Shown: positions 1-64,000 of the stretch, piece after piece | How the letters are laid out: every line of letters begins with the position of its first letter | How positions within the stretch are numbered: position 1 is the first letter of the stretch | Origin: Escherichia phage ECML-10 | DNA length: 64,000 bases | Sequence record: OL631479.1 | Direction: 5' to 3' (one strand) | Notes under the pieces: model-generated | What the model was told of the DNA's origin: nothing | Databases searched by the model: none | The model's input: only the letters and a program-made list of their open reading frames with translations | Translations under genes and position numbers: made by a program

Positions 1-78
1 AGCTAAGTCGTTGGCAAAATCTATTGCATCATCCAGTGCACGAAATTCACCTTCATCTTCTAAATAATCCTCATTCAT
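1..78 (-). CDS. hypothetical protein, N-terminal fragment (gene runs off the left edge)
   Basis: Minus-strand ATG at 78 opens an acidic reading frame (MNEDYLEDEGEF...) that continues past position 1; weak RBS. Confidence 0.3.
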   Translation of the reverse strand, partial: MNEDYLEDEGEFRALDDAIDFANDLA

Positions 79-184
79 GGAACGAAAAACGAGCTTAACC
101 TTAAACATAGCATTACCTGTAGACCTCGTAAGTTAAAATTGTAGCACATCATATTGCAGATCTTATCAGGTAACATTATTTTTG

Positions 185-394
185 TCAACAGATTCCGGCC
201 TTATCTCGCCTGTCTGCGTATTCTTTAATCGCAACCTCATCTGCATTAGTGACCAGGTCTTCAAAGTAACTCTCAAGCTCCTCGTCAATGTCAGGAGACC
301 AGCTCTTTTTCCTGTCAGTGTGAATTGCAGACTTGTTGAACTTATTACAGTTCTTTGCTACCGGATTATTCATTAAGCGCTCCTCAGCGTTCAT
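185..394 (-). CDS. hypothetical protein (69 aa)
   Basis: ORF track; start overlaps stop of upstream gene 384..962 by 11 nt; no clear SD. Confidence 0.4.
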   Translation of the reverse strand: MNAEERLMNNPVAKNCNKFNKSAIHTDRKKSWSPDIDEELESYFEDLVTNADEVAIKEYADRRDKAGIC

Positions 395-962
395 AGTAAA
401 TTTTATTTAACATTACCTCATCCTTTGCAGAAAGAATACCGAGATATGCATCACCGAATCTACCTGCAACAACCTCTGCGTGATACATCACTTCGTTAAT
501 ATCGTCAAGAGTGATAACTGGATGACCGTATCTCTCTGAGTATTGTCTCAGAGTGCGATGTAGGGAGTCATCATCATAGGCAGACTTTTTAATATCACAA
601 ACACGACGAATAGCCTTGATGTCGAAAAACCCTGTACGATACCAACCAAGAAAAAGGTTTCGTGCAGTGTCAACATCTACATCAATACCATCAAGAACCT
701 TATCTACAAGATAGCTGTCATCCTTTGGACCTGCTTCCTTAGTGCGAATGTAGTTGCCATCTTTTCCAGGTGACAGCTCCTTCTCATCACCAACCTGAAT
801 GCCATCATTTGGCGGTGTTAACCACTTATCCGGATGCTTACGATCACGAGCGTTAGAATGATTACGCTGGAAACCTGGCTTCCACTTGAAAGTTTTCTCC
901 ATCTGTTCTTCATTCTGATAACGTTTTGCAATCTTTTCACGGTCATCTTTGCGTGAGCTCAT
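384..962 (-). CDS. hypothetical protein (192 aa)
   Basis: ORF track; SD GAGGAGG 6 nt upstream of ATG at 962. Confidence 0.6.
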   Translation of the reverse strand: MSSRKDDREKIAKRYQNEEQMEKTFKWKPGFQRNHSNARDRKHPDKWLTPPNDGIQVGDEKELSPGKDGNYIRTKEAGPKDDSYLVDKVLDGIDVDVDTARNLFLGWYRTGFFDIKAIRRVCDIKKSAYDDDSLHRTLRQYSERYGHPVITLDDINEVMYHAEVVAGRFGDAYLGILSAKDEVMLNKIYYER

Positions 963-1467
963 AGCTGCCTCCTCTTCAAGTTATAGAAAAACTCACTGTA
1001 TCGCTTTGTAACGAGCTTTTCTATCAAACTGGTGCGATTGCATTACTTGGTATGGTTTATACAGCTGTGGAGCGATTTAGGGGCCTCATTATCCGTTTCC
1101 ACACATAAACTTTATCCAAACTCGCGCGGGAGTCTCTCAACCGACTCCTTACGGCGCTGGCAAGCTTTCGTCGGTGGCCCACATTAGTGCTCGGCCTTTG
1201 GCCTGCGCTATCGCTTCGCTCCCACACATGTTAACAGACCTGCATGTATGCACTTCTGTTATTGTGTGCACTATGGAGGCCCGGCATCTCGCCCCCTCGT
1301 AGGCGAGTGCCAATGAAGGGCCGACACTACCTATAGAAAGTAATAAATTTAAAACATGGTACTTAGGATCTAGTATATTCTACATAAGTTAAGTATATGT
1401 ACTTAGTACCATAAGTACTAGATCTTTTATTTTTTATTATTTAGTTATTTTAGTTATATTCTTTATG

Positions 1468-1548
1468 TGTCCGTATCACGGACAGTTAGTGTCCGTATTA
1501 CGGGCAGATGTGTCCGCGTGACGGACAGTAGTGTCCGTATCACGGACA
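1468..1548. promoter_or_regulatory. array of four 17-bp palindromic operator-like sites (TGTCCGTATCACGGACA and variants)
   Basis: Copies at 1468-1484, 1490-1506, 1511-1527, 1532-1548; centre-to-centre 21-22 bp. Confidence 0.6.
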
Positions 1549-1623
1549 GTTACTAGCCTCTGTTCCAGGGCGAACATAAAACATACGAATCCTTATAGTA
1601 CAGATATTTAAGTTTTTACTGGT

Positions 1624-1974
1624 CTAACCAGTTGTTGACATCCGAATAACTTCTTCTGGTGGCAAAACTTTGGAAAATGTGCATCTTTTACCTCTCCCTT
1701 GTGTGGATATTTCAACCACTCCCGCACATTCTAAAGTTTTAACGCACGCTGCTGCTTTTGTTTTCTTTATCCCAACATCTGCTGCAATTTTCCTTGTGCT
1801 GGGTGTGAAGCGTGAATTTCCTCCAAGCTTATACCAGTTGTGCAGGTAGCAGTATACAATCTTGTCATACAAGTCAAGAACAACAACCTCTCCAGTTGTG
1901 TCATTCAAAACTTTTGACATAGACAGTATTTCAAGGGGGACTTTAAGATATAGCAGCTTATCCCCATCTTTCAT
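1624..1974 (-). CDS. putative DNA-binding protein (possible HTH)
   Basis: ORF track; SD AGGAGA before ATG at 1974; C-terminal RKIAADVGIKKTKAAACVKTLECAGVV resembles a helix-turn-helix; adjacent to palindrome array. Confidence 0.5.
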   Translation of the reverse strand: MKDGDKLLYLKVPLEILSMSKVLNDTTGEVVVLDLYDKIVYCYLHNWYKLGGNSRFTPSTRKIAADVGIKKTKAAACVKTLECAGVVEISTQGRGKRCTFSKVLPPEEVIRMSTTG

Positions 1975-2021
1975 ATCTCCTGATTCTCCTTGTGTGGCAA
2001 TTTTCTTTAAAATAGCAGGGA

Positions 2022-2576
2022 TTACTCCCCGCTGTCAATAGCAAGACTCATTGCAATACGGTATGCCTCTTCTAATGGTAAGAGTCTCCCCCACACATCC
2101 CAACCGACATCAAGCTGCCTGCCAAACAACTGTTGTGTGGTTCCGTGAGCATGACCGAACAGTTGGACTGATCCATGAGGCTTTCTGTTCCACTTTGCAA
2201 ACTGGTAATGGCTCATACAGATCAAATTCTTGTTGTGGCGAAGCTCGTAATAATCTACAACCTCGTGATAGAACTCTTTCATAATTCTGACAGTCGTCCT
2301 TGTGTCATGGTTGCCACGAACAAGAATAATATGTCCGTTCAACATATTTAGAATATCCGGGAGTAAGTTGTTGATATTCTTATCATTAGTGCACGCAATA
2401 TCTCCCAAGTGGAACACAGTGTCTGCAGGTGACACAACAGAGTTCCACTCGGCGATGATTCCTGCATTCATACTGTCAAGATTGTGATCATACTGAGATC
2501 TGTGTTTTTGACATGAATCAAACTCCATGACCCGCTGGTGGAGAAAGTGTGTGTCGCTTGTTACAAAGTATTTCAT
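2022..2576 (-). CDS. calcineurin-like metallophosphoesterase (protein/polynucleotide phosphatase)
   Basis: Start moved to internal ATG (MKYFVTSDTHF); motifs DxH, GDIACTNDKN, GNHD, GHAH typical of the family. Confidence 0.75.
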   Translation of the reverse strand: MKYFVTSDTHFLHQRVMEFDSCQKHRSQYDHNLDSMNAGIIAEWNSVVSPADTVFHLGDIACTNDKNINNLLPDILNMLNGHIILVRGNHDTRTTVRIMKEFYHEVVDYYELRHNKNLICMSHYQFAKWNRKPHGSVQLFGHAHGTTQQLFGRQLDVGWDVWGRLLPLEEAYRIAMSLAIDSGE

Positions 2577-2583
2577 ACATTCC

Positions 2584-2994
2584 TCATTTAAGTTTAATGC
2601 AGTTTTTAAGCTGGCGTTCCATACGATCCACAACCCTGTCTGGAACATCATGAATGCTTTTATTACCGTGGCGGTTTTCAACCACGATCACGGTATAACT
2701 ATACCCATGACTGATTGCCATGTCAATATATTCTTGCACATGTTTTTCTTTTGTAAACGTATTACTTACCACGATACGGTCGTATCCCATACGCATCATA
2801 TCTTCTACGTTATCTTTGCACCATTTTGCTGCAAGTGTTACTTTACTTGCATCCCAGTTGTAATTTCCGTCATCGTCGTACCAGAACATGTCGTTCTCAA
2901 AATGTGGATACAGACCTTCTAAAGATAGAGCATTTGCCAGTGTTGATTTGCCAGACCCTGGTATACCACGCACGATATATAGCATTTTAGACAT
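2584..2994 (-). CDS. polynucleotide kinase-like P-loop kinase (T4 Pnkp kinase-domain homolog)
   Basis: Start moved to ATG 2994 (SD GGGGGA); P-loop GIPGSGKST, RIVVSNT and HDVPDRVV align with T4 Pnkp N-terminal kinase domain. Confidence 0.65.
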   Translation of the reverse strand: MSKMLYIVRGIPGSGKSTLANALSLEGLYPHFENDMFWYDDDGNYNWDASKVTLAAKWCKDNVEDMMRMGYDRIVVSNTFTKEKHVQEYIDMAISHGYSYTVIVVENRHGNKSIHDVPDRVVDRMERQLKNCIKLK

Positions 2995-3112
2995 AGCAAT
3001 CCCCCGTTTTAATTTTAATGATAGTATACCTAACTGTTTTGTTAATTTCAAGTGTTGACACTAGGTTGTTTGTGTGGCAGGATAGACTGACAAAATGACA
3101 AATGAGGAACGT

Positions 3113-4030
3113 ATGATGAAGTATTTTAATGCAGACGATCTAGTTGACAAAGGTCTTGTAACCAGTCGATATTATCCAGATCTTGGATTAAAGATCTATA
3201 AATATGCCAGAAAAGTATTCTACAACAATCTGTGGCATTTGTCCCCTCGTTTGCTGGAGTGCCGAGGCATTGTTGTCGGTAATGAAGGAAATGTTGTGGC
3301 ATGGCCCTTCACAAAAGTGTTTAACTTGGGAGAAAATCACACCAACCTGCCTGACAATAAGCTTGTGACGGCGGTAGAGAAAAAGAACGGATTCCTCGGC
3401 GTGGTGTCATCTCATAAAGGTGAACTATTGTTCTCAACAACCGGATCTCTTGATTCCCCATATTGTAACCTCGCAAAGGAAACCATCCGGGAGCAATGTG
3501 GTAATTTAGATCTTATCAAGAAGGTTATGGGCAATGAAAACATGACATTCATGTTTGAAATTTGTCACCCTTCAGATCCGCATATTGTTCAGGAAGATCA
3601 TGGCGCATATTTGATAGGTTGCAGATATAATGATTCTGGAATAATGCTGCCAGAAGCAGCTTTAGATGGGATTGCCAAATACCTTGGCGCAAAACGTCCT
3701 CACACTGTGCGTGAAATTCCGTTCAGCTATGCAAAAGAATTGGCTGCAGAAACAAGAGGTGAAGGGTATATGATTCGTAAGCCTTACTACCCTTATGATC
3801 TGCAGCTGAAGATCAAGTCTCCATACTATCTGGCACGGAAGGCCGTAATGAGGGGTAAAGCTTGGAAGATTTGGGATGATGATATCTTTAAACGTGTTGA
3901 CGAAGAGTTTTACGGCATGGTAAACTTCATTCGTAGCAATTACACAGAAGATGTGTGGAACTGCCTACTGGAGCAGGAACGCAGGGAGATACTCGACCAC
4001 TATTTCCACAACGAGGACTATATGCAATGA
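3113..4030 (+). CDS. RNA ligase, Rnl1 (T4 RnlA) type
   Basis: ECRGI, FNLGEN, KxNG (EKKNGFLG) lysine motif, EGYMIRK and LKIK match T4 Rnl1 motifs; start set to ATG 3113 (SD GAGGAA). Confidence 0.8.
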   Translation: MMKYFNADDLVDKGLVTSRYYPDLGLKIYKYARKVFYNNLWHLSPRLLECRGIVVGNEGNVVAWPFTKVFNLGENHTNLPDNKLVTAVEKKNGFLGVVSSHKGELLFSTTGSLDSPYCNLAKETIREQCGNLDLIKKVMGNENMTFMFEICHPSDPHIVQEDHGAYLIGCRYNDSGIMLPEAALDGIAKYLGAKRPHTVREIPFSYAKELAAETRGEGYMIRKPYYPYDLQLKIKSPYYLARKAVMRGKAWKIWDDDIFKRVDEEFYGMVNFIRSNYTEDVWNCLLEQERREILDHYFHNEDYMQ

Positions 4031-4377
4031 AGAAGTTGATTGTGTGGCTGGATGATTTGAGAGATCCGTCAAATTATGGACTCCCAGACGCTGTTTGGCT
4101 GAAGAATTCCTCCGAGTTTATGGATTTTATTAACGATAAGGGAAAGCTCTACAGACGCGTTTCTGAGTGGCATATGGACAACGACTTAGGAGAAGTATTC
4201 GAAGGATATGATTGCCTATCCATGTTGGAGGAAAAATTTGTATTCGGTAAGCCTCCAGTGGTTGACAACGTGAAGATTTTCGTACATACTTCTAATCCAT
4301 CAGCGGCTCGTAAATTCATGCTTGCAGCTGACTCGTTTAAAAAGTTTGGAATAGAGATTAAACAAAACATCTACTGA
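4027..4377 (+). CDS. hypothetical protein (117 aa)
   Basis: ATGA start/stop overlap with RNA ligase; WLDDLRDP, HMDNDLG and HTSNP conserved-looking motifs, family not recognised. Confidence 0.55.
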   Translation: MKKLIVWLDDLRDPSNYGLPDAVWLKNSSEFMDFINDKGKLYRRVSEWHMDNDLGEVFEGYDCLSMLEEKFVFGKPPVVDNVKIFVHTSNPSAARKFMLAADSFKKFGIEIKQNIY

Positions 4378-4385
4378 GGACACTT

Positions 4386-5147
4386 ATGCGACGACTGATT
4401 ATTATCTCCGGTGCTGGTTTGAGCGCTGAATCTGGTATTCCCACTTTCCGATCTGGTAGCACTGCAATGTGGGAGAATTTCAGCATCGATGAGGTGTGCA
4501 ACATCCACACCTTTGCCAAGAACTACTATAAGGTGCATGACTTTTACAATGCACGTCGTGTAGCTCTGGGCAGTGTTGATCCTAACCTTGCACATCTTCG
4601 GATCGCTGAGTGGTATTCCCGCTGGTCTGGTCGTGTGATCAACCTTACCACCAATGTAGATGATTTGCTGGAGCGTGCTGGTGTAAAACATGAAGATATT
4701 TTACATGTCCACGGGTATTTGCCTGAAATCACCTACGAAGATGCTGAAGGTAATGATGTAATTAAAAATATCGGATACACGGAGGTAGATACAGGTAAGT
4801 ATACCTGGGTTAAGCCCAATGTAGTGTTCTTCGGTGAGGTTGCTCCTAAGTATACAGACATGTATGACCTGTTGACATCTCTCACAAGCAATGATATGGT
4901 GATCCTGGTAGGTTGTTCTAACACAGTTATTAATTTTAACTGGGAATTGTTTCCTGCTACTTGTAAAGGCACAAAACTGCTGATTGTAAACAAGTATGAT
5001 TCGCAGAGTGCAGATGGAAGTGGCATTTCACGTAGCGACCTTTATCAATATGAGGATCGCGGGATCCCTGTATGGTTTAACGGTGCTGTTGACGCTTTCT
5101 CTGATAAAGTATTTATTGAAACTGTAGAAAACTTTATGGAACTTTAA
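4386..5147 (+). CDS. SIR2-family NAD-dependent deacylase/ADP-ribosyltransferase
   Basis: Sirtuin signature GAGLSAESGIPTFRSG near N-terminus and HVHG catalytic His motif. Confidence 0.75.
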   Translation: MRRLIIISGAGLSAESGIPTFRSGSTAMWENFSIDEVCNIHTFAKNYYKVHDFYNARRVALGSVDPNLAHLRIAEWYSRWSGRVINLTTNVDDLLERAGVKHEDILHVHGYLPEITYEDAEGNDVIKNIGYTEVDTGKYTWVKPNVVFFGEVAPKYTDMYDLLTSLTSNDMVILVGCSNTVINFNWELFPATCKGTKLLIVNKYDSQSADGSGISRSDLYQYEDRGIPVWFNGAVDAFSDKVFIETVENFMEL

Positions 5148-5160
5148 AAGGAGACCTTTA

Positions 5161-5874
5161 ATGCTGAATACTAAACTGATCGACAACCTGGAAAAACTGT
5201 CTCAGCCTGAAAACTACCTTTGGTCTGCCAACTGGGTGGAAAACTGGAACCGTGTGGCAGCTAAGGTGAAAAAATCATACACACCATTCGAATTACAGCT
5301 TAGCTTCATTGAGGAAGAGTTCAATGAAGTTTTGGAAGAGCTGGAGAAAGGTGATGGTGGAGATCACTTGCTAAAAGAGGCCTGCGATCTTCATGTTGTC
5401 ACAAGTTATGCCGCTTATCTTGTTAATGACAATCACGAAAAGTGGTCAAACCTGTTTGATAATCCACGAGGTATTAAGTTCAAGATTGGTGAGTTCTATG
5501 ATACACTGATCGCTGCGAAAAACACCTCTAAGCAAAGAGCGTCTGCTTACCGCTTAGCAGAGTTGTCAACAGCTTTGCTGTTCCAGCTTCGCGGTGATGT
5601 GTGCGGGATGATGCGTAAGGTTCTCAAATCGAATGACAGCAAGTTTGCACGGGTCAACCATCTACGGTATTCACACGGTGCCAGTGCAGATATGCCTGCT
5701 GAACAACTCATCGAGTTGGAGATTAAAGATCTTGAGCGACGCTTTGATGGTCGATATGAAGGTTTTGTTGCCAAGGAAGAATTCTACAACGGTAATAAAG
5801 TTATCATATTCCTTGACAGTAAAGGTAAGATCATGAAGCCTTCAAGCTTCAAGGATGTAACAGAGTATATTTAA
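5161..5874 (+). CDS. hypothetical protein; possible MazG-like NTP pyrophosphohydrolase N-domain
   Basis: ORF track; SD AAGGAG; EEEFNEVLEELEKGDGGD resembles the MazG/HisE EExxE..D motif (tentative). Confidence 0.5.
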   Translation: MLNTKLIDNLEKLSQPENYLWSANWVENWNRVAAKVKKSYTPFELQLSFIEEEFNEVLEELEKGDGGDHLLKEACDLHVVTSYAAYLVNDNHEKWSNLFDNPRGIKFKIGEFYDTLIAAKNTSKQRASAYRLAELSTALLFQLRGDVCGMMRKVLKSNDSKFARVNHLRYSHGASADMPAEQLIELEIKDLERRFDGRYEGFVAKEEFYNGNKVIIFLDSKGKIMKPSSFKDVTEYI

Positions 5875-5880
5875 CAACAT

Positions 5881-5906
5881 AGCCGGGTGATCCCGGCTTT
5901 ACTTGT
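5881..5906 (+). terminator. rho-independent terminator
   Basis: Hairpin AGCCGGG-TGAT-CCCGGCT followed by TTACTTGTTG, just after stop at 5874. Confidence 0.5.
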
Positions 5907-5916
5907 TGTGGAAAGT

Positions 5917-6246
5917 ATGCAAGTGAGGCAGATAGTTATGTACAAGCACTCTAGAGATCTTGAAAACGATGCTGTGTTTGGGGATCAGATGAAAGAGTTG
6001 GTTAAACTCATAGACAGGATAGAGGATAAGTTTGACACTAAGATCTACATCGACAGCAAAGTATTCAACCACAAAATATGGACAAATCTGTGTGTTGGGC
6101 TACATGGTGATAAAGATATTGTAAATTTGGTTGTAATAAAGTTCATAGTGTGGCAGAATAAGACTATACGTTATTCCGATCCACACTTACTTGTTTATCC
6201 TATAAAAGACCTACTACAGAAGGAGGACTGCAATGCCGTTATTTAA
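5917..6246 (+). CDS. hypothetical protein
   Basis: Track ORF 5887..6246 begins inside the terminator hairpin; start moved to ATG 5917. Confidence 0.45.
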   Translation: MQVRQIVMYKHSRDLENDAVFGDQMKELVKLIDRIEDKFDTKIYIDSKVFNHKIWTNLCVGLHGDKDIVNLVVIKFIVWQNKTIRYSDPHLLVYPIKDLLQKEDCNAVI

Positions 6247-6502
6247 TCTTGCTAAACCTGTAGAAGCCCACCAGTTTGACGGAAGCTCTTCATCAGTATC
6301 TGATCTGCAACGGTGGATTGATACAGGTGTGTTTACATCGTCACCTGTTCGGACCAGAGATCTTCGTCGCATGTGTGAGCTTGTCGAGCCTTTTGGTAAC
6401 CTTGTCTTGTACCAGGGAGATTGGCTAGTTGACTTTATGGGAGACTGGTTGGTAATGAGTAAAGAAGAGATGTTTAAAATTTTTAAGGAAGAGGCCGAGT
6501 AA
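6233..6502 (+). CDS. hypothetical protein (89 aa)
   Basis: ORF track; SD AAGGAGGA before ATG 6233. Confidence 0.5.
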   Translation: MPLFNLAKPVEAHQFDGSSSSVSDLQRWIDTGVFTSSPVRTRDLRRMCELVEPFGNLVLYQGDWLVDFMGDWLVMSKEEMFKIFKEEAE

Positions 6503-7785
6503 TGCATCAAATCAAAACAACACTGTACGCACTGAACAAAGATGGCAGCTACCAACAGTGGAAAGTATTCACTGATGGCGAAAAGGTTATCGTAGAGTTT
6601 GGCAAGCTTGACGGTAAATTGCAGTACAAAGAGACGGTATGCACACCTAAGAACGTAGGTCGTGCCAATGAGACTACAGCTGAGCAACAGGCCGAGCTTG
6701 AGGCTATCAGCAAGTGGGAAAAACAAGTCCGTCTGGGGTATGTTGAAAACATGGAAGATTGCGAGCAGGGTGTTGATCTTTTACCCATGCTGGTGCATGA
6801 CTACCTGAAGCGTGGCAAGGCACTTAAATTACCTTGCTGGATCTTGCGTAAGTTAGATGGCCTTCGTCTGCTTGTTGTTTTCCAAAATGGTGAGCCTAAA
6901 TTTATTTCCCGTGGTAATAAGTCCTATCCTATTCAAGGAAAGCTTTTAGAGCAACTTCGTTCTTTCCATTCTACCACTGGGATTAAACAACTTGATGGGG
7001 AACTATACATTCATGGTCTTCCTTTGCAGAAAATAGTGTCTCTTGCTAAACGGTGGCGCACACAGGAAGAGATTCAGGCCGAGATCGATAAAGACTATGA
7101 GGCAGATAAAAAACGCCGTCATGCCGCAATTAAGGCAGGCTTATCAACATACAAAAACTTCAACAAGGTAGATATTCCTGTCGATGTTGAGCCTGTTCGT
7201 GATGATTTGCGTTACGGTGGGTACTGTAGCTACGATCTTGAGTATCACATTTTTGATATTCCTAGCGACAAGGTGTGGTGGGATCCAGAAACAGAGTCTG
7301 GACGCTGCAAGGATCTTATGGATGCAGAGGATACCGTTACCACTCTGATGCTTGACCATATCAAGGTTGTTGACGCAGAGCTTGCGTACACAGTTGATCA
7401 TTGCGAAGAATCTGTTGGTATATTCATGTCCGAAGGATATGAAGGTACCATTATGCGTAACTTCTGTGGTAAATATGAGTATGGTCAGCGAACATCTGAA
7501 GCATTGAAATGGAAAAAGTTCAACGACGCAGAGGTGAAAGTTATTGACGTTGAGAAAGATAAGAATGATGAAGGTGTTCTTATCTGTGTTGACAAGGAAG
7601 GTGTTGTTGTTAAAATGAAGATGAAAGGCACGCACGAGGAGCGTAGCTATGACAGGATGCAGAAAATGATCGGCAAGTTTGTCACCTTCAAATATCAAGC
7701 AAGGACAGAAGACAACAACTACCAATTCCCTGTCGGTATCTGCGTCCGAAATGTTAACCCAGACACTTGGGAGGTTCTGGAATGA
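6502..7785 (+). CDS. ATP-dependent DNA ligase
   Basis: Motif I KLDGLR, motif IV EGTIMRN, motif V KWKKF, and C-terminal GKFVTFKY...FPVGICVR like Chlorella-virus/T7 ligases. Confidence 0.8.
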   Translation: MHQIKTTLYALNKDGSYQQWKVFTDGEKVIVEFGKLDGKLQYKETVCTPKNVGRANETTAEQQAELEAISKWEKQVRLGYVENMEDCEQGVDLLPMLVHDYLKRGKALKLPCWILRKLDGLRLLVVFQNGEPKFISRGNKSYPIQGKLLEQLRSFHSTTGIKQLDGELYIHGLPLQKIVSLAKRWRTQEEIQAEIDKDYEADKKRRHAAIKAGLSTYKNFNKVDIPVDVEPVRDDLRYGGYCSYDLEYHIFDIPSDKVWWDPETESGRCKDLMDAEDTVTTLMLDHIKVVDAELAYTVDHCEESVGIFMSEGYEGTIMRNFCGKYEYGQRTSEALKWKKFNDAEVKVIDVEKDKNDEGVLICVDKEGVVVKMKMKGTHEERSYDRMQKMIGKFVTFKYQARTEDNNYQFPVGICVRNVNPDTWEVLE

Positions 7786-7912
7786 TGTAGGATGGTTTAG
7801 TAGATAACGGTAGCCAATTGAATGATGGTTTTTCAATTGGCACCTACATAACCACACTATGCAGTGTTGTTGTTGATCGGGTTAGTTATGAGTAAACTGG
7901 AGAGTATGAAAA

Positions 7913-8410
7913 ATGAAACTTGATAAAAATGTTCAACGAAAAGCTTTCTTGGATCTTATTGGCTGGGCAGAGGGAACAACAACCCACCCTGCCACCAAAT
8001 GTGGAGGATACGATGTTGTAGCATACGGGATGGACGGAAAACCTGAAATCTTTACAGATTTTTCTACGCACCCTTTTGCAAACGGTCGCCCTGGTAAAGT
8101 GTTTAACTCAAAAGGGCAAAGAACTACAGCCTGCGGTAAATATCAATTTCTTGTCAAATACTGGGAACACTACAAAAAACAGCTTAAGTTGCCGGATTTT
8201 GGACCAGATAGCCAGGATAAGTGGGCAATCCAGTTGATCAGGGAACGTAAAGCACTTGAAGACATAGATAACGGTCATATTAAATCTGCTATACGTAAGA
8301 CCTCAAATATTTGGGCTTCGTTCCCATACAACCAGTACGACCAAAATCCAAAAACCATTGACAAGTTGCTTAAGAAATTTGTAGAGTTTGGAGGTGTTGT
8401 TCTGGATTAA
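7913..8410 (+). CDS. endolysin, lambda R-type lytic transglycosylase
   Basis: KAFLDLIGWAEGT, GYDV, FTDFSTHP, YQFL, SNIWASFP align closely with lambda R lysozyme. Confidence 0.9.
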   Translation: MKLDKNVQRKAFLDLIGWAEGTTTHPATKCGGYDVVAYGMDGKPEIFTDFSTHPFANGRPGKVFNSKGQRTTACGKYQFLVKYWEHYKKQLKLPDFGPDSQDKWAIQLIRERKALEDIDNGHIKSAIRKTSNIWASFPYNQYDQNPKTIDKLLKKFVEFGGVVLD

Positions 8411-8418
8411 TGATCAAA

Positions 8419-8446
8419 AGGTAGGCCACTCGCCTACCTTTCTACA
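8419..8446 (+). terminator. possible terminator hairpin
   Basis: AGGTAGGC-CACTC-GCCTACCT followed by TTCTAC (weak U tract). Confidence 0.35.
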
Positions 8447-8464
8447 CCAGAGGTGTGTTGAGAT

Positions 8465-9226
8465 ATGAAGATACATTTCTTTTTTAATGATCACTATCCT
8501 TATTGGTACAAGGATGGTGATCTAATCTTTTGGAAACCTGGCTACAGTAGGAATGGAAATAGGGCTGGACACTACAACAAAAAGACTGGATATTTCCAAG
8601 TGTACAATAAGCTGACAAATGTTAAACGTGGCAGACATAGGGAAATTTTTGACATGTTTTACGGATGTGTCACAGATACTTGGCATATCGATCATATCGT
8701 CTCTAAGAAAAATTCTACTAACGGAGTGCCTGTAGACAAGATAGAAAACCTTCAAATGTTGAAGCCTTGGGATAACTACTGTAAGAGAGCCTTGGAAAAT
8801 GTGCAAAGCAATAACACCTCTACAGTGACTGGTGTGGTATGGCTGAAAAGAGAGGGTAAGTGGAGGGCAAGTAGAAGGATAAATAGGGTAAATGTTAGGT
8901 TGGGAGATTTTGACACTTTCGAAGAGGCTAAGTCTAGGGTTGAATGGTCAATAGCCAACCCGGAAGAGGCTTTAAAGATAGTTCCAAACCCGCACAAGAA
9001 TAATATCCTGCCAGGTATTGATTGGTCTAAGAAAGATACCTGTTGGAGGGCACGAGATAACAAAGGAAGAAACTTAAGATGCTTCAACGACAGGAAGTGG
9101 CTAAATCCGTGGTGGGAGGCAGTTTGTGCAAGAAAGTCTTGGGAAGTAAACTGTCTCTACGGAGGGATGTCACTAACTGAGTGGAAGTTATCCAGAGGCT
9201 ATCCAAGACCTTGTGTTGAGGATTGA
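8465..9226 (+). CDS. HNH homing endonuclease with AP2-like DNA-binding domain
   Basis: HIDHIVSKKNSTNG...NLQML HNH motif; GVVWLKREGKWRASRRINRVNVRLGDFDTFEEA AP2-like. Confidence 0.75.
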   Translation: MKIHFFFNDHYPYWYKDGDLIFWKPGYSRNGNRAGHYNKKTGYFQVYNKLTNVKRGRHREIFDMFYGCVTDTWHIDHIVSKKNSTNGVPVDKIENLQMLKPWDNYCKRALENVQSNNTSTVTGVVWLKREGKWRASRRINRVNVRLGDFDTFEEAKSRVEWSIANPEEALKIVPNPHKNNILPGIDWSKKDTCWRARDNKGRNLRCFNDRKWLNPWWEAVCARKSWEVNCLYGGMSLTEWKLSRGYPRPCVED

Positions 9227-9289
9227 TCATTGACATAACCACACGGACGTGGTACTGTTACCTCATAAAATGTTTGAGGGGGTTTAACC

Positions 9290-9496
9290 ATGAAAGATTT
9301 TCTGTTGGCAATTTTGTTCATGGCGGCATGTCTGGCCTGTGGTGTCGTGTTTGCAGGTGAAACAGCGTATCTTGTCGATGTATATCGTGACAATGGTAAA
9401 CGTATTTGCCTTTATGAGACAAGCCAAGGTGAGCTCTACGAGCTTGTGAAACAAGGTGAGGCAGGTTCCTGCCCTCGCACCAATTTCTTTGAATGA
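9290..9496 (+). CDS. small protein with N-terminal hydrophobic signal-like segment
   Basis: SD GAGGGGG; MKDFLLAILFMAACLACGVVFAG hydrophobic N-terminus. Confidence 0.45.
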   Translation: MKDFLLAILFMAACLACGVVFAGETAYLVDVYRDNGKRICLYETSQGELYELVKQGEAGSCPRTNFFE

Positions 9497-9506
9497 GGGA
9501 GAACAC

Positions 9507-9971
9507 GTGGAAGACGGACGTTTAATGAAGTCTGAACGAAGGCTTATTGTGCAACTGATCCCAGAAACAGCTTGGTATAATAACCTCCGAAACGCTGTGA
9601 AGAAGAGTGAGTGGGATAAGATCCGCAAGAAGTGCTATAGAGAAGCCAACTACACCTGTGAGGTGTGCGGCGGTAAAGGCAGCAAACACCCAGTGGAGTG
9701 TCATGAACTTTACACTTTCGAAGAGGGAGTGATCCGGCTTGTCGGACTGATAGCACTGTGCCCGGATTGTCACACATCGGTGCATCCTGGGTTAGCAAAT
9801 ATCCGTGGAAAGTATGCTCAGGCAGTTAATCAGTTGGCTAAGGTGAATAAGATCACCAAGAGTATGGCAGAGGCGTATTACCGAGACTGCTTTGCAGAGT
9901 GGCGTGAGCTTAGTAAAGTTCCAGAATGGAAGACTGACTTTTCGTGGATAGAGGGTTACCTTGATGGCTAA
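9507..9971 (+). CDS. HNH-like zinc-finger nuclease, putative
   Basis: Start moved to GTG 9507 (SD GAGGGAG); CEVCGG...H...CPDCH Cys/His cluster. Confidence 0.5.
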   Translation: MEDGRLMKSERRLIVQLIPETAWYNNLRNAVKKSEWDKIRKKCYREANYTCEVCGGKGSKHPVECHELYTFEEGVIRLVGLIALCPDCHTSVHPGLANIRGKYAQAVNQLAKVNKITKSMAEAYYRDCFAEWRELSKVPEWKTDFSWIEGYLDG

Positions 9972-10254
9972 GAGACCTGTAAAAGAGAAATTCGATAAGA
10001 CAGCTTTTGTATTCGATACACCTCTGGACGACATCATTAGAGGTATGCAATCATTGTATCGGAAGGCTGAATCTGAGCAGCTGTCGGAATCAGAACTTTA
10101 CTGGCTCGGTTGGTGGGAGTTAAACCTGCCTAAAGCTGAAAGTTCTTCTCTGAGAACTGTTAAAACGTGCGCCCAAGAAAACGCTGCACTTGGAATCTAC
10201 CACAAAAGGAAAAGATCAACAAAAAGCTCTCCAAGAAAGACTAAAAAGTCTTGA
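9964..10254 (+). CDS. hypothetical protein
   Basis: ORF track; ATG 9964 overlaps upstream stop. Confidence 0.45.
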   Translation: MAKRPVKEKFDKTAFVFDTPLDDIIRGMQSLYRKAESEQLSESELYWLGWWELNLPKAESSSLRTVKTCAQENAALGIYHKRKRSTKSSPRKTKKS

Positions 10255-10280
10255 CAAAAGTGTTATTAATCTGATATTAT
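10251..10280 (+). promoter_or_regulatory. sigma70-type promoter (TTGACA-18-TATTAT)
   Basis: -35 at 10251-10256, -10 at 10275-10280, AT-rich context, 34 nt before gene start. Confidence 0.5.
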
Positions 10281-10313
10281 CGGTCAGATATCTATAAACT
10301 AGGAGAACTAGAT

Positions 10314-10622
10314 ATGCTTAAAATTTTTATTGTTGAAGATAAAGATATTGTCCAGTTGTATGCAAACGAGAATCATAAAGGTATGATTCTGAAGAAGGCA
10401 AGCAACCTTCATGAAAACACAATTCAACCTGGCGATGTAATTAAGATCTGTGGTTATATGATACCAGACTCCTTGATGAAAATAACCCACCACTGGGGGT
10501 CTAATCCGTTCCTTTTTGAAAAGTATTGGGATGTTGAGTCACTTATTGCAGAGAGTGATGATGCATTCCATTACAGCATCCAACCATCTTGCAGAATAAC
10601 TAACAGGAGGGTCTTTGAGTAG
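10314..10622 (+). CDS. hypothetical protein (102 aa)
   Basis: ORF track; SD AGGAGAA. Confidence 0.5.
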   Translation: MLKIFIVEDKDIVQLYANENHKGMILKKASNLHENTIQPGDVIKICGYMIPDSLMKITHHWGSNPFLFEKYWDVESLIAESDDAFHYSIQPSCRITNRRVFE

Positions 10623-11754
10623 AGAATATCCACTTATTGAGTCCATAGATTGTCTGGCTGATCTTCTTGAACCTGACGCTATAGTTTATTATGACTTCGA
10701 TCAGGTTGCATATCAAGCTGCAGCAAGTTGTGAAAAAAGGACAATTGAGGTAACACACAAAGCCTCCGGACGTAAGAAGATGTTTAAAACACGAACAGAG
10801 TTCTGGGGGCGGCAGAAGAACACAGTTGGTGGTTGGTTAAAAGCTGAGAATACCAACCGTGAAGCTGCATGTAAAAAGGCTGGCAAGGAGTTTATTCCGT
10901 GGACACGAGAAGATTTCGATGTCTTGGATATCCAAACCCCTGATCCTGTAGAGAACTGCTTGCACACAATTAAGTGTAAAGCGAATGCAGTCCTTAATTA
11001 TCTCGGTATTCCGGAAGATCGGTGCGTGGGGGTACTTGGAGGCACAGGTAATTTCAGACTAGATCTTCCCATGCCGGAAAGATATAAAGCCAACCGTAAC
11101 AATACTCTTCGACCACTGCTGCTTGGAGATGCAAGACAGTATCTCCAAAAGCAGTATAATGCTCAAGTGATCAACGGTATCGAGGCTGACGACTGGTTAG
11201 CTATCCAGCAATTTGAAGGTTGGAACCACTACCAAAAAACAGGTAAGTTCAACAAGTTTATTATCTCTATTGATAAGGACCAAAGAACACTGCCGGGGCT
11301 TGTGTTCGATCCCATGCGAAACGATAAGGGAGATTTTGTAAGGGAAACCCCTATGCTGATCGATAACGGTATGGGGAACATCTTCATGAAGCCTAATGGA
11401 GAGGTTGGTGGTTACGGAATGCTGTTCTTCGGATACCAAATGCTGTGTGGTGACTCTGCCGACAATATCAAGCCGTATCAAGGACTTATCGGTAAGGGTA
11501 AGTTCGGGGATGCCTCAGCATTCTACCTACTGTCTCAGTGCAGCACTCCAAAGGAGATGTGGGTGGCTATTATTGATCAGTACAAGAAGTGGTTCCCGAA
11601 AGGTGTTGTTAAGTATACTGACTTCAATGGTGTTGATCGTAGAATTTCCGTAGGTCAATGGATGAGTATAATTTTTGACTGTTTGTATATGAAGCGAACA
11701 TTCAATGATCAAACAAAACTTGTTAACGTTCTTAGAAATGTTGGAGCAATTTGA
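10615..11754 (+). CDS. 5'-3' exonuclease / flap endonuclease (T5 D15-like)
   Basis: GIEADDWLAIQ, SIDKDQ, LCGDSADNIKPYQGLIGKGKFG match FEN motifs; TTG start with SD AGGAGG. Confidence 0.65.
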   Translation: MSREYPLIESIDCLADLLEPDAIVYYDFDQVAYQAAASCEKRTIEVTHKASGRKKMFKTRTEFWGRQKNTVGGWLKAENTNREAACKKAGKEFIPWTREDFDVLDIQTPDPVENCLHTIKCKANAVLNYLGIPEDRCVGVLGGTGNFRLDLPMPERYKANRNNTLRPLLLGDARQYLQKQYNAQVINGIEADDWLAIQQFEGWNHYQKTGKFNKFIISIDKDQRTLPGLVFDPMRNDKGDFVRETPMLIDNGMGNIFMKPNGEVGGYGMLFFGYQMLCGDSADNIKPYQGLIGKGKFGDASAFYLLSQCSTPKEMWVAIIDQYKKWFPKGVVKYTDFNGVDRRISVGQWMSIIFDCLYMKRTFNDQTKLVNVLRNVGAI

Positions 11755-12086
11755 TGACTAAAAATTCTGTAGATAGTGCAATTATGGAAGCTGTTTTTGA
11801 GGATGATCATACAACAGGGACACTTAAAACAAAAAATACATTCGTTGTTGCCACAGGTATGTGGCGGTTGTATGAAGATGACACCATTTCATACATCCTG
11901 TACACTGATGATTACGCAGATGACCGTGTATGGTCTGCTGTTTTAAAAGAGGATTGTGAACTGATTGAGGGCGAGCGGTTATGCATGTTCCCCAGTGTGG
12001 AAACAGATGTTAAGCTTTGCTCTCTCGTCTTGTTCAAAGATAAGGCTTATGCTCCTGATGAAGGAGAGGAGGATGAGGAAGTATGA
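11754..12086 (+). CDS. hypothetical acidic protein
   Basis: ORF track; ATG 11754. Confidence 0.5.
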   Translation: MTKNSVDSAIMEAVFEDDHTTGTLKTKNTFVVATGMWRLYEDDTISYILYTDDYADDRVWSAVLKEDCELIEGERLCMFPSVETDVKLCSLVLFKDKAYAPDEGEEDEEV

Positions 12087-12712
12087 GAGAGCGTCTATTA
12101 TCCATAGACCAGTCGTTGACACACACAGCTTGCGTTGTATGGGACGATGGAAAGCCTGTTCATAAGGTTGTGTTACGAACTCAAAGCTCATCTGCAAAAG
12201 AGAAGAAACCAGGGACGGTTTCTTTTGCAACAGCTGCTGAGCGTATTGACTGGATCTGCAAACAGGTCAGATATTATATCCACACGCACGGAGTTGACAC
12301 CGTGGTTATGGAAGGACTTTCCTTCGGATCTCGCGGGGATGCCACACGTGAACTGGCTGGGTTGTTTTACGGTCTCGAAGTTATGCTTTGGGATGCTTTA
12401 GCTGATTGTGAAAATGACGGCCTGTTTAAGGTTCACACAGTGACACCAACAACTGCCAAAAAGTTTGCTCGTAGTCATCTTCCTGAAGAACTTGCTTTTG
12501 AGGAGAAGAAAAAGCTTGACAAAAAGACAGGTAAAGAGCATACTGTGAAGAAACCTGTTACGATGGATAAAAAGTTGATGGTTAAGGCCTGCGAAGTATC
12601 TGAACCAGGGTTCCTAGATGGGATCAATTTGGTACAAGGTAAGGCCGATCTCGCAGATGCTTATTGGATAGGCAGGGCGCATCTGGAGGGGTTATCGCAA
12701 AGCGTAAAATAA
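12083..12712 (+). CDS. RuvC-like Holliday junction resolvase
   Basis: LSIDQSLTHTACVV, VVMEGLSFGSRG, KADLADAYWIGRAHL match RuvC catalytic D/E/D-containing motifs. Confidence 0.6.
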   Translation: MRERLLSIDQSLTHTACVVWDDGKPVHKVVLRTQSSSAKEKKPGTVSFATAAERIDWICKQVRYYIHTHGVDTVVMEGLSFGSRGDATRELAGLFYGLEVMLWDALADCENDGLFKVHTVTPTTAKKFARSHLPEELAFEEKKKLDKKTGKEHTVKKPVTMDKKLMVKACEVSEPGFLDGINLVQGKADLADAYWIGRAHLEGLSQSVK

Positions 12713-13269
12713 GAAAGAAAGCTGTCAAAGCCCCCGTTCATAGCGGGTGGCTAAAAGATTCTAAGGACATAGCCAACTTTCGAAAAGAATTGTCAGAGGA
12801 GCAGGATGGTCTTGATCCGATCTTGTGCGAGCCACTTCGTAAGCCTTGTTTAGATCATGATCATCTGACTGGTCGTTGCAGGGGTGTTTTGTCTCAGTGC
12901 ACTAATACCTTTGAGGGGTATGTGCTTAAATACTGGATGAAATACTGTAACGAGTATACAGATTGCAGTTTATCAGAGGCGTTGCGCCGGATGGCTGACT
13001 ATCTGGAGAAAGACTACAGCGACTTCCCGCTCCACAAAAACTACAGAGATGATATGACAAAGTTCTTGAGGAGATGCTCTAAAGCTACGATTATTGCACG
13101 AGCAGAATCAGATCTCAATCTTGTCATTAATCCAGAGTGCACCAAGCATGAGGCTATTGAGTCCTACATGCAGGAGTTTATAAAGAAAACTGAGGAGAGA
13201 GATTTCTATGGGGATGAAAAAGGTATTCAATCCTTGCGACTCAGTCCTGATCAGGATGAAATACCGTAA
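12664..13269 (+). CDS. endonuclease VII-family nuclease (T4 gp49-like)
   Basis: CEPLRKPCLDHDHLTGRCRGVLSQCTN motif; start uncertain (no ATG; TTG at 12664 overlaps upstream gene). Confidence 0.6.
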   Translation: MDRQGASGGVIAKRKIRKKAVKAPVHSGWLKDSKDIANFRKELSEEQDGLDPILCEPLRKPCLDHDHLTGRCRGVLSQCTNTFEGYVLKYWMKYCNEYTDCSLSEALRRMADYLEKDYSDFPLHKNYRDDMTKFLRRCSKATIIARAESDLNLVINPECTKHEAIESYMQEFIKKTEERDFYGDEKGIQSLRLSPDQDEIP

Positions 13270-13429
13270 CTGGAAAGGTGTTGTTGCAGATCGCTGCGTT
13301 ACTGAGCCTAATTTATGGTTTGGCTCTACAGAGTATCATAAAGAAGAGCAGTGGTTGATGCATGCCTTTGATGTAGACAAGGGCGAATATCGTGACTTCG
13401 CTTTAAAAGACATTCTTCAGTTTTACTAA
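13208..13429 (+). CDS. hypothetical protein (73 aa)
   Basis: SD GAGGAGAGAG before ATG 13208; overlaps 3' end of upstream gene by 62 nt. Confidence 0.4.
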   Translation: MGMKKVFNPCDSVLIRMKYRNWKGVVADRCVTEPNLWFGSTEYHKEEQWLMHAFDVDKGEYRDFALKDILQFY

Positions 13430-13441
13430 GGAATTTTGACG

Positions 13442-14425
13442 ATGATGGCAAAGTTAACTCTTGAGCAAATTTTAACACTAAAGCAGCAGGGATACACTAA
13501 TAGACAAATTGCTCGTGAATTTTTAGGCCGTGAGTCACGTGAGAGTTGGATCCGACTACAGCTTAAACGTGCACAAGAGAATATGTCAGAGATTGTAGGA
13601 GAAGCAACGGAGCGCTTCCTTGAAGAACACAAAGGAGCTAAAGTTTGGGTGTATGATACAGAAACATCACCAACAAACGGCTGGTTCTTTGGGCACTATA
13701 AGACCAACATTCAAACCTGCGGTATTGAAATTATGCCCTATATGCTAACTTTCGCAGGTAAGTGGTTAGACAGTCCTAGTGTGGTTGACTGCGCTCTTCC
13801 CGATTACAAAATGTGGGATGAGGATATTCACAATGACCTCGAATTGATTCAGGACTTGTGGTATTATCTGGATAAATGTGATGTCGCAGTAGCCCACAAT
13901 TCAGGTTTTGACTGTGGGTGGGCAAACCAACGATTTGCATTTCACGGGTTGCCTCCAACAAGCCCATACAAAGAGGTTGACACCCTTAAAATGATCAAGA
14001 AGGCATTCCGTTTGAATGCAAACACTTTGGAGTATGCATGCAAATACTTCCAACTTGCCAGACAGAAACTGATTGACCACACATTTGAAATGTGGATCAA
14101 GTGTGTTCATGGTGATCTTGAGGCGTTTAAACAGATGCGGGAGTACAATGTTGGTGATATCCTATCTCTGGAAGGCCTGTATTTGCTGGCACGCCCGTTT
14201 GCTAAGCAGCACCCCAACATGTCATTGTACTACCAGGATGAGGAGCCAAAAGTTCGTTGCCCACGCTGCGGTGGAGAACACCTTCACGAGGAAGAAGCTT
14301 TGGCGTATACTCAACTGAGTGCATTTAAAACATATCGCTGCGAAGGTTGTGGATCTGTTGTTCGTGACCGTAACAACATCCGTACCAGAGAAGAAATGAA
14401 AAACACCCTGATTCAGATAATCTAA
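13442..14425 (+). CDS. DEDD-family 3'-5' exonuclease with C-terminal zinc ribbon
   Basis: VYDTETS and AHNSGFD exonuclease motifs; CPRCGG...CEGCG; start moved to ATG 13442. Confidence 0.7.
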   Translation: MMAKLTLEQILTLKQQGYTNRQIAREFLGRESRESWIRLQLKRAQENMSEIVGEATERFLEEHKGAKVWVYDTETSPTNGWFFGHYKTNIQTCGIEIMPYMLTFAGKWLDSPSVVDCALPDYKMWDEDIHNDLELIQDLWYYLDKCDVAVAHNSGFDCGWANQRFAFHGLPPTSPYKEVDTLKMIKKAFRLNANTLEYACKYFQLARQKLIDHTFEMWIKCVHGDLEAFKQMREYNVGDILSLEGLYLLARPFAKQHPNMSLYYQDEEPKVRCPRCGGEHLHEEEALAYTQLSAFKTYRCEGCGSVVRDRNNIRTREEMKNTLIQII

Positions 14426-14434
14426 TCAAGTATA

Positions 14435-14458
14435 GGGAGGCTTGCGCCTCCCTTTTCC
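14435..14458 (+). terminator. rho-independent terminator
   Basis: GGGAGGC-TTGC-GCCTCCC followed by TTTTCCTTTT. Confidence 0.6.
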
Positions 14459-14471
14459 TTTTGGAGGCACT

Positions 14472-15290
14472 TTGAGCAAGAAAGAGTCCAACGACAAATA
14501 TTACACAAACCCTGAGTATGCAGAATATCTTGTTGGTAAAGTAAAAGATAAGTATGGAAATTGTGCATACGTTGAGCCTTCTGCTGGAAGGGGTTCTTTT
14601 TCAAAACTATTTTCAGAGATACTGTCTTACGATCTAGTACCAGATCCTGAATTTGAAGGACCAACACCGTGCATTCAGGCAAACTTCTTGGAGGTGCATC
14701 CCAAGGCAGATGTCTTCATAGGTAACCCACCATTTGGCAAGAATTCATCTTTAGCTTGCAAATTCTTTAACCATTGTGCATCATTGCTAGAGCTTGGAGG
14801 GGCTATAGCCTTCATCTTGCCACGGACATTTGAAAAAATATTTTTTGCAAACAAACTGGACATGTCGATGCACCTTGTCTACAGTGAAAGGTGCCCTAAG
14901 AACTCGTTTCTACTTAATGGCAAACCTTATGACGTGCCGTGTGTTTTCCAAATTTGGGAGAAAAAGGCGTGCAACAGGGATCCTGTAGAGATTGGGGAGA
15001 ATAAGTTATTTTCTTTTAGCACTCCAGATGACTACGACTTCTGTGTAAGACGTGTTGGGTATAATGCTGGAAAAGTATTGGGGGAGGATGACCCAAAATC
15101 TGAAGAATCAACATATTTCATAAAATCTTTAGTTGACGGTGTTGACAGAGTGTTTGCTGAATGCTATTCTTCTTTTCAAGAAGAAGCAGGTAAGACTGCC
15201 GGAATGAAGAGTATAGGTAAGAAAGAACTACAATACATTTTGGAGACTAGGTATGATCAAAAGCATAGACTTGACCAAAGAACTTACTGA
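14472..15290 (+). CDS. DNA N6-adenine methyltransferase
   Basis: Motif I VEPSAGRGSF, motif IV GNPPFG, YYTNPE; start set to TTG 14472 (SD GGAGG) because track start lies inside the terminator hairpin. Confidence 0.65.
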   Translation: MSKKESNDKYYTNPEYAEYLVGKVKDKYGNCAYVEPSAGRGSFSKLFSEILSYDLVPDPEFEGPTPCIQANFLEVHPKADVFIGNPPFGKNSSLACKFFNHCASLLELGGAIAFILPRTFEKIFFANKLDMSMHLVYSERCPKNSFLLNGKPYDVPCVFQIWEKKACNRDPVEIGENKLFSFSTPDDYDFCVRRVGYNAGKVLGEDDPKSEESTYFIKSLVDGVDRVFAECYSSFQEEAGKTAGMKSIGKKELQYILETRYDQKHRLDQRTY

Positions 15291-15711
15291 TGCAAAAGCT
15301 TTTGGTGAGACAGCGGTACAAAGGGGGCAGGCGATGGGACTGGCACTACCTTTCGTATTAAAAGAGCACTTTACAGATTTTCAACTTATCAAGGGTGATA
15401 AGGGAATGCTTATCCTGGAGCATAAGTTGAGTAAGAAACGCTATAAAGTTGTTTTTAATTCTAAAGCTCCAACAAAACTGGGATTCAGAACTTACAATCT
15501 TAACCCATCCTACACTAAGGGTGTTGGAAGGGTAGAACAACAGCATTTCAGTGCCAGAGCTTCTTTAGCCCCTTTGATGCTAAATTTCTCAGGGGTGGCT
15601 TTAGGATACCTTGATAAGAAAAGAGTTCTTCATGTCCGTTTCACAGACTTTGTAACGCTTCTAGCCAACAACGAGGTTGATGAAAAGGGACGTGTAAAAA
15701 CAAACTTCTAA
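15253..15711 (+). CDS. hypothetical protein (152 aa)
   Basis: ORF track; SD GGAGA. Confidence 0.5.
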   Translation: MIKSIDLTKELTDAKAFGETAVQRGQAMGLALPFVLKEHFTDFQLIKGDKGMLILEHKLSKKRYKVVFNSKAPTKLGFRTYNLNPSYTKGVGRVEQQHFSARASLAPLMLNFSGVALGYLDKKRVLHVRFTDFVTLLANNEVDEKGRVKTNF

Positions 15712-15738
15712 TAACGCATAGTATGATTGGAGAACGCA

Positions 15739-15930
15739 ATGACACTAAAGTTAACAATTCCAGACAGCTTTTCAGAAGACTTTATCCCAGAAATGATGGG
15801 TAAGATGCGATCATTGCTTGATCAGATCGAGGAAGCTGTTTGGGAAGACGATGCTGTAGTGGCTAACGAGCTGGTAGATAAGTGTAAAAGTATTATTGAT
15901 GCAGTTGAAGAATACCACGGAGGTTTTTGA
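15739..15930 (+). CDS. hypothetical acidic protein
   Basis: Start moved to ATG 15739 (SD GGAGAA). Confidence 0.45.
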   Translation: MTLKLTIPDSFSEDFIPEMMGKMRSLLDQIEEAVWEDDAVVANELVDKCKSIIDAVEEYHGGF

Positions 15931-16544
15931 TGGATATTATTGTTCTTAACGCCCCACCCAGCAGTGGTAAGGATCACATTGCAGATCTCTTGTTGGAAGC
16001 TATTCCTAACTCACACCACCGTGAGGTTAAGGAGATGCTCTTCAGTGTGGCAATTAAGGCAGCTGGTGTAACTCCTCAACTCTGGAATGCACTTTATGAC
16101 CGCCACTACAAAGAAGAGCCTTGCCCTTTCTTAATGATAGACGGCAAGCATGTTTCTCCGCGAGAATGGATGATCCATTGTAGTGAAAATCTGATTAAAC
16201 CTATCTTTGGTGAAGATGCTTTCGGTAAAGCCGCAGTCGCATCTTTGAAGAAAGATTTCCCTAAAGGTAAAGGGGTTGTTGTTTACTCCGATGGTGGATT
16301 CAAAGAGGAGCTGGCATGCCTTAGCGAGTACGCGTACAGCACAGGTGGAGATCTGTTGTTGTTCCGTATTCACCGTGTCGGATATGACTGGGGAAATGAT
16401 TCCAGAACCTATCTAAGTCTGGAAAAGAACGGAATAAAAGGAATTGAGTTCGATGTTGTAAACCCTGAAGGTGCACCTTGGGAATGTGCATCGGAGATTG
16501 TGTGCAAGTATATTGATGCTAAAGAGGCCCAAGAAGAATGTTAA
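15930..16544 (+). CDS. dNMP kinase-like P-loop protein
   Basis: NAPPSSGKDHIADLL resembles T4 gp1 dNMP kinase P-loop; ATGA overlap with upstream gene. Confidence 0.45.
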   Translation: MDIIVLNAPPSSGKDHIADLLLEAIPNSHHREVKEMLFSVAIKAAGVTPQLWNALYDRHYKEEPCPFLMIDGKHVSPREWMIHCSENLIKPIFGEDAFGKAAVASLKKDFPKGKGVVVYSDGGFKEELACLSEYAYSTGGDLLLFRIHRVGYDWGNDSRTYLSLEKNGIKGIEFDVVNPEGAPWECASEIVCKYIDAKEAQEEC

Positions 16545-17131
16545 TCGGTATTGATGTAGATTTGACACTGGTAGATTCAGGAACAGCATGGTGGGAGTGG
16601 TTGGAGCGTTTATATGGTCCAGCCAGTAAGACAGTCACTAAACCTTCTAATGGGTTAATGTATTACGATCTGTCAAAGTATTGGCCTGATCGCCCCAAAG
16701 AAAACATCATAGGGCCTTTTGATTTCTGGAGTGACCCGTTCCTCTACGACTTTCTTAAGCCTGAAGAGGGGGCTATTGAGGTTATGAAAGATTTGGTGGC
16801 TCGTGGTCACAAGCTTGCATTTATCTCGGTATGCAAGAAAGGTCACCTTGCATCTAAATCAAGGTTCTTAAAGCGTTGGACTAGTGATTTTATGGATCTG
16901 GACGATCACACCCAGGGTCACGGCTTCTACGCCACGCATTTCAAGGGAAATGTGGCTGTAGATGTTATAATTGACGACAGGCATGAATACCTGAACCAAT
17001 TCGCTTCACGCCCTGAAGTTATTAAAATCCTAAAAGATACGCCTTATGAGCAATTTGAGGAGTTAAAGGTTAGTGTTGACTATACCGCTAATAGCTGGTA
17101 TAAAATAGGAAAGTTTTTAGAAGGTATTTGA
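16538..17131 (+). CDS. HAD-family 5'-deoxyribonucleotidase-like phosphatase
   Basis: HAD motif I IGIDVDLTLVD; KLAFISV motif-II-like; C-terminal DDRHEYL. Confidence 0.6.
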   Translation: MLIGIDVDLTLVDSGTAWWEWLERLYGPASKTVTKPSNGLMYYDLSKYWPDRPKENIIGPFDFWSDPFLYDFLKPEEGAIEVMKDLVARGHKLAFISVCKKGHLASKSRFLKRWTSDFMDLDDHTQGHGFYATHFKGNVAVDVIIDDRHEYLNQFASRPEVIKILKDTPYEQFEELKVSVDYTANSWYKIGKFLEGI

Positions 17132-17132
17132 A

Positions 17133-17333
17133 ATGGGCAGATGTTCTAAAGGTGGCGATCCTGTAGTCAGATACGGTGACTGGCTAGAGGTGTATGATCT
17201 GGGAGGTAAGCTGGTGTATGCCTCCAGGATCACCCAAGACATGTGCTCCGATATGTTCAACAGATACCTTGCATTTAAGGCCAACATAAACCCAGACGAA
17301 ATTTCCAAAATTAAAACAAGGAGAGCTAAATAA
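17133..17333 (+). CDS. hypothetical protein (66 aa)
   Basis: ORF track; stop overlaps next start. Confidence 0.45.
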   Translation: MGRCSKGGDPVVRYGDWLEVYDLGGKLVYASRITQDMCSDMFNRYLAFKANINPDEISKIKTRRAK

Positions 17334-18316
17334 TGCTAAAACTGTGCACTGCAAAGATCATTGCTGACAGCATTTCCGAGAAAGGTAAGCGCATCACAAC
17401 TTTTGAGCTAGAGTATCCTCGAATTATTCACTCAGAGCTTATGACGCACCGAGTGTTCAGCCGAAACGCCATGTCTTCCCGTGCAGTGCCTGTCGGAAAG
17501 ATGCTGCAACAGATTGTGGAGAATCCGGCAATGCCAGTTCGCTTCGGTGTAAATAAGCGAGGAATGGAAGATGGTGGGGAACACGATCAAAAGATCCGTG
17601 TAGAGTACACTGATATGGAGCTAACTCCGGAAGAGTTTTGGAAAGAAGCTGCAAAAAACGCCGCTTGGCATGCAGAGAAGTTTGCCCTTGCTGGTTACCA
17701 TAAGCAAGTATGTAACCGCTTAGTGGAGCCTTTTCAGCGCATGAAAACAGTTGTAACAAGCACCGAGTGGAATAATTTTTTCCACCTCCGTTGCTGGCAC
17801 GATGCGGATCCTACGATTCAGATGTTAGCTAATTGTATGTGGGAGGCTCTTGTGAATAGCACTCCTGAAATCCTTAAACCGGGTCAATGGCACACTCCAT
17901 ATGTAGAGCACGTTTATTTGGACGGGGAGTTTAACTACGCTGTACGTGACACAGAAGGAAAGCTCTGCATTCTCGATACTAAAGAAGCTCTGTCTATCAG
18001 TGCTAGTTGCTGTGCACAAGTATCTTATCGAAATATTGACAGCACGTTTGAAAAGGCAGACAGTGTGGCTAAAAAATTGATTGGTGGGGATCGTATTCAT
18101 GCAAGCCCTTACGAGCACCAGGCAACACCTATGGATCACGATAACGCAATGGAACGTTTAAACTACTACCTGTCTTCATGTGAAATCACACAAGACATCA
18201 GTACTTGGCAGGAAGGTGTAACCCATCAAGACCGTGATGGTAAATTCTGGTCTGCCAACTTTTGTGGGTGGGTTCAGCACAGACAACTGCTTAATAACCA
18301 CTTCGTGAAAGGTTAA
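17333..18316 (+). CDS. thyX: flavin-dependent thymidylate synthase ThyX-like
   Basis: THRVFSRNAMSSR resembles ThyX signature RHRxxSxNxxSxR (first Arg replaced). Confidence 0.5.
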   Translation: MLKLCTAKIIADSISEKGKRITTFELEYPRIIHSELMTHRVFSRNAMSSRAVPVGKMLQQIVENPAMPVRFGVNKRGMEDGGEHDQKIRVEYTDMELTPEEFWKEAAKNAAWHAEKFALAGYHKQVCNRLVEPFQRMKTVVTSTEWNNFFHLRCWHDADPTIQMLANCMWEALVNSTPEILKPGQWHTPYVEHVYLDGEFNYAVRDTEGKLCILDTKEALSISASCCAQVSYRNIDSTFEKADSVAKKLIGGDRIHASPYEHQATPMDHDNAMERLNYYLSSCEITQDISTWQEGVTHQDRDGKFWSANFCGWVQHRQLLNNHFVKG

Positions 18317-18345
18317 TCCTATCACAGCGATAGGTAACTTTTGTG

Positions 18346-18374
18346 TTGACTAATAGTATTAGATAATCTATAAT
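18346..18374 (+). promoter_or_regulatory. sigma70-type promoter (TTGACT-17-TATAAT)
   Basis: -35 at 18346-18351, -10 at 18369-18374. Confidence 0.5.
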
Positions 18375-18414
18375 AATGGCTCACTTTGTTGGTGAGCCAG
18401 AAATGGAGACAGAT

Positions 18415-18876
18415 ATGAGTAATGTTATGATTCCTAAAAAGACATTTATTTCAGTTACTTTGGATTTCCTATCTACCGTTCCCGGGTTTAACGTTCGCAC
18501 ACGAAACGGTCTCCGAGCTGCACTCTTTGCCGTAGGGTTTGATTTAAAAAGTATTGATGTTCTTCGTGGAAAAAACGTTCGATGCAAAAATAAGCCAACA
18601 CATTATCGAAAGGCAGATGTATTTGCTGGTGTCATGCGTGCAGACTTTAGATACCCGCAAATGTATAACGGTGTAGATATTTTAGATGTGGATAAAGCAC
18701 CTGGTGAGGCAATGCTTGTTCAAGATCTTCCGTATGATATTCCTGTAGAGGATCGTGTTAATGTAAGAAAGTATACAAAACAATCTGAAAAGGCTGAAGA
18801 TATTCATATTGTTGATGAACCTTTCAATTTTGAAGATCTGCATCGCCTGGAAAAATTATTCGGTATTGAAAGCTAA
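18415..18876 (+). CDS. hypothetical protein
   Basis: Track start 18376 lies upstream of predicted transcript start; moved to ATG 18415 (SD GGAGA). Confidence 0.45.
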   Translation: MSNVMIPKKTFISVTLDFLSTVPGFNVRTRNGLRAALFAVGFDLKSIDVLRGKNVRCKNKPTHYRKADVFAGVMRADFRYPQMYNGVDILDVDKAPGEAMLVQDLPYDIPVEDRVNVRKYTKQSEKAEDIHIVDEPFNFEDLHRLEKLFGIES

Positions 18877-18886
18877 GGTGGTGAAG

Positions 18887-19117
18887 ATGAGTCATAACTC
18901 CAAGTGGAAGGATCTTGGTTTTGCAAGTCGGTCAGAGTATGTTGGTTGGCTTTGGTTCAACGGCCTGACAAATGATATTAAAATGTATGATGATGTTTAT
19001 TATGACGAGTATACAGGCAAAATTATAAATATCTCTGTAGAAGAGGATACCTTTATCCAGCAAGATACTGATACCTGCCTTGATAAATACGTTGATGAAG
19101 TGGAGGAAGCAAATTGA
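18887..19117 (+). CDS. hypothetical acidic protein
   Basis: Start moved to ATG 18887 (SD AAGGTGGTG). Confidence 0.5.
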   Translation: MSHNSKWKDLGFASRSEYVGWLWFNGLTNDIKMYDDVYYDEYTGKIINISVEEDTFIQQDTDTCLDKYVDEVEEAN

Positions 19118-21429
19118 TCACCAAGGTAATTAAAAGCAACGGATGTGAAGTGGCATTCGATCCAGAACGTTTAAATAAGGCAGCTATTTTCGGTGACGAC
19201 GGTAACGGCAATTGGTCACATATTGCACTGGATGCATACAAACGACTGTATGATGGATGTACAACCAAAGAAGTTAACCAAGCTATCATAGACTCCTGTG
19301 TTAGCCGTAAAGACGAAGCACATTCCTGTATGGCTGGTCGTGTTCTTATTGGTCAGATTTATAAAGAGGCTTTTGGAGGGTTTACAAAGATCCCTTCCTT
19401 ACCATCATTTTACAACGACATGGTTGAGAAAGGGTATTGGGAGGATATGGGATATAGCTTTACCGAGCTAAACACTTTAGACGCTGTTATTGACCACAGT
19501 AAAGATCTCGGTTATGGCTATGCAGTCCTTAAACAGTTTCGCGACAAATACGGGATCAAGGATACTCTTAAAGACACCTTGTTTGAATCTCCCCAGATGA
19601 TGTTTATGGGGATAGCAATGGCTGTCATGAAGAATATGCCGAAAGAACGTCGTATCAACGATGTTGTAAAATTATACACTTATCTGTCCGACTTAAAGAT
19701 CAATGCCCCGACACCGTACTTAAACGGGCTGCGCACAGGTAAGACAGGGTATGCATCTTGTTGTGTAATAAAAGCTGACGATACAGCAAAATCTATTGGT
19801 GTGGCACGTGAAGTTGCGTACACAATGACGGTTAACCAAGCAGGTATCGGCTACTATTTATCATCAAGATCTGCAGGTGATGGTGTTCGCGGTAACACTA
19901 TTAAACACATGGGTAAGATTCCATATTATCGAGGTATTGACGCTGGGGTTAAGGAGAACAGGCAACAATCACGTGGCGGTTCTGCAACAGTATCATTCCT
20001 TGCACTAGACCCGCAGATTGATGAGCTAATCCGCTTGAGAAACCCTATGACTGTTGCTTCAAAAAGAATCAACACCATGGACTACTCCATCGGTATTAAT
20101 AGGTCGTTTATCAACCGTGTGGCTAAGAATTTAGATTGGATGCTTGTTTCTTATAAGCACGCTCCTCAACTGCATGAGGGTATCTTCACCATGTCTATGG
20201 AGGAGTTTGATGCAGAGGTTGATCGTATTGCTAAAGATGACAGTATCCCTAAAACATGGATCCGAGCCAGAGATCTTGCTGTTGAACTGATCACGCAGCG
20301 TACTGAGGTGGGAAGGCTGTATGTATACTGGACAGATGAGATGAATAGACATACACCTTTTAAAGATGTGATCTATTCAAGTAACCTGTGTGCAGAAATA
20401 GCCCTCCCTACAAAAGGCTATTCAGATATGCGTAATATCTTCAAGTACGATGCTGATGATGGAGAGGTTGCATTGTGCTTCCTGTCATCTCTTGTAGCTG
20501 GAAGGGTTACTCCAGAGGAGTATGAGGATGTTGCATACTACACGGTGCTTATGATTGACAATGTTATGGAAATCATGACATATCCGTATGAAAATATGGA
20601 AAGCACAGTTAAAAAACGCAGATCCATCGGGGTTGGCCTTACCAATGTTGCACATTTTATTGCCAGCCACAAGGTTACTTACGGATCTCCTGAAAGTAAA
20701 CAGCTTGTTCACGATCTTGCAGAACTTCACAGCTACAGCTTGCATAAGGCAAGTTTACGGTTGGCAAAAGAGCGTGGTGTCTGCGAGTGGATGCATAAAA
20801 CAAAATATCCAGAAGGTTGGTTACCAATCGACACCTATAACAAAGAGGTCGATAGCGTGGTGAAAGATCCTTCTCTTAAACAGGATTGGGAAGGGTTACG
20901 TAAAGAAATTATTGAAAATGGTGGGCTACGTAATAGCGTTCTTGAAGCATATATGCCTAATGAAAGCTCTTCGCTGGCAACAAACACCACTAACGGGGTT
21001 TATCCTGTCCGTGAGCACATTATCTTTAAAAAGTCGCCACAAGGGCAGGTGCTGTTTATCGTTCCTGACTATGATGAGTTGAAAGAGTATTACACCTCGG
21101 CTTGGGACGTTGATACTAACGACATGATCGATATGTATGCTGTGATTCAAAAATTTACAGGTCAGGCAATCAGCGCGGATTTATACATAGACTACACCAA
21201 GTTGAAAGATGGTAAAATTTCAATGAAGGAGCAGCTAGGGTACCTTATCCGTGCCACTAAATTCGGGATGAAGACATGGTATTATTTAAACTCCAGGGTT
21301 GGTGCTGGTGACTCATTGGCAGAGGAACTTCATGCCAAGAAACAGGCTGAAGATGAAACCAGAAAGAACTACCCTTTGATTGCAGATAGTTCGGTTGAAG
21401 ATCCGTATTGCGAAAGTTGTGCACTATAA
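19114..21429 (+). CDS. nrdA: ribonucleotide reductase class Ia large subunit
   Basis: 771 aa; N-terminal ATP cone; active-site SNLCAEI; TTG start with SD GGAGGAAG. Confidence 0.9.
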   Translation: MITKVIKSNGCEVAFDPERLNKAAIFGDDGNGNWSHIALDAYKRLYDGCTTKEVNQAIIDSCVSRKDEAHSCMAGRVLIGQIYKEAFGGFTKIPSLPSFYNDMVEKGYWEDMGYSFTELNTLDAVIDHSKDLGYGYAVLKQFRDKYGIKDTLKDTLFESPQMMFMGIAMAVMKNMPKERRINDVVKLYTYLSDLKINAPTPYLNGLRTGKTGYASCCVIKADDTAKSIGVAREVAYTMTVNQAGIGYYLSSRSAGDGVRGNTIKHMGKIPYYRGIDAGVKENRQQSRGGSATVSFLALDPQIDELIRLRNPMTVASKRINTMDYSIGINRSFINRVAKNLDWMLVSYKHAPQLHEGIFTMSMEEFDAEVDRIAKDDSIPKTWIRARDLAVELITQRTEVGRLYVYWTDEMNRHTPFKDVIYSSNLCAEIALPTKGYSDMRNIFKYDADDGEVALCFLSSLVAGRVTPEEYEDVAYYTVLMIDNVMEIMTYPYENMESTVKKRRSIGVGLTNVAHFIASHKVTYGSPESKQLVHDLAELHSYSLHKASLRLAKERGVCEWMHKTKYPEGWLPIDTYNKEVDSVVKDPSLKQDWEGLRKEIIENGGLRNSVLEAYMPNESSSLATNTTNGVYPVREHIIFKKSPQGQVLFIVPDYDELKEYYTSAWDVDTNDMIDMYAVIQKFTGQAISADLYIDYTKLKDGKISMKEQLGYLIRATKFGMKTWYYLNSRVGAGDSLAEELHAKKQAEDETRKNYPLIADSSVEDPYCESCAL

Positions 21430-21435
21430 TTTTAA

Positions 21436-21457
21436 AGGGGCTTCGGCCCCATTTTAG
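21436..21457 (+). terminator. rho-independent terminator
   Basis: GGGGC-TTCG-GCCCC followed by ATTTTA. Confidence 0.55.
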
Positions 21458-21468
21458 AGGTTAGAATA

Positions 21469-22557
21469 ATGGCTGTATTTAATGCTGAGAACACCGCTCA
21501 TAAAACTGGTGACTATCCGCTGTTTCTAGGACAGCAAATGGGTATGTATGACTCTATCAACAAAAAATATCCACAACTGTTTGAACTATACAAAAAACAA
21601 AAAGAGCAAGATTGGGCAGAGGATGAAGTGGATTTGTCGCAATCTATTTCAGATTTTGTAACATGCTCCAAGTCAACTTATGACGTGATGGTGCAGACCT
21701 TGATGTGGCAATGGGAGGCTGATAGCGTTGCGGCAAGATCGATCATCTGCCTCTTTTCACCATTCATCACTAATAGTGAGCTTTTCACTCTATTGATGAA
21801 ACAGTCAGAGATTGAAGTTCTTCACGCACTAACTTACTCAGAGATTGTTAGACAATGCCTCCCCAATGCCCGTGAGATTATAGAAGAGATTCAGGAAAAC
21901 CAAAACGTTCTGAGCAGATCTGGCGTTATTGTCAAATACATGCAAGAGCTCGAGGTTATTGGTGCAAAATACCGACTGGATCCTTCTAGTGTTGAAGAAG
22001 ATGTTGTGCGGAAATGCATTCTTAGAGCGCTTTTTGCACTTTTAGCCCTGGAAAGTATTGAGTTTATTGCAAGTTTTGCATGCACTTTCGCAGTAGCTGA
22101 ACAGGGTATCTTTGTTCAGGTGGCGCAGCTTGTTCAAAAAATCATGCTTGACGAAATGCTACATTCGAAAGGTGATTTTGCCATCATTGATATCCTGCTT
22201 AATGATCCCACATGGGAGAAAAGCTTCCTTGAGATAAAGGGGGAGTTAAAAGAGATTCTTGATGAAGTACGAACCAAAGAGTACGGTTGGAGTGACTATA
22301 TTTTCAGCGAAGGAAGGGCGATTATAGGTCTTAACTCACCGTTGCTTAAAGAATGGGTTGACTATAACTGCTCACCGATTTATGATTACTACGACATCGA
22401 CAAAGACTTTGTGCCGCCAACAAAGGACCCGCTACCGTTTATGCAGGTGTGGATGAAACCTTCATTGCAACAGACGGCGAACCAAGAAATGTCGAACACT
22501 GACTACCGCGTCAACACAACTGTTAACGACGCTGAAGAAGAAATTTGGGAGTTTTAA
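21469..22557 (+). CDS. nrdB: ribonucleotide reductase class Ia small subunit
   Basis: 362 aa directly downstream of nrdA; size and position typical of the radical-generating subunit. Confidence 0.8.
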   Translation: MAVFNAENTAHKTGDYPLFLGQQMGMYDSINKKYPQLFELYKKQKEQDWAEDEVDLSQSISDFVTCSKSTYDVMVQTLMWQWEADSVAARSIICLFSPFITNSELFTLLMKQSEIEVLHALTYSEIVRQCLPNAREIIEEIQENQNVLSRSGVIVKYMQELEVIGAKYRLDPSSVEEDVVRKCILRALFALLALESIEFIASFACTFAVAEQGIFVQVAQLVQKIMLDEMLHSKGDFAIIDILLNDPTWEKSFLEIKGELKEILDEVRTKEYGWSDYIFSEGRAIIGLNSPLLKEWVDYNCSPIYDYYDIDKDFVPPTKDPLPFMQVWMKPSLQQTANQEMSNTDYRVNTTVNDAEEEIWEF

Positions 22558-22560
22558 TAT

Positions 22561-22839
22561 ATGAGCTGCGAAAAATCTTTTTTCATCATCATTTACGGTA
22601 AGGATAACTGCCCACATTGTGTCAGAGCAAAAGAATTTGCAATCAGCAAAGGTCTGCCTTTTGTATATAAGACACTTGGCGAGGGCTACACAAAAGAAGA
22701 GCTTATTGAGAAGTGTAGTCCAATCGTCCCCCGAACGTTGCCGCAGATCTTCTTAGAAAGCGATCTTGACAGTATCCATATAGGCGGTGCCGACGATTTC
22801 ATCTCTTTTGTTAAGAATGGTTTTGGAGAGAAAAAGTGA
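22561..22839 (+). CDS. glutaredoxin-like redoxin
   Basis: CPHC active site, GGADDF motif, 92 aa, between nrdB and nrdD. Confidence 0.7.
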   Translation: MSCEKSFFIIIYGKDNCPHCVRAKEFAISKGLPFVYKTLGEGYTKEELIEKCSPIVPRTLPQIFLESDLDSIHIGGADDFISFVKNGFGEKK

Positions 22840-23681
22840 AAGTTGTAAAACGGGACGGTAGAGAAGAGTTCTATAACGGAATTAAGGTGATCAAGGCGGC
22901 AGAGTCCGCCTTATTTGAGTCTGGACATACTGAAGAAGAAGCTTACCGGATCGCCTGCGAGGTTAATGAAGTTGTTGCTAACAATCTACCAACCGACCAG
23001 TGCACGATCTCTGTAAAAAATATCCATATCCTTGTTGAAGACGCTCTTATGGATATGGGTTTAAAATGTGCAGCCAGAGAATACATCCAGTATAGGCAGA
23101 CAAGAGATAATAACAGAGAGGCAGGTGGAAAACTGCTCGCAGATATTAGTGGCTTCTTGGATCGCACTTGTGATGAATTTACAAAAGAAAACGCAAATAA
23201 GCCTACCAATCATGTACACACTCATCGTGACCTGCTTGCAGGCATCCTTAGCAAACACCTTGCATCAACACAGATCCTGCCAGACCGTGTCTCAGAAGAG
23301 CACAATAAAGGCTTCATCCATGTGCATGATCTTGACTACTTGATCAGTCCGTTAACAAACTGTTGTTTGGTAAATTATCCAGATATGTTGGAAAACGGAT
23401 TCAACATTGGTAACGCCCATGTCAGTAAGCCGAAGTCAATAGGGGTTGCAACAACAATCCTTAGCCAAATCTCTAGTGCGGTAGCTAGTGCTCAATATGG
23501 GGGTCAGACTATGAGCCATATTGATCATTATCTGGCACAGTATGCTGAAGCGACCTATGAGAAGAACCTTAAATTTTGCCAGGAACATTGGTTGCCAGAT
23601 GCTGAGACTGTTGCAATGCAAATGACAGATAAAGACGTATTTGACAGTATGCAGACATTACTTTATCAAATCAACACGTTA
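22836..23681 (+). CDS. nrdD: anaerobic ribonucleotide reductase NrdD, exon 1 (3' boundary approximate)
   Basis: MKVVKRDGREEFYNGIK ATP cone aligns with E. coli NrdD N-terminus; frame stops at 23697 just after conserved NTL. Confidence 0.7.
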
Positions 23682-24483
23682 ACCTCTGTCAACGGTTAAC
23701 AAACTGGCCGTTGTAAAACTCTCCTAACCTCATAAGAGGGGTCGGTAAATCCGGCTAACGGGGAACGCTAAGGCGAAAGCTATGCCAATCCCGTGACTAG
23801 TTCTTACAGGAGTTGGAACGGTTGTAACGACTAACGAAAGGCAGAGATGCTTGACAAACATTTCTGAACCAAGTAGTGTAGGGGTTAGTTGAAATACTAA
23901 CTTCGAAATGGAGAGGCTCTATGAAAAAGATCATTCTTAATGGTGAAGAATCAAACTATGTGATTGATGAGGTTGGAAACGTATACGGAAAACGTGGAAT
24001 GCTACACCCAATATTGTGGGGAGGTTATGGAAAAGGTAACAAGCATGTTAAACGCCGTTATATGTACTCTTTCAACCACAAAGGTAAAAAGATTCGAATC
24101 CAAACCTCAAGGATTGTTGCCTTGTATTGTTTGCCGGATGTCCCAGAAGACCCTGAAAACTGGGAAGTGAATCATAAAGATGGCAATACATTGAATGATC
24201 ATCCGTCTAACCTAGAGTGGGTTTTGCCGGAAGATAATAAGAGACATGCTTTCCGAACAGGACTTTGTCCAGGTAAGTGCTATAGGAAAGTGCAGGCATA
24301 CAAAGGGAAAACCTTGGTGGGTGAATATCCTTCACTCTATGCCTGTGCAAAAGCCTTAAATTTGAACGTAGGTAACGTTCATAGGGCTATCGAAGGAAAT
24401 GCCGAAGGTAAGCATCTCACAATAAAGGGTTATTATCTTATTGAAGTAGAGTAAGAGATAGTCTGGCCCTGTGGAAACACAGG
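23682..24483 (+). mobile_element. probable group I intron interrupting nrdD (boundaries approximate)
   Basis: About 800 nt between two nrdD halves whose products align contiguously with E. coli NrdD; contains a free-standing HNH ORF; exon 1 would end in T and the proposed intron in G. Confidence 0.5.
23921..24454 (+). CDS. intron-encoded HNH homing endonuclease
   Basis: VNHKDGNTLNDHPSNLEWV HNH motif; NUMOD-like YVIDEVGNVYGKRG; SD GGAGAGG. Confidence 0.7.
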   Translation: MKKIILNGEESNYVIDEVGNVYGKRGMLHPILWGGYGKGNKHVKRRYMYSFNHKGKKIRIQTSRIVALYCLPDVPEDPENWEVNHKDGNTLNDHPSNLEWVLPEDNKRHAFRTGLCPGKCYRKVQAYKGKTLVGEYPSLYACAKALNLNVGNVHRAIEGNAEGKHLTIKGYYLIEVE

Positions 24484-25756
24484 GAGGAGACAGCAGACTC
24501 CATTCATCACATTAAGTTTAGGACTGGATACCTCGGTCTTTGGTAGAATGATTACCAAAAACTACTTGAAAGTCCACAAAATGGGTCTTGGTGAAGAACG
24601 TATCACACCTGTGTTCCCTAAAGTGCTGTTCTTCCTAGAAGAGGGTGTCAACATGAACCCTGGAGATCCTAACTATGATTTGAAACGATTAGCTCTGGAA
24701 TGCTCTGCAGAGCGGATTTATCCTGACTTTGTTTCTGTTCCACTAAATCGTAAAGTGACAGGCTCGACAGATGGTAAAGTAACGAGCATGGGTTGCCGGA
24801 GTTTTCTTAGCAAATACAATGACTTGGAAACAGGCGAGGAGAAATACCTTGGTAGATTTAACTTAGGCGTTGTTAGCCTTAACCTGCCAATGATTGCGGC
24901 AAAAGCTAAGACGGAAGGTGTTGATTTCTTTGCCGTTCTTGACGAGTATCTGGATTTGGCATATGAAGCTCACCTTGTAAGGGTTAACCGTCTGAAAGGC
25001 ACCAAAGCAGGGCAGAACCCTATCATGTGGTGTGAAGGCGCTCTTGCTCGCCTGGATCCTGAAGAGAGTATTGATAAACTCTTCTATGACGGGTACGCTT
25101 CCATCAGTATTGGGTATATTGGTGTGTATGAAACCTGTCAGATTTTGGGCAGGGAGGGTGACAAGGCTTTAGCTCTTGGAATACTTCAGCACATGAGAGA
25201 TGCTTGTGAGCGATACAAGAAGGAAAGTAGACTAGCGTTTAGCTTGTACGGCACCCCTTCTGAGAGTCTATGCTATAAAGCTGCAACCTGTCTGGATCGT
25301 GAATATCCTGAAGTGTTGAAGCACGAGCATGAATATCTCACCAACAGTTTCCATCAGCCAGTATGGATCAATAGCTCTCCTTTTGATAAGTGGGAGTATG
25401 AGGAAGGTTTTGCTATGATCTCCTCTGGTGGCAACATCGGATACGTAGAGACACCAAATCTGAAAAACAACTTAGATGCTTTGGAAGCTCTTGTTGATTT
25501 CGGATATAAACACATTATGTATTTTGGTATCAACCAGCCTGTGGATAAATGTCTCAAGTGTGGTTTCTCTGGTGAGTTCAGTGCAACAGCTAAAGGCTTT
25601 GTATGCCCAGAGTGCGGAAACCATGAAGAGGGAACGATCAGCGTAATTCGACGTGTGTCTGGATACCTTTCCAGTCCTAACTCTCGTCCTTACAATAAAG
25701 GTAAGCAAGCGGAAGTTATCGAGCGAGTTAAGCACTACGGAAGTTGTGGTTGCTGA
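24484..25756 (+). CDS. nrdD: anaerobic ribonucleotide reductase NrdD, exon 2 (5' boundary approximate)
   Basis: GLDTSVFGRM...EEGVNMNPGDPNYD aligns with E. coli NrdD; C-terminal Zn ribbon and glycyl-radical motif RVSGYL. Confidence 0.7.
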
Positions 25757-25822
25757 TACTTGACAAAAGCCACAAGGATGTGGCACACTTAGTTCAAAGA
25801 TTAGAGCTAAGAAGGTTCAGCA

Positions 25823-26950
25823 GTGTCCAGAAAACTTACAACAGATGAGTTTATAAAGAGGGCAAAAGCAGTTCATGGAGATAAGTATGATTACTCTAAG
25901 GTTGAGTATGTAAATGCCTGCACCAAGGTTATAATTATCTGCCCATATCATGGAGAATTTGAACAAGCTACCCACCAACACCTTGCAGGACGAGGCTGCC
26001 GGGAATGTGGAAAGCTAAAAATGGCACAAAGCCACATTATACCACATAAGGAGTGGTTGAATGTTATCCAAGAGGTCAATCCTTATGTCGAAGTGATTGG
26101 AGAAATAATAAGCTGCAGAACAAAAGTGCCGTGCCGCTGCAAAATTTGCAGTCATGAATGGTCAGCAATGCCTTATCTTCTTAAACAAGGACATGGGTGC
26201 CCTAGATGCGGCAAGCTAAAATTCGCACAAAGCAGAGCTATAGCCCATACCGAGTGGGTCGAGGACATAACGAAGAAAAATACATATATTGAAATAGTAG
26301 AAAGGGTTAAAAATAGCGATACACCAGTATTGGCACGATGCAAAATTTGTAGTCATGAATGGTTAGCAAGACCATCCCATCTTAAACGAGGGCATGGGTG
26401 CCCTAGATGTAAAGGCAATGCAAAGAGATCCCATGTGGAATGGGTAGGGCATATAAAGGTTGTCAATCCAAGTATTAAAGTGCTTGGAAAAATTAAAAAC
26501 GGCAGTGCAAAAGTATTATGTAGGTGTAAGATTTGTGATTATGAATGGTCTCCTGCTCCTATTAGGCTCAAGCAAGGACATGGGTGCCCTAGATGTGCTA
26601 ACTACGGCTTTTTATCGTACAATCACGGCAAACTTTACATTATGGTTGATGACTTAGAAGTACCAACACTTATGAAGATCGGTATTAGCGTCAGTGTCGA
26701 AGAGAGAAAAGATAGGATATTGAAAAGTGCCAAAAGGGCAGGGGTAGGTATTTATGATCTCTACCTGGCGAAAACGTGGGAAGGATCAACTCAAAACATG
26801 GCAGATTTAGAAAAATCTGTGCATAAGGCCTTCAGCAAGTATAAAATAAACTTCCCTGTAAAATTTGATGGTAGCACAGAATTCTTCTACTACAGGCCTG
26901 AAGTGTTTGACACGGTGGAAGAAGTATACAGGAAGATTTGTGGTAAATGA
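25823..26950 (+). CDS. T5orf172-domain (GIY-YIG superfamily) putative homing endonuclease with four N-terminal Zn-ribbon repeats
   Basis: Four CxxC...GHGCPRC modules; C-terminal KLYIMVDD...LMKIGISVSVEERKDRI resembles the T5orf172 domain; GTG start. Confidence 0.6.
   Translation: MSRKLTTDEFIKRAKAVHGDKYDYSKVEYVNACTKVIIICPYHGEFEQATHQHLAGRGCRECGKLKMAQSHIIPHKEWLNVIQEVNPYVEVIGEIISCRTKVPCRCKICSHEWSAMPYLLKQGHGCPRCGKLKFAQSRAIAHTEWVEDITKKNTYIEIVERVKNSDTPVLARCKICSHEWLARPSHLKRGHGCPRCKGNAKRSHVEWVGHIKVVNPSIKVLGKIKNGSAKVLCRCKICDYEWSPAPIRLKQGHGCPRCANYGFLSYNHGKLYIMVDDLEVPTLMKIGISVSVEERKDRILKSAKRAGVGIYDLYLAKTWEGSTQNMADLEKSVHKAFSKYKINFPVKFDGSTEFFYYRPEVFDTVEEVYRKICGK
26104..26610 (+). repeat. intragenic tandem repeats (about 190-200 nt period) encoding the Zn-ribbon modules
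   Basis: Near-identical stretches GCAAAATTTG(C/T)AGTCATGAATGG and GGACATGGGTGCCCTAGATG recur three times. Confidence 0.6.
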
Positions 26951-27002
26951 TCGTAGAAAGATATGCATATCTTAAATATGCTATTAACTAAGGAGGTTCA
27001 GT

Positions 27003-27119
27003 ATGTCATCGGGTATCTATAAAATCTGCAAGTGCGGTTGTCATTGTAATCTTCGTTGGTGCAAGGCACTGGACGATTTTATTTGGCATTGCCCTAAATG
27101 TGATGCGGAGTATCTATGA
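27003..27119 (+). CDS. Cys-rich 38-aa micro-protein (putative zinc ribbon)
   Basis: SD AAGGAGG before ATG 27003; 8 Cys in 38 aa (CKCGCHC...CPKC); stop overlaps nrdG start (ATGA). Confidence 0.4.
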   Translation: MSSGIYKICKCGCHCNLRWCKALDDFIWHCPKCDAEYL

Positions 27120-27589
27120 ACATTGCCGGATACACAGAAATATCTTACACCGAAGGGCCAGGTATTAGAACTGCCTTATGGGTATCTGGGTGCCCACACG
27201 CCTGCCCTGGTTGCTTTAATCAGGCATTTTGGTCAAAAGATAAAGGAAGAGAGTTCACTGAAGAAGACTTGCAAAAAATCTTGTCAGATTTAGATAACCC
27301 GTCTGTGTGCGGTATCTCTCTGCTGGGTGGAGAACCCTTAGCATACTATAATGAGCCAGATATTATTAACCTGATGGAGAAAATTAAGGAAAAATTTGGT
27401 GACAAGAAAACTATTCTTGTATATACTGGGTTCACATTTGACCATATCTCTAGCGATGTTCTTAAACTGGCTGATATCATCATTGACGGTAAGTATGTAA
27501 AAGATTTACCAACCAAGAAACCGTTCCGAGGTAGCGATAACCAAAGAATGTTTAAAAAAGTATCAGGCGGTTGGGTTCAGGTAGACTAG
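27116..27589 (+). CDS. nrdG: anaerobic ribonucleotide reductase activating protein (radical SAM)
   Basis: Radical-SAM cysteine cluster GCPHACPGC; 157 aa. Confidence 0.85.
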   Translation: MNIAGYTEISYTEGPGIRTALWVSGCPHACPGCFNQAFWSKDKGREFTEEDLQKILSDLDNPSVCGISLLGGEPLAYYNEPDIINLMEKIKEKFGDKKTILVYTGFTFDHISSDVLKLADIIIDGKYVKDLPTKKPFRGSDNQRMFKKVSGGWVQVD

Positions 27590-27592
27590 TTG

Positions 27593-27622
27593 TTGACAAA
27601 GCTTTGTTTAGATAGGTATAAT
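27593..27622 (+). promoter_or_regulatory. sigma70-type promoter (TTGACA-18-TATAAT)
   Basis: -35 at 27593-27598, -10 at 27617-27622. Confidence 0.55.
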
Positions 27623-27653
27623 TATCGTAAAATGAAAGCAGAGGAGGTGCCAA

Positions 27654-27767
27654 ATGGCTAAAAAAGCCTTGAAGAAGGCGTACAAGAAAGAGATTGCGCT
27701 TGAGCTTAAGAAAAAACACAAGCGTGAAAAGAAACATCATGAGGATGAAGAGGGGGTGCAACAGTGA
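27654..27767 (+). CDS. small lysine-rich 37-aa protein
   Basis: SD GAGGAGG before ATG 27654; MAKKALKKAYKKEIALELKKKHKREKKHH; below track size cutoff. Confidence 0.4.
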   Translation: MAKKALKKAYKKEIALELKKKHKREKKHHEDEEGVQQ

Positions 27768-28114
27768 CACAAGAACGTATCGATTTGGCTAATAAGTTTG
27801 TAGATCTCATTTTGCCACGGTTAGTTACTCAACATGCAGACGCTATTTCTACTAATCTTGATGGCTTACGTCTAATGCTAAATCGCACAGATGACCCTCG
27901 TATTCGGGCTGATTTAGAAGCCTCTGCCAACAAACTGGAAAAGTTCTTGCAAGTAGATACGCAAGAAGCCTTACACAAGATTATGGTGGAAGGTTTCTCT
28001 AAAGAATTTACCATTAAAGAGCTTAAGGAGCTGATCCACCAAGAAGAGATGAATATCCGAGTTCAGGCTGTTGCAAGCAGCATGGAGGCGGCTATTGAAA
28101 AACTGTTGCAGTAA
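27764..28114 (+). CDS. hypothetical protein (116 aa)
   Basis: ORF track; GTG start overlapping upstream stop. Confidence 0.5.
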   Translation: MTQERIDLANKFVDLILPRLVTQHADAISTNLDGLRLMLNRTDDPRIRADLEASANKLEKFLQVDTQEALHKIMVEGFSKEFTIKELKELIHQEEMNIRVQAVASSMEAAIEKLLQ

Positions 28115-28152
28115 AAGTACTTGGCACATCTCAATCTGAAAGGAGTCCCAAC

Positions 28153-28941
28153 ATGGGTCGAGCTAAAGAAACAAAACGCATGCGTGATGAAGCTAGAGAG
28201 GCTCGCAAATCTGATCGCCTGCGTAAGGCTGCTGAGAAATTTGCTGACGAACGAGAGCACACCGCTCCAGCTCTCCGACCAATGAATAAAAAGCAGCAAA
28301 AGTATCTTGATTATCTAGGGTCACGTAAGATTATTATTGTAAACGGTGTGTTTGGATCCGGTAAGACATTCATGGCATCTGCATATGCAGGTGATCTTCT
28401 GCGTAAGAATGAGATTGATAAGATCATTGTTGCACGTCCTTATGTACAGACCGGAAAATCAAGCGGATACAAACCGGGAACGTCAATGCAGAAGCTTTGG
28501 CCTTACCTTCGTAGTATGATGGACACGATTTGTCGTCGTGTTGGCAAAGGTGCTTTTGCCGCAATGCTGGGAGACGGTCAGAACAGCCGTATCGAGATTT
28601 GTGAAGTTGAAAGCATTCGTGGTCGTAGTTTCGATGAGCGATGCTTTGTCCTGATTGACGAGGCACAGCAAACTAACCCTGAAGAAATGTTGTCAATTAT
28701 CACAAGGATCTCTGATCAGGCCACCCTTGTAATTATGGGCGATAATAGCCAACGTGACATCCCTGGTAAATCTGGCCTTGCATGGGTGACGGATTTCTTT
28801 ACTCGTCATCCAGATCCTGAGGTTGGAATGATCAGCTTTGATAGTCCAGACGATGTCGTTCGTTCCGGGTTGGGTCGTCAGATTGCACTCAATCTTATTG
28901 AGGATCGTGCAAATCATATTTGGACCCCTGTTTCCGAGTAA
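28153..28941 (+). CDS. phoH: PhoH-like ATPase
   Basis: P-loop GVFGSGKTFMA; 262 aa; SD AAAGGAG. Confidence 0.8.
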   Translation: MGRAKETKRMRDEAREARKSDRLRKAAEKFADEREHTAPALRPMNKKQQKYLDYLGSRKIIIVNGVFGSGKTFMASAYAGDLLRKNEIDKIIVARPYVQTGKSSGYKPGTSMQKLWPYLRSMMDTICRRVGKGAFAAMLGDGQNSRIEICEVESIRGRSFDERCFVLIDEAQQTNPEEMLSIITRISDQATLVIMGDNSQRDIPGKSGLAWVTDFFTRHPDPEVGMISFDSPDDVVRSGLGRQIALNLIEDRANHIWTPVSE

Positions 28942-28985
28942 TACAGAAGGGTGGTTATTCCACCCTTAAATATCTAAAACAGTTG

Positions 28986-29014
28986 TTGACAAATAGGCAA
29001 GCTTTAGATATTAT
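28986..29014 (+). promoter_or_regulatory. sigma70-type promoter (TTGACA-17-TATTAT)
   Basis: -35 at 28986-28991, -10 at 29009-29014. Confidence 0.5.
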
Positions 29015-29042
29015 TATCGGACAAAACAAGGAGAAGGACAGT

Positions 29043-29354
29043 ATGGCCACAATACAAGAGAAACTGAATAAAATATACTGCCTGTTTGTCTATAACGGCG
29101 AGACAATTTTGGCATATAAAGGATCCAAGAATGTATGGATCAAGGACAGTGGTGGTAATATAATCAATTTAGCGTTGCTACGTGAGCGCCGACACAGATT
29201 CTTTATCGAGTCTAGAATTATTGAAAGTAGTACCTGCTACAGAACAGGCGATAAAGTAATTGTTGACAATGATACGTGGTATGTGGTAGACTGGCAATCA
29301 TTGAGCTGTGATGCTTCTGACAATCGTAAGTACTCTATAGTGATTGCTAAATAA
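29043..29354 (+). CDS. hypothetical protein
   Basis: Track start 28920 is upstream of the promoter; moved to ATG 29043 (SD AAGGAGAAGGA). Confidence 0.5.
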   Translation: MATIQEKLNKIYCLFVYNGETILAYKGSKNVWIKDSGGNIINLALLRERRHRFFIESRIIESSTCYRTGDKVIVDNDTWYVVDWQSLSCDASDNRKYSIVIAK

Positions 29355-29414
29355 AGGTAAATGTGAATCAGGTTTAAATAAATAGCTTTCAACTTCCAAT
29401 ATTAAGGATTTCTC

Positions 29415-30464
29415 ATGAATTTAACACCTCGCAGCACCATGGTACACGGCATGAAAGAAAAACAGAACGGTTTCGAACCTATGAGTAATAAAATGTTCGG
29501 TATGCCGGGTGGTATTATGGAAACATACAGCTACCCAACACCAGTTGTTGACCACGTTCTTTATATCGACGATTTGGAAGACTTACAAGATCATATGTCT
29601 CGTCTGCAGACGATCCGTATGGCTCAGCCGGAAGAAAGCATTCGGGTGATCATCAATAGCCCTGGGGGTTGCGTGCACATTGCAATGGCTTATCTGCAGG
29701 CATTCCGCGAGTCTCAGGCAAGCGTTGTTGCACATGCTGAAGGGATGTGTTGCTCTGCTGGAACAATCTTATGGCTTGGTTGCAAAGAACGTACTGTGGC
29801 TCCGGACACAGAATTTATGTTCCACTACTATCAAGGTGGCACTTATGGTAACGGTGTGAACATGAATACTCAGGTCAGCTACTGGAAAAAACGTTTTGAA
29901 CGCCTGATCGAAAAATACTACGGTGAGGTGCTGACAGAAGATGAGATCGCATCCATCACAGCTGGTGGCGAAGTGTGGTTGGACGGAGAAGAGCTGGCAG
30001 CACGCACTGGAGCTATTATTCTGGATGAAGGCAACATACAACGCATCCAGAACGGACAAAAACCGAAAAAGCTTCTGGCAAAAGGTGATGAGGAAGGCGT
30101 GTTAGGTGAAGCAGGTCTTCCGGAGATTCACCAGTGCACATCTTTAGATGAGTTAGTTCATGCTGTTGAATCTGCAAAAGAGGGTGGTTCGAAAGGTGAT
30201 GTTCACACTGTGTTCCTGAATCTGCAGATGGAAAGTGGCGAGACCGTCCGAATTGCCCTGGGTGAGATTACTTCAGAAGATCTGCAGAGATTCTCTGTCG
30301 TTGAACTTCAGGATATTCTGTCTCAATTGAAGACCACTCTGAACGGCGGTGAAGAGGTTAAGGTGAAAGATAAGACTCGCAAGCGTCTTGTGGACAATAT
30401 TATTAAAACAGCAAAAGAGCTCAATGAAAAAATCCTGGGTGCAGGAATTGTCGAAGAAGCTTAA
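29415..30464 (+). CDS. ClpP-like serine protease
   Basis: VINSPGG, GMCCSAG (Ser) and FMFHYYQGG (His) resemble ClpP catalytic motifs. Confidence 0.6.
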   Translation: MNLTPRSTMVHGMKEKQNGFEPMSNKMFGMPGGIMETYSYPTPVVDHVLYIDDLEDLQDHMSRLQTIRMAQPEESIRVIINSPGGCVHIAMAYLQAFRESQASVVAHAEGMCCSAGTILWLGCKERTVAPDTEFMFHYYQGGTYGNGVNMNTQVSYWKKRFERLIEKYYGEVLTEDEIASITAGGEVWLDGEELAARTGAIILDEGNIQRIQNGQKPKKLLAKGDEEGVLGEAGLPEIHQCTSLDELVHAVESAKEGGSKGDVHTVFLNLQMESGETVRIALGEITSEDLQRFSVVELQDILSQLKTTLNGGEEVKVKDKTRKRLVDNIIKTAKELNEKILGAGIVEEA

Positions 30465-30476
30465 ACATTAATTCTA

Positions 30477-30499
30477 AAGCCCTCTTCGGAGGGCTTTTA
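30477..30499 (+). terminator. rho-independent terminator
   Basis: AGCCCTC-TTCG-GAGGGCT followed by TTTTAT. Confidence 0.65.
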
Positions 30500-30515
30500 T
30501 GATCTGGAGATTTGC

Positions 30516-31049
30516 ATGACTTGTGCTAGAAAACCTGATGAACAACGTAACGCATACGATGAGTATGTGACACCGGAGTGGTGTGCAGAAGGGCTGTATG
30601 ACCTCATTCCGTTCCCAGAAGATTGGACCTATTTGGAGCCTTGCAGAAATAGCGCCTCAGGCGTGTTCTACTCCCGTATGCCGTTAGGATCTGCATGGGG
30701 AGAAATCCAAGAAGGTGTTGACTATCTGAATACAGAATACAACCATGTTGACTGTATTATCACCAACCCACCGTACAGCTTGGCTCGTGAGTTTGTAGAC
30801 AAGGCGTTGAAAGATGCTGACGTAGTTATTATGCTTTTGCGTCTTAATTTTCTGGAAAGCAAAGCCAGATTTGAATGGTGGCTTGATAATGCACCTACCA
30901 CTGTGATCACAATATCTAAGCGTCCATCATTCCAATCGAATGGCAGAACTGACGGGCAAGCATATGCATATTTTGTATGGGACAAGAAAAACCGTCTAGA
31001 CTTGCCGCCATTTATGTGGTTGGCACCACCAGAGGCAGATTTGAAATGA
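30516..31049 (+). CDS. DNA N6-adenine methyltransferase (phage Dam-like)
   Basis: CIITNPPYSLAREF motif IV (NPPY). Confidence 0.7.
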   Translation: MTCARKPDEQRNAYDEYVTPEWCAEGLYDLIPFPEDWTYLEPCRNSASGVFYSRMPLGSAWGEIQEGVDYLNTEYNHVDCIITNPPYSLAREFVDKALKDADVVIMLLRLNFLESKARFEWWLDNAPTTVITISKRPSFQSNGRTDGQAYAYFVWDKKNRLDLPPFMWLAPPEADLK

Positions 31050-31330
31050 AAATGAGTGCTAAGGACAAGTTGCACCAGTTAGCGCTAAAACGTCCTGTAA
31101 CGCTCCCTGACGAGCTTAACTCCATTTATGATGCGATTGTAGGGGAGATACAAAATAAAGCGTTAGCAGGCTTTCTGGGATGCGGATTTTCGATAAATCT
31201 ACCCTCACATCTCTCAGATTACTTCCCGCATATTGTTGGGGATTTGAGGGCAGGAGGTCTGCAGGTAGATGTTGTTGGCATCTCTCCAGAGAAAAATAAC
31301 ACGGTTGCCTACTTGACAGTAACCTGGTAG
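31046..31330 (+). CDS. hypothetical protein
   Basis: ATGA overlap with upstream gene; start moved to ATG 31046. Confidence 0.5.
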   Translation: MKMSAKDKLHQLALKRPVTLPDELNSIYDAIVGEIQNKALAGFLGCGFSINLPSHLSDYFPHIVGDLRAGGLQVDVVGISPEKNNTVAYLTVTW

Positions 31331-31364
31331 TTGTGTATTGTTGTTATCAACAAGGGGGTCATTT

Positions 31365-31604
31365 ATGTACAAGTCATTTTCAATTTACTCAAGACAGGCG
31401 AAACACTACACAGAGATCCTGATTACTCAGAAAAAATCTGTAGAGGGTGAGTGGGAGTATCACCATAAAATGTTGCGTCCAGCTTGGGTTTTTGATAGAC
31501 TTATTGCTATGATCCCTCTTGGAGAAGTATACCCTCTGACAGGTCATAGGGATGCTTGGGATTTAATTGATTACATAGATTCATTTAAGGAGCCCAGTGT
31601 ATGA
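31365..31604 (+). CDS. hypothetical protein
   Basis: Start moved to ATG 31365 (SD AAGGGGG). Confidence 0.45.
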   Translation: MYKSFSIYSRQAKHYTEILITQKKSVEGEWEYHHKMLRPAWVFDRLIAMIPLGEVYPLTGHRDAWDLIDYIDSFKEPSV

Positions 31605-31999
31605 AGATTGAGATCACTAAAGAAGGTAAGAAAGTGTCTGGAGACTATGCAACAGTAATTCGAGATTTAATGTTTGAAACCACCAAGTTCGGCACATCTA
31701 AAGTTGGTCAAACGGTGAGTGTGCAAGGTAATATCACCTCAGGAGAGAAGATAATCATCGTGATCAAAGGACAAGATCCTGTGGAAGGAACAGTGGGCCG
31801 AGGAGGCTACCTGTGCATTTCTGAAGAACCGCGCATGCTGGTTGCTGATGACTCCACAGGTAAAAAGCGGGTATGTAACACTGACGAGGTGATGATTATC
31901 TATCCAGTCAACCCAGATGATCCTGCAACATGGATTGTGGGGAATGAAATCTTCTCTTTAGAAGAGTTATCCTTCCCAGCTCCGCGCTCTGTTCAGTAA
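31601..31999 (+). CDS. hypothetical protein (starts MKIEIT)
   Basis: ORF track; ATGA overlap. Confidence 0.5.
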   Translation: MKIEITKEGKKVSGDYATVIRDLMFETTKFGTSKVGQTVSVQGNITSGEKIIIVIKGQDPVEGTVGRGGYLCISEEPRMLVADDSTGKKRVCNTDEVMIIYPVNPDDPATWIVGNEIFSLEELSFPAPRSVQ

Positions 32000-32038
32000 T
32001 AATTTATCTTACCAGGGACGGTAGAAGTAGGAGGTAGC

Positions 32039-32272
32039 ATGAAAGTTAAATTTCTTACAGATTTAGGGTACCCTTCCTTGGTTGACTGCGTTGGTAAAAT
32101 TGTGGAAGCAAAACGACTATCTGCAAACGATAATGTTGTCATGGTTAAGGGAAAAGATTTACTATCTGCAGGTGCAGAGTCTGGCAGGATCTCTCCTGAC
32201 TATACGTATTACCTGTCTTTAAGTAATCTACCAGAACGAGGCGGCAAAGGCCTTGAAGTTGTGGAGGAGTGA
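32039..32272 (+). CDS. small acidic protein, MK(V/I)K family member
   Basis: SD GGAGG; MKVKFL start, C-terminal LEVVEE shared with paralogs. Confidence 0.5.
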   Translation: MKVKFLTDLGYPSLVDCVGKIVEAKRLSANDNVVMVKGKDLLSAGAESGRISPDYTYYLSLSNLPERGGKGLEVVEE

Positions 32273-32796
32273 CAGGTATGCTACTGGTTGATTGGAAAGA
32301 TTTTTATGGCGATAAAGACCCGAAAGCATTTATATATAAGCCTTGGAGATACTCAGAGAGTCAAATTGCTGCAATAAACCTTACAGCAAAGCGCCGAAAA
32401 ATTATTGAAAGTAAATATAGATACGCCCAGCTAGTGGCTGGTGTTTCTCCACAGGTAGAGGGTTTTGTACTTAAACTGTACGAAAAGTTTATGAATTACG
32501 ATTTGTCATTCGTGAAGGTGGGCGAGGATTTATCCCCTGGTAACAACGTAACCCGTTGGAAAGTTTCGTGTGACAAAAAACTCCCGATCAGTATTGAGGT
32601 GTGTCGATACTGGGGGTATCATGATTGTGGATTGTATGACTACCATGATGTGGAAATAAAGCCACGCAATCATCTAAGCGACCCAGAAAAAGATTACTTG
32701 AAGCATGTGATTCTTTCCATGTTTGGAGGGTATATCACAGAGAAAAATAGCGAAGACAGAGTATCCTTTCTTAACAGTTTGAACCAGGAGATGTAA
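32269..32796 (+). CDS. hypothetical protein (175 aa)
   Basis: ORF track; SD GGAGGAG. Confidence 0.55.
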   Translation: MTGMLLVDWKDFYGDKDPKAFIYKPWRYSESQIAAINLTAKRRKIIESKYRYAQLVAGVSPQVEGFVLKLYEKFMNYDLSFVKVGEDLSPGNNVTRWKVSCDKKLPISIEVCRYWGYHDCGLYDYHDVEIKPRNHLSDPEKDYLKHVILSMFGGYITEKNSEDRVSFLNSLNQEM

Positions 32797-32797
32797 T

Positions 32798-33034
32798 ATG
32801 GCCATAGATACTGTGTTGGTTTGGTATTGCGCATTGACCTTTCTGACAATGGTTGTTTTAGCAACTCTTTGCATCATATCTTGTAGAAAAATTAAGTTTG
32901 ACGACTTTATAACTATAATCACTGCCGCACCTTTTTGGCCTGTCGTTCTCTTCATTGTTGTTATGTGCTTGGTAGATCACTGTAAAACCGTCAGAAAAAT
33001 GAAGGAGGCAGATAAGAATGGTAACAGTGACTGA
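32798..33034 (+). CDS. small membrane protein (2 predicted TM segments)
   Basis: Hydrophobic stretches VLVWYCALTFLTMVVLATLCIIS and ITAAPFWPVVLFIVVMCLV. Confidence 0.5.
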   Translation: MAIDTVLVWYCALTFLTMVVLATLCIISCRKIKFDDFITIITAAPFWPVVLFIVVMCLVDHCKTVRKMKEADKNGNSD

Positions 33035-33254
33035 AACTGTTTATACTGTTCTTAGGGAGATTGCATTCTATACAGACCTTAGTTCAGTATCTTCATGGGA
33101 AAAGAGTGTGTATTTAAAATGGTGCGTGAAATTAGAGGTGACCTTCTAATGTTTCAAGCCATGTTTATTGAAATGCTCTCCGGAGTATTACTGCTGGTAG
33201 CCATTTTGGGTGGTGCGGCACTAATGTATAATTATCTTGAAAAAGGGGACAGTA

Positions 33255-33440
33255 ATGACAAAAAATAAATCCTTAGAACAGGCTGAAAACCTTCTCCACG
33301 AGCTGGTAAAGGAGTGGAAAGTTGAATACTCAGATTTTAATGCAAGAGAGGGGGAAGATTATTGGCCTACGGAGCGCTCAGAGGGAGAGTGGTATCAAGA
33401 TTTCATAGAATGGTTATATCAGACGTGTGATGAGGGGTGA
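33255..33440 (+). CDS. hypothetical acidic protein
   Basis: Start moved to ATG 33255 (SD AAGGGGA); a 39-aa hydrophobic ORF at 33149-33268 overlaps in another frame. Confidence 0.4.
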   Translation: MTKNKSLEQAENLLHELVKEWKVEYSDFNAREGEDYWPTERSEGEWYQDFIEWLYQTCDEG

Positions 33441-33898
33441 CGATGTTTGTTAAATATGTAAAAACGTGCCTCAACAACCTTGGTAGAGAGCATTGGTACA
33501 CCTTGCTTGAAAAAGGAGAAATTTTAACAAAATCTGGAAAGATAACTTTGATACCCTTGGATGATAAAGACCCGTCACTACTTGTCATAGATGATTACGT
33601 TACAGGTGTGTCGTACGAGGTCTCTGTGGAGAGGTTAATACGCAGATCTGGAGGGCCTTATGACCGAAGAGAGTATGTTTTCGATTCTGTTACAGAGAAG
33701 GAGGATCCGTCTCTAATGTTTAGGATGGTAATCAGGGATATGAAATCATCTATAAATAGGATCGTAAAGGACATTAAAGAGCCTTTTAGGGTAAAAGTTA
33801 AGAAGTTTTTTGATTCTAAGATTAACATACTCGCCGTTGTGCTAGGCGTAATTCAACTTCTGTTAATTTTGCACTATCTTGAACTGTTGTTCAAGTAG
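33437..33898 (+). CDS. hypothetical protein with C-terminal TM helix
   Basis: ORF track; ILAVVLGVIQLLLILHYLELL. Confidence 0.5.
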   Translation: MTMFVKYVKTCLNNLGREHWYTLLEKGEILTKSGKITLIPLDDKDPSLLVIDDYVTGVSYEVSVERLIRRSGGPYDRREYVFDSVTEKEDPSLMFRMVIRDMKSSINRIVKDIKEPFRVKVKKFFDSKINILAVVLGVIQLLLILHYLELLFK

Positions 33899-33958
33899 TG
33901 TGCAACAAGGCACAAAGGATGTGCCATGATTAAATAAACTAAGAAAGAGGTAGAGAGA

Positions 33959-34306
33959 ATGCCAAAGATTAAGTCGGTATTAATGTGGGCAGCTGTTGTA
34001 GCTTTTGTAGGATACTGGACTTGGGAAACTGAATTAAAAGATATCGGATATACCAGTCTTGAGAGCAAGGCATGCATTGGCATAACCGATGCATTCAGGC
34101 AAAATGCTATGGATCACGAATGTGTTGATGCAGATATAGATGAGAAACTGTCTAAGGACAAGGATTTTTACCATGGTCATGCCTTGCTTGATAGTGGTGA
34201 CACTGTGGAATTCTGGTCGTGGTTCCGTGAAGATGGAACAATAAAGACAGCAGTAAAGATTTCCAACAAAGAGTTAATGCTGTTGCAGCAGAAGGAGGTG
34301 CAATGA
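33959..34306 (+). CDS. membrane-anchored protein (N-terminal TM)
   Basis: SD AAGAGG; VLMWAAVVAFVGYWTW. Confidence 0.5.
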   Translation: MPKIKSVLMWAAVVAFVGYWTWETELKDIGYTSLESKACIGITDAFRQNAMDHECVDADIDEKLSKDKDFYHGHALLDSGDTVEFWSWFREDGTIKTAVKISNKELMLLQQKEVQ

Positions 34307-34590
34307 TTTGGATATCCTACACTGATGGCACCATGCTGTATACCGCAGGTACTAGGTATGAAGTTCAGGAGGACGATAAAAAATTTATCGTAAAAACATT
34401 TGACAAGGACGACAACCTTTTGCTAGAATTGACTTACAAGGTTGGAGAGGTATCCGATATCCAATTGGATTGTGGTCATAAAGATAATCCACTCAAAAAA
34501 CCTGGAATAGGCAAGGCTTCAGAAGAACGTTTGTCTCGTATTGCAGAAAGCGTTTCTCCCCAAAAATCTAAGAAGAGGAGTAGAAAATGA
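34303..34590 (+). CDS. hypothetical protein
   Basis: ORF track; ATGA overlap. Confidence 0.45.
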   Translation: MIWISYTDGTMLYTAGTRYEVQEDDKKFIVKTFDKDDNLLLELTYKVGEVSDIQLDCGHKDNPLKKPGIGKASEERLSRIAESVSPQKSKKRSRK

Positions 34591-34787
34591 GTGACAAAAT
34601 TCTTAAATTTAATACCTACTATGAGAATGATTTGAACGATCTGTATTATATAGTGCGTAGCGAAAACCCGAATGTAGTACTGTTTTGCCGAGAACCTTTC
34701 AAAGGAGAGGAGATTGAATCTACCATGAATGTGGATCAGATTTCACACCTGCTGCTCCTTGGATCATTAAAAGAGGCAGTATTCTAA
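34587..34787 (+). CDS. hypothetical protein
   Basis: ORF track; ATGA overlap. Confidence 0.45.
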   Translation: MSDKILKFNTYYENDLNDLYYIVRSENPNVVLFCREPFKGEEIESTMNVDQISHLLLLGSLKEAVF

Positions 34788-34806
34788 ACCAGGATGGAGG
34801 GTTTTT

Positions 34807-34992
34807 ATGAAGCACTATTGTCTGTCTGGCAGAATGGGTGCAGATTGTGATTGGGTTTTCTTAAAACTTGTCAGTATTCGAGAGTTCATTCCAGAGGAAG
34901 AGCAAGAAAGTGAGCTGATGTCATGGATCAACCATTACGGTAACACTTTTCGGCATGTTAAGGTGGAAGAGTTGCCAAGCGAGGCTGATTGA
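34807..34992 (+). CDS. hypothetical protein
   Basis: ORF track; SD GGAGGG. Confidence 0.4.
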   Translation: MKHYCLSGRMGADCDWVFLKLVSIREFIPEEEQESELMSWINHYGNTFRHVKVEELPSEAD

Positions 34993-35087
34993 CTATGATT
35001 GCATCAATATTAACGTTTATGGGTGGCGTGGCATTCGGATTCATTGTTTGCCTGTTTATAGTGATTATGTCTATGCGAGGCTGAATT

Positions 35088-35381
35088 ATGAAACTTTTTG
35101 AGTGGTTTAAAAAGTTTAAATATAAAGCTGTAGCCATCGTGCCGTGGTCCATTCAGTGGGTGGACGATGAGGGATTACCAATTCCAGGTGATAAAGACAC
35201 GGGATACTGGATCATGCTTGAGAACGGGTTCGGTAAACGGAAATATTCCTGCACGGATACCTCAGGAGCATCTTTTAGGAGAATTCCTGGGTATAAATGT
35301 ATGATTGTGTGGAAGATGTCTGGTGTACCTCCGGCCAATGCACAATATCTTACTACCAATCCAACCACAGAAGAGGACTAG
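35088..35381 (+). CDS. hypothetical protein
   Basis: ORF track. Confidence 0.45.
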   Translation: MKLFEWFKKFKYKAVAIVPWSIQWVDDEGLPIPGDKDTGYWIMLENGFGKRKYSCTDTSGASFRRIPGYKCMIVWKMSGVPPANAQYLTTNPTTEED

Positions 35382-35383
35382 TA

Positions 35384-35665
35384 ATGAAAAAGATTTGCGA
35401 TACAGATGTGGAGTTCAAGGTGTGTAGTAAGGAGACCTATTGGGAAGTGAGACAAAAGGTATATTTGTTTGGACTTATCCCATATTGGTCCAAATTCTAC
35501 TGGGGAGCAGATGAATTAGGGAGATATGCCACCAAAGCTATGGCGCTTATAGGTATAGCTGAATATATTGCTGCTAGGGACAGGGCTGGAAAAACCTGCT
35601 ACTACACTGCTGACGAGATTCGTAACAGTGTTTACGTCCCCCAACCACCTGAAGGAGACCGTTGA
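35384..35665 (+). CDS. hypothetical protein
   Basis: Start moved to ATG 35384 (track start overlapped upstream gene). Confidence 0.45.
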   Translation: MKKICDTDVEFKVCSKETYWEVRQKVYLFGLIPYWSKFYWGADELGRYATKAMALIGIAEYIAARDRAGKTCYYTADEIRNSVYVPQPPEGDR

Positions 35666-35889
35666 TGAAAGTTAAAGTTTTAGATTCAAGCTTCTATATT
35701 GGTCAGGAGCCTTTAGTGGGTAAAGTGTTTACCGCTGTCCATAACGAAGATTATCCTGACCTTTTAAAAATAAAGGGTGCAGATCTTATTGCCGCTGGTG
35801 CATCTCAGGAATGCTTTGACAGTCAGTGGACCTACAACTTTGCCCTAGGTGAGGATGTAGAGATAGTGGAGGACGATCATGAAGGTTAA
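35665..35889 (+). CDS. small acidic protein, MK(V/I)K family member
   Basis: MKVKVLDSSFYIGQ start; C-terminal EDVEIVEDDHEG. Confidence 0.5.
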   Translation: MKVKVLDSSFYIGQEPLVGKVFTAVHNEDYPDLLKIKGADLIAAGASQECFDSQWTYNFALGEDVEIVEDDHEG

Positions 35890-36133
35890 AATTCTTGATT
35901 CTAACGTCTACTTGGGGCAATCCTTCCTGAAAGGAAAGGTCGTACCTGCGGTATACTTTGAAGGGTTGCCGTGGGATGATCCTGTGCGGCAACATCACAG
36001 TTATGTAGGCCACAACGTGGTGTTTATCTTGGGATCAGACCTGATCACCGCTGGTGCACCTGAATATTATTTCGGGGAAGAGTCCTATTATGCCTTTGGG
36101 GTAGGGTCAGATGCAGATATTGTAGAGCTGTGA
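35879..36133 (+). CDS. small acidic protein, MK(V/I)K family member
   Basis: MKVKILDSNVYLGQ start, very similar to preceding gene; C-terminal GSDADIVEL. Confidence 0.5.
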   Translation: MKVKILDSNVYLGQSFLKGKVVPAVYFEGLPWDDPVRQHHSYVGHNVVFILGSDLITAGAPEYYFGEESYYAFGVGSDADIVEL

Positions 36134-36145
36134 TGGGTAACCGTT

Positions 36146-36544
36146 GTGAAAAATAAACTGTTCAAAGTTACAATGAAAATTCGCGGAGCTTGGAGCGTAA
36201 AGCAAGGGCGTATCCCAGAATTTGAGAAAGATTTCTACGTAGTCTCCACCTCGGAGGAGGCTGCATGCTGGCAGGCTGGCTATGCCTATGCAAGAACCTG
36301 GTACGAAGGATACCAGACTGGGGGCTATGACGGAGAAATTGTCAGCAAGGGTGTAGAAGAAATTAATGTGTTGACAAGTGAAAAAGTTTTTGTTATAGTG
36401 CATCCAGATTCCAGAGTGAAGCATTACTGGAATGCCAGAACAAAAACTTGGACACCGTTTGCAGACTCTGCTACACCACTTTTAAACCAAAAAGCTCTTG
36501 ACTCTGCCCCGAGCTATGGGGTTGTTGAAGAAAAGCTAAACTGA
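36146..36544 (+). CDS. hypothetical protein, paralog of 38355..38750
   Basis: Shares HP.S...YW....WTP motif block with 38355..38750. Confidence 0.5.
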   Translation: MKNKLFKVTMKIRGAWSVKQGRIPEFEKDFYVVSTSEEAACWQAGYAYARTWYEGYQTGGYDGEIVSKGVEEINVLTSEKVFVIVHPDSRVKHYWNARTKTWTPFADSATPLLNQKALDSAPSYGVVEEKLN

Positions 36545-36561
36545 AACAGTGAGGTGTCACT

Positions 36562-36852
36562 ATGATGGATTTAATTCTAAATATTGATAACGCAGAAGAA
36601 TTTAAAGACGATGGTGTAACAAGCATGGACAAACCCTGCTCTGCTAAGGTTGACTCAAAATGGACCTACAAGTTTGACGGAGAGATCTTTGCAAATGATG
36701 AGAAGGTTGTAGATGCTGCAGCCATTTTAAACGCTCTAGGGTACGACCCTGTGAATTCTTTGATCAAGGATCCTGTTGAGTTTGCAGAGTATGTTCGAAA
36801 AATGGCAGATCTTGCTGCGGATATTTTAAAAACTATAGACAACAAGCTGTAA
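36562..36852 (+). CDS. hypothetical acidic protein
   Basis: ORF track; SD GAGGTG. Confidence 0.5.
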   Translation: MMDLILNIDNAEEFKDDGVTSMDKPCSAKVDSKWTYKFDGEIFANDEKVVDAAAILNALGYDPVNSLIKDPVEFAEYVRKMADLAADILKTIDNKL

Positions 36853-36934
36853 AAACTGTTGACACAACGCTTCAGATTTAGTATCATTGTTTTCAAAGAG
36901 GGTTTGGTTCCCTCTTCTTTAAAAGGAACACGTT

Positions 36935-37252
36935 ATGCAAATTGAAATCACTGGCAACGTAGAAATCACTGAAGGTATGGTGTCTTTCATTTCCCACAAA
37001 ATGTCTAAGCTGGAGCGTTTGCACCCCTCTGCCAACTATACACGTGTGAGTGTAAAAGTTGAAAATGATCACCAGGAAGTCATGGCGTTCATTTTTGACA
37101 CTTCCGGAAAAGAAGTTATTGCCAAAGCTAAAGGCAGTGACGCTTACGAGGCAACTGACCGTATGGTAGATGTTGCAGCACGTCAGTTGGCTAAATGCGG
37201 TGGAAAGAAAGGTAAAGGGAAGGGCAAAGTAAAGATTGACTTTGGAGAATGA
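36935..37252 (+). CDS. hpf: ribosome hibernation promoting factor (HPF/RaiA/YfiA family)
   Basis: MQIEITGNVEITEG, KLERL, VSVKVEN and GKEVIAKAKGSDAYEATDRMVDVAARQLAK align with E. coli HPF/YfiA (from memory). Confidence 0.7.
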   Translation: MQIEITGNVEITEGMVSFISHKMSKLERLHPSANYTRVSVKVENDHQEVMAFIFDTSGKEVIAKAKGSDAYEATDRMVDVAARQLAKCGGKKGKGKGKVKIDFGE

Positions 37253-37389
37253 GGTGCTACAATGGGCGTGATTAAGAAATTAGTACCAAATGTAGAGATT
37301 GCATGCTTTGAAATTATGTTTGCAATCGCAGTTGTAGTTAATGTGTTAGGTTACGGCTATTAATATCAAATAATTGAGGAGACCTCTAA

Positions 37390-37659
37390 ATGAAAATTAA
37401 ATTATTCAAAACTGAGCTGGCAGACAAAAACTGTGGACTGGTTGAAGGCATGATCGTTGAAGCACAACCAGTGGACTACATGAAGGTAGTTCGTGATGCC
37501 TTGGGTGAAGGCTTTGATCTGATGGAGCCAGCTCTGCGAGAAGATGTTATCGAGATGGCTAAAAAGCACACACCTGAAGGCTTGGTGGTGTTTGTTGCAC
37601 CGGGTAACGGAGAAGAGTTGATTGTAACTCCTGATGTGTATGAGATTGTAGAAGAGTAA
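37390..37659 (+). CDS. small acidic protein, MK(V/I)K family member
   Basis: MKIKLFK start; C-terminal VYEIVEE; SD GAGGAGA. Confidence 0.5.
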   Translation: MKIKLFKTELADKNCGLVEGMIVEAQPVDYMKVVRDALGEGFDLMEPALREDVIEMAKKHTPEGLVVFVAPGNGEELIVTPDVYEIVEE

Positions 37660-37754
37660 TCCTGCTTGGATTAGCATACTTCTCTCAATAAAAAGAAAAG
37701 TTTGTAATTATTTGTGGGAAAGGAATCCCCATCTCTTGCCAGAGGTGATACTAT

Positions 37755-38018
37755 ATGATTGTTTATTTTAAAACTTCAGGTGGATACCCTGATTCTCAAA
37801 GCTTGATCGGAAAAACGTGCACAGCATACTCACCTCTTGATGAGGAGGTAAGCGATATTCTACGAGATATGTATCGGATTGATCCCCAAGAAGCTTTTGA
37901 TCAAAACCTTGTATTTGTCAAGGGCTCAGACATGAAGTCTTTGGGAGCATTCCCTGAAGCAGATGATGATGCCGTTTATTCGTTCATGACTCCTTTTGAA
38001 GCTATGGTTGTTGGGTGA
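37755..38018 (+). CDS. small acidic protein
   Basis: ORF track; SD AGAGGTGA. Confidence 0.5.
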   Translation: MIVYFKTSGGYPDSQSLIGKTCTAYSPLDEEVSDILRDMYRIDPQEAFDQNLVFVKGSDMKSLGAFPEADDDAVYSFMTPFEAMVVG

Positions 38019-38022
38019 GAAT

Positions 38023-38355
38023 ATGAAAGTACGATTTATTGGTGAAACAATTCCTGTGCATCTCCGGTCGCCTGAAGATTCTGCAGATCTTGCATCTCAG
38101 AAGGCGAGAGGTTATGATAAGAAAGTAATCTCAAACGATGTAGAACTTGAGGCTACTAGTTTACCTGACCCTGCTGCATTCTTTAATCATTATGGATACT
38201 ATTTCAGCAATCTGATGAATATCGGTGAGCTTGTGTTTATTAGTGGTGGAGAAATTGTTAGCAAGCTTGGCGGCGATCCGGATGTCTTTCATGAAACCTG
38301 TCCTTTTGCATTTGTGGTAGGTTCAGATGTGGAAGTTATTGAGGAGGTGCGGTAA
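38023..38355 (+). CDS. small acidic protein, MK(V/I)K family member
   Basis: Start moved to ATG 38023 (MKVRFIG); C-terminal GSDVEVIEEV. Confidence 0.5.
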   Translation: MKVRFIGETIPVHLRSPEDSADLASQKARGYDKKVISNDVELEATSLPDPAAFFNHYGYYFSNLMNIGELVFISGGEIVSKLGGDPDVFHETCPFAFVVGSDVEVIEEVR

Positions 38356-38750
38356 TGGTAAGACTATACCGTGTTGAGTATAGCTCAGATACTGTATACA
38401 ACGTAAGAAGCAAAGATCGCAGCGACAGAGTGCAAGAAATGTATGTTCTTGCCGACAGTCCGCTATCTGCAGCGTTCAAGGCAGGGGCTCTTGCATCTCG
38501 TTGGAAATTTGAAGGTGGATCTTTCTATGAAGAAACCCTTGAAGATTCTGTTGTTATTTCTTCTGTAGAGGTTTCAGATGACTACGAAGGGAAAAAGTTC
38601 GTAATGCGGCACCCACACAGCAACATTGCGTACTACTGGGATGTTCTGAACAACGAGTGGACCCCAGATCTTCAGAAGGCTACTGTGCTAACACCGTTTT
38701 TGGCAGATAAGTTTCCACCAGAAGGTAATTTATCCGCACTGTTTCAGTAA
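38355..38750 (+). CDS. hypothetical protein, paralog of 36146..36544
   Basis: FVMRHPHSNIAYYWDVLNNEWTP matches VFVIVHPDSRVKHYWNARTKTWTP. Confidence 0.5.
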   Translation: MVRLYRVEYSSDTVYNVRSKDRSDRVQEMYVLADSPLSAAFKAGALASRWKFEGGSFYEETLEDSVVISSVEVSDDYEGKKFVMRHPHSNIAYYWDVLNNEWTPDLQKATVLTPFLADKFPPEGNLSALFQ

Positions 38751-38826
38751 TTTTCTTGCACACAGGTGTTGACAACGCCAACCCTGTGTGAAATAATACC
38801 TTCATCTTAACAAGACAGGAGACCGA

Positions 38827-39087
38827 TTGATGAAGATTAAATTGAAAAACCTTGAAACGGCAGAGATTCAGGACGGTGTAGATTTCCGTTCTAAAGATGG
38901 TGACATCTTAGAGGTAAATCTTCCAACCTACACGCTGATTAAAGGTTTTGGCAACGTTCCGGAAGAGGATATTCCAGAAATTCTTATGATGTTGATTCTT
39001 GACGGAACTGTGTTTGTAGGTGAAGGTGAGAACGCTATTGCAATCCCAAGCCATTTTTATGAAGTAGTCGACGAAGAGGTGCTGTAA
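38827..39087 (+). CDS. small acidic protein, MK(V/I)K family member
   Basis: MMKIKLKN start; C-terminal FYEVVDEEVL. Confidence 0.5.
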   Translation: MMKIKLKNLETAEIQDGVDFRSKDGDILEVNLPTYTLIKGFGNVPEEDIPEILMMLILDGTVFVGEGENAIAIPSHFYEVVDEEVL

Positions 39088-39438
39088 ATGAAAGTAGAAA
39101 TTACCGGTTTTGATGTGAATGCGGTTCCGGAAGATATTTTATCTAAATTGCCGGAAGGTTTTGGTAACGGTGTTGTGGTGGATGCTGTTCCTCCTACCAA
39201 AGACATTCTGCTGCAGTATGGTGTAGCAGAGGAAGATGTTGATAAAGTTCTTACAATGATGGCAATCGATCGTGTTGTCGTTGTTAAAGGTCTCGATAAT
39301 TTTGAGAGTGATCCTCTGATTATTCGTGGAGATGACTACAAAATCATCGATAATGAAGGCCAAGAGTTCTATGAGCCTTGTGCAGAAGATATTCTTAACT
39401 TATTACTGGAAGCAGGCACCGAAGAGGAGGACGAATAA
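39088..39438 (+). CDS. small acidic protein, MK(V/I)K family member
   Basis: MKVEITGFD start; acidic tail. Confidence 0.5.
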   Translation: MKVEITGFDVNAVPEDILSKLPEGFGNGVVVDAVPPTKDILLQYGVAEEDVDKVLTMMAIDRVVVVKGLDNFESDPLIIRGDDYKIIDNEGQEFYEPCAEDILNLLLEAGTEEEDE

Positions 39439-39767
39439 TGAAGATTGACCCGTTACTGAAGGCTCGTGCAGAAAAAGCGTACACCATTAAGCTGACCAAC
39501 CTGGTTCCTACTTGTCATCCAGATGTAGGTTGGCCCGAAGGTTTGGTGGAGGGAACTGTAACAGCTGCATACCTTCCTAACATCAAATACCTCATGGAGA
39601 TCTTAGAGATGGATGAGGAAACTGCAGAACAGTTCCAGTTGGATATGAAACAGAGTGGGACTCTGGTTATTCACGGGTGGTATAATACTAAAGATGCAGA
39701 AGACCCTCTGGTAACTTCTAATCTGGCATATGAAATCTTAGGGCCTTTGAACCTGGAGGAAGACTAA
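39438..39767 (+). CDS. small acidic protein
   Basis: ORF track; ATGA overlap; MKIDPLL start. Confidence 0.5.
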   Translation: MKIDPLLKARAEKAYTIKLTNLVPTCHPDVGWPEGLVEGTVTAAYLPNIKYLMEILEMDEETAEQFQLDMKQSGTLVIHGWYNTKDAEDPLVTSNLAYEILGPLNLEED

Positions 39768-40054
39768 TGAAAGATCTGGTTAAGATTAAGATTAAAGATA
39801 CCAATGGGGAGCTCAGCCATTTTGGAATTAATGATGGTGACGAGCTGATCGCACACCTGCCTACCAAGGAGGTTGTAAGCAAAGCAGTTGCCGGAGAAGA
39901 AGCTGCAATGCAGGCTGCAGGTGTGGATGAAAACTATGTAGCTATGTGCATGTGCCGAGATCAGGTTGTTCTGTATAAAGCGTATCGACCAAACGGAGCC
40001 ACGGAGTGGCTTGTATTCCGACCCGAAGGATATGAAATCTTAGAGGCACTATGA
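39767..40054 (+). CDS. small acidic protein
   Basis: ORF track; MKDLVKIKIK start. Confidence 0.5.
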   Translation: MKDLVKIKIKDTNGELSHFGINDGDELIAHLPTKEVVSKAVAGEEAAMQAAGVDENYVAMCMCRDQVVLYKAYRPNGATEWLVFRPEGYEILEAL

Positions 40055-40143
40055 TAAATCTTGCCAAGGTTGCAACGGCACTGTTAATTATTTGCTGGTC
40101 AGTAACCTTAACACTGTGTCTTGTATTTCAGTGAGGTGCTTGT

Positions 40144-40407
40144 ATGAACATCCTGATGTGGGTTATAGCAGTGGCGTTTGTTGCATGTTTTTGCTGCTGG
40201 GTTGCGGTGAGGATTTCTGTAGCTACCCTTCGGAAGTTGGGGTTCTCAGAATGGGATATTAATATCCTTTCTTTTCGCAATGAGACAATATCAGCCGCCC
40301 TGCTTTGTAAGAAATTCAAGTGGGAACCTTGTGAGGTCATGAACTATCTAAGAACGGGAGATATCCCTGAAAGATTTAAAAAAGTTCTTGACGGTAAGGA
40401 TAAATGA
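40144..40407 (+). CDS. small membrane protein
   Basis: MNILMWVIAVAFVACFCCWVAV hydrophobic N-terminus. Confidence 0.45.
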   Translation: MNILMWVIAVAFVACFCCWVAVRISVATLRKLGFSEWDINILSFRNETISAALLCKKFKWEPCEVMNYLRTGDIPERFKKVLDGKDK

Positions 40408-40435
40408 TAGTATAGTGACTAACAAGAGGTGAGGA

Positions 40436-40576
40436 ATGACAGATTTTACTGAAGCTTTAATGATGGCCTTGTCTGTTTTAGCGCTATCGGTGTGTTTTGG
40501 GGCGTTATTCACATCTCTGGTTAAAGTTTTACATACAGTATTATTACCCAAGGAGCGCAGTAATGACGAAGATTGA
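40436..40576 (+). CDS. 46-aa hydrophobic micro-protein
   Basis: SD AAGAGGTGAGGA before ATG 40436; ALMMALSVLALSVCFGALF TM-like; below track cutoff. Confidence 0.35.
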   Translation: MTDFTEALMMALSVLALSVCFGALFTSLVKVLHTVLLPKERSNDED

Positions 40577-40814
40577 CTTGAATGCTGGCGACCATGTTGT
40601 TGTCAAATGCATCGGAGATTATCTTGGATTCACAATCGGCAATACTTACGAGGCGGTAGTGGCGAAGGTTTATCATGATAAAGTCCTCAGTCTTGTATTT
40701 GACTGCGATGATGATGGGGATGACCGATACGTCTGTGAGGTGCTGGCACGAGACGATAGTGAAGACCAGAAATTCCTGGTTATTGAACTGAACGGTATTT
40801 TTGTAGAACGTTAA
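40563..40814 (+). CDS. hypothetical protein
   Basis: Start moved to ATG 40563 (SD AAGGAG). Confidence 0.45.
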   Translation: MTKIDLNAGDHVVVKCIGDYLGFTIGNTYEAVVAKVYHDKVLSLVFDCDDDGDDRYVCEVLARDDSEDQKFLVIELNGIFVER

Positions 40815-40842
40815 TTTAAAACAACATAAGGAGACTCTTACT

Positions 40843-41148
40843 ATGGCTAAATCTAAAGTTGAACTGTTCACCTCTCTTCCTTCTGACACTGCAGAGCGTG
40901 ATCGCCTTCGCAAAACAATCGAAGAACTGGTGGAACTCCAACTTCAGATTAAAGATCTGAAAGATGCCATCAAGGATATCATTCTTGTTGAGAAGCAGGA
41001 TCATCTGTATTCTCCTAAATTCATCAAATCTCTGGTGGCTACCGAGTTCGATATTCGATATGAGGCTGAAAAACGTCGAGCTAAAATCGAAGAAGAGGTT
41101 GAGCACATGTCCGAGGCAGACATTCTGTTCAAACGCTCTGTAGAATAA
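40843..41148 (+). CDS. hypothetical protein, predicted coiled coil
   Basis: SD AAGGAGA; charged heptad-like sequence. Confidence 0.5.
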   Translation: MAKSKVELFTSLPSDTAERDRLRKTIEELVELQLQIKDLKDAIKDIILVEKQDHLYSPKFIKSLVATEFDIRYEAEKRRAKIEEEVEHMSEADILFKRSVE

Positions 41149-41156
41149 TGACAAAG

Positions 41157-41181
41157 AGAGGGGCTTGGGCCCCTCTTTTTA
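41157..41181 (+). terminator. rho-independent terminator
   Basis: AGAGGGGC-TTGG-GCCCCTCT followed by TTTTT. Confidence 0.65.
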
Positions 41182-41203
41182 CTATCTATGAAGGAGATTT
41201 GAG

Positions 41204-41530
41204 ATGGGTATACCGATCACTGTAAAAGAATTGAATGAACGTGATGCAGGTGGTCTATGGCCTGCACGAAAAATACGCTGCGTCTACATGAAAGAGAACC
41301 TTGAACATCTTGATCAACAGATCAAGGTCGGTGATATTTTCGAGGTCTTCTATTCCAATCGTCGCAACTGGGAAACCATTCAGCCTTCTGGTTTTGTTCT
41401 TGCCAAACTTGACACTGGAGAAGTGATTATCCCAGGGTTGGATATTGTCTTCGAAATTATCCAGGAGTGGGATCCGGATAAGATTAGATATGAAGAGTTA
41501 TTCGGTGAAGGTATTATCAAACCTGTGTGA
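41204..41530 (+). CDS. hypothetical protein (108 aa)
   Basis: ORF track; SD AAGGAGA. Confidence 0.5.
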   Translation: MGIPITVKELNERDAGGLWPARKIRCVYMKENLEHLDQQIKVGDIFEVFYSNRRNWETIQPSGFVLAKLDTGEVIIPGLDIVFEIIQEWDPDKIRYEELFGEGIIKPV

Positions 41531-41538
41531 GGTGGATT

Positions 41539-41838
41539 ATGTCTACAAAGACGGCTAAATACTCCTACATGCCATCAACCTCTGCAGAGGTAGATTTTAG
41601 TTTCGATGTGTTTCCACTGTTTGAGGTGGTTCTGGCATACCCAACAATACTATCTACTCCGGAATCACTTGTGCCTGTTAAGTTGCAGAACGCCATGCAT
41701 TCTATGCACTACAACAATAAATGCAGGCACAGATGGTGTCAGGACGAGGAAAAAGATCTGGATAGTTTGAGAGATTTTGACAGTCACCTTTTGACACCTT
41801 TCAGCTACTCCAACCTTGATAAGCCATCATGGGTATAG
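41539..41838 (+). CDS. hypothetical protein
   Basis: Start moved to ATG 41539 (SD GAGGTGG). Confidence 0.45.
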   Translation: MSTKTAKYSYMPSTSAEVDFSFDVFPLFEVVLAYPTILSTPESLVPVKLQNAMHSMHYNNKCRHRWCQDEEKDLDSLRDFDSHLLTPFSYSNLDKPSWV

Positions 41839-41862
41839 CAAAATATCAAATTTAAGACACCT

Positions 41863-41890
41863 AGGACGCTCTGTGGCGTCCTTTTCTTTA
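41863..41890 (+). terminator. rho-independent terminator
   Basis: GGACGC-TCTGTG-GCGTCC followed by TTTTCTTT. Confidence 0.6.
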
Positions 41891-42051
41891 TCTGGTGCAC
41901 GATTGCATACCTTGGACAGATAATCTCCTTACAGAGCGTTTAAGAGCTTCCTACAAACAACTCTCTTTTTCGAGCGTAGCGAGAACGCACGTCCGTTTTG
42001 ACCCAAATCCCCATACGCTCGGATTTTAACCAAACCCTCGCGGCGTTTCTA

Positions 42052-42080
42052 TTGACACATTACCGCTCCAGTGATAGTAT
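42052..42080 (+). promoter_or_regulatory. sigma70-type promoter (TTGACA-17-TAGTAT)
   Basis: -35 at 42052-42057, -10 at 42075-42080. Confidence 0.45.
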
Positions 42081-42198
42081 CCACACATAGTTTGTAGAAT
42101 ATGGAATACACAATGAGAACATTGTCCGAAGTTTTAGTAGTGATCCTGATGATCATTACGTCCATAGCGGCTGTTGCCGGAATACTCACGGGTGGAAC

Positions 42199-42411
42199 AT
42201 GATCAACACGCATGCACCTGAAGAGACATCCGAAGGAGTGACCATATGTCCATTGTCTGAGCCAGTGAAAGAGGAAAACTTCGATTCTGAAGATTCTCCA
42301 TCTTCGCTCCAGGTAGATCCTGAGGCTGATGACCTAACGTGGGAAGACATCGTAGACATCTGGTTCTCCATTATGCCTGAGCACGAAGAGTTCAGAGGTG
42401 GTAGACTATGA
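42199..42411 (+). CDS. hypothetical acidic protein (70 aa)
   Basis: ORF track; weak SD. Confidence 0.4.
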   Translation: MINTHAPEETSEGVTICPLSEPVKEENFDSEDSPSSLQVDPEADDLTWEDIVDIWFSIMPEHEEFRGGRL

Positions 42412-42532
42412 AGCACCGAGCCCACACAGGTTCCTCATGCTAAAGCATGGCCTGAAGAGGCAAACGTGTATAATTCCAGTGCATTGGAACGTATAAAACC
42501 CTGTTCACACTCTCATTTCCAGAGGAGATTTC

Positions 42533-42748
42533 ATGAAGATAGAAATATTTGGTGGAGCTGACAACACTCGTGGCCTGATTTACCTTGAATTCGATGAAAC
42601 ATACCTGCCAGAGGTGTTAAATATAGACTCTGTTGCTGAGGCTTTGGGAGTAAACCCTAAAGAACTCCACTCTTGTGCTGAGATCGATGGTTGGGAAGAG
42701 ACCATGAACATTGATTTCAGTGAAGTAGAGGATGAACCGCTGGACTGA
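42533..42748 (+). CDS. small acidic protein, MK(V/I)K family member
   Basis: MKIEIFGG start; SD GGAGA. Confidence 0.5.
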   Translation: MKIEIFGGADNTRGLIYLEFDETYLPEVLNIDSVAEALGVNPKELHSCAEIDGWEETMNIDFSEVEDEPLD

Positions 42749-44329
42749 CACACAATTAGCTGCCCGGCTAAAGTGCTGGAAGCACCTATAACACATCTTT
42801 CAACTAAATTTCCCACCACCACAATCACTTACCTCCCACACATGACTGTTTGCTTGTTTAGTGAGCAGTCATGCCTTGACATTCTTGCCTATCCTGATAA
42901 AATTAAGTTCTTCTCTTTTCTTTTACCGAGTAATTCGGGTTTTCTGTTCTCTTCGGTTTGAAGGGGTATGGAGATACACCTGAGTGAACAGGGTGAACAA
43001 CCGAACATTTGGCTATGGCATTAGCATGGCGAAGCGGACGGGTGACGAAAGAGGGGCCGGAGGACACCAGTCACTGCCATATGATATATGGGTGATAACC
43101 TGAAGAGTCTGAATAAGTGTTTAAGTACCAGTCAGAGGAAAAGGTGAATGGTAGCCGAAGGGGGAGGGGGTTTCTTGTATCTTTAATTTGTATATTATGT
43201 ATACATTCGTAAACCAATCTCATCTGAATCTGTTTACCACACAAAGTGGATAGAGACAAATATTACCTATTAAACTTGAATTATTTATAGAAAATACTAC
43301 AACACTACTTAAGTATTTGATTTTACACACAAATCCTGCAGATATTCACCCCCCATATTTAACATACTTGTAACATATTCCATACTCTACCTGACCGATC
43401 AACTCACCCAACTACATCCTCCATATTTCCCCTGTCTGTACTACCCCTGCCCAGCCGGGAGTCCCGTCATATCTGGCTTTCCAGCAAATATCACACCCAC
43501 AAATATCATTGCCTGAAGAGGGTTTCATCCCATAATACATGCCTTACCTGAAGAGCGCTTCATATACCCCGTAAATTTTTTAATTGACACCCTCCCCGCC
43601 GCCGGAGGGGGTTGGCTTTTCCCACACAGACCCGAAGAGCCAGCCAGAAATATCTGAACAGGTCCAGCTATGCCACGATTTTGACCTGACCTACAGGAGT
43701 GCTTCCCTGTCAGGAGCCGGTAGCGACTGGAGTGCTGCCAGGCGGACGAAATGGGAATACTTCTCATTCTTATAATAATTCTCAAATATCGAGGCAGTGA
43801 GGCAAATTAATAGGTGAGGCCGTTCACACAGTGGCACAACATTTGCAACCTATCTTGTGTGGGGGAATGAGAATACCTATCATTGTGAGAATAGTTATCA
43901 TTACGGGCAATTTAACATAATACCCATTATGCGCACCACTGGCGATCCATACAGGGATTGATAACATGAGTTACTGTTTATGCATATAACAATTATATTT
44001 CTTACTATTTGTGTGGGATATAGTTAGCAGCCAATAGATTAGATATTGACCTGTAGACTTCTGACCGTCCAGACGTCTAAACGCCCACACAACAAGGCTT
44101 ATACATACATCGCTGAATGTAAACAGGGCCGCAAAAATGCTACCATACCAGATTGTAAATTTTTCATACAGCACTTGACAAAGAGGAGAAAAACTTGTCT
44201 GACACTTTAGACACAATAGTGACATAATGGTGACACACTGGGCATACTCAACACACTGGATACAATAACAGTTGTTACTATTGCATGCTTCACTGTTCAC
44301 GTATAGATTGTTTACACAGAGATGATAAG

Positions 44330-44620
44330 CCATGCCATTCGTTTGCATGACAATAATTAACTTGTTTACAATCTTTCACTGGCTATGCCAGGTGACCTTT
44401 GGTCACCCCTTCGGGTGTTTCTATGACATAATATAAAAGCAGGGCAACTATTAGAAGATCTATAGTTGCCTTGCTTGTTATGTCACGATTAACTAAATAC
44501 AAGGCAACTATGATCTGATTAATAGTTTGCAGACAAACTATCACGGGGGTGATGGTTACTGCTTTTATATTATGTCGCGACTCCGTCGCGCCATGCCATT
44601 CGTTTGCATAGTTGCCTTAT
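44330..44620. repeat. complex of direct and inverted repeats (GGCAACTAT iterons, 18-bp inverted pair, CCATTCGTTTGCAT direct pair)
   Basis: GGCAACTAT/ATAGTTGCC four times; GACATAATATAAAAGCAG at 44424-44441 with reverse complement at 44561-44578; CCATTCGTTTGCAT at about 44334 and 44596. Confidence 0.55.
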
Positions 44621-45234
44621 TGTTACGAATAAAACAATTGCATTGTTAATGATTTCTTATCTTTCTCTTAGTCATCTAATGATTCCAGTCAGTATAGTAA
44701 TGTACAGTAAACATTAGACGACTAAAGATTTCTCTGTTTATTATAACTCACCGTTATAATTTCGAGCTGTTTACGAAAAATGTTGACATCCTAGCCGATT
44801 TATGTTATGCAGTTTACACGAATAATTATTTTATGCAGGTATTGACTATTCCGTTATTCTATGGTTGGAATAAATACTTAGCAGGCTATAGACTGGTGAG
44901 CGTACGTAAATTCTGAGATCTGGCGGCTATAGTTATACTCGATTTTTCACGTAGAACACGCTTTTGTGGTTATGTAAGTGCATGAATTATAAGAATTTTT
45001 ATTTGTTGACAAGATATTGAAGATATGCATCAGGTTAAAATTTATGCAATAGCGGCATTACGTGCAATTTTGGAAGGAAAAGCGTGTAAAAATGGCCCTG
45101 CTACCACACAATGAAAGGTTATGCAATAGCTATTTTACATGTATATTTGTACAGTGTGTGGGATTGATGGCTCGTCAATTATTCCACTTGCCAGGTAGGG
45201 CCGTTTGTGGTAGGAAAAGAGAAGACAAAAAGAA

Positions 45235-45251
45235 AGGGGCTTTAAGCCCCT
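45235..45251 (-). terminator. rho-independent terminator for minus-strand block
   Basis: AGGGGC-TTTAA-GCCCCT; minus-strand reading is followed by TTTCTTTTT. Confidence 0.55.
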
Positions 45252-45270
45252 GACCGTTCATCTTGTTGTA

Positions 45271-45534
45271 TTATTTGTTGCTCATCCAGTTTTCCCAAGC
45301 TGCCTGATAATCTGCCTCACTACGGCGGATCTCTTCTTGTTCTTCAAGTCGGATCTCTTCTTCCAGGTACCCCAAGATGTCAGCCTTTTTGGTCTGGCGT
45401 AGCATCCAGTCATCTTTTTTGCGGGTAAAGATCTTATAAGCTTTCTCGCAAACCTCTTTTTTGCTACCTTTCTGGACTTCCAGAACACGATAAGCCATAT
45501 ATTGAACTAGTTTGAGCTGGTCAAGACGTTTCAT
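45271..45534 (-). CDS. hypothetical protein (87 aa)
   Basis: SD AAAGAGGAAAAA before ATG 45534. Confidence 0.55.
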   Translation of the reverse strand: MKRLDQLKLVQYMAYRVLEVQKGSKKEVCEKAYKIFTRKKDDWMLRQTKKADILGYLEEEIRLEEQEEIRRSEADYQAAWENWMSNK

Positions 45535-45596
45535 GATGTTTTTCCTCTTTATGTGGTTTTTGTTCAGTGGGCCTTTTGGCCCGTGTCATTATCTTA

Positions 45597-45869
45597 TTAC
45601 TTACGGCGGCAGAATTCAAGCGTTTTTAATTGATAATCTTCCTCAGCCTGGAGTACAACCGCCTCGATCATTTCGTTGGCATTGTTGAAGCCATACCCTT
45701 TAGCGAACTCATCCGCACCACCTTCGTGATCATGTTCTGCGTTCATCGCTTCCACGAAATGGAATTCAAGATTATTGAGATAAGGGCTTGATGTTCCGTC
45801 CTCTTTTTCGATGAGATCCCAAATAGCATTAAAACGTGATTCGACTTCTTGATTAATCCAGCTTGACAT
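45597..45869 (-). CDS. hypothetical acidic protein (90 aa)
   Basis: SD GAGAGGAAAA before ATG 45869. Confidence 0.55.
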   Translation of the reverse strand: MSSWINQEVESRFNAIWDLIEKEDGTSSPYLNNLEFHFVEAMNAEHDHEGGADEFAKGYGFNNANEMIEAVVLQAEEDYQLKTLEFCRRK

Positions 45870-46080
45870 AATGTTTTCCTCTCTTCTGGTTGTTGTGTGG
45901 GCACTTTTGCCCCTTCAAGATAAATGTTACCCCACCACCTGGCAGATGTCAACGGTTTTTATAGTTCTTATATGACAGGCAGGCCCGGTGATTGTCTCCC
46001 CCCGTCGCCAGGTGCCTGCCGTGTAATAAGTATAACAAAAAACAGGACCATTGCAAGCCCTGTTTTCTAGTTAATAAGGA

Positions 46081-46272
46081 TTATATTTTTTCGCCTATGT
46101 AGTCCGGTCGGTTTTTCTCTGTCATGCGCTTTAGCAATTCTTGCATGTTACTTATGGCTTGTAGTGTATCCTCTTCCAGACTTGAATCAACATAATCAGG
46201 ATCGTCTATGACCTTTCTATGATTATGATAACGCAGTACCGCCAATACCTTTCTAACTTGTTCAACATTCAT
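46081..46272 (-). CDS. hypothetical protein (63 aa)
   Basis: ORF track; weak SD. Confidence 0.45.
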   Translation of the reverse strand: MNVEQVRKVLAVLRYHNHRKVIDDPDYVDSSLEEDTLQAISNMQELLKRMTEKNRPDYIGEKI

Positions 46273-46421
46273 TTTTATCGCTCTTTAAAACAAGGTGCCA
46301 ACCGTTTCTAGTAGATCACTGACCACCAGGACAATACTGATCAGCACATATCTAACCATAAGGGGAAAGAGCGCCAGCGATCCCGCCACAATCCCCAAGG
46401 TAATGATTATCTTTTTCACGG

Positions 46422-46706
46422 TTAACGGTTAACGTAAGCTTTACCGTTCACGGTTATGGGTAGATCCTCCAGGTCTGGATCTTCCTTAAGGTCGCGAGCA
46501 AGCTCACCGCACCGGATACCCTCGAATCCGTAGTACTCTGTTGTACCGTCATTAAAAGTTTTAGCGGCAAGGCATAAGCGATAAGTAACCCCGATTTGAT
46601 TGACGGCATGGATATCCGTTAGATCAACCTCTTTTGCCAGCTCTTTAGCCATTACAGGCGCATTAAGTCCAACAACCAGGGCAACTACTGCGATCATCTT
46701 TTTCAT
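46422..46706 (-). CDS. secreted/periplasmic small protein (signal peptide)
   Basis: MKKMIAVVALVVGLNAPVMAKE signal-peptide-like N-terminus; SD AGAGGA. Confidence 0.55.
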   Translation of the reverse strand: MKKMIAVVALVVGLNAPVMAKELAKEVDLTDIHAVNQIGVTYRLCLAAKTFNDGTTEYYGFEGIRCGELARDLKEDPDLEDLPITVNGKAYVNR

Positions 46707-46797
46707 TGTGTCTATCCTCTTTCTGCTACGTTTAAGGCGGCGGTAACCGCCTGTTTATGTTTTGTTGGTTAATTTTCGGGTATCGGTATAAATTAAA

Positions 46798-47031
46798 CTA
46801 TGCTGTACGCTCAACTATAACAACGGCTTGAGGGATCTCACCTTCAACCACTATCAAGGCTTTTTTCTGCGTGATAGATATCTTTACCCGCTTCAGTGTG
46901 GCGGTAAAATCTTTCATTTCGTCACGTGGTGTTTTAGTGCAATGCCAGATCTCGGGCTTGCCGATCTGTAAGCTGCGCAAGAATTCCGTTTTACCTGTTT
47001 TATTCGTGATCATTTGATTCACCTTATCCAA
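46798..47031 (-). CDS. hypothetical protein
   Basis: ORF track; alternative ATG at 47013. Confidence 0.45.
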   Translation of the reverse strand: MDKVNQMITNKTGKTEFLRSLQIGKPEIWHCTKTPRDEMKDFTATLKRVKISITQKKALIVVEGEIPQAVVIVERTA

Positions 47032-47180
47032 TACCGTGGGAAGATAGGATCATGTTAGCCATAGTTGCAACCACTCCAACCGATAATGCCAGGCCAACTA
47101 CTACAACCGTGAAAATTTTATCTAACATGATTCTACCCTCATTAATGGGCGTTGCCTTATTGCCCCGCCCTACGAAATAC

Positions 47181-47208
47181 ATTCTACCTGATTTACAATT
47201 GTTGTCAA
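47181..47208 (-). promoter_or_regulatory. sigma70-type promoter on minus strand (TTGACA-16-TAGAAT)
   Basis: Plus-strand tgtcaa at 47203-47208 and attcta at 47181-47186. Confidence 0.45.
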
Positions 47209-47214
47209 ACTATT

Positions 47215-47394
47215 TTAACGATAATCATCATATGCTTTATTGACCTGGCGAATATAACATTCAAAAGCTAGATCAATAGATTTATATTCACGGATATATT
47301 CACCATAGGAAACCACATACATTTCTATAGCTTCCTCATATGCGAGGAGAATAGAATCTAAGCCTACGATCTCAGTCTTTGCAATAATAGCCAT
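47215..47394 (-). CDS. hypothetical protein (59 aa)
   Basis: SD GAGGA before ATG 47394; just below track size cutoff. Confidence 0.4.
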   Translation of the reverse strand: MAIIAKTEIVGLDSILLAYEEAIEMYVVSYGEYIREYKSIDLAFECYIRQVNKAYDDYR

Positions 47395-47470
47395 GATTTT
47401 TATCCTCTTTGTGGTTGGTGGGGCTTGTTGCCCCCATTTGATTTATATATTACAGTCTTATATGGTCATG

Positions 47471-47704
47471 TCAACTATTTTCAAAAAATTTTTCTGCTGT
47501 GATATTTTTCCCGGTAGGGTTCGCTACTTTTAAAATTCTATCATGCACCGGACGCCCGAAAGAATAAGATCCGTATACAGTAAACCAATAATTGCCGTCA
47601 GGCTGTACTATTACCGTCGCATATGGTACGCCTTTTTCGTTTTTGCTGACAAAATAGATCACATTGCCATTAATAGCCTCGGCGCGTTTAATTTGTTCCA
47701 TCAT
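47471..47704 (-). CDS. hypothetical protein (77 aa)
   Basis: SD AGGTGA; 5' leader hairpin GGGGCC-GAAAA-GGCCCC upstream. Confidence 0.55.
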   Translation of the reverse strand: MMEQIKRAEAINGNVIYFVSKNEKGVPYATVIVQPDGNYWFTVYGSYSFGRPVHDRILKVANPTGKNITAEKFFENS

Positions 47705-47767
47705 GATGATTCACCTATCTTTATTTTTTCATAGTTTCAGGAGGGGGCCTTTTCGGCCCCGCCAGGT

Positions 47768-48052
47768 TTATTTATTGATAGCGTGCAGCGGGAAAGGTAC
47801 GCCAGGTTGATAGATAACCTTTACAACCTCATCAGGACAAAAGAAATTGCAGAACTCACCGCAATAGGCCTCATCCTCTTTCAACTCTTCATCAACATAC
47901 TCAAAAAAGTAGTCGATGCTTGGATAATCTTGACCAGGGTTATAATCAACCATAGTGAGGACCAGTTCAAGATCATTGCGGATGATATGCATACCAGCTT
48001 TTAAATACTTCGCTTCCATTTTTACTACATCGCCAGCGGTAACAATAGCCAT
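47768..48052 (-). CDS. hypothetical protein
   Basis: Start moved to ATG 48052 (SD AGGAG). Confidence 0.5.
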   Translation of the reverse strand: MAIVTAGDVVKMEAKYLKAGMHIIRNDLELVLTMVDYNPGQDYPSIDYFFEYVDEELKEDEAYCGEFCNFFCPDEVVKVIYQPGVPFPLHAINK

Positions 48053-48184
48053 GGTTTTAACTCCTGTTTCTGTTAATGATTGGAGGCATAACCCCCCTCG
48101 ACAACTCTTATTATCCATATTGTAGGGCTTGATGCAAGTACTTCTTTAAAAAATTTTTAAGTGCCTTGGAGGCCGCTGTAACGC

Positions 48185-48219
48185 CAAAATAATAAAGGCC
48201 ATGCAACCGCATAGCCTTT
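48185..48219 (-). terminator. possible terminator hairpin
   Basis: AAAGGCCATGC-AACC-GCATAGCCTTT (one mismatch); minus-strand reading followed by ATTATTTTGG. Confidence 0.4.
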
Positions 48220-48277
48220 ATGTGATTATATCGCTGCAGGCCCTGCTAGGGGCCTTATTTTGCATCATTTGCCGGAA

Positions 48278-48586
48278 CTATACAGAGAAAACATCGTTCA
48301 CAATAGCGATCACAATGCCGCCCACCTTGTCACGGTCAACAATGCACAAATCACCATAGATCATGTGGTAGTCTGGATGATCTTTCACGGAATAGTCAAT
48401 GAGCGTTTTCTTGTCGTCCAGCTTTGTAACTTCCATTCTCATAACGATATGAGAATCATCAAAGGCATTATTCCGAAAAGTCATAGCCTGACCACCATGG
48501 CACCCAGTGATCTCCACTTCCACACCGTCTACGATCTGACCATTAAAGAAATAAAGATTATTAGCCAGGATAAACATGTTTATCAC
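48278..48586 (-). CDS. hypothetical protein (102 aa)
   Basis: SD AAGGAG before ATG 48586. Confidence 0.55.
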   Translation of the reverse strand: MINMFILANNLYFFNGQIVDGVEVEITGCHGGQAMTFRNNAFDDSHIVMRMEVTKLDDKKTLIDYSVKDHPDYHMIYGDLCIVDRDKVGGIVIAIVNDVFSV

Positions 48587-48635
48587 TCCTTGTTAACTGC
48601 GTGTTATTTTTACCACGATTAAAATTTACTTTACT

Positions 48636-48659
48636 GATGGCCCTGGCGTCAAGGCCATC
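48636..48659. repeat. conserved stop-codon-adjacent stem-loop element, copy 1 (GATGGCC-N10-GGCCATC)
   Basis: Element tttactttactGATGGCCctggcgtcaaGGCCATCtaaaaataaattta; core ends 12 nt before stop of 48671..48871. Confidence 0.6.
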
Positions 48660-48670
48660 TAAAAATAAAT

Positions 48671-48871
48671 TTACAGGCCTACAATCTCTTTGATTCGTTT
48701 AACTGCTGCCTCAGCGCCTTGGGGGTAGAAATTATGGTAACCGATCACGCGAGTGATACTAATTGCAGTTTGATGATCTTCATAATAGCCCTTGAAGATT
48801 TCTTGACCGTCAATCAGCACGGCAATTTTTTCTTCTTTTTTGAAGTTAATAACGCGGATATTGTTGCTCAT
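48671..48871 (-). CDS. hypothetical protein (66 aa)
   Basis: SD AAAGGAGAAA before ATG 48871. Confidence 0.55.
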   Translation of the reverse strand: MSNNIRVINFKKEEKIAVLIDGQEIFKGYYEDHQTAISITRVIGYHNFYPQGAEAAVKRIKEIVGL

Positions 48872-48974
48872 TTTGTTTCTCCTTTCTGGTTTTTGTGTTG
48901 GTGGGGATTAGCTCCCCGTTGATTATTATTATCCATATTTCGGACCGGATTGCAACACCCCGGAAGAAAAATTT

Positions 48975-49008
48975 TTTGAAAAAGTTAGGCCCCCAGGGAT
49001 CGGGGGCC
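48975..49008 (-). terminator. rho-independent terminator
   Basis: GGCCCCC-AGGGATC-GGGGGCC; minus-strand reading followed by TAACTTTTTCAAAAAATTTTTC. Confidence 0.55.
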
Positions 49009-49012
49009 GTTA

Positions 49013-49132
49013 TCAGTTACTTACAGCGATAAAATACATCCCTACGCCTAACAATATTTCAAGGGCGATGATCTCAAGCCATACCATAACCCGGCGCACC
49101 TTATCGGTGCGGGGCTTATCCTTGGTTGTCAT
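49013..49132 (-). CDS. 39-aa membrane micro-protein
   Basis: SD AAAGGGGGAGA before ATG 49132; hydrophobic VMVWLEIIALEILLGVGMYFIAV; below track cutoff. Confidence 0.4.
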   Translation of the reverse strand: MTTKDKPRTDKVRRVMVWLEIIALEILLGVGMYFIAVSN

Positions 49133-49374
49133 CGTCTCCCCCTTTCATCCTGGTAGTAGTGACGTGGTTTACAATGGCCCCCAGGAGTACCATCACCACG
49201 CACATCACAAGAAAAATTATCTCTGTCGTTGTTCGATCCATTGTTATAAAATTCCTTAAGATCAGGCCTGAAAATAAAGCGTTCGTTATTGAATCCATCA
49301 CGCCAGGCGGCTGGCTTCAAATCTTCATCAAAGGGATTAATTAACGTGGTATTATTTAAACGGCTGGCCCACAT
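49129..49374 (-). CDS. hypothetical protein
   Basis: Start moved to ATG 49374 (SD GAGAGGAA). Confidence 0.45.
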   Translation of the reverse strand: MWASRLNNTTLINPFDEDLKPAAWRDGFNNERFIFRPDLKEFYNNGSNNDRDNFSCDVRGDGTPGGHCKPRHYYQDERGRR

Positions 49375-49723
49375 ATTTTCTATTCCTCTCAAATAGGCGA
49401 TCCGCCTCAGTTAAACAAATCTCATGGGCGTGATCTCTGGTTTTAGCTTCATCGAAAACCTGTTGTGCAAGGCTGCAGCGTAGGGAGACTGGAAGATCAC
49501 TATAATAGGCGTTGACAAATGTTTGCGCGTCATACAGGTCGGAAAATACTTTACCCTTTCTATTATCGCCTTTGTCAACAATTGCAAGGATAACAAGTAC
49601 AATAGTTGCAACCACCCCCAGGAAAATAGATATAATAAACCATAAAAAGGCGGATCTACCCATCTTGCCAGCGATCCAGGCGTTAAACAAGGCAACTAAT
49701 ACGGCCAAAATAATAAATTCCAT
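49352..49723 (-). CDS. membrane protein (2 N-terminal TM helices)
   Basis: Start moved to ATG 49723 (SD AAAGAGGT); MEFIILAVLVALFNAWIAG and FLWFIISIFLGVVATIVLVILAIV. Confidence 0.5.
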   Translation of the reverse strand: MEFIILAVLVALFNAWIAGKMGRSAFLWFIISIFLGVVATIVLVILAIVDKGDNRKGKVFSDLYDAQTFVNAYYSDLPVSLRCSLAQQVFDEAKTRDHAHEICLTEADRLFERNRKYVGQPFK

Positions 49724-49787
49724 TCTATGTACCTCTTTTGCAGTTCTGTTTAACAATAAGGCGGCAAATATGCCGCCTGTTACCTGA

Positions 49788-50168
49788 TTAAAAATTATCG
49801 CCGTAAATCTTTCCGCTTTCTGCCCACACCACCACGCGGGGCATACTATCCCACACGTCTTGTTTTAGATTGAGCGCGTGCAATTCTTCGGTGGTGCCCA
49901 TACCAGGCACGGGCTGATTGTATACTGCAAAACGACCACCTGCATAATCATAGGCCAGGGTTAAATCACACTGAATCATCTTTTTGATCATGGCGTTGAG
50001 CATAGCGTTAGCCGCATACTGGTCACGTTTTAAAGGCAACTCTTTGATTAGTTTGCGATAGTTTTCAATGTGATCGCACACTGTTTCACGTGGAAGATCT
50101 TTCATATCCTCGCGAAAGGTAACCAGGTTAAACATAACGGTGTCAATAGCTTTAGTAGTGTTTTTCAT
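49788..50168 (-). CDS. hypothetical protein (126 aa)
   Basis: SD AAAGAGGAAAAC before ATG 50168. Confidence 0.55.
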   Translation of the reverse strand: MKNTTKAIDTVMFNLVTFREDMKDLPRETVCDHIENYRKLIKELPLKRDQYAANAMLNAMIKKMIQCDLTLAYDYAGGRFAVYNQPVPGMGTTEELHALNLKQDVWDSMPRVVVWAESGKIYGDNF

Positions 50169-50482
50169 AATGTTTTCCTCTTTGTTTTGTGTGGGGCAAA
50201 CGTCTTGCCCCCCTTGAGTTTTAATATAGCAAGTTTTTAGATTATTGCAACACTTTATTTATGAAAAACTCATCTCTCCATATTCATCCACATCAAACCG
50301 CCAATCATTGGCCTCAATAAGGCCGATCAGGTTTTCGGTAGTGAACTGTTCTAGATAGGCCTCCTCCAGGTCTACGTAAACCTTGCGGGATAGCTCCCGT
50401 ACCGTCTCGGTGATCAGCTCTTCCAGGTCTTCCACTTTGTTTTCTTTGTTAGTGGCGGGAAGTTTTCCCGTTTACATGCTTA

Positions 50483-50510
50483 AGTATACTTATCGAGATT
50501 TACTTGTCAA
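50483..50510 (-). promoter_or_regulatory. minus-strand promoter (TTGACA-16-TATACT) with downstream GGGAAAACTTCCC hairpin
   Basis: Plus-strand tgtcaa at 50505-50510, agtata at 50483-50488; hairpin at 50457-50469. Confidence 0.5.
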
Positions 50511-50760
50511 CACTATTTTTTAAATTATTGTGGCGCAAAATGTTTAAAATCTCTTCAACGTCATCAACACGGCGGCAATTTTTAAACGCTACCAATTGCC
50601 CCAAGATTTTGATCACTGGGCGGCCTTGCCAGTGCCCCTGGAGAAAGCGCGCTTTAACTTTATCGGTGGAACTATCACGCCACCAAACTGCTTTATTATT
50701 GCAGTAGTAAAAATTATTCAGGACAACATCAACTTTATCAAAATTTTTTAATTTACGCAT
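50500..50760 (-). CDS. hypothetical protein (86 aa)
   Basis: SD AGGAAGGAG before ATG 50760. Confidence 0.55.
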   Translation of the reverse strand: MRKLKNFDKVDVVLNNFYYCNNKAVWWRDSSTDKVKARFLQGHWQGRPVIKILGQLVAFKNCRRVDDVEEILNILRHNNLKNSVDK

Positions 50761-50795
50761 GGCGTTTACTCCTTCCTTCTTGCTTTGATGTGGTT

Positions 50796-50824
50796 AGTAT
50801 ATCCGGACTGTTCCAAGGTGTCAA
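50796..50824 (-). promoter_or_regulatory. minus-strand promoter (TTGACA-17-TATACT)
   Basis: Plus-strand tgtcaa at 50819-50824, agtata at 50796-50801. Confidence 0.5.
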
Positions 50825-50969
50825 TCTTTAAATAAAATCACTGTTAATGATATTTTTAACACCATAAAACGGCCCTAGGTGATGTTTTCAGGTCAATAAA
50901 GGGGATTGCATAGGTAGGGGCTTTTGTGGCGTTTGTGGGGCCAACCAGGGGCGCTATTCGTAGGATAGA

Positions 50970-50999
50970 AATAAAAAGCCCCGCACAATGGCGGGGCGT
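50970..50999 (-). terminator. rho-independent terminator
   Basis: GCCCCGC-ACAATG-GCGGGGC; minus-strand reading followed by TTTTTATTTC. Confidence 0.6.
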
Positions 51000-51005
51000 T
51001 GGTTG

Positions 51006-51203
51006 CTATTTGTCTTTATGGCGGTACCGTTCCGCCTGTCGTTCACGTTCCAAAAGCAGGCCCGGCAGTTTACGATCATAATGATTCCGCCAGATCTTCC
51101 CAAATCTTTTTGGCTTATTTAGTTTATTGTTACGCTGGCGGCGTTCCGGCAGCTCTTCGGAATCATGAGATCGCTTTACAATCTTTTCAAAATTAATCTT
51201 CAT
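51006..51203 (-). CDS. small basic protein
   Basis: Start moved to ATG 51203 (SD AAGGGGGG); Arg/Lys-rich. Confidence 0.5.
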   Translation of the reverse strand: MKINFEKIVKRSHDSEELPERRQRNNKLNKPKRFGKIWRNHYDRKLPGLLLERERQAERYRHKDK

Positions 51204-51540
51204 ATATTCCCCCCTTGCTAACTTCAATATTGGCCTGAATAGCCCGGATACGGCGCTTTATAACTTCCTGATCTGTGTGATCGTATCCCCAAAAGTCTAC
51301 AATTTTTGCGCCCCCCGCTTCCAGGCGGTACAGTGTTTCCTGCATTTTGTAAGCCGGGATCGGTCGCGGTGTTACTTGGTCACCTTCTTTATTTTTATAC
51401 TTTATAATATAATCTTCATTATCGTTGAATGTCCAAAATGGATATTCTGCAAGGGCGGTACTTTCCTTTTTATCCTGGATCTTGTTTACAATTAAAGCCG
51501 TAGCAATAGCGCCAATAATAAAACTAGCCCCGCTGATCAT
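51193..51540 (-). CDS. membrane-anchored protein
   Basis: Start moved to ATG 51540 (SD AAAGGAGA); MISGASFIIGAIATALIV. Confidence 0.5.
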   Translation of the reverse strand: MISGASFIIGAIATALIVNKIQDKKESTALAEYPFWTFNDNEDYIIKYKNKEGDQVTPRPIPAYKMQETLYRLEAGGAKIVDFWGYDHTDQEVIKRRIRAIQANIEVSKGGIYED

Positions 51541-51615
51541 GTACTTTCTCCTTTCATTGTGTTGATAAACTATCTTTATAGATGGCCCTGCTACCAGGAC
51601 CACCGAAAAACCAGC

Positions 51616-51861
51616 TTATTTGACGATACCGACAAAACAGATCCCGCCTTCCCCTATATAGGCAATATCGGTAATTTGATAATTTGTCAAGATCCGCGTG
51701 TTCAGATCATTAATAAAATCGGTCATCGCGTTGGTGTAGTTGTCTTCCGTGTCTAAGGCATAATCCCAGGTGTAAACCTTTTTACGTCCGAAGCCTTTTA
51801 CCATGATACGGGCGCTTTTGGTGTTGGTAGGGGCATAATATTTGGTGATTAGTGCTGCCAT
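51616..51861 (-). CDS. hypothetical protein (81 aa)
   Basis: SD AGGAG before ATG 51861. Confidence 0.55.
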   Translation of the reverse strand: MAALITKYYAPTNTKSARIMVKGFGRKKVYTWDYALDTEDNYTNAMTDFINDLNTRILTNYQITDIAYIGEGGICFVGIVK

Positions 51862-51915
51862 GGTTTTAACTCCTATGCATTAGTTCAGTGTTAACAGTAT
51901 AACGTTTACTTTATT

Positions 51916-51939
51916 GATGGCCCTGGAGTCAAGGCCATC
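51916..51939. repeat. conserved stop-codon-adjacent stem-loop element, copy 2
   Basis: tttactttattGATGGCCctggagtcaaGGCCATCtaaaaataaattta; core ends 12 nt before stop of 51951..52292. Confidence 0.6.
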
Positions 51940-51950
51940 TAAAAATAAAT

Positions 51951-52292
51951 TTACTCGTTTTCTTCCAGTTCTGCAAGCTCTTCTTTCACTTCTTCAAGCT
52001 CTGTATGCAATTCCTGGTATTCTTCATCGTCCTCAATATCCAGGCTGTCGATGTAGTCGCTAAATCCGCAGCGGTAAGCGATAGGATCTAGCTCCTTGAG
52101 GATACGCGACGGAAGAAAAGAAATGTTTCCGATCATAATTTCGCCGTAGATCTCGTCTAACCATTCATCATAGTTTTCGTCGTACTTGTCCTCGTCGATT
52201 TCAAAGTTATCGATCTTGTTCTCAAGGTCTGCGATCTGTTTTTTCAGCGCGGCGATCTGCATAGCTTTTTCTGCGGCGGTCATAGTAGTCAT
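51951..52292 (-). CDS. hypothetical acidic protein, predicted coiled coil
   Basis: SD AAAAGGAGAAAA before ATG 52292. Confidence 0.55.
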   Translation of the reverse strand: MTTMTAAEKAMQIAALKKQIADLENKIDNFEIDEDKYDENYDEWLDEIYGEIMIGNISFLPSRILKELDPIAYRCGFSDYIDSLDIEDDEEYQELHTELEEVKEELAELEENE

Positions 52293-52343
52293 AGTGTTTT
52301 CTCCTTTTGTGTGCTCTGGGAAGTTTTCCCGTTTACGTGTTTA

Positions 52344-52371
52344 AGTATATCGATCTAAGTTAGTTTGTCAA
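52344..52371 (-). promoter_or_regulatory. minus-strand promoter (TTGACA-16-TATACT) with downstream GGGAAAACTTCCC hairpin
   Basis: Plus-strand tgtcaa at 52366-52371, agtata at 52344-52349; hairpin at 52317-52330. Confidence 0.5.
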
Positions 52372-52491
52372 TTAAAAATTTAAGAAAAATTTTGCAAAAC
52401 TGTTAGCGCTACTCATTAACATTTGCGCCAGGATGTAACCGACAACGCAAACGATAATAGTTATCTTTGTGTATTGGCGTGTAGTGCTCAT
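52369..52491 (-). CDS. 40-aa hydrophobic micro-protein
   Basis: SD AAAGGGGG before ATG 52491; below track cutoff. Confidence 0.35.
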
Positions 52492-52536
52492 CTTAAAGCC
52501 CCCTTTTTCGCTTAGTTGAGATTAGTTTACTTTATT

Positions 52537-52560
52537 GAAGGCCCTGGAGTCAAGGCCATC
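52537..52560. repeat. conserved stop-codon-adjacent stem-loop element, copy 3 (one mismatch in stem)
   Basis: tttactttattGAAGGCCctggagtcaaGGCCATCtaaaaataaactta; core ends 12 nt before stop of 52572..52976. Confidence 0.55.
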
Positions 52561-52571
52561 TAAAAATAAAC

Positions 52572-52976
52572 TTAGTAAGTTTTCAGTACTTTACCGTCCA
52601 ACCTGTCAAGCTGGATCTCGATAGCTGCAGAAAACCTATTGTAAACCACATCGCCCATAGAATCCAACCAGTCTATGACATTATACACTTGCTCTTTGTT
52701 CTTGCAGGTCCGGATCCGTTTCATGATGTAAGCCGGATCAATATTGGTACTCTCGTTGGTGTTCCCCTGTACCTGGTTTGCCGTATTAGTTACATCTTTA
52801 ATGGCCTTTACCACCACCTGGAATGGCTTTAAGGTGCCTTTTGCGTTCATCTCACGCGCTTTTGCGGCGCGGTTGTTATATGTTACACAACGGCGGCAAA
52901 TGTTGACCAAATGCATGTCAATAATTTTTTCATCGTTTGCCAGTTCGTTCATGATGCGGCGTACGTTCTTATTCAT
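52572..52976 (-). CDS. hypothetical protein (134 aa)
   Basis: SD AGAGGAAAAG before ATG 52976. Confidence 0.55.
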   Translation of the reverse strand: MNKNVRRIMNELANDEKIIDMHLVNICRRCVTYNNRAAKAREMNAKGTLKPFQVVVKAIKDVTNTANQVQGNTNESTNIDPAYIMKRIRTCKNKEQVYNVIDWLDSMGDVVYNRFSAAIEIQLDRLDGKVLKTY

Positions 52977-53055
52977 AGCTTTTCCTCTGTGTTGGCGGGA
53001 TGTTCCCCGCCTTTTGTGTCTAGTTTACTTAAATTTTGCAGCGTGTCAATGATTT

Positions 53056-53454
53056 TTATTCGTGGGCGCATGTTACAATGTGCTTTTTATAGCCTAGGTG
53101 GTCAGCAAGTGCCGACAAAAACTCTTCTTCGTAGATCCAGCCGTCGGCAGTGATCCCCATAGCATTTAATGCGCTCTCAAGTGCTGCGTTAGCTTTATCA
53201 TAACCGTGACCGCCCGCCTTGCCGCCAGTATAGCCGTACTTATTGTTCTTGTTGTCGTGTATCCAAAAAACGCAGTAGTGAGTGTTCCCGCTGGCGGCGG
53301 CATAATACCGGATCTCAGCTACTTCGTGCAAATTATTGTCATCGTCCAGGCCCACCAGATTATAAGCCTTGTAAAATCCACGATCACGGCGGCAGTTCTT
53401 GACATCAGAAAAAGAAAAGTCCGCATTATCAAAATTAAAGGTAGTGGTTTTCAT
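53056..53454 (-). CDS. hypothetical protein (132 aa)
   Basis: SD AAGAGGA before ATG 53454. Confidence 0.55.
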   Translation of the reverse strand: MKTTTFNFDNADFSFSDVKNCRRDRGFYKAYNLVGLDDDNNLHEVAEIRYYAAASGNTHYCVFWIHDNKNNKYGYTGGKAGGHGYDKANAALESALNAMGITADGWIYEEEFLSALADHLGYKKHIVTCAHE

Positions 53455-53486
53455 GATTTTATCCTCTTAGTGTCTTTTGTGCTTTT

Positions 53487-53515
53487 AGTGTATTTTGTGT
53501 CAGGCCATATGTCAA
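53487..53515 (-). promoter_or_regulatory. minus-strand promoter (TTGACA-17-TACACT)
   Basis: Plus-strand tgtcaa at 53510-53515, agtgta at 53487-53492. Confidence 0.45.
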
Positions 53516-53518
53516 TAC

Positions 53519-53716
53519 TTATTTTTTATTAAACCAGTGGTTGATCTGGCCTTTTGTCAGGGCGCAACGATTAAGTTGGTGCCGGGTATAGCTCTGACCG
53601 CGACGGAATTTATAAAGGCCTTGCCCGTTGTTGATGGTTACGTCCACCTGGCAAACCATTTGATCGGTGACCACCTGGCGAGTGCTGCGACGTACTTTGA
53701 TTCCGTAGGCGTTCAT
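53519..53716 (-). CDS. hypothetical protein
   Basis: Start moved to ATG 53716 (SD GAGAGGA). Confidence 0.45.
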   Translation of the reverse strand: MNAYGIKVRRSTRQVVTDQMVCQVDVTINNGQGLYKFRRGQSYTRHQLNRCALTKGQINHWFNKK

Positions 53717-53795
53717 GATTTTTTTATCCTCTCTGTTAATTAGTGTGGTGTTGTTCACCTTGCGAGGATAAGAATAACAAGAACTGTCCGAGCTG

Positions 53796-53957
53796 TCAAC
53801 CATTAGTTAAAATTATTTTTGCCCCTGCCAGGTTAACCATCATTTTTTCGTACTCTTCTTTATGTTCCAACGCTCCCGCCATAGCCTTTTCAACCAGGGC
53901 GATAGCCTCAGCGTCATTAATAGCTACATTTTCCAGGGGGATTATATTACCTTTCAT
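53796..53957 (-). CDS. 53-aa hypothetical protein
   Basis: SD GGGGAGGT before ATG 53957; below track cutoff. Confidence 0.4.
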   Translation of the reverse strand: MKGNIIPLENVAINDAEAIALVEKAMAGALEHKEEYEKMMVNLAGAKIILTNG

Positions 53958-54149
53958 TTTTGTACCTCCCCTTCAATTGTTACCTATCCTATAGCATAGG
54001 CCCACCAGGTTTACAAGCCTTCATTCTCTCCTGCCTGGTCAGTTAGGTCCTGCCAGGCTGGCCCCGCCAGGTTGCAGCGGTTAGCGCATCAGGTTAGAAA
54101 AATTTTTTGAAAAGTGTTGACAGCGGCCCCGCCAGGTGGCACAATATAC

Positions 54150-54400
54150 CTATCGAAAGGACGGCAGGCACCGGTGACGGGGGAGACAACCACCGGGGAT
54201 GGGCGCTGCATAAAATGAGAACGGTTATCATTATCATTTAAAAATTTATGCAAAAAATCCTTGCTTTCTTTGTCCTGTGTGATACTATAATAACAAGCCG
54301 GGGCAACAGGGGCCGGGAGACAATCACCGGGCCTGCCCGTTATTCTGCAAACGAGAATGATTATCATTCAAAATTCTAAATGAGAACTCCTCGCATTTAA
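54150..54400. repeat. two copies of a duplicated noncoding unit carrying Fur-box-like palindromes
   Basis: GGGAGACAA(C/T)CACCGGG and ...GAGAA(C/T)G(G/A)TTATCATT... occur twice; GAATGATTATCATTC is a perfect 15-bp palindrome. Confidence 0.5.
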
Positions 54401-54419
54401 TAAATTTAATTAGCATGCT

Positions 54420-54960
54420 AATTACCCTCCGTAACAATTTCCTATAAAACAGTATCCCATAAAATATTCCCATATAGAAATTTTAAAAATCCATTTCTGA
54501 AAACGAAAAATCGATTTCGTCCCCAAAAATTTCAGGTCGAGATCCGGAACGATTTCCAGAAAATCCGATTCAGAAAACGAAAAACAGATCGAGTACTGAG
54601 AAATTTATCGAGAAAAATTTTCAGAAAATCCAAGCCATGAAATGAAAAGTAGATCGAGTACTTGGAAAGCTGCACCGCAACTTCAAGATAGTGGTTAGAT
54701 TGTTACCATAGAAGGTTAAGGGCAAGTGGAGGAAGTTCTAGTAGAGGGAGGTTAGCATGTGTGGGAAATCTATAATGGTGGCCTGGAATATGGTGCAAAC
54801 GATAGGATGAGTTATTCAGCTTGTCGCGCCTACTCTGAAAAATCCATTTTAGTTTTCGATCCATTTTCTGATTTTCTAAGAATTTTAAAATATCCAGCCC
54901 GGTGAAATATCAAAAGGAGGAAATCCATTTTAGAAATCCCCCTTACACTTGATATGCCAG
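54420..54960. repeat. AT-rich iteron-dense noncoding region
   Basis: Repeated GAAAATCC, TTCAGAAAACGAAAAA, AGATCGAGTACT and AAATCCATTTTAG motifs; no credible ORF. Confidence 0.55.
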
Positions 54961-54973
54961 GAATTTTCAAGTA

Positions 54974-55303
54974 TCAGCTGTCTTTGTTTTTAGGTTTGTA
55001 CATGCGTAAAGGTATGGTCTTTGTAACATTCCATTTCCTCAATCCTTCCCAGCTCCAGTTGTGGGCGTGGTATCCGGTTATGCATGCACTACTGGAGTGA
55101 TCGTAAGCATAAGAGAACGCTAAGCGCACCAGGTGGGGCCAGTCCTTCCATGGTTGTGGACCGTAAGCTTTTCTCCAACACCGACACAAACTAAATGTCT
55201 CAAGGATAGGAAGGATAACAAACCCATACACTGTCACCAAAATAGTCAGTGCAATGATTGTCAGGAACACATACCCTGCAGTTGAAATGATGATCTCTGT
55301 CAT
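54974..55303 (-). CDS. membrane protein (N-terminal TM helices)
   Basis: SD AAAGGGGA before ATG 55303; ISTAGYVFLTIIALTILVTVYGFVILPIL. Confidence 0.55.
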   Translation of the reverse strand: MTEIIISTAGYVFLTIIALTILVTVYGFVILPILETFSLCRCWRKAYGPQPWKDWPHLVRLAFSYAYDHSSSACITGYHAHNWSWEGLRKWNVTKTIPLRMYKPKNKDS

Positions 55304-55497
55304 TTGTCGTCCCCTTTCTTACGGATATAAATGTGAGAACCTGCCTGTATATAAATTTCTCGACCATCTTCTGCGAAGATGTGGAATACACGGTCACCTT
55401 CGTACTCAATACGAGATATCTTCATAATGGTCTTTCCACCTGGGATACGGATCTCGTCCCCCACAGCGATGTTCCATGCAGATTTAAGCTTAAACAT
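55300..55497 (-). CDS. hypothetical protein
   Basis: Start moved to ATG 55497 (SD AAAGGAGGGTG). Confidence 0.5.
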   Translation of the reverse strand: MFKLKSAWNIAVGDEIRIPGGKTIMKISRIEYEGDRVFHIFAEDGREIYIQAGSHIYIRKKGDDK

Positions 55498-55735
55498 CTG
55501 CACCCTCCTTTGGGAACTTGAACTCTGGCATAGCCATATACGCTACAACAGGGTTGTGATCAAAGTAGAACTGACCGTTAATTATCCCGGTTTTACTCAC
55601 ATAGTTACCAGATCCTGCAAGAACAACCTCGCAAGCTCCGAAATCTACATTGCCATCCTCATCAGCCATGGCTACGATATACTTTCCTAGAGGCATGTTT
55701 TTAACGCCGTCTACAAATGTCCACCCTTTGTTCAT
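55490..55735 (-). CDS. hypothetical protein (81 aa)
   Basis: SD AGGAGA before ATG 55735. Confidence 0.55.
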   Translation of the reverse strand: MNKGWTFVDGVKNMPLGKYIVAMADEDGNVDFGACEVVLAGSGNYVSKTGIINGQFYFDHNPVVAYMAMPEFKFPKEGADV

Positions 55736-55755
55736 ACTTTATCTCCTGCACTTTC

Positions 55756-56088
55756 TTAAGGTAACCAGTAAACAATCTCGCCTTTCAGCTTCATGTCGTT
55801 TCCAACATAAATTTCCCAGCCATCCATCTTAGCAACTGTAGGCCCAAAGTCATCCGCACCCCTTACCTCTTTCCAGGCTCCGTAGTCAGGTTGCCAGATA
55901 TAGAATCCACCTTCTTTGTCCCATGCTCCGTACACTACGTTTAACAGGTTTCCCATTGCAACAATGGTGGGCCGTGGGAATAATACATCTACAGATGCGC
56001 CACAATTTCGGGTATCTTTTAAGTTGCAATCCCAAAAGATGTCTGCCAGTGTGGCGGCGATAGCTTTACGTCTTTCTAATGTTACCAT
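55756..56088 (-). CDS. hypothetical protein (110 aa)
   Basis: ORF track; weak SD. Confidence 0.5.
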   Translation of the reverse strand: MVTLERRKAIAATLADIFWDCNLKDTRNCGASVDVLFPRPTIVAMGNLLNVVYGAWDKEGGFYIWQPDYGAWKEVRGADDFGPTVAKMDGWEIYVGNDMKLKGEIVYWLP

Positions 56089-56097
56089 GTATCATAC

Positions 56098-56289
56098 TCA
56101 CTTGTTGTTAATAAGTTCTAAAACTTTCTGTCTTACTTTGTCAAGGTCTGTTGATTCAAAAACTGTGCGATATCCCCAACTTTGCCCATAGGAGTGACTG
56201 CAATCTCCGTAGCACCATTGCTCAATTTGATAGTATTCAAGGAAGGGGTGCTGTCTAACTATGATGCCATCCCGGTTAAAAATTACCAT
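56098..56289 (-). CDS. hypothetical protein (63 aa)
   Basis: ORF track. Confidence 0.45.
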   Translation of the reverse strand: MVIFNRDGIIVRQHPFLEYYQIEQWCYGDCSHSYGQSWGYRTVFESTDLDKVRQKVLELINNK

Positions 56290-56352
56290 AATACGTCGCT
56301 CTCTGTTAGTCTGTGCGTATATTATACACTGTAGTTTTCAGATGTCAATCTT

Positions 56353-56547
56353 TTACAGGTTACTCCAGTATGCTCGGCATTTACATTTCGGGCAATGAGG
56401 CTCTTTTATGTAATAACCATCAGTCTTTGGAACACTTTTTGGTGCAGTTTTAAGATTGTACCGAGTAAAACACCGGAAGCAGGTTACCTCTCCAACCTGT
56501 TGATCGTTTATCCACTCGCCAGAGTAAAGCTCTCTCTTGTTTCTCAT
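56353..56547 (-). CDS. small zinc-ribbon protein
   Basis: Start moved to ATG 56547; CFRCF...CPKCKC Cys cluster. Confidence 0.45.
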   Translation of the reverse strand: MRNKRELYSGEWINDQQVGEVTCFRCFTRYNLKTAPKSVPKTDGYYIKEPHCPKCKCRAYWSNL

Positions 56548-56576
56548 AATTCTCTCCCAAATCCTCTGCAATCTTA

Positions 56577-56744
56577 TACCAAAATCTCCAGCCAGAAAGC
56601 ACACGGGAACACTTTGATGATTGAATCTTTACCTGGTTCAGCAGTTCTTTTTCCGTAGGGTAGGTAGAAATACCCTCCTGCAGATTCGAACACAGCCCCT
56701 TCGGTTGTATCTATCACAGCCAGAATTAAGATTTTAGTCTCCAT
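56577..56744 (-). CDS. 55-aa hypothetical protein
   Basis: SD GAGAGGGAG before ATG 56744; below track cutoff. Confidence 0.35.
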
Positions 56745-56797
56745 AGTGCTCCCTCTCTCAATCGTTGTGGTGACTATACCATCTCAAAAACCAGCTG

Positions 56798-57256
56798 TCA
56801 ACACTTTTTGTACTCCACCACGATAATATTCATATCAAAAGTGGCAAGGTTAATAACGTCCTCTACGTGCTCCCACTTCAAACCGCCTATGCCGCACCCG
56901 ATCTTAGGGATGTAGAATGGTAAAGTCGATCCACTGAATACCTCATTGACTAGCTCAAAGCCTTTCAGGATTGAGAAATATTCAGCATTAGGCCCTGGGT
57001 AGAACTGAGTATACAGATTGATTCCGTAGACAATACCTCTCGGAGATAAGTGCTCCCATCGGGAGAACGCACCCAGTTTACTTAGGCAACCATATCTAGT
57101 CTCTTTGTCAGCTGCCAATGCTTGAGGGAACTCACGGGAAATCTGTTTTGCTATCCCCTTGCCCATTGTGTGGAAGCAGTTACAACCGTGGATCAGGTGA
57201 CCAGCACCGCTCTTAAAAAGGGAGATTAAATCTCCCTCTACAGTATCAATAATCAC
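56798..57256 (-). CDS. macro-domain protein (ADP-ribose binding/processing)
   Basis: EGDL, HLIHGCNCFHTMGKGIAKQI and PKIGCGIGGL match macro-domain motifs; start set to GTG 57256 (SD AGAGGAG). Confidence 0.6.
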   Translation of the reverse strand: MIIDTVEGDLISLFKSGAGHLIHGCNCFHTMGKGIAKQISREFPQALAADKETRYGCLSKLGAFSRWEHLSPRGIVYGINLYTQFYPGPNAEYFSILKGFELVNEVFSGSTLPFYIPKIGCGIGGLKWEHVEDVINLATFDMNIIVVEYKKC

Positions 57257-57671
57257 GGTATGCCAGCTCCTCTTCCGCAATTTCAAAAAACTCAGTCCAG
57301 CACTGTGGCATATTGGAGTTACCGAAGTGGCTTTCATAGTAAAGGTTCTCACCACTTGGAAGATAGAAATCTGTTACCTCATAGAATCCACAATCGTCGC
57401 ACTCGCCTTCTTCAAACTTAGCCTCAACCTTAATACCGAGGAAGGTGAAAAGTTTATGGATATCTTCAGTTTCGAACTCCCAGTGAATGTTGTTTTCCGC
57501 ATCGGTGTAGAACTGGATCAGCAGACCATTGTCCAGTTTACCAAAATACTCTGTGAAGTAACTTCCTTCCCAGAAATCTTTATGACAAATAATATCCATG
57601 CGTTTGCCCATAATAATGGTGTGAGCGTTTTGGGCATCGTCACGAATCAGTTTTGGCATTTCATAGATCAT
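57246..57671 (-). CDS. hypothetical protein (141 aa)
   Basis: SD GGAGAA before ATG 57671. Confidence 0.55.
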   Translation of the reverse strand: MIYEMPKLIRDDAQNAHTIIMGKRMDIICHKDFWEGSYFTEYFGKLDNGLLIQFYTDAENNIHWEFETEDIHKLFTFLGIKVEAKFEEGECDDCGFYEVTDFYLPSGENLYYESHFGNSNMPQCWTEFFEIAEEELAYRDY

Positions 57672-57739
57672 CTTAGTTCTCCGGGTTCAACAGGTGGTGG
57701 TGCTACAGGAAGATCATAAAACATGGCTATCACAGTCTC

Positions 57740-57937
57740 TTACACAGGAATTGCTTCAAATAGACCGTTATCTATACCGTCCTTCAGATAGAGATTATAT
57801 TCTATGTCGGTATCTGTATAAAGGGCAGCATCCAGCATTCTATCCGTGAGTCCATCCATCGGGTGGAGAAACCACCACCCACGCCAGTCAAAGTAACAGC
57901 CTGGTGCATCTTCTCTTACACGGATTCGATAAATCAT
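57740..57937 (-). CDS. hypothetical protein (65 aa)
   Basis: SD AGGAGG before ATG 57937. Confidence 0.55.
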   Translation of the reverse strand: MIYRIRVREDAPGCYFDWRGWWFLHPMDGLTDRMLDAALYTDTDIEYNLYLKDGIDNGLFEAIPV

Positions 57938-58033
57938 GGGCAGTGGCCTCCTGTTAGCTATACATCCCAGTTTTCTTCGTTCATCACGTCCTCCCGTTCT
58001 ATGAAGTTATAATTGCACACCTTTCAACCTGTG

Positions 58034-58450
58034 TCAACAGAAAACTTCAACAAATTCTTCCACAGTTTTAATGTCGTGGGAAAAAGGTTTACGGCTATAG
58101 CGGGCAATAGCACTATCAACCACCGCCCGGTACTCCAAATCTTCAGAATATTTCATGAAGCATTGCAGCGTCTCTGGGCAGATAGCTAAATAGCTCCACC
58201 ACCCCTCTTCAGATTGGTAGTCGAATCCCATACTCTCCAACCATGAAGCATATACTCCTGCACCCTCTAGCCAGTGGGTATTTTCATCAAGAAATTTATT
58301 CACCGACATGTGTGCTTCCAGGCACTCGTCAAGCTCTTTTCCGTTAACCAGCCATGCACTGACTGTGGCGCATCCGAGGTCTACAGATTGAGTTGGCAGG
58401 TTGTATTGGTCATAGTTCTCAGGTTTAACAATGATATCTTCTAATGTCAT
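58034..58450 (-). CDS. hypothetical protein (138 aa)
   Basis: SD AAGGAGA before ATG 58450. Confidence 0.55.
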   Translation of the reverse strand: MTLEDIIVKPENYDQYNLPTQSVDLGCATVSAWLVNGKELDECLEAHMSVNKFLDENTHWLEGAGVYASWLESMGFDYQSEEGWWSYLAICPETLQCFMKYSEDLEYRAVVDSAIARYSRKPFSHDIKTVEEFVEVFC

Positions 58451-58512
58451 TTTTCAGATCTCCTTATACAAAAATGCCCCACCCTTTCGGGCAGGGCTAT
58501 GTTAGTTAGGTG

Positions 58513-59136
58513 CTAAAAGTATTCATAGAGGTATCCATCTGGGGCTGGAATTTTTTCATGAATGTAGTAATCAACACATATTCCGGTTTCTCTTCTGCAA
58601 GAATTGTGGGATACCCATTCTTTGAGAACGTTGCCATTCATGTCCAGCCTCCTTACATTTTTACACCGTCTACCGCTGGTGCTTCTATGCAACAGAATAT
58701 CCTCTGTCTGCTTGTCTTTATTTTCTCCCCAAGTCGTTAAACGGATATTATCAAAAGAGTACCCTTTGAAATCATCTATCCTGTCACAAGAAGGCTTTTT
58801 CCTTTTGTCGTATCCGCTGGCTACCCACTGGTCATACAACTCTTTGTAACCGTTTAGGTATAGCCACTCCTTAAACTCTTTTTTGGTGTAAGTCGGAGGT
58901 GGGTGACCTCTCTTCTTACTGTTGCACTTTTGAGTCTTGTACAACACGCGGATCACACCTTTTTCTGAAGAGTCGTGGGAAAATTGGTCAGCCTCCCTGC
59001 TGGCCTTCTTGCAACACTCTTTGCACTTATTAAGATGACCGTCAGACATCTTTGGGTGTTTGTAGAACTCGGAGAGGTTTTTCACCTCTCCGCACTTGAT
59101 GCACCTCTTACAATGCGTGGATTCTACTTTTGCCAT
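58513..59136 (-). CDS. putative HNH-type homing endonuclease with N-terminal Cys-rich finger
   Basis: [10 protein letters not shown]...CKECC finger; [23 protein letters not shown] resembles HNH_3; C-terminal [20 protein letters not shown] resembles endonuclease DNA-binding modules; start approximate. Confidence 0.5.
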
Positions 59137-60379
59137 ATTGCAAACCCACCGGAGCGAAAGGTATGTCATCACAGAAGTCGTACTGTGCTGGATTCTGATC
59201 CATCGGGTCATCTTCCTCATCATTTACAGGAGGGGCGTCTACAGTGTTTTGCTGTGGAGCTGCTTCCTGTTTGGCAGCCTGAGGTTCTTGATGGTCAGTT
59301 GACCCAGCACCGTTCTTGATCCAATCGTACAACGGCTCAGCCAGATTAGTCAAGACATCTTTTGCTTCTACAGTAATTGCCGCTGCAAAATCATCAACTT
59401 TCGTTTTCTTGTCAATACGGCGACAAGCGTTCAACACTGCATTACCGACACTGGCACCTACTTCATCTTCAGTTCGGTTGGTGGCTTGAGCATACTCTTT
59501 CTTAAGCTCAATGGTGACTACGTGCAGTGTTTTAGCCACGCCCAGTGGGTCGTCTACCTTAAACCCGCGATCCAGGATGATCTGCAACGCATTGATGCTA
59601 TGCCCCGTTTCCACACCGATAGGGTCGTAAGAGGATTTACGCTTGCCACCGGAGCCTTGAGTGCCGTTCTCTGCCTTAGGAGGATAGGCCTTGAAACCAC
59701 TGATAATGTTTCCAGTGTCTTTGTCAACAATGGCTGCAACACGACCACCTACCACCAGGTCTTTAAGCTGCTCATCAGTGACAACCATAGCACCTTCGCC
59801 AATCTTGTGGTCATTAACAGTAACCACGTTGCCAACAATCTGAGTCACATCACCATAGATGCGTAAAACGTCCTGATTGGCATTCTGCTGAGGTTTCTGC
59901 TTCTGGCCTTGTGATTGTGCACCTTGTTGCTGTTTTTGCTGCTGAGTCGCTGCTGGAGCCTCTCCTGCACCCAGCTTGACCATCTTAGCCAGTGAGCCTT
60001 TGTAATAGGTCTTACCGTTATGCTCGTTTGCCTTCAAAGGGATATTTACGATCCATCCTGGCGTTACGGTTTCCCACTTGTCATCAATCTTAACAGAGAC
60101 AGAGTCTTGATGCCCCGGTTTAAGCAGCTTATCACCCATGCTGATCCAGACTTCTTCACCGCCTTGAAGCAGGTTATCAGAGGAATCCAGTTCAGAAATC
60201 AGTAAAGAGATAGTGTGGCTGGATTCAATTTTCTTACCTTGCCACACGGTGGTTTTAATACCTGTTGCAGGATCAGCCCCTTTAATAGGTTTAATGCTAA
60301 CACGCTTGATCATGCCGTGAGCCAGTAAAACAGTTTCACGCGGATTCATCGGGTTAGCGAATTGTTGAATAACGCTCAT
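59108..60379 (-). CDS. hypothetical protein with Gln-rich linker and acidic tail containing DDIPF
   Basis: 423 aa; [20 protein letters not shown] low-complexity linker; C-terminal DFCDDIPF resembles SSB tail motif; ATG overlaps upstream stop. Confidence 0.55.
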
Positions 60380-60744
60380 TATTTGTCTCCTTGTTCTTCG
60401 TTAGTGTTTGCCGTGTGTGCAAACCCTGCTTGAATTAATTTGTCCTGAACTTGAGCCAACAGGCCCATTGCAAAACTTGTGGTCCCAGAGAGGGCCATCA
60501 ACATATCTCGTTGTTGAGCTACCCAACCTAAGGCATAGTCCAAACGACGATATTTTTCTTCTTCACGCAGAGCCTGAAATAATTGTTCAGCCTCCGGTTG
60601 TTGTGTGAGCTCCTGAAGTCTTCCCATGAAAGAAGAAAGCACTAGCAAAAGAGACACTTGATCTTTACTTAACCCTAAGAAAAATTCTTGAGGTTGTTCT
60701 TGCTCGTTCATCGCAACCGACTCTTGATCGTTCATTTGTTCCAT
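60379..60744 (-). CDS. hypothetical protein (121 aa)
   Basis: SD GGAGAT before ATG 60744. Confidence 0.55.
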   Translation of the reverse strand: MEQMNDQESVAMNEQEQPQEFFLGLSKDQVSLLLVLSSFMGRLQELTQQPEAEQLFQALREEEKYRRLDYALGWVAQQRDMLMALSGTTSFAMGLLAQVQDKLIQAGFAHTANTNEEQGDK

Positions 60745-60827
60745 TATGGAATCTCCGATTTTATTTGAACAACATAGAAGGAGACACTATTTTAGCATCC
60801 CCTTCTGTAAATTACAATAGGTATTTG

Positions 60828-61073
60828 TTAGCCAATCACTTCGAAAGTTCCCCAATTCCCGTCCAGCAGGCAGGTGATCGGATCCCCATCGTCGTCAAAG
60901 ATTTCAAAGTTTTCAGCATCCAGGATGTGGCCCTCGAACACAATACTTTCGTCGCCACCACCAGAGATAACAGCGTATTCCTTACCTTGTGTCAAGTTTT
61001 GACACCCTTTGCCACCAAAACCTACTTCAACACAACGTACTTTCTGTCCTGCGCGAGCAACTACTTCAGCCAT
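60828..61073 (-). CDS. hypothetical protein (81 aa)
   Basis: SD AGGAGA before ATG 61073. Confidence 0.55.
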   Translation of the reverse strand: MAEVVARAGQKVRCVEVGFGGKGCQNLTQGKEYAVISGGGDESIVFEGHILDAENFEIFDDDGDPITCLLDGNWGTFEVIG

Positions 61074-61090
61074 CTTAAGGTCTCCTGATA

Positions 61091-61393
61091 TTAATCGTCA
61101 AGTTCAAAATAGATTTTAACAGCTTCATCAAAGATTGGAATCCCGATGTTGTTGATAAGCTGCCAAACTACCATATCTTTACCGGGGTCTGGGAGAATGT
61201 CAACCTTTCTCCATGCGCTGTATATCCAGTTCGGACCACCTTCTGCACTAACTGGCAGATTTTCACCAGCCTCCTGCAGATACTTATACAGCAAAAGATA
61301 TTCTGGATACTCTAGAACACTGTCCTCTGTAGTGTATAGCAGTTCACGGTATACTTTTAAGAACCCTGCGGGGGTGATGTTTTCAGTCTTCAT
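61091..61393 (-). CDS. hypothetical protein
   Basis: Start moved to ATG 61393 (SD AGGAGAGG). Confidence 0.5.
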   Translation of the reverse strand: MKTENITPAGFLKVYRELLYTTEDSVLEYPEYLLLYKYLQEAGENLPVSAEGGPNWIYSAWRKVDILPDPGKDMVVWQLINNIGIPIFDEAVKIYFELDD

Positions 61394-61772
61394 TTGCTGC
61401 CTCTCCTGCATTCATCAGATCTGCCATAGCGTCACCAACGAAGAGAACAACCACATCGTTGACAGCGTCAGTATCATCTTTGTTGACGTTGCTGAATTTA
61501 GGACACACAGCAATGATCATATAGACACCGTTACCCACCTGAACTGTCCGTGTGGTGCACATCATGGCGGTATTTGTGCCTTCTTTGAAGGCGAAGCCTT
61601 GAAGACGCTCCTCTAAAGTGTTACCGGTAGATTTCAGAAGCGCCAGCTCGTCCAAGGCATAGATGATATCTCCGGAAGTTAGTGTTGCCTTGCCATCAGA
61701 CACCATAATCACTCCATCAGCACCGTCAAGCTTAGAGGCTTCAAAGATATCAATATCCCAAATATTTTTCAT
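61383..61772 (-). CDS. hypothetical protein
   Basis: Start moved to ATG 61772 (SD GAGGAAG); ATGA overlap with upstream stop. Confidence 0.5.
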   Translation of the reverse strand: MKNIWDIDIFEASKLDGADGVIMVSDGKATLTSGDIIYALDELALLKSTGNTLEERLQGFAFKEGTNTAMMCTTRTVQVGNGVYMIIAVCPKFSNVNKDDTDAVNDVVVLFVGDAMADLMNAGEAANED

Positions 61773-62032
61773 CACGCTTCCTCGTCGTCTAAGGAGTTGA
61801 AGATTTCACCGAAGTATTCTAAGACTTCTAGCTCCCGTGTGGTGCAGAAAACACAGTCACCGTTGTCATCCTCGATAACGGCCTCTTTACCCAGCACATC
61901 TACTTCAAGTTTATCGTTCAACAGGACAGCCCCTGTGTAAACTTTGTCGGCTGTGCAGTCCCGAAAAGCAGAGTCCTTCTCCAGATAGTCTGGCTTAACC
62001 TTGGCTTTAATTCGTTGATATTGTTTGGTCAT
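61772..62032 (-). CDS. small Cys-containing protein, paralog of 62096..62350
   Basis: Start moved to ATG 62032 (SD AAAGGGGA); AFRDCT...DDNGDCVFCTTRELEV matches AFKDCT...DDEGDSVWCTVNEVVFV. Confidence 0.5.
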   Translation of the reverse strand: MTKQYQRIKAKVKPDYLEKDSAFRDCTADKVYTGAVLLNDKLEVDVLGKEAVIEDDNGDCVFCTTRELEVLEYFGEIFNSLDDEEA

Positions 62033-62095
62033 TACTGTGGTCCCCTTTCGTTTGGATAGGGCCATTATAATAGGTCCTATCACTGTTGTCAAGTA

Positions 62096-62350
62096 TTAAT
62101 GTTCAGGTTTTACAAAAACTACCTCGTTAACAGTGCACCAGACAGAGTCCCCTTCATCATCTTTAAAGGTAAGGCACTGTGCTGAGTTTTCCAGCTCATC
62201 AATCTCTTCTTGTGATAAAGGAGCCCCTTCTTCCAGAAGGGCTTTTACCAAAGGGTTCTCACAAAACTCTGCTTCATAAATTGCACCGACTGTGCAATCT
62301 TTAAAAGCTCGGTCATTTGCAACGCATTCTGGCTTCAAAGTAATTTTCAT
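62096..62350 (-). CDS. small Cys-containing protein, paralog of 61772..62032
   Basis: SD GAGGAGA before ATG 62350. Confidence 0.55.
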   Translation of the reverse strand: MKITLKPECVANDRAFKDCTVGAIYEAEFCENPLVKALLEEGAPLSQEEIDELENSAQCLTFKDDEGDSVWCTVNEVVFVKPEH

Positions 62351-62426
62351 CTTGGCAGTCTCCTCAGTTATTTAAAAATCAACGCTCTGTTTGTGTGAAG
62401 CATCTTATATCTAATCTTACTTCTTG

Positions 62427-62798
62427 TCAATGGCTATTTTCAATCAGCCACGCAGGGTCGAGGTAAATTTGTTGGCGTGTTGCCCAATGACAAACTTCAT
62501 TGTACATCTGAATCTCTTTGTCTGTCAATTCACGAATAGGCTCATCTATACCCTCATTTTTGTGGTAATCCCAGTCGGCATCGATTTCCCACAGCCATGA
62601 CTTGTTGTCACCACGCTTACGCACACAAAAGTCACCCGGACGGCCTGCCAATGCATTTAAGAACTCGTTCTCCGCTCGCTCTTGGAGAATACTAAGGAGC
62701 AAAACGTTAGAACATGACCGTAGAATATGCTTCAGCTCACAATCATCAATCTCAACTTCAATACGTTGTTTGACTGTGTGGGTACCTTTTACTAACAT
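62427..62798 (-). CDS. hypothetical protein
   Basis: Start moved to ATG 62798 (SD GAGGAGG). Confidence 0.5.
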   Translation of the reverse strand: MLVKGTHTVKQRIEVEIDDCELKHILRSCSNVLLLSILQERAENEFLNALAGRPGDFCVRKRGDNKSWLWEIDADWDYHKNEGIDEPIRELTDKEIQMYNEVCHWATRQQIYLDPAWLIENSH

Positions 62799-62808
62799 CC
62801 TACCTCCT

Positions 62809-63003
62809 CTAAACGAACTCTGCAAGGGTTGTGTTGTTCACTGCACCGCAGTAAATGGAGTATCCCAGCCCATTAGAGTGCAGAAACCACGGCGTTCCGA
62901 AATTATCTTTCACGTAGACATCGCCGTTGCTTGTAAAGGGCCAATATTCTTCGCCAAGGGTAAAATACCTACTCATACCTTCAGCAAGATACTTTACTTT
63001 CAT
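62809..63003 (-). CDS. small protein, member of a three-gene paralog run
   Basis: SD GAAGAGGA; GTPWFLHSNGLGYSIY motif shared with neighbours. Confidence 0.5.
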   Translation of the reverse strand: MKVKYLAEGMSRYFTLGEEYWPFTSNGDVYVKDNFGTPWFLHSNGLGYSIYCGAVNNTTLAEFV

Positions 63004-63227
63004 AGGTCCTCTTCTACAGCTACAAACTTGGCAAGCAGGGTGGTTCCGTAGATATGATACTCACCGTTTGCCAGATGGGAGATAAACCAGGCAATCCCTT
63101 CCTCGTCTTTAATCATCTTGTTTGCACGATTTTTATCGTAATAAACCTCGTAGGTCTTTCCTTCTTTAAAGAATGACAGGTCTGTCATCTTTTCTTCTAC
63201 AAAAGTAGCTTTAACCAAAGTTGTCAT
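63000..63227 (-). CDS. small protein, member of a three-gene paralog run
   Basis: SD AAGGAGA; GIAWFISHLANGEYHIY. Confidence 0.5.
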   Translation of the reverse strand: MTTLVKATFVEEKMTDLSFFKEGKTYEVYYDKNRANKMIKDEEGIAWFISHLANGEYHIYGTTLLAKFVAVEEDL

Positions 63228-63508
63228 TGATCGGTCTCCTTCTTGTTAAGTCTGAATACTGCAATAATAACATTCCCAAGGTGCAGTGTCAAATCATTTC
63301 CAAGATACCACAACATTCCACGGTCATCTTTGATGAAAGGGTAACAATCTGGTGCCTTCCAGACATTGTACACTTTCCCAACCTGAAAGAAATCAGGCCC
63401 TGTTGGGATTTTGGTACCAGGCCACACTTGAGATACCTGAACACACTCCACCTGCATAATAACAGGGATAGTCATAGATGTAAATGTTTTTGTTGGTTCT
63501 ACTACCAT
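63224..63508 (-). CDS. small protein, member of a three-gene paralog run
   Basis: Start moved to ATG 63508 (SD AAAGAGGAGA); RGMLWYLGNDLTLHLGNVI. Confidence 0.5.
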   Translation of the reverse strand: MVVEPTKTFTSMTIPVIMQVECVQVSQVWPGTKIPTGPDFFQVGKVYNVWKAPDCYPFIKDDRGMLWYLGNDLTLHLGNVIIAVFRLNKKETDQ

Positions 63509-63557
63509 AAAAGTCTCCTCTTTGCTCAACAACACTTCCATGTGTTGATAGTTTACA

Positions 63558-63914
63558 TTAGTGACAATCACCCCAATTACGACCACACAAGTATTCACCT
63601 GTGATCTGGAACGGGACTCCCATCATTTTAGAAGCTTGCCAGAAGCAATGTACCACCATTTCGCCCACAGGACTCCAGATAAGTTCAAGCTTTCCGTCAT
63701 CGTTCAGGATAGGATCGTACACCGTGTTTCCGTCTCTGTCAACCACTTCGTTTCCGTTTTCATCCTTGCGTGCCTTTTTGTACTTATGACCGTCAAACAC
63801 ATGAAGTTTGGCCTCCTGCTCTGCCTTAAATGCTTCCAATTCTTCAATTGTGTCGAAGGTGTACACAGTCTTATACTTAGGCGTGTCAGGAACCTGAAGT
63901 TGGTACTCATCCAT
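63558..63914 (-). CDS. hypothetical protein (118 aa)
   Basis: ORF track; weak SD. Confidence 0.45.
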   Translation of the reverse strand: MDEYQLQVPDTPKYKTVYTFDTIEELEAFKAEQEAKLHVFDGHKYKKARKDENGNEVVDRDGNTVYDPILNDDGKLELIWSPVGEMVVHCFWQASKMMGVPFQITGEYLCGRNWGDCH

Positions 63915-64000
63915 CTGTTCAGGTAGGTCGTTAAGCTACCCCGCACCATTACGTGCATAGCCATACAGTTTCCTGTATGGATCGGACTACCTCACTGCCT

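What the first reader, a model, noticed from the sequence alone, without database searches (positions are those of the whole stretch)
2022..4377. Divergent RNA-repair cassette: Rnl1-type RNA ligase, PNK-like kinase and calcineurin-type phosphoesterase as separate genes
The minus-strand pair encodes a P-loop kinase matching the T4 Pnkp kinase domain (2584-2994) and a calcineurin-like metallophosphoesterase (2022-2576). The divergent plus-strand gene (3113-4030) carries T4 Rnl1 motifs (ECRGI, FNLGEN, KxNG, EGYMIRK, LKIK). In T4 the healing activities are fused in Pnkp with a HAD-type phosphatase; here kinase and phosphatase are split and the phosphatase is of the metallophosphoesterase type, as in bacterial Pnkp. 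The cassette probably counters host anticodon nucleases. The adjacent 117-aa ORF (4027-4377) with WLDDLRDP/HMDNDLG/HTSNP motifs is uncharacterised and may be an additional end-processing component.
Basis: partly seen in the sequence, partly recalled or inferred. Interest (0 to 1): 0.7.

Follow-up and report, generated by a model that had tools for sequence, protein, structure and literature searches.

The report
Known rV5-type phage RNA-repair gene cassette
This stretch of an rV5-like E. coli phage carries a set of genes (RNA ligase, RNA 5'-kinase, phosphoesterase and helpers) that most likely mends RNAs such as tRNAs cut by bacterial defence nucleases. The same gene set in the same phage group was already described computationally in 2022, so it is real but not new.

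Summary
All four ORFs and every quoted motif are present at the stated coordinates.

- **Origin:** the window is a Vequintavirus, 98.9% identical in DNA to phage JES2013. Its six cassette proteins are 87-100% identical to rV5 gp076-gp081.
- **Ligase:** the 304-aa ligase groups with T4 Rnl1 and fungal Trl1 by sequence profile and by predicted fold, not with DNA ligases.
- **Kinase:** the 136-aa P-loop protein aligns over the whole T4 Pnkp kinase domain, including the catalytic Asp35. Its best solved relatives are RNA-repair kinases.
- **Phosphoesterase:** the 184-aa protein keeps all metal-binding motifs. It belongs to the Aquifex aq_1665/YfcE clade, not the bacterial Pnkp/lambda-phosphatase clade.
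- **The "uncharacterised" ORF:** it is a cREC domain protein (Pfam PF20274), a receiver-fold protein already predicted to open cyclic phosphates.
the plus-strand gene run continues with a zinc-less sirtuin and a MazG-like gene, up to a terminator-like hairpin.

Ligase, kinase and phosphoesterase co-occur, and are often adjacent, in hundreds of phages. cREC and the sirtuin are accessory. Iyer et al. 2022 (Viruses 14:1977) described this neighbourhood with phage V5 as prototype. No experimental test was found. Verdict: real, correctly read, already known.

The parts
2022..2576 (-). Stand-alone binuclear metallophosphoesterase, 184 aa (rV5 gp076 orthologue, 97% identical). Proposed 3'-end healing enzyme acting on 2',3'-cyclic phosphate or 3'-phosphate.
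   Evidence: Pfam Metallophos and Metallophos_2; phrog_547 E 1.9e-51. Motifs DxH, GD, GNHD, H and GHxH are invariant in the 7-sequence alignment A4. Nearest solved relative is Aquifex aq_1665, 1xm7, E 5e-17.
2584..2994 (-). Stand-alone PNK-like P-loop kinase, 136 aa (rV5 gp077 orthologue, 98% identical). Proposed RNA 5'-OH kinase.
   Evidence: Pfam AAA_33; phrog_2071, and phrog_505 'polynucleotide kinase' E 6.8e-10. hhalign against T4 Pnkp residues 1-144 gives probability 95.9%, with D35 aligned to D35. The family profile's best PDB hits are RNA-repair kinases: 9d8a, Pnkp1 4xrp, T4 PNK 1ltq, CthPnkp kinase 4gp7.
2698..2726 (-). Sigma-70-like promoter inside the kinase gene, reading towards the phosphoesterase gene.
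   Evidence: TTGACA-17-TATAGT, 11 of 12 matches. Corresponds to the promoter annotated 'P80' in the rV5 record. This is a consensus match only.
2995..3115 (.). Divergent intergenic region between the kinase and ligase genes. It holds a minus-strand promoter-like site (3051-3023) and the ligase ribosome-binding site (GAGGA 3104-3108).
   Evidence: The local GC-skew sign changes here.
3116..4030 (+). Compact Rnl1/Trl1-type ATP-dependent RNA ligase, 304 aa (alternative starts 3113 and 3095; rV5 gp078 orthologue, 98% identical).
   Evidence: Pfam PF09511 E 6.9e-15. Among solved structures, the family profile hits only T4 Rnl1 by sequence, E 4e-13. hhalign probability 97.8%. AlphaFold2 model pLDDT 91.5. 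Foldseek top hits are T4 Rnl1 and fungal Trl1 ligase domains.
4027..4377 (+). cREC (cyclic-phosphate processing receiver) domain protein, 116 aa (rV5 gp079 orthologue, 87% identical). Predicted, but never tested, cyclic phosphodiesterase.
4386..5147 (+). Sirtuin (Sir2 family), 253 aa (rV5 gp080 orthologue, 99% identical). Catalytic HG is kept and the zinc-ribbon cysteines are absent.
   Evidence: Pfam SIR2 E 7e-28; phrog_2162 E 1.6e-108. Nearest solved relatives are E. coli CobB 1s5p and SIRT5, and the CobB cysteine positions are not cysteines here. Part of the neighbourhood described by Iyer et al. 2022.
5161..5874 (+). MazG-like nucleotide pyrophosphohydrolase, 237 aa (rV5 gp081 orthologue, 100% identical).
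   Evidence: phrog_671 E 5.4e-22. No Pfam, NCBIfam or PDB sequence hit. Named as MazG-superfamily in Iyer et al. 2022.
5881..5898 (+). GC-rich hairpin followed by a T-rich tail. Candidate terminator closing the ligase-cREC-Sir2-MazG gene run.
   Evidence: 7-bp stem with 6 GC pairs, tail TTACTTGTTG. Pattern match only; the number of such sites in the region is not above the shuffle expectation.

Best explanation
The region is the rV5-type phage RNA break-repair module, arranged as two divergent gene runs.

Proposed mechanism. Host ribonucleases that act as defences or toxins (anticodon nucleases and similar metal-independent RNases) cut tRNA or other RNA. This leaves a 2',3'-cyclic phosphate on one fragment and a 5'-OH on the other.
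1. The stand-alone PNK-like kinase (2584-2994) phosphorylates the 5'-OH.
2. The metallophosphoesterase (2022-2576) opens and removes the 3'-terminal phosphate, possibly helped by the cREC protein (4027-4377) opening the cyclic phosphate.
3. The compact Rnl1/Trl1-type ligase (3116-4030) adenylates itself on Lys89 of the KKNG motif and seals the 3'-OH and 5'-phosphate ends.

The sirtuin and MazG-like genes that follow the ligase and cREC are accessory. They may deal with a 2'-phosphate and its NAD-derived by-products.

Shown here: gene presence, family membership, conservation of catalytic residues, predicted folds, and co-occurrence and adjacency across phages.

Inferred: all enzymatic activities, the RNA substrate, and the counter-defence role.
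For: Ligase:
- Pfam PF09511.
- Among solved structures the family profile hits only T4 Rnl1 by sequence, E 4e-13. hhalign gives probability 97.8%.
- The T4 essential residues R54, K75, F77, K99, G102, E159, E227, G228, K240 and K242 all align to identical residues.
- A high-confidence model has T4 Rnl1 and fungal Trl1 ligase domains as nearest folds. DNA ligases score many orders of magnitude worse.

Kinase:
- hhalign covers the full T4 Pnkp kinase domain, with the P-loop and Asp35 aligned.
- The best PDB profile hits are RNA-repair kinases.
- phrog_8238 is a 737-position profile. Its N-terminal part matches this kinase and its C-terminal part matches this ligase, which suggests a fused relative.

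Phosphoesterase: all metal-ligand motifs are invariant.

cREC: Pfam assignment, receiver fold, and conserved acidic pocket.

Linkage across phages:
- tBLASTn counts for ligase/kinase/phosphoesterase track each other by host genus. Escherichia 198/197/208, Pseudomonas 177/173/181, Klebsiella 36/36/39, Acinetobacter 24/24/26.
- The genes are adjacent although reordered in Phapecoctavirus, Justusliebigvirus, a Klebsiella phage and Vibrio phages.
- The same holds on unrelated metagenomic contigs: phosphoesterase-ligase-kinase in L008, and kinase-phosphoesterase in L009 and L010.
- In a Novosibvirus the cREC gene lies inside a tRNA gene array.
- rV5 and JES2013 carry a tRNA cluster about 3 kb beyond the phosphoesterase gene.

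Literature: Iyer et al. 2022 reached the same functional prediction for this neighbourhood, naming phage V5. The T4 Pnkp/Rnl1 precedent for tRNA repair is summarised in PMC10946426.
Against: - No biochemical or genetic test of any of these six proteins was found.
- The kinase lacks the T4 Arg38 equivalent (Trp38). The lid arginine aligns with T4 R122 rather than R126. Iyer et al. call it only a 'nucleotide kinase', so it could phosphorylate a small molecule.
- The phosphoesterase clade (aq_1665/YfcE) has no member among the hits here with known RNA-end activity. Its homologues are far more widespread than the ligase, 1361 against 760 records.
- The ligase differs from T4 Rnl1 at two essential positions (D101 to N, K119 to T). 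It also lacks the T4 C-terminal tRNA-specificity domain.
- The sirtuin lies about 30 kb from the cassette in Stephanstirmvirinae. It also occurs in T5-like phages, a group absent from the ligase hits listed. Its membership in the pathway is therefore weakly supported.
Confidence: 0.7

Rival explanations
1. Yeast-type, NAD-dependent route (the emphasis of Iyer et al. 2022).
1. cREC opens the 2',3'-cyclic phosphate to a 3'-OH,2'-phosphate end.
2. The kinase phosphorylates the 5'-OH.
3. The KxNG ligase seals and leaves a junction 2'-phosphate.
4. The sirtuin acts like Tpt1/KptA and transfers that phosphate to NAD-derived ADP-ribose.
5. MazG, cREC and the phosphoesterase clear the ADP-ribose cyclic phosphate by-product.

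On this reading the phosphoesterase is peripheral.
For: - The proposal is published for this neighbourhood.
- Ligase, cREC, Sir2 and MazG are tightly packed on one strand and end at a terminator-like hairpin.
- Ligase motif I is KxNG, as in Trl1, rather than KEDG as in T4.
- Fungal Trl1 ligase domains tie with T4 Rnl1 as best structural matches.
- The sirtuin is atypical, lacking the zinc-ribbon cysteines.
Against: - Ligase, kinase and phosphoesterase travel together in many phages that lack a nearby sirtuin or cREC. Examples are L008, and the Pseudomonas and Vibrio phages. cREC occurs in 356 records against 760 for the ligase.
- The sirtuin is about 30 kb away from the cassette in ZCKP1 and phAPEC8.
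- No sirtuin is known to act on RNA 2'-phosphate, and cREC has never been assayed.
Confidence: 0.15
2. Mixed neighbourhood. Only the ligase, kinase and phosphoesterase repair RNA. cREC, the sirtuin and MazG instead consume or degrade NAD-derived or nucleotide immune signals, or modify proteins, as a separate counter-defence that merely sits in the same early-gene block.
For: - Sirtuin homologues occur in 1010 phage records. Many are T5-like phages, a group absent from the ligase hits listed.
- Relatives place NAD-salvage-type genes (annotated Nampt and ribose-phosphate pyrophosphokinase) next to the cassette.
- Iyer et al. list cREC among domains predicted to process ADP-ribose derivatives, often fused to Nudix.
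Against: - cREC overlaps the ligase stop codon here (ATGA), which suggests translational coupling.
- cREC stays within the repair cluster in four genera despite gene reordering.
- cREC sits in a tRNA array in a Novosibvirus.
Confidence: 0.1
3. DNA-end processing. The kinase and phosphoesterase clean 5'-OH and 3'-phosphate DNA ends for the ATP-dependent DNA ligase encoded 2.5 kb downstream (6502-7785).
For: - T4 Pnkp also acts on DNA (established knowledge).
- A DNA ligase gene lies within a few kb of the cassette here and in relatives.
- The phosphoesterase has a weak match to the ligase-associated PdeM family, E 7e-4, far below the cut-off.
Against: - In most arrangements the kinase and phosphoesterase directly flank the Rnl1-type RNA ligase, not the DNA ligase.
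- The best kinase matches among solved structures are RNA-repair kinases.
- In L010 the kinase-phosphoesterase pair has an Rnl2-type RNA ligase about 4 kb away.
Confidence: 0.04
4. The ligase homologue is mainly a tail-fibre attachment factor, as its GenBank label suggests ('RNA ligase and tail fiber protein attachment catalyst', copied from T4 gp63). On this reading the neighbouring genes are unrelated.
For: Only the transferred annotation in many records.
Against: - The label is inherited from T4.
- All catalytic ligase residues are conserved under selection across a family with more than 1600 clusters.
- The T4 C-terminal domain is absent.
- The gene sits among early and nucleic-acid-metabolism genes and is linked to end-healing enzymes.
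Confidence: 0.01

Closest known systems
Sirtuin-linked RNA-repair gene neighbourhood 'type 2' of Iyer, Burroughs, Anantharaman and Aravind 2022 (Viruses 14:1977, section 3.7.3), prototyped by Escherichia phage V5 and Proteus phage Mydo
   Same: It has the same components: T4-like tRNA ligase, cREC, nucleotide kinase, sirtuin, MazG-family pyrophosphatase and calcineurin-like phosphoesterase. The window's six proteins are 87-100% identical to rV5 gp076-gp081 and lie in the same order and orientation.
   Different: Nothing structural differs; this is the same system in a sister phage. My comparative counts shift the emphasis. Ligase, kinase and phosphoesterase form the widely conserved core, and the sirtuin and cREC are the variable parts. 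The paper instead centres on the sirtuin and calls the phosphoesterase occasional.
Bacteriophage T4 tRNA repair pathway (Pnkp plus Rnl1), which counters the PrrC anticodon nuclease
   Same: The same three chemical steps are expected: 5'-kinase, 3'-end healing and ATP-dependent sealing. The ligase is a true sequence and fold relative of Rnl1, and the kinase aligns with the Pnkp kinase domain.
   Different: - The healing activities are on separate polypeptides.
- The phosphatase is a metallophosphoesterase, not the HAD/DxDxT domain of Pnkp.
- The ligase is 70 residues shorter, lacks the T4 C-terminal tRNA-specificity domain, and has KxNG instead of KEDG, with T in place of K119.
- It is far below the NCBIfam T4 RnlA equivalog cut-off, 38.8 against 242 bits.
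- cREC, sirtuin and MazG-like genes are present in addition.
Bacterial Pnkp/Hen1 and Pnkp1-Rnl-Hen1 RNA repair systems (Clostridium thermocellum, Capnocytophaga gingivalis)
   Same: Both combine a PNK-like kinase with a binuclear metallophosphoesterase for end healing. The kinase profile hits Pnkp1 (4xrp, E 9e-6) and the CthPnkp kinase domain (4gp7, E 3e-4).
   Different: - There the kinase, phosphoesterase and ligase domains are fused or form a stable complex with the Hen1 methyltransferase. No Hen1 homologue was seen here.
- The phosphoesterase here is of the aq_1665/YfcE clade. It did not retrieve CthPnkp or lambda phosphatase at E <= 1.
- The ligase is Rnl1-type.
Fungal and plant tRNA ligase Trl1 plus the 2'-phosphotransferase Tpt1
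   Same: Both have the KxNG motif I. Trl1 ligase domains tie with T4 Rnl1 as best structural matches. A stand-alone Mucorales kinase (9d8a) is the best solved match of the kinase profile. The cREC and sirtuin could play the roles of the cyclic phosphodiesterase and Tpt1.
   Different: There is no 2H-type phosphodiesterase and no Tpt1/KptA homologue. The proposed analogues are unrelated folds with untested activities. There was no sequence-level hit to Trl1. Dependence on a 2'-phosphate is unknown.

Membership tests
Rnl1-type ATP-dependent RNA ligase (Pfam PF09511; T4 RnlA) | Match to the family model above the curated threshold | tested here: met
   PF09511 scores 55.9 bits against a 28.3 cut-off, E 6.9e-15. 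The family profile hits T4 Rnl1 2c5u/9do4 at E 4e-13, and no other ligase at E <= 1.
Rnl1-type ATP-dependent RNA ligase (Pfam PF09511; T4 RnlA) | Covalent nucleotidyltransferase motifs, with the motif I lysine and the T4-essential residues R54, K75, F77, G102, E159, E227, G228, K240 and K242 | tested here: met
   Identical residues align in HMMER and hhalign: R50 (in the ECRGI motif), K67, F69, K89, G92, E148, E216, G217, K232 and K234. All are invariant in the 36-sequence family alignment.
Rnl1-type ATP-dependent RNA ligase (Pfam PF09511; T4 RnlA) | T4 Rnl1 essential residues Asp101 and Lys119 | tested here: not met
   D101 aligns with the invariant N91 (KxNG, the Trl1 form of motif I). K119 aligns with the invariant T109.
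Rnl1-type ATP-dependent RNA ligase (Pfam PF09511; T4 RnlA) | Equivalog of T4 RnlA, including its C-terminal tRNA-specificity domain | tested here: not met
   NCBIfam TIGR02308 scores 38.8 bits against a cut-off of 242. Alignments stop at T4 residue 248-249. The protein ends about 65 residues after motif V with a distinct helical segment.
Rnl1-type ATP-dependent RNA ligase (Pfam PF09511; T4 RnlA) | Fold closest to RNA ligases of the Rnl1/Trl1 group rather than to DNA ligases | tested here: met
   Foldseek against PDB: T4 Rnl1 and Trl1 ligase domains score E about 1e-12, Rnl3 1e-11 to 1e-8, Rnl5 and Rnl2 1e-6 to 1e-4, and DNA ligases 4e-5 to 1e-2.
Rnl1-type ATP-dependent RNA ligase (Pfam PF09511; T4 RnlA) | ATP-dependent sealing of RNA 3'-OH/5'-phosphate ends | not testable with these tools
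   Requires a biochemical assay.
PNK-type polynucleotide 5'-kinase (T4 Pnkp kinase domain clade) | P-loop GxxGxGK(S/T), plus the general-base Asp equivalent to T4 Asp35 | tested here: met
   GIPGSGKST is at residues 10-18. D35 aligns with T4 D35 and is invariant in the family.
PNK-type polynucleotide 5'-kinase (T4 Pnkp kinase domain clade) | Arg38 and lid Arg126 of T4 Pnkp | tested here: inconclusive
   T4 R38 aligns with W38, an aromatic position in the family. The nearly invariant R108 aligns with T4 R122, and K112 with R126. The alignment in this segment may be off by a few residues.
PNK-type polynucleotide 5'-kinase (T4 Pnkp kinase domain clade) | Profile-level similarity to characterised polynucleotide kinases | tested here: met
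   hhalign against T4 Pnkp residues 1-144: probability 95.9%, E 5e-9. PDB profile hits: 9d8a 3e-6, Pnkp1 9e-6, T4 PNK 1.4e-4, CthPnkp kinase 3e-4. phrog_505 'polynucleotide kinase' E 6.8e-10.
PNK-type polynucleotide 5'-kinase (T4 Pnkp kinase domain clade) | Fusion to a 3'-phosphatase domain, as in T4 Pnkp | tested here: not met
   The protein is 136 aa and consists of the kinase domain only.
Calcineurin-like binuclear metallophosphoesterase superfamily | Metal-ligand motifs DxH, GD, GNH(D/E), H and GHxH | tested here: met
   D8-x-H10, G58-D59, G88-N89-H90-D91, H123 and G141-H142-x-H144. All are invariant in alignment A4 except D91, which is Ala in one of the seven sequences. Pfam PF00149 is above threshold.
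Bacterial Pnkp / lambda-phosphatase clade of metallophosphoesterases | Specific relationship to the CthPnkp or lambda phosphatase domains | tested here: not met
   Neither was retrieved from the PDB at E <= 1, by single sequence or by profile. The best hits are aq_1665 (5e-17), YfcE and GpdQ. Motif II is GDIAC, without the DRG continuation (sequence; the GDxxDRG form of the lambda-phosphatase clade is from my own knowledge).
cREC (Pfam PF20274, cyclic-phosphate processing receiver domain) | Model match above threshold, receiver fold, and a conserved acidic pocket | tested here: met
cREC (Pfam PF20274, cyclic-phosphate processing receiver domain) | Cyclic phosphodiesterase activity | not testable with these tools
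   Only two computational papers mention the domain, and both call it experimentally uncharacterised.
Iyer et al. 2022 sirtuin-centred RNA-repair neighbourhood, type 2 | Sirtuin linked to a T4-like ligase, cREC, nucleotide kinase and MazG, with or without a calcineurin-like phosphoesterase | tested here: met
   All six genes lie within 2022-5874. They are orthologous to the named prototype, phage V5.

The most novel reading that the evidence does not exclude
The cassette may run a yeast-style, 2'-phosphate-dependent heal-and-seal pathway built from non-homologous parts.
- cREC would act as the cyclic phosphodiesterase.
- The KxNG Rnl1/Trl1-like ligase would require a 2'-phosphate.
- The zinc-less sirtuin would act as a functional analogue of Tpt1/KptA and remove the junction 2'-phosphate with NAD+.

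This would give sirtuins and receiver-fold proteins new catalytic roles in RNA repair. The idea was already proposed in outline by Iyer et al. 2022, so the novelty would lie in demonstrating it.
Probability: 0.15. Interest if true: 0.7.

Novelty: already known. Interest (0 to 1): 0.25.

Why it matters
The finding adds no new kind of system. The genes have been annotated in rV5-like phages since the rV5 genome record, and the neighbourhood was interpreted as an RNA-repair system in 2022.

Its remaining value is practical. rV5-like phages infect E. coli K-12 and O157, so they are a tractable place to test three open points:
1. Does a split kinase, metallophosphoesterase and compact Rnl1-like ligase set really repair nuclease-cut tRNA during infection?
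2. What does the never-assayed cREC domain do?
3. Does a phage sirtuin act on RNA 2'-phosphates?

The comparative counts here suggest that the ligase-kinase-phosphoesterase triad is a common heal-and-seal module. It occurs in hundreds of Escherichia, Klebsiella, Pseudomonas, Acinetobacter and Vibrio phages. That is relevant to how therapeutic phages escape tRNA-targeting defences.

Tried and rejected
- **Single-sequence PDB searches.** The ligase and kinase gave only chance-level hits. Family profiles were needed.
- **Direct BLASTP of the kinase against T4 Pnkp.** It aligned only the P-loop, E 0.002, and was superseded by hhalign.
- **cREC profile against PDB sequences.** Only chance acyl-carrier-protein hits appeared. 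The fold search settled the question.
- **MazG-like protein.** No Pfam, NCBIfam or PDB sequence hit. Its assignment rests on PHROG and on the literature.
- **tRNA scan of the window.** None found. The phage tRNA cluster lies just upstream of the window in relatives.
- **Rfam scan of 1-9000.** One sub-threshold hit only, probably chance.
- **Literature searches for experimental work** on Vequintavirus RNA repair, cREC or phage sirtuins found none. The NARP3 paper that turned up is unrelated to these genes.
- **Burroughs and Aravind 2016 (NAR 44:8525)** could not be read because it is not held.
- **A canonical sigma-70 promoter for the ligase gene run** was not found in the intergenic region. 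TTGACA at 3054-3059 has no good -10 partner.
- **Rejected readings:** DNA-ligase-like grouping of the ligase, and the 'tail attachment' annotation as a primary function.

Full report
**What is there**

The window is a Vequintavirus, that is, an rV5-like E. coli myophage. Bases 1500-5200 match 119 phage records, and 118 of them at 90-99% identity. The best match is JES2013 at 98.9%.
- a 184-aa protein at 2022-2576(-);
- a 136-aa protein at 2584-2994(-);
- a 304-311-aa protein at 3095/3113/3116-4030(+);
- a 116-aa protein at 4027-4377(+), whose start overlaps the previous stop codon.

A GAGGA Shine-Dalgarno at 3104-3108 and the N-termini of homologues favour 3116 as the ligase start. RefSeq uses that start for JES2013.

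**The ligase**

- It passes Pfam PF09511 (RNA_lig_T4_1), E 6.9e-15.
- A single-sequence search of the PDB found nothing.
- A profile of 36 family members hit only T4 Rnl1 among all solved structures, E 4e-13.
- hhalign against T4 rnlA, fetched from the T4 genome, gave probability 97.8%.
- In those alignments the T4-essential residues R54, K75, F77, K99, G102, E159, E227, G228, K240 and K242 are matched by identical residues. All are invariant in the family.
- Two positions differ. D101 is Asn, giving KxNG, which is the Trl1 form of motif I. K119 is Thr.
- The alignment ends at T4 residue about 248. The phage protein has only a short helical tail where T4 Rnl1 has its C-terminal domain. It falls far below the NCBIfam T4 RnlA equivalog cut-off.
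- An AlphaFold2 model with pLDDT 91.5 finds T4 Rnl1 and fungal Trl1 ligase domains as best folds, E about 1e-12. Rnl3, Rnl5 and Rnl2 follow, and DNA ligases score much worse.

I file the protein as a compact member of the Rnl1/Trl1 group. It is not an equivalog of T4 RnlA.

**The kinase**

- It matches Pfam AAA_33 and the PHROG 'polynucleotide kinase' family.
- BLASTP against T4 Pnkp aligned only the P-loop.
- A 30-sequence profile aligned over the entire T4 kinase domain, probability 95.9%. The P-loop and the general-base Asp35 are matched.
- The profile's best solved matches are RNA-repair kinases: a Mucorales stand-alone kinase, Pnkp1, T4 PNK and the CthPnkp kinase domain.
- T4 Arg38 is replaced by an aromatic residue. 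The lid arginine aligns with R122 rather than R126. PNK membership is therefore likely but not complete.
- One PHROG profile of 737 positions matches this kinase at its N-terminus and this ligase at its C-terminus. This hints at fused relatives.

**The phosphoesterase**

All binuclear metallophosphoesterase motifs are invariant across relatives. Its nearest solved relative is the uncharacterised Aquifex aq_1665, followed by YfcE. CthPnkp and lambda phosphatase were not retrieved.

**The fourth ORF**

**Extent of the cassette**

Downstream, with gaps of 8 and 13 nt, lie two more genes.
- A sirtuin at 4386-5147, closest to CobB and SIRT5. It keeps the catalytic HG but lacks the zinc-ribbon cysteines.
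- A MazG-like gene at 5161-5874.

A GC-rich hairpin with a T-rich tail follows at 5881-5898. On the other strand, a strong promoter-like site inside the kinase gene (2698-2726) corresponds to the promoter 'P80' annotated in rV5.

**Comparative evidence**

The six proteins are 87-100% identical to rV5 gp076-gp081 and lie in the same arrangement. In other genera the genes are reordered but stay together.

| Source | Arrangement |
|---|---|
| Phapecoctavirus and Justusliebigvirus | cREC, one or two small genes, phosphoesterase, ligase, kinase, all on one strand |
| A Klebsiella phage | phosphoesterase, two small genes, ligase, cREC, kinase, one small gene, Sir2 |
| Metagenomic contig L008 | phosphoesterase, ligase, kinase |
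| Metagenomic contigs L009 and L010 | kinase, phosphoesterase; L010 has an Rnl2-type ligase about 4 kb away |

Across 50,697 phage records the ligase, kinase and phosphoesterase counts track each other by host genus.

| Host genus | Ligase | Kinase | Phosphoesterase |
|---|---|---|---|
| Escherichia | 198 | 197 | 208 |
| Pseudomonas | 177 | 173 | 181 |
| Klebsiella | 36 | 36 | 39 |
| Acinetobacter | 24 | 24 | 26 |

Ligase and kinase are adjacent in Vibrio and Salmonella phages that appear in both lists. cREC is found in fewer records, 356. The sirtuin is found in more, 1010. It is often unlinked, lying about 30 kb away in ZCKP1 and phAPEC8. It is also present in T5-like phages, a group absent from the ligase hits listed. 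A cREC homologue sits inside a tRNA gene array in a Novosibvirus. rV5 and JES2013 have a tRNA cluster about 3 kb beyond the phosphoesterase gene, just outside this window.

**Most likely mechanism**

This is a heal-and-seal RNA repair module.
1. The kinase phosphorylates 5'-OH ends.
2. The metallophosphoesterase, perhaps with cREC, converts 2',3'-cyclic phosphate ends to 3'-OH.
3. The ligase seals the break.

This restores tRNAs or other RNAs cut by host defence or toxin RNases, as in the T4 Pnkp/Rnl1 precedent. My confidence is about 0.7.

The main rival is the yeast-type, NAD-dependent route proposed by Iyer et al. In it cREC leaves a 2'-phosphate and the sirtuin removes it after ligation. 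The KxNG motif and the Trl1-like fold are compatible with it. The weaker linkage of the sirtuin and cREC to the core triad argues that this route is at most an accessory branch. Minor rivals are a separate NAD or nucleotide-signal counter-defence role for cREC, Sir2 and MazG, DNA-end repair, and tail-fibre attachment. All enzymatic activities are inferred, and no experiment was found.

**Novelty**

[quoted passage not shown] The window carries that system in a sister phage. The finding is therefore real and well read by the first stage, but already known. The only open ground is experimental.

Noticed in passing
window 1467-1552: Four tandem 21/22-nt repeats, each containing the palindrome TGTCCGT-ATC-ACGGACA. 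They lie in an ORF-poor, AT-rich gap (963-1623) just 3' of the HTH_36/DUF6945 gene at 1624-1974(-), annotated as a replication initiation protein. They look like iterons or operator sites, so this may be a candidate origin or regulatory region.
   Followed up: partly
window 1244-1541 (-): Sub-threshold Rfam match to the Listeria sRNA rli43, 26 bits against a gathering score of 100, E 0.004. It overlaps the repeat array and is probably chance.
   Followed up: no
window 4386-5147: The phage sirtuin keeps the GAGxSxxSGIPxFR and HG catalytic motifs. It has no cysteines where E. coli CobB has its zinc-ribbon cysteines, so it is a zinc-less sirtuin variant.
   Followed up: partly
window 33900-56800: About 23 kb contains only small ORFs, all under 150 aa and roughly 60 of them. 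They lie on the plus strand up to about 42 kb and on the minus strand after it. The GC skew changes sign at about 42 kb. This is a convergent block of small, presumably early, genes.
   Followed up: no
window 8465-9226 (+): A 253-aa ORF with a weak AP2-domain hit sits after the endolysin gene. rV5 and JES2013 carry a 207-nt ORF and a 465-nt HNH endonuclease gene at that position. It is probably a different homing endonuclease insertion.
   Followed up: no
L003 258-2956 (phage muut) and L005 1-1121 (Klebsiella phage Iguana_ER37): In related phages, genes annotated as nicotinamide phosphoribosyltransferase and ribose-phosphate pyrophosphokinase lie immediately beside the repair cassette. From my own knowledge this pair resembles the NARP1 NAD-reconstitution system. 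No such genes are present in window 1-9000.
   Followed up: no
L004 4926-5273 (Proteus phage 1, Novosibvirus): A cREC homologue, 35% identical, is embedded in an array of about 17 tRNA genes in a T5-like phage. This is independent contextual support for a tRNA-related role.
   Followed up: no
window 6502-7785 (+): An ATP-dependent DNA ligase, phrog_114 E 2.9e-83. Pfam matches only the last third of its adenylation domain plus the OB domain, so the N-terminal part is divergent.
   Followed up: no
L007 4715-4889 (rV5 record): The rV5 record annotates its tRNA-Arg as 175 nt long and overlapping a promoter feature. JES2013 annotates a 75-nt tRNA-Arg. This is probably an annotation artefact and lies outside the window.
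   Followed up: no

What the first reader, a model, noticed from the sequence alone, without database searches (positions are those of the whole stretch)
4386..5147. SIR2-family enzyme encoded next to the RNA-repair genes
The clear sirtuin signature GAGLSAESGIPTFRSG and HVHG motif indicate an NAD-consuming SIR2 fold. SIR2 domains are best known in bacterial anti-phage defence (NAD depletion); a phage copy could be a counter-defence, an NAD salvage enzyme or an RNA/protein ADP-ribosylation eraser. A macro-domain gene (56798-57256), which in other systems processes the ADP-ribose products of sirtuins, sits elsewhere in the window.
Basis: partly seen in the sequence, partly recalled or inferred. 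Interest (0 to 1): 0.6.

Follow-up and report, generated by a model that had tools for sequence, protein, structure and literature searches.

The report
Zinc-less phage sirtuin in RNA-repair operon
This is a real, catalytically intact sirtuin gene in an rV5-like coliphage, sitting inside its RNA-repair operon; both the gene and this gene arrangement are already published, but nobody has yet tested what the enzyme does.

Summary
The ORF at 4386-5147 (+) is real and encodes a 253-aa sirtuin (Pfam SIR2, E=7e-28). The window is a Vequintavirus (rV5-like) genome in which public records already annotate the gene as Sir2/CobB.

It is a classical class-III-type sirtuin, closest to E. coli CobB and SIRT5. 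It is not a defence-type SIR2: it has no PADLOC hit. Every CobB catalytic and NAD-binding residue is kept, including the YxxR anion pocket. The zinc-ribbon cysteines are gone, Q129 is T, and A76 is an invariant Cys.

It is the third gene of a tightly coupled operon, Rnl1-cREC-Sir2-MazG-like, which ends in a hairpin terminator. A polynucleotide-kinase-like ATPase and a metallophosphoesterase are transcribed divergently.

Related sirtuins sit beside RNA end-healing or sealing genes in several unrelated phage groups. Exactly this neighbourhood, naming phage V5, was described by Iyer et al. 2022 (PMC9503650), who predicted a KptA/Tpt1-like RNA 2'-phosphate removal. The zinc loss was noted in 2016 (PMC5107563). 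I found no biochemistry.

My added caveats: the clade is acidic (pI about 5), and most carriers (T5-like phages) lack Rnl1 and cREC. The macro gene is unlinked.

Verdict: already known, with the function still open.

The parts
4386..5147 (+). Sirtuin gene (253 aa): zinc-less and class-III-like. GAGxS is at residues 9-13, FR at 21-22, Cys38 is clade-invariant, the YxxR residues are Y54/R57, TTNVDD is at 88-93, the catalytic His is H109, and FGE is at 149-151.
3095..4030 (+). Rnl1-family (T4 RnlA-like) RNA ligase and first gene of the operon. Its stop codon overlaps the cREC start codon (ATGA at 4027-4030).
   Evidence: Pfam RNA_lig_T4_1 E=6.9e-15; PHROG 562 E=2.7e-66; junction read
4027..4377 (+). 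cREC (cyclic-phosphate processing receiver) domain protein, 116 aa, with the conserved DD and DND acidic motifs.
   Evidence: Pfam cREC_REC E=1.6e-14; alignment A2; start as annotated in phage Murica
5161..5874 (+). MazG-like nucleotide pyrophosphohydrolase and last gene of the operon. It starts 13 nt after the sirtuin stop and has its own Shine-Dalgarno sequence, AAGGAG.
   Evidence: PHROG 671 E=5.4e-22; only a sub-threshold Pfam PRA-PH hit; junction read
5881..5898 (.). GC-rich hairpin (7 pairs, 6 of them G-C) with T-rich tails on both strands. It is a terminator-like site that closes the Rnl1-cREC-Sir2-MazG unit.
   Evidence: a terminator is annotated at the equivalent site in phage Murica
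2584..2994 (-). P-loop polynucleotide-kinase-like ATPase, transcribed divergently from the operon.
   Evidence: Pfam AAA_33 E=8e-10; PHROG 2071 and PHROG 505 'polynucleotide kinase'; start as annotated in Murica
2022..2576 (-). Calcineurin-like metallophosphoesterase, downstream of the kinase on the minus strand.
   Evidence: Pfam Metallophos E=1.1e-6; PHROG 547 E=2.1e-52
56798..57256 (-). Macro-domain protein.

Best explanation
The gene encodes a catalytically competent, zinc-less, class-III-type sirtuin. I think it supplies the NAD+-consuming step of the phage's RNA-repair module.

Proposed mechanism (the prediction of Iyer et al. 2022, which I adopt as the leading specific model):
1. [quoted passage not shown]
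2. cREC and/or the metallophosphoesterase open the cyclic phosphate, and the P-loop kinase phosphorylates the 5'-OH.
3. Rnl1 seals the break.
4. The sirtuin removes a residual RNA 2'-phosphate in the manner of Tpt1/KptA. The phosphate oxygen attacks C1'' of NAD+ and nicotinamide leaves. [quoted passage not shown]
5. cREC, the metallophosphoesterase and the MazG-like enzyme degrade that by-product.

Shown here: the fold, the intact NAD and catalytic residues, the operon structure, and the recurrent linkage to RNA-repair genes. Inferred: the substrate and every chemical step.

I put about 0.5 on 'functionally tied to RNA repair or ADPr clean-up' and about 0.35 on the specific Tpt1-like chemistry.
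For: (1) The gene is translationally packed between cREC and the MazG-like gene, in a four-gene unit that ends in a hairpin.

(2) The linkage survives rearrangement. Mydovirus-type phages at about 55% identity have MPE-Rnl1-cREC-kinase-SIR2-DNA ligase, with MazG further downstream, all on one strand.

(3) Other phage groups place clade members beside other RNA-repair genes. Pfam verified these calls.
- In Tequintavirus the sirtuin gene overlaps a HAD_SAK_2 gene by 20 nt.
- A T4-like contig has RlaP-SIR2-NADAR.
- Two jumbo contigs have a T4-type Rnl1 1.2-1.7 kb upstream.
- A marine phage has HAD_SAK_2 2.2 kb downstream.
- Overall, 17 of 38 sirtuin lineages have such a gene within 10 kb.

(4) F21, N90, D92 and H109 are all invariant, which fits two-step sirtuin chemistry. 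The Y54/R57 anion-binding pair is also invariant.

(5) No KptA homologue was found in the window or in any sirtuin locus. Phage KptA occurs in other groups: Erwinia, Dickeya and Klebsiella jumbo phages and clostridial phages.

(6) The same inference was published independently for phage V5 (PMC9503650, section 3.7.3).
Against: - No sirtuin is known to act on RNA phosphate, so there is no precedent.
- The protein and its whole clade are acidic (query pI 4.9, net charge -12; clade median pI 5.1). That resembles the CobB core (pI 5.4) and not KptA (pI 9.4).
- Comparing the invariant K/R columns with the CobB alignment by eye, only K197 looks like a clade-specific basic residue, so there is no sign of an RNA-binding surface.
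- The sirtuin is more widespread (975 phage records) than Rnl1 (759) or cREC (347). Salmonella phages show it best: 287 records have the sirtuin and only 14 have Rnl1. Without a Trl1-type ligase in those phages, no 2'-phosphate junction would form.
- In phi92/Phapecoctavirus-type phages the cREC-MPE-(Rnl1-kinase) block lacks the sirtuin, which sits about 30 kb away. Two of those lineages lack Rnl1 and kinase in the block.
- The metallophosphoesterase plus kinase plus Rnl1 already make up a complete T4-style heal-and-seal set.
- The E. coli host already has KptA.
- HAD_SAK and RlaP are themselves 'RNA repair' only by contextual prediction.
Confidence: 0.35

Rival explanations
1. It is a conventional NAD+-dependent protein lysine deacylase of the CobB/SIRT5 type (deacetylase, desuccinylase or lipoamidase). 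It would remodel host or phage proteins during infection, for example by reactivating acetylated translation or metabolic enzymes, as proposed for Acs in Vibrio phages. On this reading, its position among RNA-repair genes reflects a shared 'keep translation running' or nucleotide-metabolism module, and the neighbouring phosphoesterases would clear O-acyl-ADP-ribose and ADP-ribose.
For: - The best sequence and fold matches are E. coli CobB and SIRT5 (E about 1e-21; TM 0.75-0.83).
- Every CobB catalytic and acyl-pocket residue maps across: F60/F21, Y92/Y54, R95/R57, N130/N90, D132/D92, H147/H109, V187/V146 and the FGE motif.
- The pI is acidic, like the CobB core.
- HMM scores fall off gradually from the phage clade into zinc-containing relatives, one of which is cellular.
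- To my knowledge (not checked here), every biochemically tested class III sirtuin is a protein deacylase.
- The deacetylase reading is published for a Vibrio phage, where the gene is expressed at 20 min after infection (PMC5107563).
Against: - It does not explain why unrelated phage lineages repeatedly place the gene directly beside RNA end-healing or sealing genes, in some cases with overlapping reading frames.
- No acyltransferase partner is present.
- The clade has specific changes in substrate-facing elements: loss of the zinc ribbon, CobB P221 replaced by N183, A76 replaced by Cys38, and Q129 replaced by T89.
- All NCBIfam CobB models score far below their cut-offs (122.6 vs 243 bits and 104 vs 320 bits).
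Confidence: 0.27
2. It has an RNA-linked function but a different chemistry. Options include ADP-ribosyl capping or processing of RNA 5'- or 3'-phosphate ends, deacylation of an acylated RNA species such as N-acetyl-aminoacyl-tRNA made by GNAT toxins, or deacylation of the active-site lysine of the neighbouring RNA or DNA ligase.
For: The same neighbourhood evidence applies as for the best explanation. In Mydovirus-type loci the gene lies directly between the kinase and the ATP-dependent DNA ligase. This reading is compatible with carriage in phages that lack Rnl1.
Against: This is purely inferential, and no sequence feature distinguishes these options. The acidic surface argues against direct RNA binding.
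Confidence: 0.15
3. It is a counter-defence or NAD/ADPr-metabolite enzyme. The sirtuin, together with cREC, the MazG-like enzyme, the metallophosphoesterase or NADAR, would consume or convert NAD-derived molecules, such as immune signals or toxic ADPr derivatives. It would not act on RNA or protein.
For: NAD- and ADPr-processing genes recur beside clade members. NADAR lies next to the sirtuin in a T4-like contig and a jumbo contig. A NadR-like NMN adenylyltransferase/kinase gene overlaps it in a marine phage. A bacterial chromosomal copy sits next to a metallophosphoesterase. cREC is also predicted to process cyclic ADPr-phosphates (PMC9503650).
Against: A sirtuin depletes NAD, which would aggravate NAD-depletion defences. 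Strict retention of the catalytic His and the acyl/anion pocket points to a defined acceptor substrate and away from plain NAD hydrolysis. No experimental link exists.
Confidence: 0.12
4. It is a defence-type SIR2 NADase effector (like ThsA, DSR, SIR2-HerA or SPARSA) that the phage carries for superinfection exclusion.
For: Only the shared SIR2 superfamily fold supports this.
Against: There are no PADLOC hits. The protein matches Pfam SIR2 across the full profile, and its top structural matches are CobB and SIRT5. It is a single-domain 253-aa protein with no sensor domain. No HerA, pAgo, TIR or SLOG partner was seen among the neighbours.
Confidence: 0.03

Closest known systems
The 'distinct clade of phage sirtuins' in predicted NAD+-utilising RNA-repair systems (Iyer, Burroughs, Anantharaman & Aravind, Viruses 2022, PMC9503650, section 3.7.3, neighbourhood type 2, prototyped by Escherichia phage V5 and Proteus phage Mydo)
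   Same: It is the same gene in the same phage group. The neighbourhood is identical: T4-like RNA ligase, cREC, nucleotide kinase, MazG-family pyrophosphatase and calcineurin-like phosphoesterase. I reproduced it here independently.
   Different: Nothing differs structurally. I add the residue-level map to CobB, the acidic pI, the wider distribution than Rnl1 and cREC, and the unlinked arrangement in phi92/Phapecoctavirus-type phages. These points temper the published prediction.
E. coli CobB and human SIRT5 (class III sirtuins; PDB 1s5p, 6rxj, 3riy)
   Same: The fold matches (TM 0.75-0.83). The NAD-binding motifs, catalytic His/Asn/Asp, FGE loop and YxxR anion-recognition pair are all shared.
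   Different: Identity to CobB is only about 32%. The zinc-ribbon cysteines are missing. TQNID has become TTNVD. CobB A76 (I recall this is SIRT5 A86, an acyl-pocket residue) is an invariant Cys. CobB P221 is Asn. Scores against NCBIfam CobB equivalog models fall far below their cut-offs. The gene is phage-borne and embedded in an RNA-repair operon.
Tpt1/KptA RNA 2'-phosphotransferase (ART fold)
   Same: The proposed function is analogous: an oxygen nucleophile attacks NAD+ C1'' with loss of nicotinamide, then the ADP-ribose 2''-OH attacks. The genomic association with RNA ligase, kinase and cyclic phosphodiesterase is the same. The phage distributions look complementary.
   Different: The fold is unrelated (Rossmann sirtuin vs ART). 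The protein is acidic and KptA is basic. The activity is entirely untested.
Sir2/CobB of Vibrio schizoT4-like phages phiSt2, phiGrn1 and KVP40 (Skliros et al. 2016, PMC5107563)
   Same: It belongs to the same phage sirtuin family. Related copies turned up in ~250-kb Vibrio phage records at about 41-50% identity. The absence of the zinc ligand was already noted there, and T5 was listed as a carrier.
   Different: Those authors proposed deacetylation of host Acs in the context of phage NAD+ synthesis genes, and the neighbourhood there differs.
Macro-linked class M sirtuins (SirTM) and defence SIR2 effectors (ThsA, DSR1/2, SIR2-HerA, SPARSA)
   Same: They share the SIR2 superfamily fold and the use of NAD+.
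   Different: There is no adjacent macro, HerA, pAgo, TIR or SLOG partner. There are no PADLOC hits. The protein keeps the full deacylase-type catalytic set and the class III pocket.

Membership tests
Sirtuin / SIR2 family (Pfam PF02146) | Significant full-length match to the family profile | tested here: met
   E=7e-28, 98.2 bits against a cut-off of 24, covering profile positions 1-178 of 180
Sirtuin / SIR2 family (Pfam PF02146) | NAD-binding Rossmann motifs (GAGxS, SGIPxFR) and the catalytic His plus the Asn/Asp of the (T)QNxD motif | tested here: met
   G9, A10, G11, S16, G17, F21, R22, N90, D92, H109 and G110 are invariant in 34 clade members and align to CobB G48-G50, F60, N130, D132 and H147
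Sirtuin / SIR2 family (Pfam PF02146) | Sirtuin three-dimensional fold (Rossmann domain plus small domain) | tested here: met
   AlphaFold model with pLDDT 89 and pTM 0.88. Foldseek top hits are CobB, SIRT5, Sir2Af and SIRT2, with probability 1.0 and TM up to 0.83
Sirtuin / SIR2 family (Pfam PF02146) | Cys-coordinated structural zinc ribbon in the small domain | tested here: not met
   There are no Cys residues between HG(110) and KPNV(143). CobB C155, C174 and C177 align to Y117, a gap and a gap. The ribbon length is kept, and more distant relatives retain 4 Cys. The loss was already reported for phage Sir2
Class III sirtuins (CobB/SIRT5) | YxxR pair that recognises negatively charged acyl groups | tested here: met
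   The FYNARR motif: Y54 and R57 are invariant and align to CobB Y92 and R95
Class III sirtuins (CobB/SIRT5) | Closest characterised relatives belong to class III | tested here: met
   The best PDB sequence hits are CobB (3.3e-21) and SIRT5 (6.5e-21), ahead of Sir2Tm and SIRT2 (about 1e-12 to 1e-13)
Class III sirtuins (CobB/SIRT5) | Equivalog-level match to curated CobB models | tested here: not met
   NF001753 scores 122.6 bits against a cut-off of 243. NF040867 scores 104 against 320. All seven models are below their cut-offs
Class III sirtuins (CobB/SIRT5) | NAD+-dependent lysine deacylase activity | not testable with these tools
   This needs an enzyme assay. No published biochemistry was found
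Defence-type SIR2 NADases (ThsA, DSR, SIR2-HerA, SPARSA) | Match to models of defence-system SIR2 proteins | tested here: not met
   No PADLOC family at E<=0.01
Defence-type SIR2 NADases (ThsA, DSR, SIR2-HerA, SPARSA) | Fused or adjacent sensor or partner (SLOG, TIR, HerA, pAgo, or a large C-terminal sensor domain) | tested here: not met
   The protein is a single-domain 253-aa protein. Its neighbours are Rnl1, cREC, MazG-like, kinase and MPE
Macro-linked sirtuins (SirTM-type two-gene systems) | Operonic macro-domain partner | tested here: not met
   The only macro gene is 52 kb away on the other strand. In the census, one lineage had a macro gene within 10 kb
Phage RNA-repair-associated sirtuin clade (Iyer et al. 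2022) | Conserved neighbourhood with RNA ligase, cREC, kinase, MazG and phosphoesterase (type 2), or HAD_SAK (type 3) | tested here: met
   The window and Mydovirus-type loci show type 2. T5-like loci show HAD_SAK_2 adjacent or overlapping
Phage RNA-repair-associated sirtuin clade (Iyer et al. 2022) | Sequence membership of a phage-dominated clade distinct from cellular CobB | tested here: met
   The top 120 homologues (46-93% identity) look phage-borne, judging from source names and contig sizes of about 100-155 kb. The clade signature is TTNVDD, no zinc, EVC and KPNVVFFGE. The boundary is gradual, and one bacterial chromosomal member exists
Functional analogue of Tpt1/KptA | [quoted passage not shown] | not testable with these tools
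   This is a contextual prediction only. Indirect evidence is mixed: KptA is absent from the sirtuin loci, but the protein is acidic and most carriers lack Rnl1

The most novel reading that the evidence does not exclude
The phage sirtuin is a true RNA 2'-phosphotransferase, or another enzyme that acts on RNA phosphate or RNA acyl groups. That would make it the first sirtuin-fold enzyme with a nucleic-acid substrate and a convergent replacement of the ART-fold Tpt1/KptA. [quoted passage not shown]
Probability: 0.3. Interest if true: 0.8.

Novelty: already known. Interest (0 to 1): 0.33.

Why it matters
If the published prediction is right, sirtuin chemistry extends from protein acyl-lysines to RNA phosphates. 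Phage RNA repair would then include a fungal/plant-style 2'-phosphate pathway built from unrelated folds, and that would be a notable biochemical result.

If the enzyme is instead a plain deacylase, it shows that many large coliphages and Salmonella, Klebsiella and Vibrio phages (975 records) reshape the host's acyl-proteome.

Either way, the gene is widespread, it sits in therapeutically used phage groups (rV5-like and T5-like), and I found no experimental test of it. As a genome-scan finding, though, it adds nothing beyond existing annotation and the 2022 analysis.

Tried and rejected
- PADLOC scan of the sirtuin, cREC and the MazG-like protein: no hits. The defence-type reading was rejected.
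- Longer family members (up to 528 aa), checked for informative domain fusions: only SIR2, plus one WG repeat.
- PDB sequence searches for Rnl1, the MazG-like protein and the kinase: no hits. I therefore could not classify the ligase as T4-type or Trl1-type (2'-phosphate-requiring).
- Model coordinates are not exposed to scripts, so I could not compute electrostatics around the active-site cleft. I used global pI and conserved basic residues instead.
- BLASTP of the DUF7275/DUF7277 neighbour against RlaP: no similarity.
- The 'HAD-like' gene in the window (16538-17131): it is an NT5C-type nucleotidase and not HAD_SAK.
- The cREC-centred search for KptA-for-sirtuin displacement reached only the same phage supergroup, giving 12 loci. 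That test stays inconclusive.
- The NARP3 paper's 'phage Sir2' is part of the phrase 'anti-phage Sir2-HerA' and is irrelevant.
- Sigma-70 promoter scan: no convincing promoter in the 100-bp divergent intergenic region.
Full report
**Observation**

The ORF at 4386-5147 on the + strand is real: 253 aa, from ATG to TAA. GAGLSAESGIPTFRSG is residues 9-24 and HVHG is residues 107-110.

The protein matches Pfam SIR2 (PF02146) over essentially the whole profile (E=7e-28, 98 bits against a cut-off of 24). It also matches PHROG 2162 'Sir2 (NAD-dependent deacetylase)' at E=1.6e-108.

The window is 95-99% identical to Vequintavirus (rV5-like) coliphages such as JES2013, Murica and FFH2. In those records the gene is already annotated as Sir2, CobB or NAD-dependent deacetylase.

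**Anatomy of the locus**

The + strand carries four genes:
- an Rnl1-family RNA ligase (3095-4030);
- a cREC 'cyclic-phosphate processing receiver' protein (4027-4377);
- the sirtuin (4386-5147);
- a MazG-like pyrophosphohydrolase (5161-5874).

The gene junctions are tight:
- The ligase stop codon and the cREC start codon overlap (ATGA at 4027-4030).
- The cREC stop codon lies inside the GAGGA Shine-Dalgarno sequence, 8 nt before the sirtuin ATG.
- The MazG-like gene starts 13 nt after the sirtuin stop.

A GC-rich hairpin at 5881-5898 closes the unit. It coincides with a terminator annotated in Murica.

Two genes are transcribed divergently: a P-loop polynucleotide-kinase-like ATPase (2584-2994, minus strand) and a calcineurin-like metallophosphoesterase (2022-2576, minus strand). 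An ATP-dependent DNA ligase follows at 6502-7785.

**What kind of SIR2 it is**

It is a classical sirtuin and not a defence-type SIR2.
- None of the 5027 PADLOC models hit it.
- The best solved relatives by sequence are E. coli CobB (1s5p, E=3.3e-21) and SIRT5, both class III. Sir2Tm and SIRT2 follow at about 1e-12 to 1e-13.
- An AlphaFold model built on 34 homologues is confident (pLDDT 89, pTM 0.88).
- Its top Foldseek hits in the PDB are CobB, Sir2Af and SIRT5 (probability 1.0, TM up to 0.83).

I fetched E. coli CobB and aligned it to the phage protein. Every functional residue maps across:

| CobB | Phage protein |
|---|---|
| G48-A49-G50 | G9-A10-G11 |
| F60 | F21 |
| Y92 and R95 (the class III YxxR pair) | Y54 and R57 |
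| N130 and D132 | N90 and D92 |
| H147 (catalytic) | H109 |
| V187 | V146 |
| F190-G191-E192 | F149-G150-E151 |
| N240 | N202 |

All of these except V146 and N202 are invariant in 34 clade members.

The differences from CobB are:
- the zinc-ribbon cysteines are absent (C155, C174 and C177 align to Y117, a gap and a gap);
- Q129 is T89 (TQNID has become TTNVD);
- A76 is an invariant Cys38;
- T215 is C177;
- P221 is N183.

All seven NCBIfam CobB-type models score far below their curated cut-offs (for example 122.6 against 243 bits). The protein is therefore not a CobB equivalog.

**Family structure**

The word-indexed search found 949 homologues. The top 120 are 46-93% identical and look phage-borne, judging from source names and contig sizes of about 100-155 kb.

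An exhaustive profile search of 1.84 billion representatives gave 157 proteins at E<=1e-30 and 7071 at E<=1e-3. I tabulated motifs across the best 150.
- The query's subclade combines TTNVDD with no cysteines in the ribbon.
- More distant relatives keep TQNxDD and a four-Cys ribbon.
- Both groups share the EVC cysteine, FYNxRR and KPNVVFFGE.

So the zinc loss and the Q-to-T change arose within a broader family, and the boundary with cellular enzymes is gradual. One zinc-containing relative is cellular and sits next to lipoate-protein ligase. One zinc-less relative is on a bacterial chromosome next to a metallophosphoesterase.

**Neighbourhood conservation**

I collected 100 loci. I scanned all ORFs with iteratively built HMMs seeded from the window's neighbours and from partners seen elsewhere. 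Pfam confirmed the representative calls I checked.

Among 38 sirtuin lineages (clusters at 75% identity), 17 have an RNA end-healing or sealing gene within 10 kb. The arrangements are:
- **Mydovirus-type phages (about 55% identity):** MPE-Rnl1-cREC-kinase-SIR2-DNA ligase, with MazG further downstream, all on one strand. The linkage therefore survives rearrangement relative to the window.
- **T5-like loci (28 loci):** a HAD_SAK_2 'Swiss-army-knife RNA repair' phosphatase lies immediately downstream. In Tequintavirus IME178 the two genes overlap by 20 nt.
- **A T4-like contig:** RlaP-SIR2-NADAR.
- **Two jumbo-phage contigs:** a T4-type Rnl1 lies 1.2-1.7 kb upstream.
- **A marine phage:** a NadR-like NMN adenylyltransferase/kinase gene overlaps the sirtuin gene, and HAD_SAK_2 lies 2.2 kb downstream.
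- **Another jumbo contig:** NADAR lies two genes upstream.

KptA was never found in the window or in any locus. Across GenBank phages, KptA occurs in 98 records. These are Erwinia, Dickeya, Klebsiella and Serratia jumbo phages, clostridial phages and Bacillus phage G. None of the listed rows belongs to the sirtuin-bearing groups.

**What is already published**

[quoted passage not shown] They name phage SP15 for the HAD arrangement.

They propose that the sirtuin acts like KptA to remove 2'-phosphates. The accompanying phosphoesterases would either make the 2'-phosphate or degrade the ADPr>P by-product. They also note that the gene is not coupled to a macro gene.

Skliros et al. 2016 (PMC5107563) had already noted the missing zinc site in phage Sir2 (phiSt2 and KVP40, with T5 listed as a carrier). 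They measured expression at 20 min after infection and proposed deacetylation of host Acs.

I found no biochemical or genetic test of any phage sirtuin.

**Evidence that tempers the KptA-like prediction**

1. The protein is acidic (pI 4.9, net charge -12), and so is the whole clade (median pI 5.1, range 4.6-6.05). That is like the CobB catalytic core (pI 5.4) and unlike KptA (pI 9.4). Comparing the invariant K/R columns with the CobB alignment by eye, only K197 looks like a clade-specific basic residue.
2. The sirtuin is in 975 phage records, this Rnl1 in 759 and cREC in 347. Salmonella phages illustrate the mismatch: 287 records have the sirtuin and 14 have Rnl1. Most T5-like carriers therefore have no detectable phage RNA ligase that could create a 2'-phosphate junction.
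3. In phi92/Phapecoctavirus-type phages of about 150 kb, the cREC-MPE-(Rnl1-kinase)-DNA ligase-MazG block persists without the sirtuin, which sits about 30 kb away next to a DUF7275/DUF7277 protein. In two of those lineages Rnl1 and kinase are missing from the block.
4. The metallophosphoesterase, kinase and Rnl1 already form a complete T4-style heal-and-seal set. The host also has KptA.

The most persistent partners of the sirtuin are phosphoesterases (cREC, MPE, HAD_SAK) and ADPr/NAD enzymes (NADAR, the MazG-like protein, the NadR-like protein). The ligase is a less constant partner.

**The macro gene**

The ORF at 56798-57256 is on the minus strand and is a genuine macro domain. It lies in a distant cluster of small minus-strand genes.

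Its nearest solved relatives are the 5m3i/5m31 macrodomains, yeast-type ADP-ribose-1''-phosphate phosphatase (6lfu) and TARG1. From memory, and not checked here, 5m3i and 5m31 are DarG antitoxin macrodomains.

It could be an anti-DarT factor. It could conceivably finish Appr>p breakdown. Nothing links it to the sirtuin.

**Conclusion**

I give about 0.5 to a functional tie to RNA repair or ADPr clean-up. Within that, I give about 0.35 to the published Tpt1-like chemistry as the single most likely mechanism. An ordinary protein deacylase is the main rival, at about 0.27.

The question can be settled with simple enzyme assays and a yeast tpt1 complementation test.

Noticed in passing
window 56798-57256 (-): The macro-domain protein's closest solved relatives are the 5m3i/5m31 macrodomains (DarG antitoxin macrodomains, as I recall), Poa1-type ADP-ribose-1''-phosphate phosphatase and TARG1. 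It sits among small minus-strand genes. It could be an anti-DarT counter-defence factor and have nothing to do with the sirtuin.
   Followed up: partly
GenBank records MG0656xx: About 18-25 records labelled 'Campylobacter phage' (host C. jejuni, unannotated) are 95-99% identical to E. coli rV5-like phages across this locus. The host or name assignment looks doubtful.
   Followed up: no
L009-L013, L057-L065 (phi92/Phapecoctavirus-type phages of about 150 kb): Here the sirtuin carries an insertion of about 20-25 aa after residue 44. It sits next to a DUF7275/DUF7277 protein (PHROG 2141, function unknown) and, in some loci, a C5 DNA methyltransferase. It lies about 30 kb from the cREC-MPE-Rnl1-kinase block.
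   Followed up: partly
L017 6001-7888, L018 531-2418: In a marine (TARA) phage contig, the sirtuin gene overlaps a 389-aa NadR-like gene (CTP_transf_like plus CoaE/AAA_18, a predicted NMN adenylyltransferase/kinase). An NAD consumer is therefore translationally coupled to a predicted NAD-synthesis enzyme.
   Followed up: no
L022/L023 7001-8659: A zinc-less clade member (TSNIDD variant) lies on a bacterial chromosome between a DctPQM TRAP transporter and a metallophosphoesterase gene. The clade is therefore not strictly phage-borne, and the sirtuin-MPE pairing recurs in a cell.
   Followed up: no
window 5161-5874 (+): The MazG-like protein has no Pfam hit above threshold (PRA-PH E=0.099) and no PDB sequence relative. 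Only PHROG 671 supports the assignment, and residues 6-232 map to just 129 profile positions there, so the protein is probably a MazG core with large insertions.
   Followed up: no
window residue Cys38 of the sirtuin (nt 4497-4499): This cysteine is invariant across the phage clade and conserved in most of the zinc-containing relatives. It occupies the position of CobB A76 (I recall this is SIRT5 A86), a residue lining the acyl pocket. Its role is unexplained.
   Followed up: partly
L114, L117 (phages of about 150 kb): Two lineages keep cREC, MPE, DNA ligase and the MazG-like gene but have lost Rnl1 and the kinase from the block, and the genome still carries the sirtuin. This suggests cREC, MPE, MazG and the sirtuin can work without a phage RNA ligase. 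The rest of those genomes was not searched.
   Followed up: partly

What the first reader, a model, noticed from the sequence alone, without database searches (positions are those of the whole stretch)
12083..13269. Two different Holliday-junction resolvase families encoded back to back
A RuvC-fold resolvase (12083-12712) is immediately followed by, and overlaps, an endonuclease VII-family gene (12664-13269, motif CxxC...DHDH.TG.CRG). Phages usually carry one or the other. The Endo VII frame has no ATG start and overlaps the RuvC 3' end by 49 nt, so it may be expressed by an unusual start or frameshift, or it may be decaying.
Basis: partly seen in the sequence, partly recalled or inferred. Interest (0 to 1): 0.45.

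Follow-up and report, generated by a model that had tools for sequence, protein, structure and literature searches.

The report
Two coupled resolvase genes, non-AUG start
An rV5-like E. coli phage encodes two intact DNA-junction-cutting enzymes side by side (a RuvC type and a T4 endonuclease VII type), and the second most likely starts at a rare, weak AUC start codon, which would keep this potentially toxic nuclease at low levels.

Summary
The window is a Vequintavirus (rV5-like, 99.9% identical to phage ime). Both genes are real and intact. ORF 12083-12712 has a RuvC fold with all four catalytic acidic residues. The 12664-13269 frame is a full-length T4 endonuclease VII homologue with its catalytic residues conserved, but it has no CxxC motif and lacks the zinc ligands. 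The pair is conserved in this order in 24 of 25 relatives down to about 41% endo VII identity, and dN/dS is 0.03-0.05, so neither gene is decaying. The annotated TTG start (12664) is almost certainly wrong: three close relatives, two of them isolated phages, carry an in-frame TAG three codons after it, and it has no Shine-Dalgarno sequence. Eight divergent lineages instead conserve GGAGG, 4-7 nt, then ATC or ATA, followed by a basic tail. In the window these are GGAGG 12685-12689 and ATC 12694. Other lineages have ATG, GTG or TTG at the homologous codon. No conserved slippery site exists, and two lineages have a stop codon directly before the ATC, which excludes a frameshift fusion there. My best reading is a translationally coupled two-nuclease module in which endo VII starts at a weak near-cognate codon. 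The gene pair is already in public annotations; the start codon inference appears new and has not been tested experimentally.

The parts
12083..12712 (+). RuvC-like junction resolvase gene (209 aa). The ATG start overlaps the stop of the upstream ORF as ATGA.
   Evidence: phrog_159 E 3e-39; AF2 pLDDT 91.8; Foldseek top hits RuvC 7xhj, 4ld0 and 1hjr, with phage bIL67 RuvC 4ktw lower; four distant family members hit Pfam RuvC PF02075
12107..12109 (+). RuvC-like catalytic Asp9. The other acidic residues are E77 (12311-12313), D189 (12647-12649) and D192 (12656-12658).
   Evidence: E77, D189 and D192 are invariant and D9 nearly invariant across 32 homologues
12664..12666 (+). TTG used as the endo VII start in most GenBank records; rejected here as the functional start
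   Evidence: No Shine-Dalgarno sequence upstream. ECP2303, B9-1 and L004 have TAG three codons downstream, through the change 12673 C>T, which is synonymous in RuvC. The four variable sites in 12664-12693 are all non-synonymous or a stop in this frame.
12685..12689 (+). Shine-Dalgarno sequence GGAGG, 4 nt upstream of the proposed start
   Evidence: GGAGG or AGGAGG sits at this spacing before ATC/ATA in most ATH-start lineages. The motif GGAGG-N4-ATH occurs only 5 times in the 64-kb window on both strands, and only this copy heads a long ORF.
12694..12696 (+). Proposed endo VII start codon, ATC (near-cognate)
   Evidence: ATC or ATA at the homologous position in 8 lineages; ATG, GTG or TTG there in others. 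In-frame stops sit immediately before the ATC in L020 and in Vibrio phage 496E54-1.
12694..13269 (+). Endonuclease VII gene as re-delimited here (191 aa including the start codon)
   Evidence: PF02945; AF2 pLDDT 88; the only significant PDB fold hits are T4 endo VII at TM 0.69-0.75; hhalign probability 98%; dN/dS 0.047 against L004
12694..12712 (+). Dual-coding overlap: the RuvC-like 3' end and the endo VII 5' end
   Evidence: No variable sites among 8 Vequintavirus sequences, against 18% variable sites in the RuvC-only part
12697..12747 (+). Basic N-terminal tail of endo VII (AKRKIRKKAVKAPVHSG), absent from T4 gp49
   Evidence: A K/R-rich tail is present in all lineages. Variation is mostly synonymous in this frame. 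Tail dN/dS is 0.05-0.18 in the Seunavirus/Mydovirus group.
12853..12915 (+). Endo VII His-Me finger catalytic core: D64, H65, H67 (12853-12864), N81 (12904-12906) and E84 (12913-12915), numbered on the 201-aa frame
   Evidence: D64, H65, H67 and N81 are invariant and E84 at least 90% conserved in 42 homologues; they align to T4 D40, H41, H43, N62 and E65

Best explanation
This is a conserved, translationally coupled two-nuclease module in the replication/recombination operon of an rV5-like phage. The first gene encodes a RuvC-fold junction resolvase. The second encodes a zinc-less T4-type endonuclease VII with an extra basic N-terminal tail. Shown here: both folds, both sets of catalytic residues, the synteny and the purifying selection. 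Inferred from comparative evidence: endo VII translation does not start at the annotated TTG 12664. It starts at AUC 12694, placed 4 nt after a strong GGAGG and inside the last 19 nt of the RuvC-like gene. Ribosomes translating or terminating on the upstream gene would therefore feed a deliberately weak start codon. AUC and AUA initiate at about 1-2% of AUG in E. coli. The result would be a low endo VII output tied to that of the RuvC-like protein. Inferred from the families only: both enzymes cut branched DNA. The endo VII probably acts as a scarce, broad-specificity debranching and packaging nuclease, like T4 gp49, and the RuvC-like enzyme resolves recombination and replication junctions.
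For: Identity of the two genes. Synteny: RuvC-like followed by endo VII in 24 of 25 relatives, L004-L028, with endo VII identity falling from 91% to 41%, and in annotated genera Seunavirus, Mydovirus, Henunavirus and Certrevirus, a Vibrio phage and an Aeromonas phage. Selection: dN/dS 0.034 for RuvC-like and 0.047 for endo VII. Start codon: (1) ECP2303, B9-1 and L004 carry TAG three codons after the TTG. (2) Between TTG and ATC, the four variable sites are all synonymous in RuvC and non-synonymous or a stop in the endo frame. The stretch from ATC to the RuvC stop has no variation, and variation downstream is mostly synonymous in the endo frame. (3) Eight lineages have a Shine-Dalgarno sequence, 4-7 nt, then ATC/ATA and a basic tract, with no usable canonical start upstream of the tract in most of them. 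Other lineages have ATG, GTG or TTG at the homologous codon. (4) L020 and Vibrio phage 496E54-1 have a stop codon directly before the ATC. (5) The RuvC stop lies within -2 to +16 nt of the ATH in every ATH lineage. (6) GenBank annotators place the start at four different positions or omit the gene, and phage Mangalyan annotates no RBS for it. Precedent: AUA, AUC and AUU initiate at 1-2% of AUG in E. coli, with N-terminal Met confirmed for AUC (bioRxiv 10.1101/063800). Conserved AUU/AUA starts with strong start-proximal Shine-Dalgarno sequences attenuate expression in S. aureus (bioRxiv 10.1101/2025.06.19.660503).
Against: There is no direct evidence of initiation at AUC 12694: no proteomics, ribosome profiling or reporter data. 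In this phage the TTG 12664 frame is open, so some initiation there cannot be excluded. An ATA at 12709 overlaps the RuvC stop as ATAA and could be a reinitiation codon instead. The 4-nt spacing after GGAGG is at the short end of the functional range. The GG-x-I conservation in the endo frame is confounded with RuvC-frame coding (motif EG[LIV]S), although lineages in which RuvC ends earlier keep the Shine-Dalgarno sequence and ATH as well. The lineages are related, so conservation counts are not independent events. The nuclease activities and the division of labour between the two enzymes are inferred from homology only.
Confidence: 0.68

Rival explanations
1. Endo VII starts at the annotated TTG 12664, giving a 201-aa protein that overlaps RuvC-like by 49 nt.
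For: The frame is open from 12643 in this phage, and TTG is a canonical start. Most GenBank records annotate it this way.
Against: There is no Shine-Dalgarno sequence within 20 nt. ECP2303, B9-1 and L004 have an in-frame TAG three codons later. The four variable sites between TTG and ATC are non-synonymous or a stop in this frame. No equivalent start exists in Seunavirus, Mydovirus, Henunavirus or the other lineages.
Confidence: 0.1
2. Translation reinitiates at ATA 12709, which overlaps the RuvC stop as ATAA. It is still a non-canonical start, five codons downstream of the ATC.
For: An ATAA or ATAG start/stop overlap is exactly the arrangement in L018, L019, L027 and L028, and an ATA overlaps the stop in the Mydovirus group.
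Against: In the window the GGAGG is 19 nt upstream of this ATA. The equivalent codon is GTA in Seunavirus and in the L005-L010 lineages, while ATC with its Shine-Dalgarno sequence is kept.
Confidence: 0.1
3. Endo VII starts at the downstream TTG 12790, as annotated in ECP2303 and Mangalyan. This gives a 159-aa protein without the basic tail and without most of helix 1.
For: It is the first canonical start after the RuvC stop, and some annotators use it.
Against: It has no Shine-Dalgarno sequence, and Mangalyan annotates no RBS for it. It would remove the conserved W and the nearly invariant R40. Variation upstream of it is mostly synonymous in the endo frame. Tail dN/dS is 0.05-0.18. The codon is not a start in other lineages.
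Confidence: 0.06
4. A programmed -1 ribosomal frameshift produces a RuvC-endo VII fusion protein.
For: Endo VII is in the -1 frame relative to RuvC in most lineages and overlaps its 3' end. An internal Shine-Dalgarno-like element can stimulate frameshifting, as in dnaX and prfB (established knowledge). A run A_AAA_TAA precedes the RuvC stop in the window.
Against: No X_XXY_YYZ heptamer lies in the overlap in 13 of 14 lineages. The overlap window is 4 nt in L020 and 8 nt in the Vibrio phage, where the required shift is +1 rather than -1. Lineages with another gene inserted between the two, or with no RuvC upstream, keep the same N-terminus with a canonical start.
Confidence: 0.03
5. The endo VII frame is a decaying pseudogene that has lost its start.
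For: There is no ATG and the gene calls are inconsistent.
Against: The frame is intact in every relative examined here. About 120 Vequintavirus records hold near-identical DNA of this region, but their reading frames were not individually checked. dN/dS is 0.047, the catalytic residues are invariant, and the full-length fold is predicted with confidence.
Confidence: 0.01

Closest known systems
T4 gp49 endonuclease VII (PDB 1en7, 1e7l, 2qnf; Pfam PF02945)
   Same: The match is collinear over T4 residues 10-153. It has the same His-Me finger core, with D40, H41, H43, N62 and E65 equivalents conserved, and the same C-terminal helical domain. T4 gene 49 is also under special translational control, producing two nested products (Barth et al. 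1988, cited in PMC2988022).
   Different: The four zinc ligands are replaced by D, L, S and T/V. There is an extra 18-34-residue basic N-terminal tail. The likely start codon is AUC/AUA. The gene is coupled to an upstream RuvC-like gene, whereas T4 has no RuvC-type resolvase (own knowledge).
Bacterial RuvC and lactococcal phage bIL67 RuvC (PDB 1hjr, 4ld0, 4ktw; Pfam PF02075)
   Same: It has the RNase H-like RuvC fold (TM 0.72-0.79 normalised to the target) and all four catalytic acidic residues.
   Different: It falls below the Pfam threshold on its own. It has an insertion of about 35 residues that forms a beta-hairpin. It is encoded next to a second resolvase.
Natural non-canonical start codons used for attenuation: E. 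coli infC and pcnB (AUU); S. aureus infC, ccpN and cvfC1 (AUA/AUU)
   Same: A near-cognate AUH codon preceded by a strong, start-proximal Shine-Dalgarno sequence, conserved across relatives, is expected to cut initiation to a few percent of AUG.
   Different: Here the evidence is comparative only. The codon is AUC or AUA rather than AUU. The site lies inside the 3' end of the upstream gene, giving a coupling geometry. Homologous genes in sister lineages use AUG, GUG or UUG.
Overlapping stop/start translational coupling (ATGA or TAATG junctions)
   Same: The upstream stop lies within -2 to +16 nt of the start in every lineage. Serratia phage ChuuTotoro has a classical TAATG junction between the same two genes.
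   Different: In most lineages the coupled start codon is ATA or ATC (junctions ATAA and ATAG) instead of ATG.

Membership tests
RuvC-type Holliday junction resolvase (RNase H-like fold, PF02075) | RuvC-type RNase H-like fold | tested here: met
   AF2 pLDDT 91.8. The Foldseek top 11 PDB hits are bacterial RuvC, E 1e-7, TM 0.72-0.79 normalised to the target; bIL67 RuvC is also hit.
RuvC-type Holliday junction resolvase (RNase H-like fold, PF02075) | Four catalytic acidic residues (E. coli D7, E66, D138, D141) | tested here: met
   D9, E77, D189 and D192 are conserved in 32 homologues. The correspondence to E. coli numbering rests on motif position (own knowledge).
RuvC-type Holliday junction resolvase (RNase H-like fold, PF02075) | Sequence match to the Pfam RuvC model above threshold | tested here: not met
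   The window protein has no Pfam hit. Four distant members of its family hit PF02075, best E 1.8e-6. It does match phrog_159 'RuvC-like' at E 3e-39.
RuvC-type Holliday junction resolvase (RNase H-like fold, PF02075) | Homodimer that cleaves four-way junctions | not testable with these tools
   Needs biochemistry.
Endonuclease VII (T4 gp49, PF02945) | Pfam model match above the gathering score | tested here: met
   31.7 bits against a 23.6 cut-off; phrog_423 E 3e-37.
Endonuclease VII (T4 gp49, PF02945) | His-Me finger catalytic residues D40, H41, H43, N62, E65 | tested here: met
   D64, H65, H67, N81 and E84 are invariant or nearly invariant and align to the T4 residues.
Endonuclease VII (T4 gp49, PF02945) | Structural zinc site (C23, C26, C58, C61) | tested here: not met
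   These positions align to D, L, S and T/V. Most distant environmental homologues also lack the cysteines.
Endonuclease VII (T4 gp49, PF02945) | Full two-domain architecture, including the C-terminal helical domain | tested here: met
   phmmer alignment covers T4 residues 37-153; Foldseek aligns 152-157 columns at TM 0.69-0.75.
Endonuclease VII (T4 gp49, PF02945) | Domain-swapped dimer that cleaves junctions, mismatches and branches | not testable with these tools
   Needs biochemistry.
Genes with a conserved non-canonical (AUH) start codon | No usable canonical start upstream of conserved coding sequence | tested here: met
   In-frame stops follow the TTG in 3 close relatives. L009-L014, L016, L018-L020, L028 and L089 have no ATG, GTG or TTG before the basic tract.
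Genes with a conserved non-canonical (AUH) start codon | Shine-Dalgarno sequence at functional spacing, conserved with the codon | tested here: met
   GGAGG or AGGAGG lies 4 nt upstream in most ATH lineages; the spacing is 5 nt in L020 and 7 nt in L089, and L016 and L018 have only a GGGGG run.
Genes with a conserved non-canonical (AUH) start codon | Direct evidence of initiation (N-terminal peptide, toeprint or initiation profiling) | not testable with these tools
   No such data were found in the searched literature.
Programmed -1 ribosomal frameshift fusion | Conserved slippery heptamer in the overlap, with a constant frame relation | tested here: not met
   No heptamer in 13 of 14 lineages. 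The overlap is only 4-8 nt in two lineages, and the Vibrio phage needs a +1 shift.

The most novel reading that the evidence does not exclude
Across much of the Vequintavirinae, and in at least one related Vibrio phage, the endonuclease VII gene naturally starts at AUC or AUA, coupled to termination of the upstream RuvC-like gene. Sister lineages use AUG, GUG or UUG at the same codon. This would be a natural evolutionary series in which start-codon strength sets the dose of a toxic structure-specific nuclease relative to a second resolvase. It would be one of very few natural AUC/AUA starts in E. coli-infecting systems, and about 120 GenBank records would have this gene's start mis-annotated.
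Probability: 0.6. Interest if true: 0.6.

Novelty: new variant of a known kind. Interest (0 to 1): 0.5.

Why it matters
Confirmed natural non-AUG/GUG/UUG starts are very rare in E. coli; only infC and pcnB are established. A phage gene family that switches between AUC/AUA and canonical starts at one homologous codon would give a testable natural system for how start-codon strength and coupling set the dose of a dangerous nuclease. It would also correct the inconsistent annotation of this gene, which is placed at four different starts or missed entirely, in rV5-like phages that are widely used as therapeutic and typing phages. Finally, the strict conservation of two different junction resolvases side by side raises a clear functional question: how is the work divided between recombination and replication junctions on one side and debranching before packaging on the other? 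Single-gene knockouts could answer it.

Tried and rejected
1. A -1 frameshift fusion. There is no conserved slippery heptamer, the overlap window is only 4-8 nt in two lineages, and the frame relation is not constant.

2. A pseudogene. dN/dS is about 0.05 and the catalytic residues are invariant.

3. An RNA hairpin at 12643-12693 that sequesters the Shine-Dalgarno sequence as a conserved coupling device. It folds in the window (z -1.85) but is not conserved in other lineages, whose z-scores are unremarkable.

4. A phage-encoded tRNA that could decode AUC/AUA as a start. No tRNA gene was found in the 64-kb window; the rest of the genome was not examined.

5. A genome-wide habit of ATH starts. 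Only this one of the five GGAGG-N4-ATH sites in the window heads a long ORF.

6. An internal sigma-70 promoter for endo VII. A weak consensus match at 12516-12544 is not above the background of this scan, so I did not pursue it.

7. A zinc site at alternative cysteines. No set of four conserved Cys or His ligands exists in the family.

8. Sequence-only searches of the PDB and NCBIfam for the RuvC-like protein gave nothing significant. Structure prediction was needed.

9. Literature searches found no paper discussing the paired resolvases or the start codon in rV5-like phages. Barth et al. 1988 on T4 gene 49 is not held in the library.

Full report
**Origin and observation.** The region 10600-14500 is 99.9% identical to Escherichia phage ime, and about 120 other rV5-like phages (genus Vequintavirus) match it. 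The ORF list confirms both frames at the stated coordinates. One is an ATG ORF at 12083-12712 (209 aa). The other is a frame open from 12643 whose first canonical start is TTG 12664 and which ends at 13269. That frame is -1 relative to the first and overlaps it by 49 nt. GenBank records call the first gene 'RNaseH', 'hypothetical protein' or 'Holliday junction resolvase', and the second 'EndoVII packaging and recombination endonuclease'. The gene pair itself is therefore already in public annotation.

**The RuvC-like protein.** ORF1 has no Pfam hit of its own and no sequence-level PDB hit. It matches phrog_159 'RuvC-like Holliday junction resolvase' at E 3e-39, and four distant members of its family reach Pfam RuvC PF02075.
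- An AlphaFold2 model built on 32 homologues is confident (pLDDT 91.8).
- Its best PDB matches are bacterial RuvC structures 7xhj, 4ld0, 6lw3 and 1hjr, with TM 0.72-0.79 normalised to the target. Phage bIL67 RuvC (4ktw) is also hit.
- The acidic residues D9, E77, D189 and D192 are conserved throughout.
- An insertion of about 35 residues forms an extra beta-hairpin.

**The endonuclease VII homologue.** ORF2 passes the Pfam Endonuclease_7 threshold (31.7 against 23.6 bits). It aligns collinearly with T4 gp49 (phmmer over T4 residues 37-153; hhalign probability 98% over residues 10-153).
- Its AlphaFold2 model (pLDDT 88) has T4 endo VII as its only significant PDB matches (TM 0.69-0.75).
- The catalytic equivalents of T4 D40, H41, H43, N62 and E65 are invariant or nearly invariant in 42 homologues.
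The four T4 zinc ligands align to D, L, S and T/V.
- Most distant environmental homologues also lack them, so this gene belongs to a broad zinc-less branch of the family.

**Conservation of the pair.** A scan of IMG/VR returned 25 loci with endo VII identity between 91% and 41% (L004-L028). In 24 of them a RuvC-like gene lies directly upstream, or one inserted gene away. The same order is annotated in Seunavirus, Mydovirus, Henunavirus, Certrevirus, a marine Vibrio phage and Aeromonas phages. Against L004, dN/dS is 0.034 for the RuvC-like gene and 0.047 for endo VII. Neither gene is decaying.

**Evidence within the genus against the annotated start.** Annotators disagree. They place the start at the 12664 equivalent, the 12790 equivalent, an internal ATG or a downstream GTG, or they do not call the gene at all. 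Phage Mangalyan, which annotates ribosome-binding sites for neighbouring genes, gives none for this one.
- The isolates ECP2303 and B9-1 and the contig L004 carry 12673 C>T. This change is synonymous in RuvC and creates TAG three codons after the TTG. The TTG cannot be the functional start in those phages.
- Among 8 Vequintavirus sequences, the four variable sites in 12664-12693 are all synonymous in the RuvC frame and non-synonymous or a stop in the endo frame.
- The 19 nt from ATC 12694 to the RuvC stop show no variation, against 18% variable sites in the rest of the RuvC gene.
- Downstream of the RuvC stop, variation is mostly synonymous in the endo frame, including the stretch upstream of TTG 12790.
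- Dual coding therefore appears to begin at 12694.

**Evidence across lineages for an ATC/ATA start.** Eight divergent lineages share one pattern: a Shine-Dalgarno sequence, usually GGAGG or AGGAGG, followed after 4-7 nt by ATC or ATA, often an Ala codon, and then a K/R-rich tract. In most of them no ATG, GTG or TTG precedes the tract.
- The eight lineages are Vequintavirus, the L005-L008 group, Seunavirus/Mydovirus, L016, Henunavirus, L020, L027/L028 and Vibrio phage 496E54-1.
- In L020 and in the Vibrio phage, a stop codon in the endo frame directly precedes the ATC.
- Other lineages have a canonical start at exactly the homologous position before the basic tract:
  - ATG in L017, L022, UPEC06 and Serratia ChuuTotoro (where the junction is TAATG);
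  - GTG in the Certrevirus-like group;
  - TTG in PBES02 and in the Aeromonas phages.
- The tail is under purifying selection in the endo frame, with dN/dS 0.05-0.18.
- In every ATH lineage, the stop of the upstream gene lies within -2 to +16 nt of the ATH. In four of them the junction is ATAA or ATAG.
- The motif GGAGG-N4-ATH occurs five times in the 64-kb window, no more than chance. Only the endo VII copy heads a long ORF that lacks a better start.

**Rivals.** A -1 frameshift fusion is not supported. Thirteen of 14 lineages have no slippery heptamer, the permissible window is 4 nt in L020 and 8 nt in the Vibrio phage (which would need a +1 shift), and lineages without an adjacent RuvC gene keep the same N-terminus. 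A start at TTG 12790 would delete conserved residues and has no Shine-Dalgarno sequence. An ATA at 12709 overlapping the RuvC stop is a possible alternative or additional reinitiation codon, and it is also non-canonical. A hairpin that pairs the Shine-Dalgarno sequence in the window is not conserved. No tRNA gene lies in the window.

**Mechanism.** Shown here are the two intact, selected nuclease genes of the RuvC and endo VII folds in a conserved, overlapping arrangement. Inferred from comparative genomics is that endo VII starts at AUC 12694, using the GGAGG at 12685-12689, coupled to translation of the RuvC-like gene. In E. coli, AUC and AUA initiate at about 1-2% of AUG and still insert Met. 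Conserved AUU/AUA starts paired with strong start-proximal Shine-Dalgarno sequences act as attenuators in S. aureus. The expected effect is a low endo VII output at a fixed ratio to the RuvC-like protein. That is plausible for a broad-specificity branch nuclease, and T4 gene 49 is likewise under special translational control (Barth et al. 1988, cited). The biochemical roles of the two enzymes are inferred from their families only.

**Verdict.** The 'unusual start' reading is supported, and the frameshift and decay readings are not. The gene pair is already annotated, but the conserved near-cognate start appears not to have been described. I rate it a new variant of known kinds, with interest about 0.5.

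Noticed in passing
window 13208-13429 (+): A small ORF (73 aa, phrog_3715, weak WYL/Sm-like Pfam hits) overlaps the endo VII 3' end by 62 nt. The last 16 residues of endo VII have pLDDT below 50. In phage FV3 and in L004 the endo VII gene stops 10 codons earlier, and annotators start the small ORF at two different positions.
   Followed up: partly
GenBank records MG065644, MG065647, MG065658 and others: Twenty records named 'Campylobacter phage', with host given as C. jejuni, match this E. coli rV5-like region at roughly 97-100% identity where individually listed. The host label looks doubtful.
   Followed up: no
window 12083-12712, protein residues ~135-160: The RuvC-like protein has a lysine-rich insertion of about 35 residues, predicted as a beta-hairpin. 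It is absent from the shorter relatives P0079-P0082 and from bacterial RuvC, and may be an extra DNA-binding element.
   Followed up: partly
loci L029-L083 (IMG/VR): Most distant endo VII-like proteins in environmental phage contigs lack both CxxC pairs; only L066, L080 and L081 keep them. Zinc-less endo VII is therefore a large branch and not specific to this phage group.
   Followed up: partly
window 10615-14425 (+): The whole module runs exonuclease, small ORF, RuvC-like, endo VII, small ORF, DnaQ-like exonuclease. The upstream genes are chained by overlapping stop/start junctions (11751/11754, and ATGA at 12083-12086), which suggests one translationally coupled operon.
   Followed up: partly
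window 12643-12693 (+): A predicted RNA hairpin (-21 kcal/mol in a 70-nt context) pairs the GGAGG of the proposed endo VII ribosome-binding site with the DLADA-coding segment of RuvC. It is not conserved in other lineages.
   Followed up: yes
window 14434-14453 (+) and 14442-15290 (+): A terminator-like GC-rich hairpin followed by a T-run sits right at the listed TTG start (14442) of the N6-adenine methyltransferase ORF, whereas GenBank records start that gene about 30 nt further downstream. Its true start may also need checking.
   Followed up: no
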